Position numbers and translations under genes: made by a program. The notes beneath the pieces were generated by a model. That model saw nothing but the letters and a program-made list of their open reading frames with translations. It was not told where the DNA came from and searched no databases. A stretch of DNA of 63,545 nucleotides, the filler included, from Octopus bimaculoides (lineage: Eukaryota), in NCBI RefSeq assembly GCF_001194135.2. It is 8 parts of 8 records of this genome, joined end to end, with 100 filler letters (N's around TTAATTAATTAA, not from the genome) between each part and the next. Parts side by side here need not be neighbours in the genome. Positions count along the whole stretch, not along the records: positions 22,534 to 42,014 come from NC_069004.1; 7 more parts are not named here. One strand, 5' to 3'. Below are positions 1-63,545 of the stretch, piece after piece. Positions within the stretch are counted from its first letter, which is position 1, and the number at the start of each line of letters is the position of its first letter.

Positions 1-25731: not shown

Positions 25732-28700
25732 ATGGAGAAACAAAAAACCATAACACCGGACATGGTGGAGAAATACCTGAACGACCATCCTACTTTCATT
25801 GAAGAGTGGTTGAGTAAGAGTAAAGCTAGAAGTACTTTGGATGATAAATACGTGAGGAAGACACCTAGATTTTCAAGTTATGTGGAAAAAGTGATGATGA
25901 AACAAAAAAGGGAAAAGCGACAGTTGATTAGCTCTCTGGTATCGGAAAACGAGCTTTTCAGTGAGCTAGTCAAAGACATTACCCATGAAATAAATGTGAA
26001 TGATCTGAGTCACAAAATTTTACAGAACATCATTAAATTGACTCACTGTGAACGTGGAAGTTTATTCTTCATTGAAACAATTGCACGGCAGAAGTTTTTA
26101 GTTTCGAATCTATTCGACGTCACTTCCACTTCGGCGGTGACGGAAACTTTGCGACAGAACGAAAATGTTATCAGAATTCCCGTTGGTAAAGGAATCGCTG
26201 GTTACGTGGCCGAAACGAAACAAAAAGTCAATATTGTAGATGCTTACGAAGATTCCCGTTTCAACAAAGAGATTGATGAAATGACTGGGTGTCGAACTAA
26301 GTGTTTGCTTTGCATGCCGATTCTTAATTACTGCGATGAAGTTATAGGTGTCGCCCAAATCATTAACAAATTAGATGGGGAATATTTCACAGAAAACGAC
26401 GAAAAAACATTCAATGACTACTTGTATTTTTGTGGGATTAGTTTAAACAATGCCCAGTTGTTCGCAAAATCAGTTGAAGAATACAAAAGAAACCAACAGT
26501 TACTCAATTTGGTAGGAGACATATGTGCTGAGTACTCAAACTTCATGAGTCTCATTGAAGTCATACTGAGTCGGGCCACAGAAATTCTTGACTGTAGTTA
26601 TGTTTGTCTCGGTCTTTTAACTCCTACCAAAAAAGACGATACGGCAGATAAAGAATTGAATCTTTACGAAATGAAAGACGATAAACTGCAGACTAACACC
26701 ACTAATCCAATCTATAGGAGAGTAGCCATGGATTTCTTACAAAATAAAGATCGTTTATTTATGTACAATGTCAAAAAAGATAGCATATTCGGGGAAGAGG
26801 ATTCATTAATTCTCAACACCAACTGCATCGGCGCAATTGCTTTGTTAGATACGTCTGAAGAGAAAAATGGCTGTATTTTTTTCACAAAAGATTCAACAGA
26901 GTTTTTCAACGAGTCTAATTTTACGACAATGGAAACATTCGGATTATTTTGTGGTTTAGGGATTCATAACTGCCAGATCTGCTGGTCGACAATTAGATGT
27001 TTGGCACAGCAGCAAATATCGCACGAAATTCTGTCGTTTCATACGACAGCCGACGAACGGGAAGTAAACAGATTTCTTTTGATGGACAAACGACCTGCCA
27101 GCGACTATGGCATATATACATTTTCGTTCAATGATCTTTATTATTCAGATGATACAACAGTTATAATCGTCGCCTTTATTTTTCTTGAAATGAATGCTTT
27201 GCAGTTATTGGATATCGAGATGCAATTGCTTTACAAGTGGATACTTACAGTGAGGAAGAACTATCGCCCAGTCATCTATCACAATTGGCGACACGGAGTC
27301 AACGTGACACAAAGTTTTTTCTGTATGTTGACCACTGGAGGTATGAAAAAATATTTTTCTGATTTTGAAATGGTTGTTATTCTTGTTGCTTGCCTTTGCC
27401 ATGACCTTGACCATCGAGGTACGAACAATGATTACGAAGTGAAAACGGCTTCTAAATTAGCTACGATCTACAGCTCGTCCACGTTAGAACACCACCATTT
27501 CGACCACTGTATAATGATATTAAATAACGAAAAAACAAACATATTCCAGAATATTCCGGTCAGTGATTACAAAAATGCAGTTCATCTTATAGAGAAAGCC
27601 ATTCTTTCAACAGATCTCTCCTATTATTTCCAAAACAAAACTAGGTTCGAAGAACTCGTTACTGTGAAGGAAAATTTCGAAGATCCGGAAAGACGGGATT
27701 TATTGCTCGCAATGATGATAACGGGTGCTGATTTGTCGGCAATTACAAAACCATGGAGTATTCAAAAGAAGGTTGCATTACTAGTGGCGGCTGAATTTTT
27801 TGAGTTAGGAGATTTACAGAAGAATGTGCTAAAATCTGAAGTTATAGCAATGCTCGATCGTGAAAAGAGGTGTGAGGTACCAAGATTACAGGTTTGTTTT
27901 ATTGATTTTGTATGCAAAACAGTGTTTGAATCGTTAGAAGCGATAAACAAAAACTTAAAGCCGCTCTTGCAAGGGTGTATGAATAATCGAAGACATTGGC
28001 AAAATATTGTTGACGGTAAAGAAGAATTTGACATCGATATCGAGCTGAACAAAACATTGGCTGGTTTCTTAGATTCAGATGATCCAGAATATGGAGAAGG
28101 TTCAGAGAATGCATCACAAATTACTTCCGGCATGAACTCACAAATTACCGAAGACGTAGAACCGACTACATCACTAACAGGAGGATTTATGAAGCAATAT
28201 GAACGATTTAATGATTCAAAAGAATCGTCTGAAATTCTCGGGAGTTTGGATTTTGATCAGTCTGAATATAATAGTTATTTATCGAGTCCGTCAACATCAG
28301 GAATGTTGTCAGTTGTGTCTGTAGATGAAAGCAAAGATATGAAATCTATGTCCGGTGATGAAAGAAGAGAATTAGAAGGAACTCGTATAGATGTTGAAGG
28401 AGAGGATGTATGTAGAATCATGGGAAATAAGATGAATAAGAAGCATATAACAGGGGGACAGGACATTAGCACAAAATTACATTACATACAACCCATTGAT
28501 CCAATTTTCATGCGTAAGAAAACAAGGAAGACTTGTTTGGACGAAATTGTAGAAGACAGGAAATTGGAAATGGAGAAGAAAAAAATCAACTTAGAACCAA
28601 TTCGAGAAAAAGAAGTGTCCCAAAAGATCAGAAGGGCTTCATATCATGTGATTCCTCCACATACTGAATTAAATAAGAGCATCAGTCTTGTGAAATGTCA

Positions 28701-28868
28701 ATCAGACACATTATGTCGGGAATCCGTCCCTGAAGATTCTTTCGTCTGCGAAGTAAAGTCAGCTGAACAAATGGAAATTTTCAGGGAAAGAAAGAGAAGA
28801 TGCCTGCAAAAGTCTAAGACTGATTCAGAAAACGAGCAAATCGAGAAAAGTGTGGTGTGCGTTATTGC

Positions 28869-28872
<4 letters not shown>
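25732..28872 (+). CDS. PDE-A: intronless GAF-GAF-PDEase cyclic-nucleotide phosphodiesterase (PDE5/PDE6/PDE11 family, probably cGMP-preferring), 1046 aa, C-terminal CaaX (CVIA)
   Basis: Uninterrupted 3141-nt ORF. N-terminal helix VEKYLNDHP; GAF-A (GKGIAGYVAET...DAYEDSRFNKEIDEMTG...CMPI...INKLDGEYFTENDE, intact NKFDE motif); degenerate GAF-B; catalytic motifs YHNWRH, HDLDHRGTNN, LEHHHF, ILSTDL, GADLS, KPWSIQ, PRLQVCFID; about 290-aa tail ending VCVIA*. Confidence 0.96.
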
Positions 28873-28922
<50 letters not shown>

Positions 28923-28945
28923 GCAACAACAACAATAATAATAAT
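28870..28945 (+). repeat. (TAA)n microsatellite starting at the PDE-A stop codon
   Basis: gca TAA TAA TAA... Confidence 0.9.
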
Positions 28946-30533
28946 GTTGATGGTGTTGGTTTCTGTTGACTCTTGCTTTTGTCAGACGGTGGTGGAGAAC
29001 AAACACAGACACAAAGACGCGCGCGCGTTCACACATATACACTCACATACATATATATTATAAAGATCATATAACCCCTTGTGGTATGCTGGAATACCAG
29101 AGAGGGAGCTTAATACCACTCTCTGTCGCTCTTAATCTTACCTTCTACTTTATAAATATAAGTTTCAGATACAAAAGCCTTGTCGTTTGCTTGAAATGGA
29201 AAATGGGATATTCTAGCGTTTATTCTTTCTTACTCCGTGGAATTTACTAATGAAAATGGAGTCTGTTAGTAGGTGGTTGGGGATGAAATATTTACTGGGC
29301 ATAAGAGAAAGGTTAGTCTTTGGAATGTAACCTTAAAGATTGCGCTAAAATCAGATCCTGACAATTTTAAGTAACCGGGATCGAAACGTGAATCTAACCT
29401 CTATTTGTAAAACGCTTTCTTTTCGATCTTCAGAGCATATCACCCTATATTTTAGAAGTGGCTGATGAGAACTTTGGCATTTATTGGTTTTTCTCAAAAG
29501 CAACAACAGACCTTATGAAATGAAGTGAAACAATTTCAAACGAAAATCGAGTCCGGTTTTAGACTCAATTTGATTGGAGTTGATATTTCTATAAATTGTT
29601 CGCGACTGTCTTCCTTATAAAATTATGCTGTTTCAAACAAGGCTCAAAGAAATGTTTTCACAATGGGATGAGGAGGAGGCGAGGAGGAGGTGGCGGAGGA
29701 GGAGGAGGAAGAAGGAGGGAGGAACATGGTGAAAATCCTTGCCATTAATTTGGTGTGGATGGGTAATATCAGATAATTCAATTACAACATATTTAAATTA
29801 AACAAGAAAAAAATTGAAATATTATCATCACTTACATAGAAAAATTGAAATTTTATCTTTCAGTATTTTATAAGGTAAAATCTTAAATTATTGACACATT
29901 ATTAATTATGCCTGGAAAAGTCATGGATTACATGGAAAAATGCGAGCATGAAAAGNNNNNNNNNNNNNNNNNNNNNNNNNNNNNNNNNNNNNNNNNNNNN
30001 NNNNNNNNNNNNNNNNNNNNNNNNNNNNNNNNNNNNNNNNNNNNNNNNNNNNNNNNNNNNNNNNNNNNNNNNNNNNNNNNNNNNNNNNNNNNNNNNNNNN
30101 NNNNNNNNNNNNNNNNNNNNNNNNNNNNNNNNNNNNNNNNNNNNNNNNNNNNNNNNNNNNNNNNNNNNNNNNNNNNNNNNNNNNNNNNNNNNNNNNNNNN
30201 NNNNNNNNNNNNNNNNNNNNNNNNNNNNNNNNNNNNNNNNNNNNNNNNNNNNNNNNNNNNNNNNNNNNNNNNNNNNNNNNNNNNNNNNNNNNNNNNNNNN
30301 NNNNNNNNNNNNNNNNNNNNNNNNNNNNNNNNNNNNNNNNNNNNNNNNNNNNNNNNNNNNNNNNNNNNNNNNNNNNNNNNNNNNNNNNNNNNNNNNNNNN
30401 NNNNNNNNNNNNNNNNNNNNNNNNNNNNNNNNNNNNNNNNNNNNNNNNNNNNNNNNNNNNNNNNNNNNNNNNNNNNNNNNNNNNNNNNNNNNNNNNNNNN
30501 NNNNNNNNNNNNNNNNNNNNNNNNNNNNNNNNN

Positions 30534-30697
30534 CTCGAGATTGCGCGATGCTCGAGATAGCGCGATGCTCGAGAATGCGCGATGCTCGAGAATGCGCGAT
30601 GCTCGAGAATGCGCGATGCTCGAGATAGCGCGATGCTCGAGAATGCGCGATGCTCGAGAATGCGCGATGCTCGAGAATGCGCGATGCTCGAGATTGC
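30534..30697. repeat. CpG-rich 17-bp minisatellite CGCGATGCTCGAGA(ATG/TAG/TTG), about 10 visible units, probably continuing into the gap
   Basis: Directly visible; each unit has three CpGs and an XhoI site. Confidence 0.92.
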
Positions 30698-30699
30698 AC

Positions 30700-31240
30700 G
30701 TATTTGTGCTCCCCGACCAGACTACCAACGACAAGCGCCTACTTTTTCCCTAACACCTTGGCCAAACTCTTAAACTCTGTGTTTAACAGAATTATTGGCC
30801 GAAAATTCCCTAGCAGGTCCCCCATTGTCGGCGTCCTTTCTCAGCAATGTTACTACACCCCGGCTAACAACACTAGGAATTCTCCTGTTCTGTTACCAGT
30901 TACGGTAGACATCTGCCAAGAAGCTGCCAAAAAAATCTGGCATGAAACCATAGAATTTGTAGGTCAGACCATCCAAACCGAGCGATTTGCGACTTGTGCA
31001 ATCACTTATCGCCTCATGTATTCCAGTGGCTATAATCGGCTTTTCGCAGAATCTCGCGTCCATCACCGAGAGCCGTGGTAGGCCGTCTAGGTACGAAGTA
31101 ATGTTTGCTAGCGTCAATCCATCTCCCTTCCCAAACAACCGCGCAAAGAGCAGCTGGAAAGTTGCACACATCTGCTCGGAACCGAGCAGCATGCGTCCGT
31201 CCTGACATATCAAAGACTTGATCGTGGTTTTGTTTCCACG
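30700..31240 (-). mobile_element. Decayed L1/Tx1-clade LINE reverse-transcriptase fragment
   Basis: KSLGLDGLTYKFY...NW*QNRRIPSVVSRGVVTLLRKD...GNFRPIILLNTEFKSLAKVL (RT domains 0-2), with stops. Confidence 0.75.
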
Positions 31241-31494
31241 TCAAGTCTCAACCGTTCGGGCCCATCGGACGGCTTTAGTTCCTTCGTGTTTTAGTGCACG
31301 AGCCTAAGGTAAAGCCTGAAATATAAAGAGGTCCGCAAGTCAAAAAGTTTGAAAACCCCTGCGTTAGAGCACAAAAAACAAACTGTAGTCCAGTTCGGAA
31401 AAAAAGAGTAAAGAACACATTTTGTTGTCCAGTTCATGAAAAACGAAAGCTTACAATGCACTCAAGAAACTTTTCAAACAAATTACAATTTTCT

Positions 31495-31737
31495 TATTTC
31501 CTGCGACAAATAAACTCGCAGAGATATAAGTCAACCATAAAACGGTGAATGCCACAGCGTCGTTTATCACTTCGCATCACAGAGGCCCGTATACTCATTC
31601 GAGTTAATAAACACAACGCTGTAGTTCACCATTCTATGTCCAAAATTATAACCAGCAATTTCAGGAATGTGAGAGTACATCCACAACAAATCGCTGAAAA
31701 TCGTGGTTCCTGGTAGAATCGACTCCCGTATGCATTC

Positions 31738-31740
<3 letters not shown>
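31495..31740 (-). mobile_element. Merlin/IS1595 (ISXO2-like) DDE transposase fragment
   Basis: ECIRESILPGTTIFSD...GHRMVNYS...F and downstream VDLYLCEFICRR match the PGTxIxSD / VNHS / YLxEFxWR pattern; broken by stops. Confidence 0.7.
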
Positions 31741-31791
<51 letters not shown>

Positions 31792-31861
31792 TATTGTTCT
31801 TGTTTATATGTTTCCACTGCTGTGTATATGTTGTTATTGCTGATGCCTCTGTTGTTGTCGC

Positions 31862-32535
31862 CTTTTGTTATTGTCTTCGTCCTTTTCTACTCTAGGCACA
31901 AGGCCCGAAATTTTGGGGGAGTGGGGGCCAGTTGATTAGATCGAACCCAGAACGCAACTGGTACTTAATTTATCGACCCCGAAAGGATGAAAGGCAAAGT
32001 CGACCCTCGGCGAAATTTGAACCCAGAACGTAAAGACAGACGAAATACCGCTAAGCATTTCGCCCGGCGTGCTAACGTTTCTTATTTCTTTATTGCCCAC
32101 AAGGGGCTAAACATAGAGGGGACAAACAAGGGCAGACAAAGGGATTAAGTCGATTACATCGACCCCAGTGCCTAACTGGTACTTAATTTATCGACCCCGA
32201 AAGGATGAAAGGCAAAGTCGACCCTCGGCGAAATTTGAACCCAGAANNNNNNNNNNNNNNNNNNNNNNNNNNNNNNNNNNNNNNNNNNNNNNNNNNNNNN
32301 NNNNNNNNNNNNNNNNNNNNNNNNNNNNNNNNNNNNNNNNNNNNNNNNNNNNNNNNNNNNNNNNNNNNNNNNNNNNNNNNNNNNNNNNACCCAGAACGCA
32401 ACTGGTACTTAATTTATCGACCCCGAAAGGATGAAAGGCAAAGTCGACCCTCGGCGAAATTTGAACCCAGAACGTAAGGATAGACGAAATACCGCCAAGC
32501 ATTTCGCCCGGCGTGCTAACGTTTCTGCCAGCTCT
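31862..32535 (-). mobile_element. Cluster of young family-B SINE copies spanning a gap
   Basis: Near-identical copies at about 31862-32080, 32085-32246 and 32390-32535. Confidence 0.8.
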
Positions 32536-32752
32536 CCGCCTTTTGTCAAGGTCATTGATGTAGCTTTTGTTGTTAATATTTTCATGTCTTCTTTCGTTGT
32601 AGTAGTGGTGGTGGCCGTTGTGGAGTTGTTCTTGTTGTAGTTGTTGCTGAGGTGACAGTTCCTCCACGTGCTTGTTTTTTTTCTTTCTTTGTTGTTTTTC
32701 TTTTTTTTTTTTTTTTGGCGATGTTGATACCGAAACTTTTCCAAATATTGCT

Positions 32753-32802
32753 AATGCTCGCCTGCTTCGCTGACGGACCGGATTCGATTCCCGGCCGATG
32801 CA
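32753..32802 (+). pseudogene. 3' half of a tRNA-Gly(GCC)-like pseudogene
   Basis: aatgctcgcctgcttcgctgacggaccggattcgattcccggccgatgca aligns with metazoan tRNA-Gly-GCC (ctcgcctgccacgcgggaggcccgggttcgattcccggccaatgca); anticodon arm mutated, 5' half missing. Confidence 0.6.
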
Positions 32803-32813
32803 ATTAATTTTCA

Positions 32814-33027
32814 AGACGGTAAGCTGGCAGAATTGGTAGCACACCGGGCAAAATCCTTATCGATATTTCGTCTGTCTTTACATTCTGAGTTCAAAATCCG
32901 TCGAGATCGACTTTGCCTTTTATCCTTCCGGGGTCGATGAAATAAGTACCAGTTACGCACTGGGGTCGATGTAATCGACTAGTCCCCTCCCCCAAAAATT
33001 TCAGGCCTTGTGCCTATAGTAGAAAGG

Positions 33028-33098
<71 letters not shown>
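32814..33098 (+). mobile_element. SINE family B, full length with long (ATT)n tail
   Basis: Complete head-to-tail match to the other family-B copies. Confidence 0.85.
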
Positions 33099-33344
33099 CC
33101 ACTTCTTTCAATTTCGTTTCCATTTCTTACCGAGTGTCTTCCCGACACACAGGGCAAAAAAAACTCACTGTATACAGTGTATGCATTGGTAGGCCATTTA
33201 AGAAAACACACTAGAGTGCTCGTTTACAAAGTCATGTGATAGAAAAAAAAGAGAAGAAAGACAGAGAGAAAAGGATAGAAGAAAAAAGATAAAAAGAAAA
33301 TAAGGTAAGTAATGGAGAAAAGGAAAGAAAATTCAAAGCGACAA

Positions 33345-33760
33345 TGCTCTTCTCAATAGGTGTGACGTGCCAGTTAAGACAATCTTTTGCACTTCCTGCA
33401 TGGGTGGTAAGTCAGGAATCATCCTTAAATAATTTTAAGTTCTCTTTTTCTTTTTATCATTCCAAGTGCTCCTAAAATCATTGGTATTGTAACCGTCTTG
33501 AGATGTCACATCTTTTCGATTTCAATTAGTAGATCTTTATATTTTCTGAGCTTATCAAATTCTTTTAACGAGATATTATGGTCACAAGGTATGCGCACGT
33601 CAATCAATAAGCAAACTTTGTTGTTTTGATCCTTCACAACAATATATGCTTCATTAGCTTTGATGGTCTGATTTGTATGTACTGGGAAGTCCCAAAGAAT
33701 CTTTACATTTTCTCCCTCAGTTACAGCCTCATGGAGGTGCTTGTACCATTTGTCAGCAGT
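33345..33760 (-). mobile_element. Restriction-like endonuclease domain of an R4/Dong/NeSL-type non-LTR retrotransposon, decayed
   Basis: KWYKHLHEAVTEGENVKILWDFPVHTNQTIKAN...IDVRIPCDHNISLKEFDKLRKYKDLLIEIEKM...ILGALGMI...QKIVLTGTSHLLRRAL. Confidence 0.75.
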
Positions 33761-33764
33761 TTTG

Positions 33765-34030
33765 ATTGTATGGTGGTGGTTGGCACTCCGTCGCTTACAA
33801 CGTCGAGGGTTCCAGTTGATCCGATCAACGGAACAGCCTGCTCGTGAAATTAACGTGTAAGTGGCTGAGCACTCCACAGACATTTTCAGATATATATTTT
33901 CAATTAATCTTTTTCCACAAAATGGCCAACACAGGAGTGATTGTAGGAGAAAATGCTTTAGCTTCCTCGTGCTCAAACGACCCCAGTCATGGTAGTCAAC
34001 CGCGTGCGGACCGTCGCCACTCCCATTGAC
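33765..34030 (-). mobile_element. 3' end of another LINE/SINE
   Basis: Minus strand gtggagtgctcagccacttacacgttaatttcacgagcaggctgttccgttgatcggatcaactggaaccctcg...gacggagtgcca followed by short repeats; recalled as a common octopod retroposon tail, not verified. Confidence 0.5.
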
Positions 34031-34079
34031 ATCAGCAAAAAAATCTACGAACAATAAAACCACCACAAACACAATCACC

Positions 34080-36200
34080 AACTAGAACAACAACAATGTC
34101 AACGTCCAAAACAAGACCACTAACACCTGCAGCTCCAACAACTACACTAACAAAACCAACAACAATAATGGTAACGAAATCAGACACAAAAACAACTAAA
34201 ATAATATAACAATCAGCAGCAGTAACGACATCTACATGTAACGCTGACTACTACAATAGTATCAACGAGGAAGACAACAATAATGCTTTTTTATGAAGAC
34301 AGTAACGAGAAAACACAGTCAAAGGAAAGGGCTTCCTTCGTAAATATTACAAATAAATAGATCACACATTCACTGTAAGGGAAAGCGGAAGCCATTAAAA
34401 ATTATCAGAAAAATACTCTCCGACCCGTCATCATGGCACTCCTAGGAGAGGAAAAAATTTGCACCGAAAAAAAAGGGATCAATGATACATAGGTGCATTA
34501 ATCGCACAGAAAGAAAGTTACAATACCCTCCTCCAGCTGAAATAGAAAAATATCTAGAAGTGTGGCCTTCCTAGTTTATATCTAAATATGGAAGGCAATA
34601 TAGGACTGTGGTAGTTATCTGCAGTAACGAAGAGGAAGCGCCGAGAATAGCTACAATGTCATGTTGCTCCGACCAGTTGATAATGCTCCCCTTGTACATG
34701 GGACGCCGGGTAACTAAGGTATCAAGGCCAGGGTTTCAAACGTAACTCCTCATAGGGACCAGGTTAGAGTAATGGCTATGCTAGTGGAGCACAGGGAGAT
34801 AATAATCATGAAAATAAGGCCACAATAAAACAGAACAGGAGTGTCTTCTATCCCACTGTGGGGAGGTCGAGAGAGGTGCCTCACCCTGCACCCCCATTCC
34901 CAACGACAGATCCGTTGCAATCGCAAAGAGGACAGCAGCGGGATCTTTTCTGTTTGGTTGCCACTTTTCAATTTCTTCAATTTTTGTTCCAATTGGTTTC
35001 ATATTTGGTGAATTGGAGTAGTTTTGTAAGCCCATTATTGACGTGAAATTCATTTTTGCCATAAATCAATAAACAAAGAGTTACTAGCTTTTAAGGTTTT
35101 CAAATTTTGGGTAATTTTAGCCAATCGAAAGCCACAAACATAAAGGTGTCTCCTATCTCCATAGTAACAAACGAAACAGTTTGGTTTAACGGCTTGGTTA
35201 AATCAGGCACTTTTTTTTTTTTTGCATAATCGTATAAATTCCCGTGTGTACATACAAATTCGCAAAAATGTTCTCAACAGATAAAAGAGTTATATGGCAT
35301 GTGTAAAGCAGAATTCCGCCAATGACAGATTCCAAACCCTCTTTTCTGACTGGGTAAAAATTATCAAATTATAAATCTCTATAACTTTCTTTTAAAATTT
35401 TTCTGGAAAAAGTGAATTAACCCCTGAGATTCATTGTGGGAAATTACATTAATACACCAAATTTTACAATTTTCACTAAACTAAAATTTCCACAGGTGTA
35501 ACCAAACAGAAAGGATCCAATCCAAGCAACGGTAACTACAACGACAAACACAGGAGCAGATAGAAAAAAGGCTAACGGAAATCCTTCTGACAGAAGGGGC
35601 CTCGGACGAAACAAAAATACCCGAGTAGGAGTCGTCGAGCGACCCCCAAAAAGGAAGAGGAGGAGACGGTGAAAATACTCCCCAATTCCCAAAAGTTTGT
35701 GGGCACAAAGCTGAATAACCCCCAAAAGCGCTGCGCCCAGTCTCGAAACCAAAGCTGCAAACCAACAATTTCGGCAACAACAGCAACAACAAGAGACAAA
35801 CCAACTACAACAGCACGAAGAAGTGAAACAGCATTCTCAGCAACAGCGAGGGGGACACGACAGGATCAGCAACAGGTGTAGCCTAAACAAACAAACAAAC
35901 AAACAAAAACAACCAAACCGACAACAATCGCATCAATCACAAGAGACGGAACTAGTAGAACATCTCTCGAACGAGCCTGTCAACTACACAGTTTTACGGA
36001 AGGAGAAAGAGGAGTTGATGGAGTTTGTAGACTCAAATAAAGACAAAATTTTAACCACCGCCATGTATCGTATTTTGAGGAGACGTTTCCCACATGATGC
36101 GGGAGTTTTCAAAAACTTATTGGACAAAAGGGTATTAAAAGGTCTGTCTAAGGACCCAGAAAAAGACCAACCCAAGACTAGGGTATTCGACTGACTCTTT
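34080..36200 (+). mobile_element. Probable degraded LINE ORF1-like and other transposon remnants
   Basis: Broken, charged, low-complexity reading frames with AAC-rich tracts; family not resolved. Confidence 0.25.
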
Positions 36201-36711
36201 TGTTTCTTTCTCTCGTCATTAGAATGGCAACGGTTCCTGAGTTGGCATTTCACTTGAATTGCCACCTTCCTTCAGTACAAAGAAGTGGACAAAACCATTT
36301 CTAAAAAGAACTTTAGCGGCTTCTTCTTTCACGGCTTAAGTACTTCTAATTAGGTATTTAATGCCACTACAATTTAATACTTAACGATTATTTTTCATGC
36401 AGATATAGTCTCCTTTTAATTAACCTAAATGATTTAAACAAAAAAATATGATGTCATACATTAGAGATTGACGTCATGTTTCCAAAAATCGCCGTTCTTT
36501 TGATGCAAATGCAGATAAAGCATTCTAAAGAATGCAGTTTTGTGTAGATTAAACGGCTAGGTACAAAGATATGAACATCATTGCCATACAAATCATTCTG
36601 GTAAGACAAATNNNNNNNNNNNNNNNNNNNNNNNNNNNNNNNNNNNNNNNNNNNNNNNNNNNNNNNNNNNNNNNNNNNNNNNNNNNNNNNNNNNNNNNNN
36701 NNNNNNNNNNN

Positions 36712-39343
36712 ATTTTCCTCAGACATTTTCTCCTTCGATTTTGGTTCAGTTCTTTCATAGCAGTACTAGCAATCCTTTCCTTTTCTTCGGCGGTCATTCC
36801 ATAAGTGTCACTTTCGTTTAAAATCTCAGATGATTGTTGTTCACTCTTGCATATTTCTTCGTCAGGTTCACGAAGTTCTTTGTCGCAGAACGAGACGTTT
36901 GTTGAAGAAAATGCCGGAAACAATGTACTCATTGGTTCGTTGATGCTTGATTTTCCTTCTGTTCCCTCAGATAACGTCCTATTTTTTCTCAATGATGATC
37001 GGCGTTTTATCGTCTTAGTCAACATTGAATCGTCTTTGAGTTTCAATGACAGTGCTTCTTCTGTTTTAGCTTGTTCTTCTGTTTCATGGAATGATAATTT
37101 TTGCGAAGATATTTTTCGAATACCCTCAGTAAGATCGGTTCCAGTTGAACGCGATTTTACAGGTGAGGATTTGGTTGACAGAATGAAATCACTCAGTTCC
37201 AAACCTGCCATGTTCCAAGCCGTAGGAGATGTAGGACTTAAATTACTAGTGATATATCCATAACTCCCGTCAGACCTAGCGCTTTGAGAACGTTGAAGCA
37301 CTATTGTCTGGATACCTCTTGACTTTGTATCCTTACATTTGTCTACTTCTACAGATAAAAGTTTTGGTGAAGGACTGTCTTTTACTGTCTCTAAAACAAT
37401 AATAGATCCTAATAATCCGATTATACTGGAAGATTTCGGAATATTTTCTTTAAAGTTATCCGTTTGACAGGATTCTTCCCTTGATTCTTTTTTTTCTTTG
37501 ATCTTCGGGAAAATTAAGGTAGTTTGGGTACAAATAGACGTGTTGAAGACCTTATCATGTTCAAAATGGGGAGTGGAGATCTCATCCTCTTCAAAACCTG
37601 AATAGCGTGTGAATTCTCTGTAAGTCTTTTGCATTTCGAAGTCAATATCAAAATCTTCTAAGCCGTCATCTATATTGGACCAATGAATCCTATTTTGTAG
37701 CACCCCTTCATATAGAGGTATCAAACTGTCTTGTACTTCACATAAAAGTTGATAAAGCGGAAAACAAATAGCATCGATGAATGCGATTTGCATTCTCGGA
37801 AGTTTGTATCGATTTTCTCGATCCATAAGAGCTGGAACTTCCTGCTGTAAACCTTTTTCTTCGTCTCCCTGCTCGTAGAATTCAGCTGCAACCTTAACTG
37901 CAATTGACTTTTGAATTTCCCATGGCTTTGTGATACCTGAAAGATCAGATGCTGTCATTAAAATGCTCATTAATAATTCGACACTTTCTTGGGTGTCAAA
38001 TACTTTGTTTCCGCTTTCGAGTTTTTCCTTTAAAACTTCACGTTTTGTAAAATAACCTTGCAAGTCTGTGGCCAGAATGGCTTTCTCGATAACTTTAAGA
38101 CCGTACTTGTAATTCGTATCTGGGAGATTCTGAAATAAATTGGTTTCGGTAGTGTTTAATATCATTAAAGTTCTATCTATGTGATGGTGTTCCAAGACAG
38201 ATGAACTGTACAGTATAGCAAAAGGCGATGAGGTCTTCTCTTGAAATGCATTATTTTTACCTCTATGGTCAAGATCATGAACTAGAGCTGCAATTAATAA
38301 GCAAATCTGCTCTAATTCTGTGAAATATAATTGCATGTGACCAGTAGTCAATATACTAAACATCGCCTGCATAACATTAACAGCATGACCCCAATTATGG
38401 TAAACGTTCAGACGATAATTCTTCCTTGCGGTTAAAATAAACCTGTATAAAATATCAATTGGTAAATCTAATACGATTAACACATTTTTTTCAAGTAACA
38501 TCCGAACACACAAATGAACAGTTTCATCCGCTGTAAATGCAGATTCATCGAAGGCATAGGAATATATATTGTACTCTTCAGATGATCGTGGCACTACTTT
38601 TAAGAAAGGTTCAATAAGTTTTCGGTCGCATGTAGTATGATATGCAAGTAACTCGTTCAAGGCTTCTCGCTGTGTTAACACCCTAACAGAACGTTCATAT
38701 AAGCGACAATTATGAATACTAATTCCACAAATCAATGAAAACGTCTCCATTAGATTGATGTNNNNNNNNNNNNNNNNNNNNNNNNNNNNNNNNNNNNNNN
38801 NNNNNNNNNNNNNNNNNNNNNNNNNNNNNNNNNNNNNNNNNNNNNNNNNNNNNNNNNNNNNNNNNNNNNNNNNNNNNNNNNNNNNNNNNNNNNNNNNNNN
38901 NNNNNNNNNNNNNNNNNNNNNNNNNNNNNNNNNNNNNNNNNNNNNNNNNNNNNNNNNNNNNNNNNNNNNNNNNTCAATTGGTGTTATATATTGCGGATCT
39001 AACGGAACTTCCTCCACTTCTTCTTCATCTTTTAATAACTGGAAAACTGTAGACGATTTCGTCGGAGAGGCCGCATCCACTCTGTTTTCTGTCAAATAAA
39101 CACAAATCNNNNNNNNNNNNNNNNNNNNNNNNNNNNNNNNNNNNNNNNNNNNNNNNNNNNNNNNNNNNNNNNNNNNNNNNNNNNNNNNNNNNNNNNNNNN
39201 NNNNNNNNNNNNNNNNNNNNNNNNNNNNNNNNNNNNNNNNNAACTGATGGCGTTTAAATTCCACTTGTGATATTTCTAACAACCGTTCATTGATTATACT
39301 GATTCCGCAAAACGACAAAAAGTTCAGAAATATATTTTCATCA
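36712..39343 (-). CDS. PDE-B: PDE5/PDE6/PDE11-family phosphodiesterase paralog, partial (N- and C-termini in gaps, two internal gaps)
   Basis: Minus-strand segments: 39242-39343 encodes DENIFLNFLSFCGISIINERLLEISQVEFKRHQ (end of GAF-A); 38974-39108 is the start of GAF-B; 36712-38761 is continuous with YHNWGH, HDLDHRGKNN, LEHHHI, ILATDL, TASDLS, KPWEIQ, AEFYEQGD, LPRMQIAFID and a tail to NRRRKCLRK at the gap. No introns in the sequenced parts. Confidence 0.92.
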
Positions 39344-39444
39344 NNNNNNNNNNNNNNNNNNNNNNNNNNNNNNNNNNNNNNNNNNNNNNNNNNNNNNNNN
39401 NNNNNNNNNNNNNNNNNNNNNNNNNNNNNNNNNNNNNNNNNNNG

Positions 39445-41718
39445 ATTTGTGTTTATTTGACAGAAAACAGAGTGGATGCGGCCTCTCCGACGATATCATC
39501 TACAGTTTTCCAGTTATTAAAAGATGAAGAAGAAGTGGAAGAAGTTCCGTTAGATCCGCAATATATAACACCAATTGACAAAAATTTAAAAAGTATCAAT
39601 ATAATCGATATAATTCGATTACAAAGTGAATCAAAAGACATGTCAATCACTGTTGAAGGTGATGTTGGCAGTTGGTTACTGTGTATGACAATAACAAATG
39701 CTATAAGTAAGGTAGTCGGTTGCATAATATTTGTGAGACATTCCAAAGATGTTTTCGACCAAAGTGACATCAATCTAATGGAGACGTTTGCATTGATTTG
39801 TGGAATTAGTATTTATAATTGTCGCTTACATGAACGTTCTGTTAGGATGTTGGCACAGCTAGAAGTAATGAACGATGTACTGGCATTTCATACTACATGC
39901 GACCGAAAACTTATTGAACCTTTCTTAAAAATAGAGCCACGATCTTCTGCAGAGTACAATTTATATTCCCATGCCTTCATTGAATCTGTATTTACAGATG
40001 ATGAAATTGTTCATTTGTGTGCTCGTGTGTTTCTTGAGAAAAATGCTTTGACCGTATTAAATTTACCGATTGATATTTTATACAGGTTTATTTTAACAGC
40101 AAAGAAGAATTATCGTCCAATTATTTTCCATAATTGGCGCCACAGTGTAATGGTATTTCAAATGATGTTTTATATTTTGACAAGTTCACGAATACAATTT
40201 TATTTCACAGAATTTGAACAGATTTGTTTCCTCATTGCTTCTTTATTGCATGATCTTGATCACAGAGGGACAAATAATGAGTTTCAAGTGAAGACATCAT
40301 CTCCGCTCACTACATTATACGACACGTCTGTCTTGGAACACCATCATATAGATAGAGCTATCAGGATGCTAAACACTGCCGAAACCAATATATTCCAGAA
40401 TCTCTCGGCTAAAAATTATCAGCATGGTCTTAAATTTATCGAGAAAGCGATTCTTGCCACAGATGTAAAAGATTATGATGCAGTAATTAATAGTTTTAGA
40501 GAGATAATCAAAGAGGGAGACAAAGCTTTTGAGTGTCAAGAAAACATTGATTTACTAATAAGCGTTATAATGGCAGCCTGTGATCTTTCAGCTGTTACAA
40601 AGCCATGGCCGTTTGAAAGGAATGCTGCAGTTAAGATTGCAGCCGAATTGTTCGAGCAGGGGGATAAAGAAAAAACTTTACATCAAGATATCGAAGATCT
40701 CATGGATCGAGAAAAAAGATACAAATTTCCTGAAATAGAAGTGGAGTATTTTGATTCTCTATGTGCTCCGCTTTATCAAGTTTTATCTGAAATGGATTCT
40801 AATCTGACTCCTCTGTATGAAGGGGCGTTGAACAATCGAAATCACTGGGCAGATATAGTTGAAGGTGTCAAGTTTTTTGACATTGATTCCGAAATTGAGG
40901 TTATTTATAATGAAGAACTGAGTTGGAAAGAAGCAAAAGATCACAGAATTGCAACACCTAAAATATCACCAGGCATTCAGTCTGAAAATGCTGCGTTAGG
41001 AATGGCAACATCGTCTACTCAGACTACTTTTGTTCTCGCTGAGTTAAATGAAGCAAGTCTACGACAACGTCAGAAGATATCTCAAACGGACGATGATTTA
41101 ACTTCAACGTCTCATTTCGAATCTCGTGCTTTAACGAACGCCATGAATAGTTTTTATACTGAAAAACTTCTCGCAGTAACGATAAAGCCAATGGGTAAAA
41201 GAATCCGAAAAATTAATATAGGGACGCAAGTGAAATTTTCAAATGGTTATAGTGAGACCTCTGGCCACTCTGCATTTCCTAGTAGAAGCACGTCCTTTGA
41301 ACCATCCAAAGCATTTTCAGATTCACGGATAAAAACAAAGACATCCGCTACAAGCATGTATCTCGATGGAGCAGAAGCAGCGATGAGTGATGAGTCTGCT
41401 CAAGAATTACTGAAGTTAGCTACTTCTTCGATGGACTTAAGTAGCTGGGCAGCTTCTAAGATAACATTAGAAACGTCTGAACAAAAGCTGAAAACTTTGA
41501 CACCTATGATCTCTAAACATACGGTAGACAATGTGGAAAAATATGCAATGAGTGCAGAAGAAAGGGAAAAAATTTCTAGTATTGCAATGAAAGAACTCAA
41601 TCAAAGTCGAAGAAGAAAATGTTTAAGGAAAATTCCACTGTGTAAACCAATTGCTACAAGCATGAAAACCAAAAGGCCGGACGATTTTATGAAAAAGTAT
41701 GTGTGTACGATTTCATAA
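39445..41718 (+). CDS. PDE-C: PDE5/PDE6/PDE11-family phosphodiesterase paralog, 5'-partial, altered purine pocket, C-terminal CaaX (CTIS)
   Basis: The frame is open from the gap edge (ICVYLTENRVD...), so the TTG start in the ORF track is not the real start. Degenerate GAF-B; FHNWRH, HDLDHRGTNN, LEHHHI, ILATDV, AACDLS; tail ending KKYVCTIS*; AATAAA at 41783-41788. Confidence 0.93.
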   Translation: MCVYLTENRVDAASPTISSTVFQLLKDEEEVEEVPLDPQYITPIDKNLKSINIIDIIRLQSESKDMSITVEGDVGSWLLCMTITNAISKVVGCIIFVRHSKDVFDQSDINLMETFALICGISIYNCRLHERSVRMLAQLEVMNDVLAFHTTCDRKLIEPFLKIEPRSSAEYNLYSHAFIESVFTDDEIVHLCARVFLEKNALTVLNLPIDILYRFILTAKKNYRPIIFHNWRHSVMVFQMMFYILTSSRIQFYFTEFEQICFLIASLLHDLDHRGTNNEFQVKTSSPLTTLYDTSVLEHHHIDRAIRMLNTAETNIFQNLSAKNYQHGLKFIEKAILATDVKDYDAVINSFREIIKEGDKAFECQENIDLLISVIMAACDLSAVTKPWPFERNAAVKIAAELFEQGDKEKTLHQDIEDLMDREKRYKFPEIEVEYFDSLCAPLYQVLSEMDSNLTPLYEGALNNRNHWADIVEGVKFFDIDSEIEVIYNEELSWKEAKDHRIATPKISPGIQSENAALGMATSSTQTTFVLAELNEASLRQRQKISQTDDDLTSTSHFESRALTNAMNSFYTEKLLAVTIKPMGKRIRKINIGTQVKFSNGYSETSGHSAFPSRSTSFEPSKAFSDSRIKTKTSATSMYLDGAEAAMSDESAQELLKLATSSMDLSSWAASKITLETSEQKLKTLTPMISKHTVDNVEKYAMSAEEREKISSIAMKELNQSRRRKCLRKIPLCKPIATSMKTKRPDDFMKKYVCTIS

Positions 41719-41970
41719 TTAATTATTGAGAAACAAACTTTTTGTATTAGCCTAAACAACTGCAAACCAACAAGCAAACGTAAATAAACAATGATATGTA
41801 CGTGAATATATGTATACTTATTTGTGATTATATGTATATATGTATGTATATAATTAGTTAGTTATCCGTAAGTCACACTCAATATTACCAAGTGCAATAG
41901 CCAGCGCGAAACCAACGGTGACATTCTGTCCTGTTATATACCATAACAAGTAATATACTACTCGACAACG

Positions 41971-42002
<32 letters not shown>

Positions 42003-42114
42003 AGTATATATATANNNNNNNNNNNNNNNNNNNNNNNNNNNNNNNNNNNNNNNNNNNNTTAATTAATTAANNNNNNNNNNNNNNNNNNNNNNNNNNNNNN
42101 NNNNNNNNNNNNNN

Positions 42115-42145
<31 letters not shown>

Positions 42146-42610
42146 TGTGTGTGTACACATAACCAGAAAGACAAAACGGAGATGGCGAGCGAGCAAAAGA
42201 GAGTGACTGAGTGAGTGATACAGAAAGCGAAAGAAAGAGATTTGGTTATTAACAATAACAATATTTCTATTTATTCAAGATGGCGACAGCACCCTACTTT
42301 ATTCAGCTGTGTGGGGCTTTAATACCCTTTAATACAACCACACCCCTGCAGTACCCCGATACCCCGAAACACCGCCAACCTAGGATGATTACCTAATCCC
42401 CACTCAAATCACTTAAACTTTTGTAGGGCTGGGAAAGGTCAAAGAGTTTTCTTATTCTTAACGATATAACACACACACATACATGGACTCTCATGTATGG
42501 AGACATGTTTAGGTTCGTACGCATGCGCACGGGTACTCTTTCACATACGCACACATATACGTACATATGTGCGTATCTATAGATATATATGTATATATGT
42601 ATATGCATAT

Positions 42611-42641
<31 letters not shown>

Positions 42642-42644
42642 TAC

Positions 42645-42684
<40 letters not shown>

Positions 42685-42823
42685 GTATATATAGTAGATA
42701 TTATACACATGTATATAAGTATGTGTGTGTTTAAGTGTTTTGTTTGTATTTATGTATATATATATATATATATATACATATATATACACACATATATATA
42801 TATAAAAATATATATATATAAAT

Positions 42824-42854
<31 letters not shown>

Positions 42855-44258
42855 NNNNNNNNNNNNNNNNNNNNNNNNNNNNNNNNNNNNNNNNNNNNNN
42901 NNNNNNNNNNNNNNNNNNNNNNNNNNNNNNNNNNNNNNNNNNNNNNNNNNNNNNNNNNNNNNNNNNNNNNNNNNNNNNNNNNNNNNNNNNNNNNNNNNNN
43001 NNNNNNNNNNNNNNNNNNNNNNNNNNNNNNNNNNNNNNNNNNNNNNNNNNNNNNNNNNNNNNNNNNNNNNNNNNNNNNNNNNNNNNNNNNNNNNNNNNNN
43101 NNNNNNNNNNNNNNNNNNNNNNNNNNNNNNNNNNNNNNNNNNNNNNNNNNNNNNNNNNNNNNNNNNNNNNNNNNNNNNNNNNNNNNNNNNNNNNNNNNNN
43201 NNNNNNNNNNNNNNNNNNNNNNNNNNNNNNNNNNNNNNNNNNNNNATATATATATATGATATATATATATATCATATATATATATATATGTATGTATGTA
43301 TGTATGTATATATTCTTTTATTCTTTTATACGTTTTAGCAATGCAGAGGCATATTTTAATTCCAATTCTGAATCGCCGACCCCTTCCCAACCTTTATATG
43401 TCGACACATCACGTCAGAGAATGTCAACGAAGTGCACAAATCTATCAGAGAATGGATTTTGAGAACAATTGCCGCAATGGAACAAGAATGCATCTTAATA
43501 ATCCAGTAGAACACAAACGTGGCCTTGGCAGCAAATATAGTCGTGTGGCTAGGAGGTTCCCTTCGCTTTCGCATGTTTTCGCGTTCGATTCCACTTCGCG
43601 GTATTTTGTGCGTGTATTTTTTTATTTTTTTATTTTTCCATATTCTTAGTCCAACCATCTTTGAGTGTGAAATTGGTTAGGCACAGATTCTGTGTGGAAT
43701 TCTGTCAGACGGTCTGTACATGTACCTAGAATTCGTAACAAGCTATTCTCCTGTCTAGGTCAGTAATACAATGTGGGGCTCCTATTTCCCAGCCCTACAA
43801 AATGCACCCTTTCTTTTAGCCCAACAATAGATGCCTCCCTATTTCTCAACCTACAACGAGCAGTCCTTTTCCCAGTGCTACAATATACGCCCTCTATTTT
43901 TAACCCTACAAAATCATATGATTGAGAAAAGTCTGGATGTGGAAATAAAGTGTAGCAAATTGGCCCAAACGGAACACAAGAGGAGGTATGGTAACGTAGC
44001 CAAGTGTGTTTATTGGAGATTGTGACAAAAGTACGTTGACTTTGCCTGTCATCCTTTCCGGGTCGATAAATTAAGACAGAGTGACAGATAGCCAGCCAGA
44101 CAGACAGACAGACAAGCAGACAGACAGACAGATAGAAAAAAACTAGCCACTTTTTAGCCAAGAAAACAATACACTGAAATAAGAAGACGAGGAAGTCTCT
44201 GGGATTTACATATGTTTGTATTTATGTATTGTACGAGAGAGAATGCGTGCGGTGTACG

Positions 44259-44299
<41 letters not shown>

Positions 44300-44623
44300 A
44301 TGTGTGTCTGTGTGTGTGTGTGTATGTATATATATATGTATGCATGTGTGTATGTGTGTATGGGGGAGTGAGGGGTGCAGTAGACTGTCTGTGTTTATGA
44401 AAATATGCGTAATATACATGGGCTANNNNNNNNNNNNNNNNNNNNNNNNNNNNNNNNNNNNNNNNNNNNNNNNNNNNNNNNNNNNNNNNNNNNNNNNNNN
44501 NNNNNNNNNNNNNNNNNNNNNNNNNNNNNNNNCTACAAATATATATATATATACATATCATAGACAAATATATACATTCATATGATATACGCATTTATAT
44601 ATATGTTGTACATATATATATAA

Positions 44624-44658
<35 letters not shown>

Positions 44659-44760
44659 CATACGAATATATACAATGGAATATATATATGTATGTATACA
44701 TACACACATACATATAAATATCTAGACAAGTATATAGTAGAAATGTTTATGTCCGTTTGA

Positions 44761-44806
<46 letters not shown>

Positions 44807-45264
44807 NNNNNNNNNNGTGTGTGTATACCCATTTGTATTTCTACCCATTTATATACATGCATTTATTAGCGTTTGTGTGTATGTTTGTATATATATATAT
44901 ATATATACGCATATGCATATATTTGTATGTATGTATGTATGTATGTATGGCTTGATGTCGCACGCTGGAGTCTCGTGTAACCGTGAACATCCGGTATTAC
45001 ATTGCATTTTTGTGTTATTTTAGTTCTCTCACATCCTGTGGTGATGATCCATATGTTGTTACGAGGGGTTGCAGGTTGGTTGTGGGGTTTGGAGGAAAAG
45101 AATATTATTTATGCGGCTGTAATATATATTAATTGCCACCCTAACAACTACACGTAATTTTTCGAATATTTTTTCTCTTCCCCAAAGTACTTTTTTCTGC
45201 AAACATTTACTCAAAATTTAAGTGAAACGTTTATTACGATTTTTCCCCCTTTCATAGGCGCACG

Positions 45265-45405
45265 CAAGGTTTTAATCACGTGGTTTTTGGTTCAGTGTCA
45301 CTTTGCAACACTTTGAGCAATTCTTTTCTACTATAGCTCCAAGCCGGCCAATGGGTTGTAGGTAAACTTTGGTGGACAGAAGCTGGGAAGCTGTGTTGCA
45401 CCCCA
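45265..45405 (+). mobile_element. SINE family A head, old
   Basis: Degenerate match to the tRNA head and CORE-like block. Confidence 0.5.
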
Positions 45406-45443
45406 TTATGTGTGTGTGTGCATATGTTGTGCGTGTGTGTATT

Positions 45444-45496
<53 letters not shown>

Positions 45497-46370
45497 AAAG
45501 TTTTAAATTTAAATTTAAGACAGAGATTTGACGCTAATATCCATTATTATTGTAATTACAATAATAATGGNNNNNNNNNNNNNNNNNNNNNNNNNNNNNN
45601 NNNNNNNNNNNNNNNNNNNNNNNNNNNNNNNNNNNNNNNNNNNNNNNNNNNNNNNNNNNNNNNNNNNNNNNNNNNNNNNNNNNNNNNNNNNNNNNNNNNN
45701 NNNNNNNNNNNNNNNNNNNNNNNNNNNNNNNNNNNNNNNNNNNNNNNNNNNNNNNNNNNNNNNNNNNNNNNNNNNNNNNNNNNNNNNNNNNNNNNNNNNN
45801 NNNNNNNNNNNNNNNNNNNNNNNNNNNNNNNNNNNNNNNNNNNNNNNNNNNNNNNNNNNNNNNNNNNNNNNNNNNNNNNNNNNNNNNNNNNNNNNNNNNN
45901 NNNNNNNNNNNNNNNNNNNNNNNNNNNNNNNNNNNNNNNNNNNNNNNNNNNNNNNNNNNNNNNNNNNNNNNNNNNNNNNNNNNNNNNNNNNNNNNNNNNN
46001 NNNNNNNNNNNNNNNNNNNNNNNNNNNNNNNNNNNNNNNNNNNNNNNNNNNNNNNNNNNNNNNNNNNNNNNNNNNNNNNNNATCAACTCTGCTTGCAACG
46101 CCAATTTACGCAAAATTTCGAAGTGAAAATTTACGTAATGTTTGCGGTTTTTAGACAATAGAATGGTACCTCATTATTAGACTGGCATCAAAGACTGGCG
46201 CGGGGGAGGAGAGGTGCAGGAGATAACAAATGGTTCTCTGTTAAACTGGAATTAAAAAGTCATCGTCATCATCGTCATCGTCTTCGTCGTCATCAACATC
46301 ATCATCATCATCATCGTCGTCGTCGTCGTCAACGTCATTAACATCATTATCATTTATAAACGTTATCATT

Positions 46371-46402
<32 letters not shown>

Positions 46403-47214
46403 TAGCAGCAGCAGCAGCACGAATAGAGAAAGTTTGTTTCTAAAGATCACCCGACGTTTCCCGAACAAGTGAAGCAAATGAGCTGAGTTTTGAAATAGTG
46501 ACCAAACTAGGTCGAACGCTGCTACAGTTCTACCAAACATGGCTAACTAAATATCTTTCACTGAAAGGAAGCTAAATGAATCAACTGTTCAGCAGAAAAA
46601 TCTCCCGAAACAGTTCTGTTTAATATTTCAATAAAGCAGACGACATTGTTCCTTATTAAGATGGTGGTCTTATTTTCTCCCTCTTTCAGCATTATCTGAG
46701 ATGGAATAACTTCGGCTTCTTTCTATGTCATCCTCTCTTTCTTCTCTCTCGTTCTCTCTCTTTTTCATATATACATATATATATAAATATTTTGAAATAA
46801 GGGGAATATTAAGGTAGAGAAAGAAAGANNNNNNNNNNNNNNNNNNNNNNNNNNNNNNNNNNNNNNNNNNNNNNNNNNNNNNNNNNNNNNNNNNNNNNNN
46901 NNNNNNNNNNNNNNNNNNNNNNNNNNNNNNNNNNNNNNNNNNNNNNNNNNNNNNNNNNNNNNNNNNNNNNNNNNNNNNNNNNNNNNNNNNNNNNNNNNNN
47001 NNNNNNNNNNNNNNNNNNNNNNNNNNNNNNNNNNNNNNNNNNNNNNNNNNNNNNNNNNNNNNNNNNNNNNNNNNNNNNNNNNNNNNNNNNNNNNNNNNNN
47101 NNNNNNNNNNNNNNNNNNNNNNNNNNNNNNNNNNNNNNNNNNNNNNNNNNNNNNNNNNNNNNNNNNNNNNNNNNNNNNNNNNNNNNNNNNNNNNNNNNNN
47201 NNNNNNNNNNNNNN

Positions 47215-47260
<46 letters not shown>

Positions 47261-47302
47261 GATGTATACGTATGTATATATATATGTGTGTGTGTATGTA
47301 TG

Positions 47303-47333
<31 letters not shown>

Positions 47334-47462
47334 GTATTAATGTATATATAAATGTGTGTGTGTATATACATATATATATAAATATTTTGAAATAAGGGGA
47401 ATATTAAGGTAGAGAAAGAAAGAAAGAAAGAAAGAGAAAGAAAGAAAGTGAGTACATTAGAT

Positions 47463-47520
<58 letters not shown>

Positions 47521-48169
47521 GTAGATCGATACATACATACACAAATACACATAAAAAATACTGTGAAATTCTCAGTGGATCGTTGGTTTCATACAACTCG
47601 CGGTCGAAGATCTCCATGTATGCAAGTTTTAACAAAATATATGTCAAGGACGTTGAAAAACCTTTTAACTCTTCCCCTGCATATAACTTAATTAAAAAGT
47701 TTTGGCAAACGTGTGTTTGTAACGGTTTTTGTGGTTTACACGATATGTAAGAAATATTCGTTCTCGAAACATCATTTAGGAATTAACTTAATCGACTTAT
47801 ACAAAGACTATTTCGCTCTCGATATTTTACAAGTGCTTTGTCTATATCGACCACGGACAGATGAAAGTCGAAGGTGACGTCGGTTGGATTTGAACTAGGA
47901 ACGTAAAGAGACACTAGTTGTTGCGAAGTAGTGTGTCTAACTCTTTGGCAACGATAATAACGGTAAGAATAAGGAAGGGAGCGGTGGTGGGAGAAGAAGA
48001 AGAAGAAGAAGAAGAAGAAGAAGAAGAAGAAGNNNNNNNNNNNNNNNNNNNNNNNNNNNNNNNNNNNNNNNNNNNNTTAATTAATTAANNNNNNNNNNNN
48101 NNNNNNNNNNNNNNNNNNNNNNNNNNNNNNNNGTGTATGTATGTATGTATGTATGTATGTATCTGTCTG

Positions 48170-48225
<56 letters not shown>

Positions 48226-50510
48226 CCTATCTATCTATATATCTATCTATGTCTGTGTAGCTAGTAATTTATCATGACAGTTCTATTTTAGTGATCTAAT
48301 TACTGTATATTTCCTGAAACAATTTTGTAGAGGTGTGTGTGGTATCGTCTATTATCACTTTCTCTATACGGAAGCAGGCGCATTGACAGATATCGAATGA
48401 AATAAAGAGGAGTATATTTAGAGGGAGAGTGTGTGACAGAGAGAGAGAGGGAGAGTGAAAGAGAGGGAGAGAGTATCCCCAAGGCACAAGTGAGGGAGAA
48501 CTAGAGAAATATAATAGACACACTGAGGGATACATTGAAAGCGGAGAAATAAAAATGCAACTACAGATAGATGCATATAAAAATAGACAAAATAAAGAGG
48601 AAACACGATATGATAGATGGGCGTGTCCATAATTTAGAGTACATTTATGCTTCTCGTAATCAATAAATGAATAACTAAAGAACAGGTAGATTTTGAATAA
48701 TGTGTTAGTCGTAGCAGTAATGTTTATGCTTTATTCTGGTGGTGGTAGTGGTGGTGCGATTCTCGTGACATTTAACGAAGCTATCACGAATACAATAATG
48801 GGTGGAGGTTAGCTTTAAGGCGAATATTTGATCTAAGTGCTTTTATTAGTATGCAATCTACTAAAGGTACTCCATATGCCAAGTGGTTGAGTTAACCTGG
48901 GGGACATATTAACTCTAACCTCAAATGGTATATCGTGAGATTTGACCTCAGACCTTAAAGACACGGTGCAAATACAGCAATTCATTCTGCCTAGCGTTCT
49001 TACAAATCCGCCAAACCTTCGGTAAAGATTGATGCTATTTTATAGATTCCAAATGGATGAAAATAAAACTTCAGGTTACACTGATTTGACCTCAGAACGT
49101 AGAAAGACGGAACAATTACTTGCAGTCATTCTGTTCGACTCTCAAAGAACTCTGACAGTTTGCTAGCTTAGTTACTTCTGTTGTTCGATATTTTTGCTGT
49201 AGTATTTTTAGGCAATGATCCTTCCCGCAAGAACAGTCATCTAGTGAAACGCTTTCAGGCTAAAGCATACTTCTTTTTTTTTTTAGGACGCGATGCTTCT
49301 AGTCCTGCAAAATATAGTGTTGTGATATTTGAAAATGTTGACTAAATTTCCTCTAAATCAAATGATATTTAGCGAGATAGAGGTTCCTCTGTTGTTTAGT
49401 ATATGGTCCCTTGTTAACACTGTGGTATCGAAACTATTAAATCAGATGTAGCAGGTACCTCGTTTGGCAAAATAATATTTCCATAACGTTTACGTTAGTA
49501 TTAAACATTACATTTCATATTAGATTTTATTTATGCATTTAGCTAGTTTGTGCCTCTGTAAGTGTTGCGCCTTATTGGTGATGATAATCTCTGTTAGATA
49601 TTACTGTGCTCTTTGGTTCTGCAGGGCTTGAGTGATCATTGGAACATAAAACAGAAATATTAAATTTGTCCTAATTTAAGTCTCAGTGTCAATATATATG
49701 ATGAAGTGGCTTTCAAGTAAAGCGCTAACCTACTACGTACAATCTGCTTTTGTCCATAATAGGCTTTGAAATTTTGAAATATATTACTTTGAGAAAACTT
49801 TCCACGTGTTTTACAAAAAACCTATATATACACGATAAAGAAGACATTTACATCAATTTAAATTAATTACTTTGCAGAATGTTTTGACTACTGATTTAAT
49901 TTATTGTCAATTTGCAATGCTGACAGAGGTGAGATATTATGTCAGAAAAGTAATCAATAAAAATCTTGTCTGTCCATCTCTTCCTTTAAAATATATTCAA
50001 CATTTTATGAAAAAATTTCAATGCATTTCCTCTTACTTCTTTCGACTTTGGCTGTATGTTCTCCATAATAGTTTCAAATTTTGGCACAGGTGCAGTGGGT
50101 CTTGAGGGGAGGAGAAGTCAATAACATCGAAACCCGTACTCTACTACCATTTATTTTATTGAACCAGAGAAAAAGAAAGACACAGTTAGCTTCAGCAGCT
50201 TTTGAACTCAAACCCAATTTCTCTATCATTAAGGAGGGCATCTAACCGGACGAAATGCTTATCTGCATTTTGTCTGCCTACATGTCCCCCCTTATAATAG
50301 AAAAATGGGGTTGAACAATTCCTTTTTAATGTAAGTTTACAAGAAGGTGTCTACTATTTTATTTGAGGAATACTTCCTCTGTTAGCAACTTCGAATTATC
50401 TTTAAATAAATCTGATGTTAAAGATTTTATAGTACCAAAAACACAGTTTCAATAAACACAATAGTTGCACAAACAGATGCAGTAGTTGACATGAAAGTGA
50501 AGGAATCGGA

Positions 50511-51542
50511 TACTGGGATTGGACAAAATAATGGAAACACCTAAGCATCATAGCATCATAATTTTGAAATATCTATAAAACCGCCAAAAGCTTGTTTGCT
50601 TTAAAGTTTTTGATTATTTATTAGTGTTGCTTGATAAGTTGTGTTAGAATTAGTGTTTCTTTTCAAATATCATCAGAAAAAGGTAATTAAAATTTATTAA
50701 AATGACTGATCTATCGGAATTTCAAAGGGGTCAAATTGTTGGTGCTCGTTTTGCAGGCGCTAGCGTAACAAAAACAGCCGAAATGTTTGGTGTATCAAGA
50801 AGTACTGTCTCAAAGTAATGATAGCCTTTGCGAAAGAAGGAATACCTCGTCGAATCAAATCTCTGGAAAAAAACCAAAACTTTCAGATAGGGACCGTCGG
50901 ACTCTTACGCGAATTGTTAGAAAGGATCACAAAAGTACAGCTCTCAAAATTTCTGCAGAGCTTAATAACAGCCCCGAGGACCCAGTTTCCGCAAAAACTG
51001 TTCGCCGGGAGCTGCACAAAGCTGGATATCACGGGAGGGGTTCAATCAGATAAATACTACTTCCAAAGAGAAACGTTGCAAAGCATTTAGAGTGTAGTAA
51101 AAACCTACAGAATTGGTCTCTAGAGCAGTGGAAGAATGTTATTTTTTCGGACGAGTCATCCTTTATCTTATTTCCGACCACCAGCTGAGTATACCTGTAG
51201 AGACAGCCAAAAGAAGCATTTGACCCAGACTGCCTTCTTCCAACTATTAAACATGAAGGAGGATATGTGATGATCTGAGGTGGGTGGGTGTTGGCTATAT
51301 CTTGGAAATCCGCCGGCCAAATGATTTCCTTTCATGACAGAATTAATAGTCAAGACTATTTAAACATTTTATCTGATCAAATTCATCCTATGTTTGCGGA
51401 ACTGTTTCCGGAGGGAAACGCAATCTTTCAGGATGATAATGCAGCAATTCACACAACTAAAGTTGTTACCGAATGACACGAGGAACATTCTAGTGAAGTT
51501 GAACATCTTATCTGGTTACCACAGTCACCAGATCTCAATATT
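50511..51542 (+). mobile_element. Tc1-family transposon, decayed, 3' end lost in gap
   Basis: TIR-like ttggacaaaataatggaaacacct; ATG at 50702 MTDLSEFQRGQIVGAR...; KLSDRDRRTL; FSDES; FQDDNAAIH; WLPQSPDLNI; several stops and frameshifts. Confidence 0.9.
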
Positions 51543-53379
51543 NNNNNNNNNNNNNNNNNNNNNNNNNNNNNNNNNNNNNNNNNNNNNNNNNNNNNNNNNN
51601 NNNNNNNNNNNNNNNNNNNNNNNNNNNNNNNNNNNNNNNNNNNNNNNNNNNNNNNNNNNNNNNNNNNNNNNNNNNNNNNNNNNNNNNNNNNNNNNNNNNN
51701 NNNNNNNNNNNNNNNNNNNNNNNNNNNNNNNNNNNNNNNNNNNNNNNNNNNNNNNNNNNNNNNNNNNNNNNNNNNNNNNNNNNNNNNNNNNNNNNNNNNN
51801 NNNNNNNNNNNNNNNNNNNNNNNNNNNNNNNNNNNNNNNNNNNNNNNNNNNNNNNNNNNNNNNNNNNNNNNNNNNNNNNNNNNNNNNNNNNNNNNNNNNN
51901 NNNNNNNNNNNNNNNNNNNNNNNNNNNNNNNNNNNNNNNNNNNNNNNNNNNNNNNNNNNNNNNNNNNNNNNNNNNNNNNNNNNNNNNNNNNNNNNNNNNN
52001 NNNNNNNNNNNNNNNNNNNNNNNNNNNNNNNNNNNNNNNNNNNNNNNNNNNNNNNNNNNNNNNNNNNNNNNNNNNNNNNNNNNNNNNNNNNNNNNNNNNN
52101 NNNNNNNNNNNNNNNNNNNNNNNNNNNNNNNNNNNNNNNNNNNNNNNNNNNNNNNNNNNNNNNNNNNNNNNNNNNNNNNNNNNNNNNNNNNNNNNNNNNN
52201 NNNNNNNNNNNNNNNNNNNNNNNNNNNNNNNNNNNNNNNNNNNNNNNNNNNNNNNNNNNNNNNNNNNNNTATATATATATATGCATATGTGTGTGCATGT
52301 GTTTGTGTGTGTGTGTGTTCGTGTGTGTTTTTGCGTGTATGCGGATATATTTTTGTGTGGCAGTGTGTGTGCGCACGCGTGAGTGCTTGTGTGTGTCTTG
52401 CGTGTGAAAGTGTGTGCGTGTATTGTGTGTATGTATGTGTTGTTGTTGTGTGTGTGTACTTCATGACACTTCAGCTTTAGAGATTAATTAGCGTAGTTTG
52501 CTAGAAACAGACACAAATGAATGAACCACGATTCAACATTCGGAAGTTAGATATAGTGTCAGCATTGACAAGTACCTACGGAAGTACAGGCATAGAAATT
52601 GTATGTGGGGAGAGGGAGTTGTAAACAAATAAAACGACACAAAGAAAAGTAATGAGGACATTTAGAAGGTACACGTGCATGCGCCCGCGTGCGTGTTCAT
52701 GTTTACATATGTCTTTACATACACTCATAAATGAATACATACAGGCCGTGATGAATACCACAAGGTATTGAAAATACGTATTCGCCTTTATATATTTAAT
52801 TCTTTATATTGAACACTCAATATTTCATATATTCAATAAGACATTCAATACTTCATTTCATTGTACCATCCATTTTTATATTATATATTATATATTCCAT
52901 ATTCTATATCCCACATTAATTTTACAAGAATATAAATAAAACATAANNNNNNNNNNNNNNNNNNNNNNNNNNNNNNNNNNNNNNNNNNNNNNNNNNNNNN
53001 NNNNNNNNNNNNNNNNNNNNNNNNNNNNNNNNNNNNNNNNNNNNNNNNNNNNNNNNNNNNNNNNNNNNNNNNNNNNNNNNNNNNNNNNNNNNNNNNNNNN
53101 NNNNNNNNNNNNNNNNNNNNNNNNNNNNNNNNNNNNNNNNNNNNNNNNNNNNNNNNNNNNNNNNNNNNNNNNNNNNNNNNNNNNNNNNNNNNNNNNNNNN
53201 NNNNNNNNNNNNNNNNNNNNNNNNNNNNNNNNNNNNNNNNNNNNNNNNNNNNNNNNNNNNNNNNNNNNNNNNNNCAAGAAGAAGAAGAAGGAGGAGGAGG
53301 AGGAGGAGGAGGAGGTGAAGAAGAAGAATGTGGGAGTGCCATGATAGTAGTAGGATGTCTTCAAAGAACTTCTATCGAG

Positions 53380-53935
53380 AAAAATCGCGGACTGCGATGG
53401 GTACGAGAATGGGCCCCTCATTTGCTAACCTAGTTATGGGGTATCTAGAAATTAGTCTTTATCGTAAGGTTCTAGAAAAATACGGCAGCCCATTGTCTGT
53501 CTATATAGAAAATAATTGGAAGTGATACCTGGATAAATGTTTCATTCTTTGGCATGAAAGTATAGAGAGACTTAAATAATTCCAAGCACTTATAAAACAT
53601 TCAATTCACGATGGAATATAGCCATCAACAACTTCCCTCCCTCGACGTCCTAATTAAGAAATCTAACAACGTAATAGAAGCAGATTTATACTATAAGCCT
53701 ACGGACTTCAAGCAATATTTACCGTTCAAATCATGCCACACCAGACACACCGGTATGCATATCCCCTTCAACCTAGCAAAAAGGATATGTACTATAGTTC
53801 TTAATGCAAGCACCAGAGACACACGACTACATGAACTAAAGGATACACTCATCACCATGAACTACCCACCTTCACTAAATGATATATGCTTTCAACGTGC
53901 CCTACAAATCAACATCACGGACTCAGACATCCCAA
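53380..53935 (+). mobile_element. Penelope-like retroelement RT C-terminal fragment
   Basis: TAMGTRMGPSFANLVMGYLE...LPSLDVLIKK...LYYKPTDFKQYLPFKSCH...IPFNLAKRIC; internal stops. Confidence 0.8.
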
Positions 53936-53980
53936 ATTAAAGAAAGATTTACAACCTATAACCTGTGTTTATTTTTAAAA

Positions 53981-54250
53981 ATGGAAGATAAGAAAGTTCA
54001 TTTTCGGCACTTGATGCTTTTCTTTTTCCGCAAAGGGAAAAATGCCTAACAAGCAACCAAATAAATATGTGCAGTTTACGGTGATGTTTCTTCATCCAAA
54101 AGAACTGTACGGAAGTGGTTCGCAAGGTTCCGAGCTGGAGAGTGTAGCCTTATTGATAAAGGGACATCAGACAGACCATCCACTGCAGATGATGACCAAA
54201 TCAAGTCATTAAATGAGAATAACCCACATTGCACAACCTCAGAATTGGAA
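53981..54250 (+). mobile_element. Mariner transposase N-terminal (HTH) fragment
   Basis: MEDKKVHFRHLMLFFFRKGKNA*...ICAVYGD...TVRKWFARFRAG...SDRPS. Confidence 0.8.
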
Positions 54251-54558
54251 TTTGTTGAGGGACAAATTGGTAACAAAAACAGGACTGAAAAAACAAACGA
54301 TAAGGGCTGCTAAGCCATAAGAAAGTGAGGTGGCGAACGATGGAGGAAGAAGCTTTGACAAGAGAAAATAAAGAAGACGCAGACAAAAATGTGTGTGATA
54401 TGTGACGTTCTGTACCCATATATGCATATGTATATACATATGTATGTAAGTATGTACATATATGTATGTATATATGTATATATATGTACATATACATGCA
54501 TGCATCCATCCAGGCATACGTATATACATACATACATACGTACATAAATGCACACACA

Positions 54559-54619
<61 letters not shown>

Positions 54620-55409
54620 NNNNNNNNNNNNNNNNNNNNNNNNNNNNNNNNNNNNNNNNNNNNNNNNNNNNNNNNNNNNNNNNNNNNNNNNNNNNNNNNN
54701 NNNNNNNNNNNNNNNNNNNNNNNNNNNNNNNNNNNNNNNNNNNNNNNNNNNNNNNNNNNNNNNNNNNNNNNNNNNNNNNNNNNNNNNNNNATATATTATT
54801 TATATTATTATAAGACTGAACGTCACGTATCCATTTCCAAGTAAATTTATAAATATATATTTCTATGTATCTATTTGTCTATCTATCTACTTATCTATTG
54901 AAATGATCAAGACGAAAGTGAAGAATATCAGAAATATTTGATAAACACATACCAAAATACAAATTGCTTTTGCCACAGGGTGGAACAAACAATTTAAAGT
55001 GAAAATAAAAGTATAACCATGTACCCTCATATATAGCCATATTAATGAATATATACACGCTGTACGTCAATGTACATTGAACAATGTACACACGCACACA
55101 CACCCATTTATAGATATACACACACATGCATGTGTATATGCAGTCATTGACGCGTACAATGACTTAAAAATGTTATATATCTAAATCTATATAAACAAAT
55201 ATATATATTGAAACACATATATCCATTGTTATATAGATACATGTATTAATATAAAGCTCATAAATTCTTACATATGTGTTTTAAAACAAGGAAATATTCA
55301 TGCACAATGTTTCTAACTGCAATGTTATCTGTGTTAACGTTCGTTTAAGCATGGATTCAAATTGTATAGTTCATTTTTTTCTAATTATATCAATAGCAGT
55401 TCATTAAGA

Positions 55410-56130
55410 ATGAAATGTCCGATTTTGAAATGGAAGTTTATTTTACTTTATCTCAGCAAAAGCAATCCATTTAATCAAAGTAGGCACCTAAATTATAAGC
55501 ACAATTTTGATATTTGATAGGTAGCTTATTTATGCCGGCAGCGAAAAATTCTGGAAAGCAAGAATTGATGGAATCACGAAAGGCTGTTTTTGCATTTCCT
55601 TCACATCTGAAGTTTTTCCATTGCAAAAAGTTGTCTAATACCTGGAAAACGTGATAGTTGGTGCAAGGTCTGATGAATATGGTGGTTGACTCGGTGACTT
55701 GATTATCGCTCTTTGTGAAACACGTAGTCGATCATTGACTTGCAAGAGAACTTGCCTGTCTCTATTGACCAATCTCGGTTGTTTACTTGCAAGTTCCTTC
55801 ATCGTATCATCCAATGGGTTGATGTATACATCTGCTGTAATTGACTTACCGGCTCTCATGAAGCTGTAGATGATAAGACCAACGCTGGACCACCAAACAT
55901 ACACCATTAGCTTTTTTTGGTGAATATTTGTTTGGATTGTATTGGCACTTCGTCTCTGTCCAACCACCGTGTAGAACGTTTGCTATTGTTGAAAATAATC
56001 CATTTTTCATGAAACAAACATTACGATGCAAAACGTGGCTCGCTTTTATGTCGTGATAGCAAAGACCAAGTTTCAAGACGACGTGTTATCTGATGCAGCC
56101 ACAACTTTTCTAGTGGCCACACCTTTTATT
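55410..56130 (-). mobile_element. Mariner transposase catalytic and C-terminal fragment, decayed
   Basis: HQKKLMVYVWWS...ITADVY...QPRLVNRDRQVLLQ...PPYSSDLAP...FFAAGINKLP...GAYFD*. Confidence 0.85.
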
Positions 56131-56327
56131 ATATACTTAATAAAAACCTATCAAGATTAACAAGCGGTTTGCTTGCATTCGTGGTATTAATGTAGTGGAT
56201 TTATTTCTCCTCTATGTTTCACCATATGCGTATACAAATGTTTATTAGATCCCTCTAACTCTCTCTCTCTCCATCTGTCTATCTGTTTTTCTTTTTTCTT
56301 CGTTCGTTCGTTCGTTCGTTCGTTCCT

Positions 56328-56395
<68 letters not shown>

Positions 56396-56427
56396 TCATT
56401 CTTTCTTTCTTTCTTTCTTTCCTTCTT

Positions 56428-56524
<97 letters not shown>

Positions 56525-58125
56525 NNNNNNNNNNNNNNNNNNNNNNNNNNNNNNNNNNNNNNNNNNNNNNNNNNNNNNNNNNNNNNNNNNNNNNNNNNNN
56601 NNNNNNNNNNNNNNNNNNNNNNNNNNNNNNNNNNNNNNNNNNNNNNNNNNNNNNNNNNNNNNNNNNNNNNNNNNNNNNNNNNNNNNNNNNNNNNNNNNNN
56701 NNNNNNNNNNNNNNNNNNNNNNNNNNNNNNNNNNNNNNNNNNNNNNNNNNNNNNNNNNNNNNNNNNNNNNNNNNNNNNNNNNNNNNNNNNNNNNNNNNNN
56801 NNNNNNNNNNNNNNNNNNNNNNNNNNNNNNNNNNNNNNNNNNNNNNNNNNNNNNNNNNNNNNNNNNNNNNNNNNNNNNNNNNNNNNNNNNNNNNNNNNNN
56901 NNNNNNNNNNNNNNNNNNNNNNNNNNNNNNNNNNNNNNNNNNNNNNNNNNNNNNNNNNNNNNNNNNNNNNNNNNNNNNNNNNNNNNNNNNNNNNNNNNNN
57001 NNNNNNNNNNNNNNNNNNNNNNNNNNNNNNNNNNNNNNNNNNNNNNNNNNNNNNNNNNNNNNNNNNNNNNNNNNNNNNNNNNNNNNNNNNNNNTATATAT
57101 ATATATATATATGCAAGACGGAGAGGGAGAGAGAAAGGAGAGGGAGAAGAGAGGGAGAGAGAGAAAGAAGTAATATATAGTCAATAGGTGAATGAGAGAT
57201 ACACACAAAGAAAAATAGAGACAGACATAAAGATGTAATTATTGAGACAGAGACGGTACGTTAGATTCCTGAAATCAACGAATGACTGGAGTGTTGTCAT
57301 TGAAGAAAAGACAAACAGAATATAAATTCAAATTGTATCTAAACACAAAGGACTGATGTAGTTAATTCTTGAGGTCATTGAATAATAATTGTTTCTTCTG
57401 GCATTTTAAATACAACAATTGATATATAGTGTTATTTCAGGTCAGTTCTATTTCTGTAATCTAATCAGTGTAGATTAGCAGAAACAGCCGAATATTCTAT
57501 CGAGTATCATTTTTCAGAATTCTTATAGATTTCATGTATAATAAAAGATGATACATCTTCATTCCCTCTTCCTTATTTTTTTGCAGTCATTTTCTATCTA
57601 GAACTCCATTATGCTACGCATCCTTCGTTTTTATTGATGATATGATGTGCTGCGATAGATGTATGACTGCAGTTACTGTATGGTCAAACTAGACTGTGGA
57701 TGATCCATTTTCTGATGGTATATTCAAGTAAGCAGAATTTTAAGGGAACTAAGAATATGTGTGCATGTGTGTGTGTGCATGTGTGTGTGTGCATGTGTGT
57801 GTGCATACACTGCTAATCCTATATGAGGATACAACTAAGATTTGATTCATTACTGATCGGGATTTACTGTCTTACGTGATCATTCAAGTGACGTCATGTT
57901 AACTGTATGTCCCTGGTAGTATCAGAGCTGTATCCATTCTCATCAGTCAAGTACCCACAAGTTACTCGCGGGAGTAACGTTGAATATGTTTTTCAACTGG
58001 TTAGGGAACATTATTTTGACCTGTCGATATTTTACCGACACCGACAAAGCACACATCCAAGGAGTTTTGTAGGCTTCAAAAGATTTGGAATTTACATAGT
58101 ACTGAATGGCCTTCAGTGTTTGGAA

Positions 58126-58161
<36 letters not shown>

Positions 58162-58633
58162 NNNNNNNNNNNNNNNNNNNNNNNNNNNNNNNNNNNNNNN
58201 NNNNNTTAATTAATTAANNNNNNNNNNNNNNNNNNNNNNNNNNNNNNNNNNNNNNNNNNNNGTGTGGCACACCGTGCGTCTGTTCATACCATGCGTCTGA
58301 TGGAGGGTGTGAGCTAATATACGGCCCTTACATTCGATCCGTATAAACGAACCATTTGAGTAAGCTGGTAAGCAAGATATTTCAGAACCGTCTTTTTCGG
58401 ACAGCGAGAGTCTACTTATGACATGGTGATTGCTCCGTCTTCACACACGATTGCAGTTTCTTTATCCTTCCTTGTTGCCAATGACATTGCTGACAGCTGT
58501 TCTGTTGCGCTGCTGATTTTCATGGCTTGAGGAAAATGCGGTAGACGAAGGCTGCAACTTACTGTGCACTTCCAGCTGGTTAACTTTACATAGGCCATCA
58601 CTTTTCCCTTGCTATTGGACTTTCAGTAGATGT

Positions 58634-58838
58634 GAGGTGCGTGGCTTAGTGGTTAGGGTGCTGGATTCATGATCGTAGGATTGTGGCTTCGATTCCTGGA
58701 TCAGGTAACGCGTTGTGATCTTGGGCAAATCACTTTATTTCATGTTGCTCCAGTCCTGTCAGCTGGCAAAAATGAATAAAGGTGGTGCTCCAGTGCGGCC
58801 GCAGTCAAATGACTGAAACAGGTAAAGGAATAAAAGAA
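58634..58838 (+). mobile_element. tRNA/CORE-type SINE family D head joined to a family-A tail
   Basis: gtggcttagtggttagggtg...ttcgattcctgg...tcttgggcaaatcacttt...cagctggcaaaaatg, then taaaggtggtgctccag...gaaacaggtaaag. Confidence 0.6.
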
Positions 58839-59097
58839 TAAACGAACAAACGCTTAGCGATCGATATTTAATGAATAACCATCTCGCTTGTTGACTTTTA
58901 AAAGTATAATTGACAATATACTCTGTACAAACACACACGCACACACGCAATCACACACACACAAACACACACAAACGCAAGTATATAAGTGCTATTGCAC
59001 GAAATGCTCGACCGTTGGTTTATTCTGTGACTTCTTAATAAAACGCACAGTCACAAATACACACACAAGCACACACGCACGTGTGCGCACGTATACA

Positions 59098-59157
<60 letters not shown>

Positions 59158-59828
59158 CACATTTAAGAGGGATGACCACTGCTATAAGAAGACCACTAAG
59201 AAAATATTGTTCTCAAGAAAATTCAGAAAACGCCAGAACGTAAGCGAGCAAGAGAAATGAAAAGACGCAAAATAGAAAGATTAATCATAAACAGCAGCCG
59301 AATCGCTATCAGATCACACTATAGCATTTCATAAAGGGATGCCAGCATTATAATTCCATTGCCATCCGTGTCTTTAAAAGACAACAAACGGGATTGTTAC
59401 TCATCGAATGCTTTGATTGTAGATGTACTCTATCACGGCTAACCTGGGGCTAAAAAAGAAAAAAAAAACAGAACAACAGTAACGAAAAAACAGAAAATAA
59501 TTTAGATTAAGAAGAAAAAAAATACTAAGAGTGAAATAAAAACAGAAAAGAATAGAAAAAATAATGATAATTTTCGAAGTGTTATTCTCGATATCTCGAA
59601 AACTTTTGTTTTCACATCCATTATCCTTGTTAAATATTTCATGAAGTTGTTACTTGCAACCAAACAAAATGGCGTAGAATGAAGGGAGACAACAAGTGAA
59701 AGATTGACTGATAAACAAAACTGAAAAATGAAGAAGAAAAATTAAAAACTTCCATGCTTCATGGTTTTGCTGCATGTTGGTGTGTTTCTTTGCTGGTTTA
59801 ATTGTGAGAACGACTACGAGGAAGGATC

Positions 59829-59872
<44 letters not shown>

Positions 59873-60821
59873 TACAGAAAAAATAACTATGGACCGGCCG
59901 AGGGCTGATGAAAATGAAATAATGGTTGAAAGAGGTAATGTAATCGATAAGCAAATAGCCATATACATATACATATGTAACCGATAAGCAAATACCGATA
60001 TATATACATATGTATATATGTATATATTTTATATACATATATGTATGAATGTATATGTGAATACATACACATGCACAGAGGCATACCAGAGCAGAATATG
60101 ACGCCACGGTGTCTCGTCCGATGCGTTGCCAATTTACTTGTTACTTCGCTAAAATCAAATGTGTGTGTGTGTGTGTGTGGGTGGGTGGGTGTGTATGAGT
60201 GTGGATATCTGCACTCATACAGAAACACACACAACACGCACTCAACACAGACACACACATACATACAGTCAAGTGTAAGCGTAATGTATGCAGAATTCTT
60301 AGCACAAACAATTGTTATGAATTAAGAGCCAAATTCAACCACAACCGGAAGTACAGCCATTAAGACGTATCTTAAACGACGAATACGCTTTGTTTCTAAA
60401 CCACTTTTAAATCTTGGCTAAGCTAAAGCCTCCGTCTGTCTTAAGCATTGTCAAAGACAATAAGTTCAATTGCTTTTTGTAATTGGTGTGTATAATACCC
60501 GGTCACAGACACACGTGCAGAGGCTTACATATAAGGGCATGTGAGAGCGTCTATGTATATGTGTATGTATATGTGTATGCATGTGTGTGTACGGTGTGTA
60601 TGTGTGTGTACGGCGAGTACTTCATTTGTGTGTATAGCTGTGTGTGTGTGTGTGAGTGTATATGTGTGTATGTATATGCATCTAATATAGGAATATTGTC
60701 CAATTATAACAAGTGAATTCATTGAAGAGTGAGTATATATGTATATAAATATATATGTATATATATGTGTGCGTGTATACAGATATATATCTATTACGTA
60801 TATATGTGTGTATGTATGTAA

Positions 60822-60880
<59 letters not shown>

Positions 60881-61459
60881 CATACATATATTATGTATAT
60901 ATGTATATATATTTATATACGTACTATGTATATTATGTATATATGTATATATATTTATATACGTACTATGTAAAGTCTCGTAGAAGCACTTAAGGATATA
61001 CGTGCGTTTATACACACACACACATACACATATTAAATATGTATATACATCCATACATAATACATATAGGCCTGTATATACGCGCGTATTTTCATGCACA
61101 AACATATATGCACACCCTGTCGTTGTTTCGTTATGCGCTGAATGAAGTGATACGTTGAAGCGAAAGTAAACTTAGAACACTTTTTCGAAAACAATTCTTG
61201 TAAGAATAACACAAAGTTTAAGGAGAATGAGGAAGGTGTGAGAGAGAGGAAGAGAGAGTAAGAATAAGGAAGCCTACTTAGAGAAGTGCTATGAAAGACC
61301 AAGAATTTAACAAAGCAAACTCTCTCTATCTCTCTCTCTCTCTCAGATCGGAAGAGCACNNNNNNNNNNNNNNNNNNNNNNNNNNNNNNNNNNNNNNNNN
61401 NNNTTAATTAATTAANNNNNNNNNNNNNNNNNNNNNNNNNNNNNNNNNNNNNNNNNNNN

Positions 61460-61503
<44 letters not shown>

Positions 61504-61841
61504 CATAGACAATAAAATAGAGCAGGAAAAAAATTTGTGAACATGACACAGCCAGGGTCGAACGCGTTCCAGAAGAAAATGCTTTGAAAATATGTGTTAC
61601 TGTTGTTGTTGCTGTTGTTGTTGTTAGTGATAGTGGTGATAGTGAAGGGTCAAGAGGTCAGTTTTAATCGAACGAAGCAGTCCTATCACGTACAAGGTAG
61701 GTAGTAGGCCGAACAAATTGTGACAGGTCACAGAAATCGGACGTGTTTCGGATGTTGTTGTTGATTAGCTGAAGGTCAACTTTGACCAAATAAATACGCT
61801 TCAGTGGGTGGACAGACAGACAGACAGACAGACAAATAGAT

Positions 61842-61872
<31 letters not shown>

Positions 61873-61874
<2 letters not shown>

Positions 61875-62116
61875 CTCTTTTACTCTTTTACTTGTTTCAG
61901 TCTTTTGACTGTGGCCATGCTGGAGCACCGCCTTTAGTCGAGCAAATCGACCCCAGGACTTATTCTTTAGAAGCCTAGTACTTATTCTATCGATCTGTTT
62001 TGCCAAAACGCTAAGTTACGGGGACATAAACACACCAGCATCGGTTGTCAAGCGATGTTGGGGGGACAAACACACACATACAAACATATACACACACATA
62101 CATATATATATACATA
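61873..62116 (-). mobile_element. SINE family A 3' half, broken by a gap at its internal microsatellite
   Basis: Matches the family-A tail and body. Confidence 0.8.
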
Positions 62117-63114
62117 NNNNNNNNNNNNNNNNNNNNNNNNNNNNNNNNNNNNNNNNNNNNNNNNNNNNNNNNNNNNNNNNNNNNNNNNNNNNNNNNNNNN
62201 NNNNNNNNNNNNNNNNNNNNNNNNNNNNNNNNNNNNNNNNNNNNNNNNNNNNNNNNNNNNNNNNNNNNNNNNNNNNNNNNNNNNNNNNNNNNNNNNNNNN
62301 NNNNNNNNNNNNNNNNNNNNNNNNNNNNNNNNNNNNNNNNNNNNNNNNNNNNNNNNNNNNNNNNNNNNNNNNNNNNNNNNNNNNNNNNNNNNNNNNNNNN
62401 NNNNNNNNNNNNNNNNNNNNNNNNNNNNNNNNNNNNNNNNNNNNNNNNNNNNNNNNNNNNNNNNNNNNNNNNNNNNNNNNNNNNNNNNNNNNNNNNNNNN
62501 NNNNNNNNNNNNNNNNNNNNNNNNNNNNNNNNNNNNNNNNNNNNNNNNNNNNNNNNNNNNNNNNNNNNNNNNNNNNNNNNNNNNNNNNNNNNNNNNNNNN
62601 NNNNNNNNNNNNNNNNNNNNNNNNNNNNNNNNNNNNNNNNNNNNNNNNNNNNNNNNNNNNNNNNNNNNNNNNNNNNNNNNNNNNNNNNNNNNNNNNNNNN
62701 NNNNNNNNNNNNNNNNNNNNNNNNNNNNNNNNNNNNNNNNNNNNNNNNNNNNNNNNNNNNNNNNNNNNNNNNNNNNNNNNNNNNNNNNNNNNNNNNNNNN
62801 NNNNNNNNNNNNNNNNNNNNNNNNNNNNNNNNNNNNNNNNNNNNNNNNNNNNNNNNNNNNNNNNNNNNNNNNNNNNNNNNNNNNNNNNNNNNNNNNNNNN
62901 NNNNNNNNNNNNNNNNNNNNNNNNNNNNNNNNNNNNNNNNNNNNNNNNNNNNNNNNNNNNNNNNNNNNNNNNNNNNNNNNNNNNNNNNNNNNNNNNNNNN
63001 NNNNNNNNNNNNNNNNNNNNNNNNNNNNNNNNNNNNNNNNNNNNNNNNNNNNNNNNNNNNNNNNNNNNNNNNNNNNNNNNNNNNNNNNNNNNNNNNNNNN
63101 NNNNNNNNNNNNNN

Positions 63115-63179
<65 letters not shown>

Positions 63180-63545
63180 CGTCGTATAACTGAACACGTA
63201 ACCAGATACATGTTACGTACGGCAGAATAGTGTCTTCGAATAATTAAACATAAACTCGATGCATTTGTCTCAAACGTTGTGATTCAAACAACGAAAGCGT
63301 AAGCCGAACATTAAACGCACTCACAGACACCTACATAGCGTCAATCGAACAGCATATTAATTACACACACACACACACACACACACACCATACACACAGT
63401 GACTGAATTCGTTAGGAAACACGTACAGTAATTTTCGATAGAACACGACGGCAAACTTGTCACCACTCTCTGGTTTTCAGCTAGGCGTGCACATTCGCGT
63501 GCAAATATATGTGTGTGTGTGTGTGTGTGCGCGCGCGCGTGTGTG

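What the first reader, a model, noticed from the sequence alone, without database searches (positions are those of the whole stretch)
25732..41718. Local cluster of three intronless PDE5/6/11-type phosphodiesterases (probable amplified retrogene family)
Seen: three paralogous GAF-PDEase genes within 16 kb (orientation +, -, +), with no intron in any sequenced coding part, including a continuous 3.1-kb ORF. Established: animal PDE5/PDE6/PDE11 genes normally have many exons and occur as single or few copies. Inference: a retrocopy was kept and duplicated locally, producing a lineage-specific set of cyclic-nucleotide-degrading enzymes with divergent pockets and tails. A germline/sperm or sensory role is plausible but unshown.
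Basis: partly seen in the sequence, partly recalled or inferred. Interest (0 to 1): 0.85.

Follow-up and report, generated by a model that had tools for sequence, protein, structure and literature searches.

The report
Intronless PDE5/6-like phosphodiesterase array in octopus
This stretch of Octopus bimaculoides chromosome holds three members of a larger, old family of intron-free cGMP phosphodiesterase genes that seems to have replaced the usual many-exon gene in cephalopods and then multiplied and diverged quickly.

Summary
Gene A (25732-28872, +) is an intact 1046-codon GAF + PDEase ORF. Genes B (36714-39342, -) and C (39445-41718, +) are real paralogs with no stop or intron in any sequenced part, but assembly gaps cut both.

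The +,-,+ layout is not trustworthy. The B block lies between two 100-N joins. A promoter-type segment, not B's 3' flank, abuts its 3' end. O. vulgaris has A, B and C all on one strand.

The family is larger and older than reported. O. bimaculoides has at least six copies, two more of them just downstream. O. vulgaris has at least seven. Argonauta has a tandem pair.

All copies form one 100%-supported clade inside the prenylated invertebrate PDE5/6-like group. A bivalve ortholog has at least 17 coding blocks over 42 kb. Octopus PDE11 spans 293 kb. No conserved multi-exon ortholog turned up for any cephalopod.

The best reading is one ancient retrocopy that replaced its parent and then spread by DNA duplication. 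A is constrained (dN/dS 0.2). B and C have constrained cores (0.4-0.5) and fast tails. C alone has Glu in place of the invariant pocket glutamine. Retroposition scars and per-copy expression data are lacking.

The parts
25220..25731 (+). Conserved upstream region of gene A (putative promoter and 5' UTR). It holds a perfect CRE palindrome TGACGTCA at 25352-25359 and a CRE-like TGACATCA at 25371-25378.
   Evidence: About 390 nt upstream of the ATG are conserved among three octopods as well as the coding sequence is. The alignment is colinear, with no sign of a 5' intron. Promoter function is inferred.
25732..28872 (+). Gene A: complete intronless CDS of 1046 aa. It has an N-terminal region, GAF-A with the NKx5Fx3DE motif, a degenerate GAF-B, a PDEase_I catalytic domain (residues 516-748), a ~275-aa tail and a C-terminal CaaX box (CVIA).
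   Evidence: ORF. Pfam. Human PDE5A is the best solved relative at 498 bits. It is 92% identical in protein to O. vulgaris and 87% to a third octopod. dN/dS is 0.17-0.27. All catalytic and cGMP-selectivity residues are kept.
36226..36611 (+). Promoter-type segment paralogous to the regions just upstream of genes B and C. It ends at a 100-N join.
   Evidence: It matches O. vulgaris upstream-of-B1 at 86.8%, upstream-of-B2 at 86.5% and upstream-of-C at 89%, always in the + sense. It therefore cannot be the natural 3' flank of the minus-strand B block beside it.
36712..38761 (-). Gene B, main block (coding 36714-38759, 682 codons): end of GAF-B, linker, catalytic domain and most of the tail. The last ~30 codons and the stop are lost in gap 36612-36711.
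   Evidence: Open frame. PDEase_I E = 7.5e-77. It is 87% identical in DNA to both B copies of O. vulgaris. Core dN/dS is 0.42 and tail dN/dS is 1.2.
38974..39108 (-). Gene B, 135-nt piece of GAF-B between two gaps.
   Evidence: It differs at 3 of 135 bases from the matching part of C (39444-39578), so it is a separate copy and not the same reads placed twice. It is in frame with the main block across the 212-N gap.
39242..39343 (-). Gene B, 102-nt piece encoding the end of GAF-A (DENIFLNFLSFCGISIINERLLEISQVEFKRHQ).
   Evidence: Translation. It is closer to O. vulgaris B (96.9%) than to C (92.7%).
39444..41718 (+). Gene C from the middle of GAF-B to the stop (757 codons, frame from 39445): catalytic domain, tail and CaaX box (CTIS). 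The N-terminus and GAF-A are missing in gap 39344-39443.
   Evidence: The frame runs open into the gap. PDEase_I E = 1.7e-70. The O. vulgaris ortholog is one intact 1026-codon ORF. The pocket changes Q817E, Q775E, F820Y and Y612F are shared by both species. Core dN/dS is 0.47 and tail dN/dS is 1.89.
36612..36711 (.). 100-N join, left boundary of the B block.
   Evidence: The flanks are not colinear with O. vulgaris.
39344..39443 (.). 100-N join, right boundary of the B block. It places two truncated genes head to head.

Best explanation
The window is Octopus bimaculoides chromosome CM046624.1, at about 10.40-10.42 Mb. It holds the first three members (A, B, C) of a tandem array of intronless genes for GAF-regulated, C-terminally prenylated, cGMP-hydrolysing phosphodiesterases.

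Inferred origin. In an early cephalopod, a reverse-transcribed mRNA of the ancestral ~20-exon PDE5/6-like gene was inserted into the genome and became the working copy. That ancestral gene is the one called Pde6 in insects and 'sperm PDE5' in sea urchin. The multi-exon parent was then lost. The single-exon gene multiplied by ordinary DNA-level tandem and segmental duplication, with later gene conversion and rearrangement, and its sequence evolved unusually fast.

Inferred mechanism, from conserved residues. Each protein is expected to dimerise and sense cGMP through GAF-A, hydrolyse cGMP at an intact two-metal HD site, and attach to membranes through its CaaX box. A is the conserved 'housekeeping' member. 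B and C keep a constrained core but have rapidly changing tails. C has replaced the purine-reading glutamine switch with glutamate, so its substrate preference or activity has probably changed.

The minus orientation of B in this assembly is most likely a scaffolding error.
For: Species and position.

Domains and catalytic residues.

Intronless coding sequences:
- A in three octopods.
- C and B2 in O. vulgaris.
- D in O. sinensis and O. vulgaris.
- E, F and G in O. bimaculoides.
- Two copies in Argonauta.
- One copy in an unidentified non-octopod contig.

Intron-rich comparators: the Tegillarca ortholog has at least 17 coding blocks over 41.9 kb. Octopus PDE11 spans 293 kb.

One clade: bootstrap is 100%, with the Argonauta copies nested inside Octopus subclades at 93-99.5%.

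Orthogroup: scores are higher to oyster PDE5/6-like than to octopus PDE11 or fish PDE5. The CaaX box is shared with invertebrate PDE5/6-like proteins from cnidarians to hemichordates.

Parent not found: an oyster query returns 120 hits of at least 50% identity from more than ten phyla and none from cephalopods. The cephalopod copies reach only 30-43%.

DNA-level spread:
- B and C share their upstream regions.
- The 5' halves of B and C are nearly identical in O. vulgaris.
- B1 and B2 form a 97%-identical 4.7-kb duplicate.

Selection: dN/dS is 0.17-0.27 for A and 0.42-0.47 for the cores of B and C (P < 4e-4 for below 1). Neutral decay would give 7-10 stop codons, and none is seen (P = 1e-3 to 4e-5).

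Scaffolding.
Against: - No poly(A) remnant or target-site duplication is present. A's stop runs straight into an (ATA)n microsatellite, and C has an ordinary AATAAA about 65 nt after its stop. At this age that absence is expected, but it leaves retroposition inferred.
- Loss of the parent rests on protein databases and top-120 lists. No squid, cuttlefish or Nautilus genome could be searched at the DNA level.
- In the NJ tree the clade's place within the PDE5/6-like group has weak support (42%) and sits on a long branch.
- No transcript evidence specific to A, B or C was available. The Logan contigs may be DNA or RNA.
- Each of two B copies (O. vulgaris B1 and O. sinensis B) carries a different 1-nt deletion. 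B may therefore be decaying in some lineages, or those assemblies may carry indel errors.
- O. vulgaris does have array members on the opposite strand, so a real inversion of B cannot be excluded.
Confidence: 0.68

Rival explanations
1. One reading: a fairly recent retrocopy of an existing multi-exon octopus PDE5, PDE6 or PDE11 gene that was duplicated locally into three genes.
For: The coding sequences are intronless and the genes lie close together.
Against: - The paralogs are only 30-35% (A against the rest) to 50% (B against C) identical.
- The Argonauta copies nest inside Octopus subclades, so the duplications are old.
- The only canonical GAF-PDE found in Octopus is PDE11, and it is not the closest relative.
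- There are at least six copies, not three.
Confidence: 0.07
2. B and C are dying copies (processed or duplicated pseudogenes), and only A is a working gene.
For: - Overall dN/dS is 0.74-0.80, and the tails are at or above 1.
- O. vulgaris B1 and O. sinensis B carry frameshifts.
- C is mostly deleted in the O. sinensis assembly.
- C has lost the invariant glutamine.
Against: - The frames stay open over 682 and 757 codons here and over 1108 and 1026 codons in O. vulgaris. Neutral decay predicts 7-10 stops per lineage.
- Core dN/dS is 0.42-0.47, significantly below 1.
- All metal ligands are kept, and C's four pocket changes are conserved between the two species.
- The CaaX box is kept in C here and in C and B2 of O. 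vulgaris. B's own C-terminus lies in a gap.
Confidence: 0.12
3. The introns were lost without retroposition of a whole mRNA, for example by stepwise intron deletion or by gene conversion of the original locus with a cDNA. On this view the array sits at the ancestral locus.
For: No retroposition scars are seen. No separate parent locus was found.
Against: Loss of all ~20 introns at once in a genome whose sister gene still spans 293 kb is most simply explained by a reverse-transcribed copy. Conversion by a cDNA is itself mediated by reverse transcriptase. Synteny with the bivalve locus was not tested.
Confidence: 0.12
4. The +,-,+ arrangement is real: B is inverted in O. bimaculoides and shares a divergent promoter region with C.
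For: The assembly says so. O. vulgaris has array members on both strands.
Against: - Both ends of the B block are 100-N joins.
- The sequence abutting B's 3' end is a promoter-type segment in the + sense.
- As assembled, about 1.5 kb of N-terminal coding sequence from the two genes, plus any spacer, would have to fit in one gap.
- O. vulgaris B1 and C lie on the same strand, and in O. sinensis B is followed by the remnant of C's tail on its own strand.
Confidence: 0.25

Closest known systems
[quoted passage not shown]
   Same: The architecture is the same: N-terminal region, GAF-A, GAF-B, PDEase_I and a tail ending in CaaX. The metal ligands and the Q817, Q775, A767 and F820 equivalents are kept in A, and in B apart from Gly at the A767 position. 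This group gives the best database scores.
   Different: The cephalopod genes have no coding introns, whereas the bivalve gene has at least 17 blocks. They occur as many copies rather than one. They are only 30-43% identical to the oyster protein, whereas corals, flies and amphioxus reach 51-56%. Their tails are longer and fast-evolving.
Human PDE5A (PDB 9lss, 3bjc)
   Same: It is the best solved relative of A (E = 6e-148). GAF-A, including the NKx5Fx3DE cGMP-binding motif, and the whole catalytic domain align.
   Different: PDE5A has no CaaX box and comes from a many-exon gene (exon count from general knowledge). GAF-B of A aligns poorly. C has Glu at both glutamine positions.
Vertebrate PDE6 catalytic subunits (PDB 6mzb, 6x88)
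   Same: Both have GAF-GAF-catalytic architecture and C-terminal prenylation. PDE6 scores second among solved structures (414 bits for PDE6C).
   Different: The inhibitory gamma subunit that defines PDE6 regulation is reported to be absent from invertebrates (PMC4906994). No link to phototransduction is shown here.
PDE11 (octopus XP_014785065; insect Pde11)
   Same: It belongs to the same GAF-PDE superfamily and is 34-42% identical.
   Different: It is a separate, conserved gene that spans 293 kb in O. sinensis; in O. bimaculoides it lies on a different chromosome-scale contig from the array. Its scores are lower than those to PDE5/6-like for every array member.
Retrogene replacement (e.g. amphioxus SYCP1, PMC5803294) and retrogene-seeded tandem families (e.g. 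intron-less teleost opsins, PMC10339062)
   Same: A single-exon copy takes over from a multi-exon parent and may then duplicate. The concept is taken from those abstracts.
   Different: Here the gene is a ~1000-aa, ~20-exon signalling enzyme that is strongly conserved across animals. The event is old, no scars are left, and it was followed by expansion to at least six or seven copies.

Membership tests
Class I cyclic-nucleotide phosphodiesterase (Pfam PF00233) | Full-length match to the catalytic-domain profile above the curated cut-off | tested here: met
   A scores 263 bits, B 259 bits and C 238 bits against a cut-off of 24.8.
Class I cyclic-nucleotide phosphodiesterase (Pfam PF00233) | Metal-binding and catalytic residues (PDE5A H613, H617, H653, D654, H657, E682, D764) | tested here: met
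   All are conserved in A, B and C and in every other cephalopod copy.
Class I cyclic-nucleotide phosphodiesterase (Pfam PF00233) | Invariant purine-recognising glutamine (PDE5A Q817) | tested here: not met
   A and B meet it. C does not: it has Glu in both O. bimaculoides and O. vulgaris. The position is Q in 338 of 343 aligned domains.
GAF-containing PDE5/6/11 group | N-terminal tandem GAF domains, with GAF-A carrying the NKx(n)Fx3DE motif | tested here: met
   A has Pfam GAF at residues 90-237 and the motif NKLDGEYFTENDE. In the window, B and C show only the end of GAF-A (B) and part of GAF-B, because the rest lies in gaps. The O. vulgaris B2 and C orthologs have the full region.
Invertebrate PDE5/6-like orthogroup | Closer to PDE5/6-like proteins than to PDE11, vertebrate PDE5 or PDE10-like proteins | tested here: met
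   Every member scores 481-694 bits to the oyster protein, 421-569 to octopus PDE11 and 373-496 to fish PDE5, except the very divergent Argonauta Ah2 (354/298/263). Tree support for the grouping is weak at 42%.
Invertebrate PDE5/6-like orthogroup | C-terminal CaaX prenylation box | tested here: met
   A has CVIA and C has CTIS. B's C-terminus is in a gap here, and O. vulgaris B2 has CTIS. D has CVIC or CVVC and F has CVIS. E, Argonauta Ah1 and the unidentified contig lack the box, and G's end is not in the locus. Outgroups from anemone to starfish have it. Prenylation itself was not tested.
Retrogene (processed, reverse-transcribed gene copy) | Coding sequence without introns where homologs have many | tested here: met
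Retrogene (processed, reverse-transcribed gene copy) | Poly(A) tract at the 3' end and flanking target-site duplications | tested here: not met
   None was seen after A or C. At 30-50% protein identity between copies such marks would have decayed, so the absence says little.
Retrogene (processed, reverse-transcribed gene copy) | Identifiable multi-exon parent elsewhere in the genome | tested here: not met
   No cephalopod protein appeared among the 120 best relatives of the oyster ortholog or of gene A. This is read as loss of the parent. Cephalopod genome DNA could not be searched.
Vertebrate-type PDE6 (phototransduction effector) | Regulation by an inhibitory gamma subunit | not testable with these tools
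   A published survey found no gamma subunit genes in invertebrates (PMC4906994). The array is not filed under this family.

The most novel reading that the evidence does not exclude
Cephalopods discarded one of the most conserved animal signalling genes, the ~20-exon prenylated PDE5/6-like cGMP phosphodiesterase. They rebuilt that function from a single retrocopy, which then radiated into a fast-evolving array of at least six or seven membrane-anchored enzymes. One of them (C) has swapped the near-universal glutamine switch for glutamate. It may have gained a new substrate or ligand specificity, possibly in male germ cells.
Probability: 0.25. Interest if true: 0.75.

Novelty: new variant of a known kind. 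Interest (0 to 1): 0.55.

Why it matters
PDE5/6-like enzymes set cGMP levels in sperm, muscle, kidney-like organs and sensory cells. Their gene is kept at 51-69% protein identity from corals to amphioxus.

A lineage in which this gene lost all its introns, lost its parent, sped up and multiplied is a natural experiment in three things:
- how retrogenes take over essential functions;
- how tandem arrays partition an old function;
- how far the cyclic-nucleotide pocket can drift, as the Glu-for-Gln change in C shows.

It also gives cephalopod biologists a defined gene set to test in sperm signalling and chemotactile or neural cGMP pathways.

There is a practical side as well. Current assemblies and annotations of this locus are unreliable. 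The O. bimaculoides assembly has a misjoined B block, one O. vulgaris model fuses A with B, and B carries frameshifts in two assemblies.

Tried and rejected
1. A profile search with an alignment of A, B, C and D returned the same non-cephalopod list as the single query. It did not return the octopus paralogs, so it added nothing. The exhaustive representative search plus cluster look-ups found them instead.
2. One scan of metagenome contigs for relatives gave only 27-54% identical contigs and nothing closer to the cephalopod clade. It did not identify the organism of contig L011.
3. The idea that the 135-nt piece 38974-39108 is the same DNA as 39444-39578 placed twice was rejected. The two differ at 3 bases, and both species show high B/C similarity there.
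4. The idea that 'tttatttgacag' at 39450-39461 is a splice acceptor starting an exon of C was rejected. The frame continues upstream (ICVY), aligns with A and with O. vulgaris C, and the O. vulgaris ORF is continuous.
5. I first took O. sinensis locus L005 to be the ortholog of the O. vulgaris A-B-C locus. It is in fact orthologous to the D-B2 segment in L012.
6. Pfam scans of four intergenic ORFs that looked like transposon remnants gave no hits. tRNA and Rfam scans found nothing.
7. Literature searches for octopus or cephalopod PDE retrogenes or intronless PDEs found no description of this family. The run accession of the Logan contigs is not cited in any held paper.
8. No structure was predicted. 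Sequence identity to solved PDE5 and PDE6 structures already fixes the fold.

Full report
WHAT THE PIECE IS

The protein of the long ORF sits in a 90%-identity cluster with Octopus vulgaris CAI9740184.1 and O. sinensis XP_029650743.2. The gene models of B and C lie on O. bimaculoides chromosome CM046624.1 (GCA_001194135.2). Window position 37319 corresponds to chromosome position 10,418,409. The DNA is about 36% G+C and rich in SINE-like repeats and microsatellites.

THE OBSERVATION

Gene A (25732-28872, +) is an uninterrupted 1046-codon ORF. Pfam finds a GAF domain (residues 90-237) and a complete PDEase_I domain (516-748, E = 3e-78).

Gene B lies on the minus strand in three pieces:
- 36714-38759 (682 codons, PDEase_I E = 7.5e-77);
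- 38974-39108;
- 39242-39342, which reads DENIFLNFLSFCGISIINERLLEISQVEFKRHQ, the end of GAF-A.

Gene C runs from 39445 to the stop at 41718 (757 codons, PDEase_I E = 1.7e-70). Its frame is open into the gap at its 5' side. No stop codon occurs in any sequenced coding part. The three are true paralogs: A is 30-35% identical to B and C, and B is about 50% identical to C.

THE GAPS

Two gaps (29956-30533 and 32247-32388) are intergenic and sit in repeats.

Two gaps lie inside B and fit uninterrupted coding sequence. The 212-N gap stands for 188 nt in O. vulgaris, a difference of 24, so the frame is kept. The 133-N gap stands for 102 nt. As written it is off by one, which is within the uncertainty of an estimated length. 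The 135-nt piece of B differs at 3 bases from the matching part of C, so it is a separate copy.

The two 100-N gaps are different in kind. Gap 36612-36711 joins the 3' end of B, whose last ~30 codons are missing, to a segment (36226-36611, + sense). That segment matches the regions just upstream of the start codons of B1 (86.8%), B2 (86.5%) and C (89%) in O. vulgaris. Gap 39344-39443 joins the end of B's GAF-A head to head with the middle of C's GAF-B. Neither gene has its N-terminal 220-290 codons in the assembly.

In the gap-free O. vulgaris locus (L004), A, B1 and C all lie on the same strand, and C is one intact 1026-codon ORF. The B block is 2.6 kb long and bounded by two joins of conventional length. 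It was most likely placed in the wrong orientation, or dropped into a gap inside C. A real inversion cannot be excluded, because O. vulgaris has array members on the other strand. I put the assembled +,-,+ order at about 25%.

THE FAMILY IS LARGER THAN THREE

An exhaustive search with C, cluster look-ups and locus retrieval show the following.

- In O. bimaculoides, two more single-ORF copies lie 5.6 kb and 15.6 kb beyond C on the + strand. F is XP_014782381.1 (1060 aa). G is 1091 aa. Both lie just outside the piece.
- A dispersed copy, E (XP_014774802.2, 973 aa), lies about 677 kb away between pieces of an OATP gene.
- O. vulgaris has A, B1, C, B2 (1108 aa, intact) and three near-identical D copies (1135 aa) on one chromosome.
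- O. sinensis has D followed by B.
- Argonauta hians has two tandem single-ORF copies.
- A 260-kb contig of unknown origin (ENA ERZ21867824) carries a 1184-codon single ORF. It is 45% identical to A and shares no octopod repeats.

WHICH FAMILY

The best solved relative of A is full-length human PDE5A (498 bits). PDE6C (414), PDE2 (304) and PDE10 (209) follow.

The best database relatives are the 'cGMP-specific PDE-like' proteins of bivalves, gastropods, annelids, cnidarians, hemichordates and insects, where the gene is called 'phosphodiesterase 6'. Nearly all of these end in a CaaX box, as do A (CVIA), C (CTIS), D, F, O. vulgaris B2 and one Argonauta copy.

Every cephalopod copy scores higher against the oyster protein than against octopus PDE11 or fish PDE5. 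The family is therefore the cephalopod representative of the prenylated invertebrate PDE5/6-like orthogroup, not of PDE11.

INTRONS AND ORIGIN

The Tegillarca ortholog (860 aa) spans 41.9 kb with at least 17 separate coding blocks. Octopus PDE11 (872 aa) spans 293 kb. All cephalopod PDE5/6-like copies, by contrast, are single ORFs.

In neighbour-joining trees (684-747 columns, 200 replicates) these copies form one clade with 100% support. The unidentified contig branches first. A is sister to all the rest (100%). Argonauta copies pair with D (99.5%) and with E+G (93-96%). B+C form a late pair (100%). Intron loss therefore happened once, before the Octopus/Argonauta split and probably before octopods separated from whatever lineage the unknown contig represents.

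With the oyster protein as query, the 120 best hits (at least 50% identity) cover more than ten phyla and include no cephalopod. The cephalopod copies are only 30-43% identical to it, while coral, fly and amphioxus proteins reach 51-56%.

The simplest reading is a single ancient retrocopy that replaced its parent and then evolved fast. Two limits apply. No poly(A) remnant or target-site duplication survives. Cephalopod genome DNA could not be searched. Both retroposition and parent loss are therefore inferences.

HOW THE FAMILY SPREAD

Later spread was at the DNA level.
- B and C share their upstream regions.
- Their 5' halves are almost identical in O. vulgaris, and synonymous divergence is 0.18 there against 0.80 in the catalytic part. 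This indicates gene conversion.
- B1 and B2 form a 97%-identical 4.7-kb duplicate.
- E and G share about 500 nt upstream of the ATG.

ARE THE GENES ALIVE, AND HOW WOULD THEY WORK

All metal-binding and catalytic residues of PDE5A are kept in every copy. GAF-A of A has the NKx5Fx3DE motif.

Against O. vulgaris, dN/dS by domain is as follows:

| Gene | Core | Tail |
|---|---|---|
| A | 0.17 | 0.27 |
| B | 0.42 (P = 1e-4 for below 1) | 1.2 (not significant) |
| C | 0.47 (P = 3e-4 for below 1) | 1.89 (P = 0.025 for above 1; alignment-sensitive) |

Neutral decay would have produced 7-10 stop codons in B or C on this lineage, and none is present (P = 4e-5 and 9e-4). So B and C are maintained genes with fast tails, not pseudogenes. 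O. vulgaris B1 and O. sinensis B each carry a different 1-nt deletion, which may be decay or assembly error.

C alone carries Q817E, Q775E, F820Y and Y612F, the same in both species. Position 817 is Gln in 338 of 343 aligned PDE domains. Glu also occurs in a mollusc PDE10-like group (oyster 'pde-5').

The inferred mechanism has three parts:
- cGMP-sensing GAF-A controls a two-metal cGMP hydrolase;
- the enzyme is tethered to membranes by a prenylated tail;
- C has altered nucleotide recognition.

EXPRESSION

One O. sinensis gene with this product name is testis-specific in gonad RNA-seq (FPKM 13.9 against 0) (PMC11202624). Which paralog it is remains unknown. The sea-urchin ortholog is annotated as a sperm enzyme. 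About 390 nt upstream of A are conserved in three octopods and include a perfect CRE, TGACGTCA. A male-germline role is plausible but not shown.

COMPARISON AND NOVELTY

The proteins belong to a known enzyme family and are already predicted in RefSeq. The gene history looks new relative to the literature I could search. That history is total intron loss, apparent loss of the parent, acceleration, expansion to at least six or seven copies, and the Glu-switch paralog. I rate it a new variant of a known kind, with interest 0.55.

Noticed in passing
window 30534-30734: A minisatellite of a 17-nt unit (CTCGAGAATGCGCGATG, about 9-10 copies) runs straight out of the 578-N gap. The gap probably hides more of it.
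   Followed up: no
window 22639-23022 and 24494-24936: An inverted pair of a ~400-nt SINE-like repeat (91% complementary). The same element occurs more than ten times in the 43-kb O. vulgaris locus and also in Argonauta. No tRNA or Rfam match was found.
   Followed up: partly
window 28869-28945 and 33028-33098: An (ATA)n microsatellite starts within gene A's stop codon, and its complement (TAT)n lies 4 kb downstream. The orthologous contig of a third octopod also ends in (ATA)n.
   Followed up: no
window 25352-25359 and 25371-25378: A perfect cAMP-response-element palindrome TGACGTCA and a second CRE-like site lie 19 nt apart (start to start), about 370 nt upstream of gene A's ATG. The perfect palindrome is identical in all three octopods and the second site differs by a base or two in the third.
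   Followed up: partly
L004 10001-33626 (O. vulgaris OX597837.1): The deposited gene model CAI9740184.1 (1193 aa) spans 23.6 kb. It appears to fuse gene A with the N-terminal part of gene B1, which makes it an annotation artefact. It is also why the 206-aa O. sinensis fragment clusters with A.
   Followed up: partly
L004 33570-33600 and L005 10600-10640: Gene B carries a different single-base deletion in O. vulgaris (B1) and in O. sinensis, about 30 nt apart. O. vulgaris B2 is intact. This is either independent decay or long-read indel errors.
   Followed up: partly
L005 13578-16621 (O. sinensis CM016882.1): Relative to O. vulgaris, about 4 kb holding most of gene C is missing. Only C's tail remains after B, as if by unequal exchange or assembly collapse.
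   Followed up: no
L011 10268-13819 (ENA ERZ21867824, ctg120600l): A single-ORF PDE5/6-like gene (1184 codons, no CaaX box) groups with the octopod clade at 100% bootstrap. Its contig has no octopod repeats and the source organism is unknown. It may be a non-octopod cephalopod.
   Followed up: partly
L008 10001-12922 (O. bimaculoides chr 11.084 Mb): The dispersed copy E lies between two gene models with OATP (solute carrier) domains, possibly inside an intron of one gene. It lacks the CaaX box and shares about 500 nt of upstream sequence with copy G.
   Followed up: partly
proteins P0197 (Ostrea edulis 'pde-5'), P0204 (Nucella lapillus), P0235: A mollusc PDE10-like group also has Glu at the position of the otherwise invariant pocket glutamine. 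The substitution seen in gene C therefore has independent precedents.
   Followed up: no

What the first reader, a model, noticed from the sequence alone, without database searches (positions are those of the whole stretch)
40564..40760. PDE-C has lost the invariant purine-recognising glutamine (and its orienting Gln) but keeps all metal ligands
Seen: PDE-A PRLQVCFID and PDE-B PRMQIAFID correspond to PDE-C PEIEVEYFD (codon GAA at 40738-40740). KPWSIQ/KPWEIQ correspond to KPWPFE (GAA at 40615-40617), and AEFF/AEFY to AELF. HNWRH, HDLDH, EHHH and the CD aspartate are intact and the ORF is undisrupted. Established: this Gln (PDE5 Q817, oriented by Q775) is essentially invariant in class I PDEs and reads the purine; the neighbouring Phe forms the hydrophobic clamp. 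Inference: PDE-C has a remodelled pocket, meaning a different substrate, a low-activity pseudo-enzyme, or a regulatory heterodimer partner. A-to-I editing cannot restore Gln from GAA.
Basis: partly seen in the sequence, partly recalled or inferred. Interest (0 to 1): 0.8.

Follow-up and report, generated by a model that had tools for sequence, protein, structure and literature searches.

The report
Octopus phosphodiesterase with glutamate-lined nucleotide pocket
One gene in an octopus cluster of intron-less cGMP-phosphodiesterase copies has swapped the glutamine that normally reads the nucleotide base, and the glutamine that holds it, for glutamates; the swap is conserved under selection in three octopus species, so it is probably a re-tuned enzyme and not a decaying copy.

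Summary
PDE-C (window 39444-41718, +) has GAA (Glu) at 40615-40617 and 40738-40740, aligned without gaps to human PDE5 Gln775 and Gln817. All metal ligands are kept. The piece comes from Octopus bimaculoides chromosome CM046624.1 and lies in a tandem array of single-exon GAF-PDE5/6-like genes.

This is neither a sequencing error nor recent decay. All five other PDE-C-type copies in O. vulgaris and O. sinensis carry the same two GAA codons and the same wider signature: Y612F, Q775E, V782I, I813F, Q817E, F820Y, I821F. Every other paralogue keeps Tyr/Gln/Gln/Phe/Ile. The PDE-C catalytic domain is under purifying selection (dN/dS 0.45-0.6 between species, 0.10-0.14 between copies). The reading frame is kept against a chance expectation of about 2e-4.

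Glu at this position is not unique. Molluscan PDE10-like genes carry a conserved alternative exon with Glu instead of Gln. The engineered PDE9 Q453E mutant stays active, with 25-fold higher Km for cGMP.

Most likely PDE-C is a working, prenylated, GAF-regulated phosphodiesterase with a re-tuned pocket of lower affinity or altered selectivity. A role as heterodimer partner of PDE-B, or a new substrate, is not excluded. I rate it a new variant of a known kind.

The parts
39444..41718 (+). PDE-C coding sequence as far as this assembly holds it: end of GAF-B, linker, catalytic domain, disordered tail, CAAX box and stop. The 5' half lies in the N gap 39344-39443.
   Evidence: ORF and translation. 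The frame is open up to the gap edge (ICVY-LTENR). The O. vulgaris orthologue is one 1026-aa ORF.
40126..40821 (+). Class I PDE catalytic domain (Pfam PF00233) of PDE-C
   Evidence: Pfam 237.8 bits, E = 1.7e-70, ORF residues 224-455. AlphaFold model pLDDT 90.1, TM 0.90-0.91 and rmsd 1.2-1.3 A to PDE5.
40738..40740 (+). GAA = Glu in the column of the purine-reading glutamine (PDE5 Gln817)
   Evidence: GAA in all five PDE-C copies whose DNA was read; CAA or CAG in all other paralogues.
40615..40617 (+). GAA = Glu in the column of the orienting glutamine (PDE5 Gln775)
40126..40128 (+). TTC = Phe in place of the invariant Tyr before HNWRH (PDE5 Tyr612)
   Evidence: Tyr in 118 of 118 homologues, Phe in all PDE-C copies.
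40747..40752 (+). TAT TTT = Tyr-Phe in place of the clamp Phe820 and Ile821
40648..40650 (+). TTG = Leu for PDE5 Phe786; private to O. bimaculoides
   Evidence: Phe in the O. vulgaris and O. sinensis PDE-C copies.
40141..40143 (+). His of HNWRH (PDE5 His617), metal ligand kept
40249..40254 (+). His-Asp of HDLDH (PDE5 His653, Asp654), metal ligands kept
40582..40584 (+). GAT = Asp of ACDLS (PDE5 Asp764), metal ligand kept
41704..41715 (+). CTIS, a C-terminal CAAX prenylation motif preceded by the basic stretch RRRKCLRK
   Evidence: CKIS in O. vulgaris. CVIA, CVIS and CVIC in paralogues.
36712..39108 (-). PDE-B, the Gln-keeping sister paralogue of PDE-C. It is broken by N gaps; a further piece of its GAF-A lies at 39242-39343 (-).
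   Evidence: Sister of PDE-C with 100% bootstrap.
25732..28872 (+). PDE-A, a complete single-exon GAF-PDE (1046 aa, CAAX CVIA) that keeps Gln/Gln
   Evidence: dN/dS 0.14-0.20 against O. vulgaris.

Best explanation
PDE-C is a functional member of an octopod-specific tandem array of single-exon, probably retrogene-derived, PDE5/6-like genes. Each gene has GAF-A, GAF-B, a catalytic domain and a CAAX box. After PDE-C split from its sister PDE-B, and before O. bimaculoides and O. vulgaris diverged, its catalytic domain evolved about twice as fast as PDE-B's. It fixed a coordinated set of pocket changes: Y612F, Q775E, V782I, I813F, Q817E, F820Y and I821F. The complete metal-binding and hydrolytic apparatus was kept. 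Those steps are shown. The following steps are inferred. The enzyme still hydrolyses a cyclic purine nucleotide. The Glu-Glu pair replaces the Gln-Gln amide pair with a carboxyl-carboxylate pair that shares a proton. That pair loses the donor hydrogen bond to guanine O6, so cGMP affinity is lower (higher Km), cGMP/cAMP discrimination is flatter, and activity may depend on pH. The protein is membrane-anchored by farnesylation. It responds to the same GAF-borne regulatory input as PDE-B, because gene conversion keeps the GAF halves of the two genes nearly identical.
For: Identity and alignment. The fold is confidently PDE5-like. All metal and catalytic residues are kept: H613, H617, H653, D654, H657, E682, H685, D764. 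The same seven-residue signature and the same GAA codons occur in PDE-C copies of O. bimaculoides, O. vulgaris (2 copies) and O. sinensis (3 copies). About 17 other octopus paralogues keep Y/Q/Q/F/I. Purifying selection acts on the catalytic domain: dN/dS 0.45-0.61 between O. bimaculoides and O. vulgaris/sinensis (Fisher p 0.004-0.065), 0.10-0.14 between the C1 and C2 copies (p about 0.003), equal to the Gln-bearing sister PDE-B at 0.45. The open frame is retained against chance: 212 random substitutions leave no stop in 0.02% of simulations, and all 6 indels are in frame. The PDE-C stem branch is 0.281 against 0.128 for PDE-B. PDE-C departs at 21-22 of 84 near-invariant columns against 11-14 for PDE-B, and the departures specific to PDE-C include the pocket positions 612, 768, 775, 782, 817 and 820 (PDE5 numbering). 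Precedents support a working Glu pocket. PDE9 Q453E is active: Km for cGMP rises 25-fold, kcat falls 2-fold, cGMP/cAMP selectivity falls from 337 to 29, and its Glu453-Glu406 pair is hydrogen-bonded with one member probably protonated (PMC3069055). A Glu-encoding alternative exon is conserved across bivalve and gastropod PDE10-like genes.
Against: No enzymology, expression or protein data exist for PDE-C. dN/dS of about 0.5 is relaxed compared with PDE-A (0.14). The C-terminal tail evolves at dN/dS 1.86. One O. sinensis copy has a frameshift near codon 160, so the family turns over. PDE9 Glu406 is not in the same alignment column as PDE5 Gln775 (metal Asp +4 versus +11, from the published numbering), so the Glu-Glu precedent is an analogy, not a homologous pair. 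The extra changes (Y612F, F820Y, I821F, I813F) have no tested precedent and could alter much more than affinity. No orthologue outside the genus Octopus was found.
Confidence: 0.55

Rival explanations
1. PDE-C is mainly a regulatory or low-activity subunit that heterodimerises with PDE-B, as rod PDE6 alpha and beta do. Its altered pocket would serve to bind or buffer nucleotide, or to make the dimer asymmetric, and not to turn substrate over.
For: PDE-B and PDE-C are sister genes and lie next to each other in O. vulgaris and O. sinensis. Their GAF-A/GAF-B halves carry the dimer interface in PDE2/5/6, which is established knowledge. Gene conversion keeps these halves nearly identical: pS is 0-0.14 over residues about 100-425, against 0.4-0.5 in the catalytic domain. 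Both carry CAAX boxes, as PDE6 subunits do.
Against: Every metal and catalytic ligand is kept in all six copies, which a non-catalytic subunit would not require. Catalytic-domain constraint equals that of PDE-B. PDE9 Q453E is still an enzyme. Similar GAF domains fit equally well with two separate homodimers under one regulator.
Confidence: 0.2
2. PDE-C has switched to a different substrate or ligand that suits an acidic, more polar pocket. Candidates are a non-canonical cyclic nucleotide (cCMP, cUMP, cIMP), a cyclic dinucleotide, or a base with extra hydrogen-bond donors.
For: Change is coordinated at seven pocket positions, not one. It adds two carboxylates and a Tyr hydroxyl and removes the Tyr612 hydroxyl. 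The stem branch is accelerated and then conserved.
Against: There is no positive evidence for any particular substrate. The aromatic clamp and the pocket size-determining residues remain PDE5-like. In PDE9 the single Q-to-E change only weakened purine binding.
Confidence: 0.12
3. PDE-C is a decaying retrocopy, or the Glu codons are assembly errors.
For: The family is young and copy number varies. Some copies carry frame breaks: a PDE-B copy in O. vulgaris and O. sinensis, and the Osin_C2 frameshift. Whole-gene dN/dS is about 0.8. The O. bimaculoides locus is full of gaps.
Against: The same GAA/GAA is found in three independent assemblies and five copies. dN/dS on the catalytic domain is significantly below 1. 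ORF retention has P of about 2e-4 and all indels are in frame. The high whole-gene dN/dS comes from the disordered tail.
Confidence: 0.03

Closest known systems
Human PDE5A and PDE6 catalytic domains (cGMP-specific, GAF-regulated class I PDEs)
   Same: About 40% identity over the catalytic domain with no gap through the pocket. The predicted fold matches (TM 0.90-0.91, rmsd 1.2-1.3 A). All metal ligands are the same. The GAF-A/GAF-B architecture is seen in the O. vulgaris orthologue. A CAAX box is present, as in PDE6.
   Different: Gln817 and Gln775 are both Glu. Tyr612 is Phe, Phe820 is Tyr, Ile821 is Phe, Ile813 is Phe and Val782 is Ile. The gene is a single exon. It has a long, fast-evolving C-terminal tail.
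Invertebrate PDE5/6-like enzymes, e.g. Drosophila PDE6 (CG8279) and molluscan 'cGMP-specific PDE-like' proteins
   Same: These are the nearest non-cephalopod relatives, at 36-40% identity. In the NJ tree the octopod family nests with them. They share the GAF-GAF-PDE plan. That Drosophila PDE6 is prenylated is from my own knowledge and was not checked here.
   Different: All of them keep Tyr/Gln/Gln/Phe/Ile. They are multi-exon genes, which is established knowledge and was not tested here.
Engineered human PDE9A2 Q453E mutant (PMC3069055)
   Same: It has Glu in the invariant-Gln column next to a second Glu (Glu406) that normally holds the Gln. The crystal structure shows the two carboxyl groups within hydrogen-bond distance, and one is probably protonated. 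The enzyme remains active.
   Different: It is a laboratory point mutant of a distant PDE family. The partner Glu sits at a different sequence position (metal Asp +4) from PDE-C's Glu (Asp +11). None of PDE-C's other pocket changes is present.
Molluscan PDE10-like genes (RefSeq 'probable 3',5'-cyclic phosphodiesterase pde-5'), Glu-exon isoforms
   Same: A natural, conserved Glu (..LP[HQ]LEVGF..) stands in the invariant-Gln column in bivalves and gastropods. All metal ligands are kept. They are GAF-containing class I PDEs.
   Different: They belong to a different PDE clade (PDE10-like). Only the Gln817 column is changed; the Gln775-column residue, Tyr612 and the clamp Phe are kept. The Glu form arises from an alternative exon beside a Gln exon, not from a separate gene.

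Membership tests
Class I cyclic-nucleotide phosphodiesterase (Pfam PF00233, HD-type metal-dependent PDE) | Catalytic-domain profile match above the curated threshold | tested here: met
   237.8 bits against a cut-off of 24.8, E = 1.7e-70, profile positions 1-236 of 238.
Class I cyclic-nucleotide phosphodiesterase (Pfam PF00233, HD-type metal-dependent PDE) | His/Asp metal ligands and supporting residues (PDE5 H613, H617, H653, D654, H657, E682, H685, D764) | tested here: met
   All are present in PDE-C and in all five other PDE-C-type copies.
Class I cyclic-nucleotide phosphodiesterase (Pfam PF00233, HD-type metal-dependent PDE) | All-helical PDE catalytic fold | tested here: met
   AlphaFold2 model pLDDT 90.1. 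Foldseek against PDB gives TM 0.90-0.91 and rmsd 1.2-1.3 A to PDE5 and PDE5/6 chimera structures. This is a prediction, not a solved structure.
Class I cyclic-nucleotide phosphodiesterase (Pfam PF00233, HD-type metal-dependent PDE) | Invariant purine-recognising glutamine (PDE5 Gln817) | tested here: not met
   Glu (GAA 40738-40740). The column is Gln in 366, Glu in 26 and Met in 1 of 393 aligned domains. The Glu cases are the octopus PDE-C copies, molluscan PDE10-like proteins and one metagenome fragment.
Class I cyclic-nucleotide phosphodiesterase (Pfam PF00233, HD-type metal-dependent PDE) | Hydrophobic clamp phenylalanine (PDE5 Phe820) | tested here: not met
   Tyr (TAT 40747-40749). An aromatic ring is kept but a hydroxyl is added. 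The column is Phe in 115, Trp in 2 and a gap in 1 of the 118 nearest homologues.
Class I cyclic-nucleotide phosphodiesterase (Pfam PF00233, HD-type metal-dependent PDE) | Hydrolysis of 3',5'-cyclic nucleotides | not testable with these tools
   Needs recombinant enzyme.
GAF-regulated PDE5/6/11 group | Tandem GAF-A and GAF-B N-terminal to the catalytic domain | tested here: met
   The window holds only the end of GAF-B because of the gap at 39344-39443. The O. vulgaris orthologue P0285 (1026 aa, one ORF) has precomputed GAF hits PF01590, PF13185 and PF13492, and an NK...F...DE motif in GAF-A read by eye.
GAF-regulated PDE5/6/11 group | Phylogenetic placement within the PDE5/6-like clade | tested here: inconclusive
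   NJ tree of catalytic domains: the octopod family is monophyletic (100% bootstrap) and sits with molluscan, brachiopod and fly PDE5/6-like sequences, but the deeper nodes have only 36-45% support. The best PDB sequence matches are PDE5, then PDE6.
GAF-regulated PDE5/6/11 group | C-terminal CAAX prenylation motif (PDE6-type) | tested here: met
   CTIS in O. bimaculoides, CKIS in O. vulgaris and O. sinensis. This is a sequence motif only; prenylation itself was not tested.
Pseudo-enzyme (catalytically dead homologue) | Loss of residues essential for catalysis or metal binding | tested here: not met
   No catalytic or metal residue is lost. Only base-recognition residues are changed.
Processed pseudogene | Neutral evolution: dN/dS about 1, with stops and frameshifts | tested here: not met
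   Catalytic-domain dN/dS is 0.10-0.61 and significantly below 1. P(no stop) is about 2e-4 under neutrality. All indels are in frame.

The most novel reading that the evidence does not exclude
Molluscs may have evolved, at least twice, a distinct 'Glu-type' class I PDE pocket: octopus PDE-C as a separate gene, and the conserved Glu exon of PDE10-like genes. Such a pocket would serve a signalling task that the Gln-type pocket cannot. Candidate tasks are hydrolysis of a non-canonical cyclic nucleotide, or activity gated by pH through a proton shared between carboxyl groups. On this reading the 'invariant glutamine' is a switchable specificity element in nature and not a fixed requirement.
Probability: 0.12. 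Interest if true: 0.8.

Novelty: new variant of a known kind. Interest (0 to 1): 0.55.

Why it matters
The glutamine that reads the purine is treated as a hallmark of all class I PDEs. It anchors nearly every PDE inhibitor and is central to the disputed 'glutamine switch' model of cAMP/cGMP selectivity. A natural enzyme that has replaced it and its orienting partner with glutamates, kept under selection, is a ready-made evolutionary experiment on that question. Its Gln-bearing sister gene sits next door with the same regulatory domains, which gives a matched control. The Glu-encoding exon of molluscan PDE10-like genes shows that the invariance is not absolute. It offers two independent systems in which reciprocal E/Q swaps could test what the residue does. 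The practical stakes are modest: this is basic enzymology and cephalopod signalling, with no new kind of system.

Tried and rejected
1. The first word-indexed homologue search returned no octopus orthologue above 61% identity, which at first suggested a species-specific gene. That was a limit of the index. The orthologues turned up through cluster look-ups, locus walking and a profile query.

2. The O. sinensis locus L003 did not reach a PDE-C copy. L005 and L006 did.

3. Sequencing error or recent decay was rejected.

4. I first treated PDE9 Glu406 as the positional equivalent of PDE5 Gln775. I rejected this from the published numbering (metal Asp402 +4 versus Asp764 +11). The comparison is used only as an analogy.

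5. Pfam scans of seven other ORFs in the piece found nothing. Tandem repeats are ordinary microsatellites plus a 17-bp array next to a gap.

6. Literature searches for a described natural Gln-to-Glu class I PDE, and for an octopus PDE expansion, found none in the held library. That library lacks most subscription journals.

7. The structure model gives no coordinates through these tools, so the Glu-Glu distance could not be measured.

8. No PDE-C orthologue was found outside Octopus. The one Argonauta hians hit (P0133) groups with another paralogue and keeps Gln817.
Full report
**Where the piece comes from.** The piece (window 22534-42014) holds three long ORFs with class I PDE catalytic domains.
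- PDE-A: 25732-28872, + strand, 1046 aa.
- PDE-B: 36549-39095, - strand, interrupted by N runs.
- PDE-C: 39457-41718, + strand.

An exact-protein look-up places PDE-C on Octopus bimaculoides assembly GCA_001194135.2, chromosome CM046624.1, at about 10.42 Mb. A fourth gene of the same kind, PDE-D (1060 aa), lies about 5.6 kb downstream of PDE-C's stop, just outside the piece. The piece has seven internal N gaps.

**Checking the observation.**
- GAA at 40615-40617, in KPWPFE.
- GAA at 40738-40740, in PEIEVEYFD.
- TTG at 40648-40650, giving AELF.

phmmer against all PDB sequences gives human PDE5A as best match (E = 2e-67, about 40% identity). There is no gap between the metal-binding Asp and the end of the pocket. 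The alignment reads KPWPFERNAAV over KPWPIQQRIAE, AAELFEQGD over ATEFFDQGD, and PEIEVEYFD over PSMQVGFID. With PDE5 numbering set by Asp764, the three changes are Q775E, F786L and Q817E. HNWRH, HDLDH, EHHH and the ACD aspartate are intact.

An AlphaFold2 model of the domain is confident (pLDDT 90.1). It superposes on PDE5 and PDE5/6 chimera structures at TM 0.90-0.91 and rmsd 1.2-1.3 A. The only weak stretch corresponds to the flexible H-loop.

**How unusual the residues are.** Among the 118 nearest database homologues:
- the Gln817 column is Gln in 117 and a gap in 1;
- the Gln775 column is Gln in 115, Glu in 2 and His in 1;
- Tyr612 is Tyr in all 118;
- the Phe820 column is Phe in 115, Trp in 2 and a gap in 1.

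Over 84 columns that are at least 95% conserved, PDE-C departs at 21-22. PDE-B departs at 11-14 and PDE-A at 11. Of the departures specific to PDE-C, those at 612, 768, 775, 782, 817 and 820 (PDE5 numbering) fall on positions that I recall lining the nucleotide pocket in PDE5 structures. That assignment is from my own knowledge of the structural literature and was not measured on coordinates here.

**Orthologues.**
- The O. vulgaris locus, fetched through the PDE-A orthologue, contains PDE-A, PDE-B and PDE-C in tandem on one strand.
- Its PDE-C is a single uninterrupted ORF of 1026 aa with both GAF domains, KPWSFE, PEMEVKYFD and the CAAX box CKIS.
- Cluster look-ups and a profile search found further PDE-C-type genes: two in O. 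vulgaris (CAI9740186.1, CAI9740193.1) and three in O. sinensis (XP_029650737.1, XP_029650744.1, XP_029650740.1).
- All six share F612, E775, I782, F813, E817, Y820 and F821. About 17 other octopus paralogues keep Y/Q/V-type/Q/F/I.
- In the five copies whose DNA I read, both Glu codons are GAA and the Phe612 codon is TTC. All other paralogues have CAA or CAG and TAC or TAT.

Three independent assemblies agree, so base-calling error is excluded and the change predates the species split. F786L and M816I are private to O. bimaculoides.

**Selection.** All values are Nei-Gojobori estimates between O. bimaculoides and O. vulgaris.

| Gene | Region | dN/dS |
|---|---|---|
| PDE-A | whole gene | 0.20 |
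| PDE-B | whole gene | 0.75 |
| PDE-C | whole gene | 0.80 |
| PDE-A | catalytic domain | 0.14 |
| PDE-B | catalytic domain | 0.45 |
| PDE-C | catalytic domain | 0.48 |
| PDE-B | C-terminal tail | 1.0 |
| PDE-C | C-terminal tail | 1.86 |

- The high whole-gene values for PDE-B and PDE-C come from the tails.
- With the extra copies, PDE-C's catalytic domain gives 0.45-0.61 between O. bimaculoides and O. vulgaris/sinensis (one-sided Fisher p 0.004-0.065).
- It gives 0.10-0.14 between the C1 and C2 copies (p about 0.003).
- Placing the observed 212 substitutions at random leaves the frame free of stops in 0.02% of 5000 trials. The mean is 7.8 stops.
- All six indels between the two orthologues are whole codons.

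So PDE-C is maintained by selection. Its catalytic domain is constrained about as much as that of its Gln-bearing sister.

**History of the gene.** An NJ tree of catalytic domains makes the octopod genes one clade with 100% bootstrap. That clade includes one Argonauta hians protein and an unnamed ENA protein. It sits beside molluscan, brachiopod and fly PDE5/6-like sequences, with weak support at the deeper nodes.
- PDE-B and PDE-C are sisters (100%).
- The PDE-C stem branch is 0.281 against 0.128 for PDE-B.
- By parsimony the Glu state arose on the PDE-C stem.
- Synonymous divergence between the B and C catalytic domains (dS about 0.75) is about five times the divergence between the two species (about 0.14). 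The duplication is therefore much older than that split.
- No PDE-C orthologue outside Octopus was found in the searchable collections, so the age cannot be fixed more closely.
- PDE-A, PDE-D, PDE-E and the O. vulgaris PDE-C are complete coding sequences in one exon, running from an N-terminus like that of PDE5/6 to a CAAX box.

Canonical animal PDE5/6/11 genes have many introns, which is established knowledge. Origin by retroposition followed by tandem duplication is therefore the natural inference, but I did not test it. In O. vulgaris the array covers twelve consecutive gene models, CAI9740184-CAI9740195.

**Shared regulatory half.** In the adjacent intact B-C pair of O. sinensis, the proportion of synonymous differences is:
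- 0-0.14 over residues about 100-425 (GAF-A and GAF-B);
- 0.4-0.5 across the catalytic domain;
- 0.6-0.9 in the tail.

Gene conversion therefore keeps the two regulatory and dimerisation halves nearly identical, while the two pockets stay distinct. This also explains the state of the O. bimaculoides assembly. The PDE-B and PDE-C contigs both end at the identical 20-mer GATTTGTGTTTATTTGACAG, where the converted tract begins. A 102-bp island between the gaps encodes the end of GAF-A. PDE-C is thus cut by an assembly gap, not truncated. PDE-B is inverted only in this assembly, which is probably a scaffolding artefact.

**What a Glu pocket does: precedents.** Two precedents bear on this.

The first is engineered human PDE9A2 Q453E (PMC3069055).
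- Km for cGMP rises from 0.11 to 2.8 uM.
- kcat is halved.
- kcat/Km falls about 50-fold for cGMP and about 5-fold for cAMP.
- cGMP/cAMP selectivity falls from 337 to 29.
- Its crystal structure shows Glu453 3.2 A from Glu406, the natural holder of the glutamine. Molecular dynamics fit only if Glu406 is protonated.
- The same paper cites PDE5 Q817A as lowering cGMP affinity about 60-fold without affecting cAMP.

PDE9 Glu406 is four residues after the metal Asp, while PDE5 Gln775 is eleven after it. The Glu-Glu pair is therefore an analogy, not a homologous pair.

The second precedent is natural. Among 150 representatives from an exhaustive search, three other clusters have Glu in the Gln817 column. 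Two are molluscan PDE10-like proteins, from Ostrea edulis and Nucella lapillus. A search seeded with the oyster protein gave 121 aligned domains, with Glu in 42 and Gln in 79.
- The named molluscan hits (bivalves and gastropods) carry Glu, except one Crassostrea virginica cluster and the Gln segment of the Pinctada model.
- All named non-mollusc hits (nemerteans, an annelid, a bryozoan, echinoderms, hemichordates, cnidarians, arthropods, rotifers, amphioxus) carry Gln.
- The C. virginica Gln form differs from the Glu form only in the roughly 28 residues before VGFLVGICLPCYEVM.
- In the Pinctada imbricata genome a Gln exon (L007 19411-19494) and a Glu exon (20060-20149) lie about 570 bp apart, upstream of a common exon.

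This looks like a pair of mutually exclusive exons. Glu in this column is therefore a conserved natural alternative in molluscs, which argues that such pockets work. I found no paper describing either case.

**Interpretation.**
- Shown: homology, an intact metal site, a coordinated pocket signature conserved across species, purifying selection, an accelerated stem branch, and a shared GAF half.
- Inferred, at confidence about 0.55: PDE-C is an active, farnesylated, GAF-regulated PDE. Its Glu-Glu pair, probably sharing a proton, weakens and flattens purine recognition, giving higher Km for cGMP, less cGMP/cAMP discrimination and possibly pH dependence. It would then give a second catalytic output under the same regulatory input as PDE-B.
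- Rival, about 0.2 and not exclusive: a heterodimer-partner role with PDE-B. The converted dimerisation half and the adjacency of the genes favour it. The fully kept catalytic machinery weakens it.
- Rival, about 0.12: a genuinely new substrate. Seven changed pocket residues suggest it, but no positive evidence supports any particular substrate.
- Rival, about 0.03: decay or artefact.

**Expression.** There is only a lead. [quoted passage not shown] The paralogue is not identified.

**Verdict.** The feature is a new variant of a known kind: a naturally Glu-substituted class I PDE pocket. Interest is moderate (0.55). It touches a textbook 'invariant' residue and offers a clean natural experiment, but an engineered precedent predicts a quantitative, not a qualitative, change in function.

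Noticed in passing
L007 19411-19494 and 20060-20149 (Pinctada imbricata VSWD01000010.1); proteins P0184, P0396-P0452: Molluscan PDE10-like genes (RefSeq 'pde-5') carry Glu in the invariant-Gln column in the named bivalve and gastropod hits. The named non-mollusc hits carry Gln. The Pinctada genome has a Gln exon and a Glu exon about 570 bp apart before a shared exon, and a C. virginica isoform cluster uses the Gln version. This looks like mutually exclusive exons. The preceding exon may also be duplicated (L007 18551-18664 versus 19067-19183).
   Followed up: partly
window 25732-41718; L001 17680-20862; L002, L004, L005, L006: A tandem array of single-exon GAF-GAF-PDE-CAAX genes on one octopus chromosome. 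O. bimaculoides has at least four adjacent genes, plus P0126, P0289 and P0291 on the same chromosome. O. vulgaris has 12 consecutive gene models. The octopod clade has 100% bootstrap. I found no paper describing this expansion.
   Followed up: partly
L005 3063-6389 versus 10001-13078 (O. sinensis); window 39444-39700 versus 38974-39108: A gene-conversion tract between PDE-B and PDE-C covers GAF-A and GAF-B (residues about 100-425; pS 0-0.14). It stops just before the catalytic domain (pS 0.4-0.5).
   Followed up: yes
window 38762-39443: Three N gaps lie here. The PDE-B and PDE-C contigs both end at the same 20-mer, and a 102-bp island (39242-39343, minus strand) encodes the end of GAF-A. PDE-B is head-to-head with PDE-C only in this assembly; the two are in tandem in O. 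vulgaris and O. sinensis. The likely cause is repeat collapse and a mis-oriented contig.
   Followed up: partly
window 40900-41703 (PDE-C C-terminal tail): The tail has dN/dS 1.86 between O. bimaculoides and O. vulgaris (91 non-synonymous against 14 synonymous changes; Fisher p = 0.018 for pN > pS). Its last ~55 residues (an MSAEEREKIS segment, the RRRKC basic stretch and the CAAX box) stay largely conserved. The PDE-B tail is at about 1.0 and the PDE-A tail at 0.27.
   Followed up: partly
L002 33006-36334; L003 10001-13329; L006 10001-13101: Some array members look broken. One PDE-B copy in O. vulgaris and O. sinensis is split into 206-aa and 896-aa ORFs after GAF-A, with the same RIEMAS* ending in both species. 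One O. sinensis PDE-C copy has a frameshift near codon 160. Whether these are real lesions, small introns or assembly indels is open.
   Followed up: no
L002 33644-36334, L003 10639-13329 (PDE-B); L001 17680-20862 (PDE-D): Other paralogues depart at the EHHH motif. PDE-B of O. vulgaris and O. sinensis reads LEYHH (PDE5 H683Y). PDE-D reads LEHYH (H684Y) and also has D656E. PDE-C keeps EHHH.
   Followed up: no
PMC11202624 (O. sinensis gonad transcriptome): [quoted passage not shown] The name matches this family, but the paralogue is unknown.
   Followed up: no
window 30534-30697 and 33506-34081: A 17-bp tandem array (9.6 copies of CTCGAGAATGCGCGATG) abuts the 578-N gap. A 191-aa minus-strand ORF between PDE-A and PDE-B has no Pfam match.
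   Followed up: no
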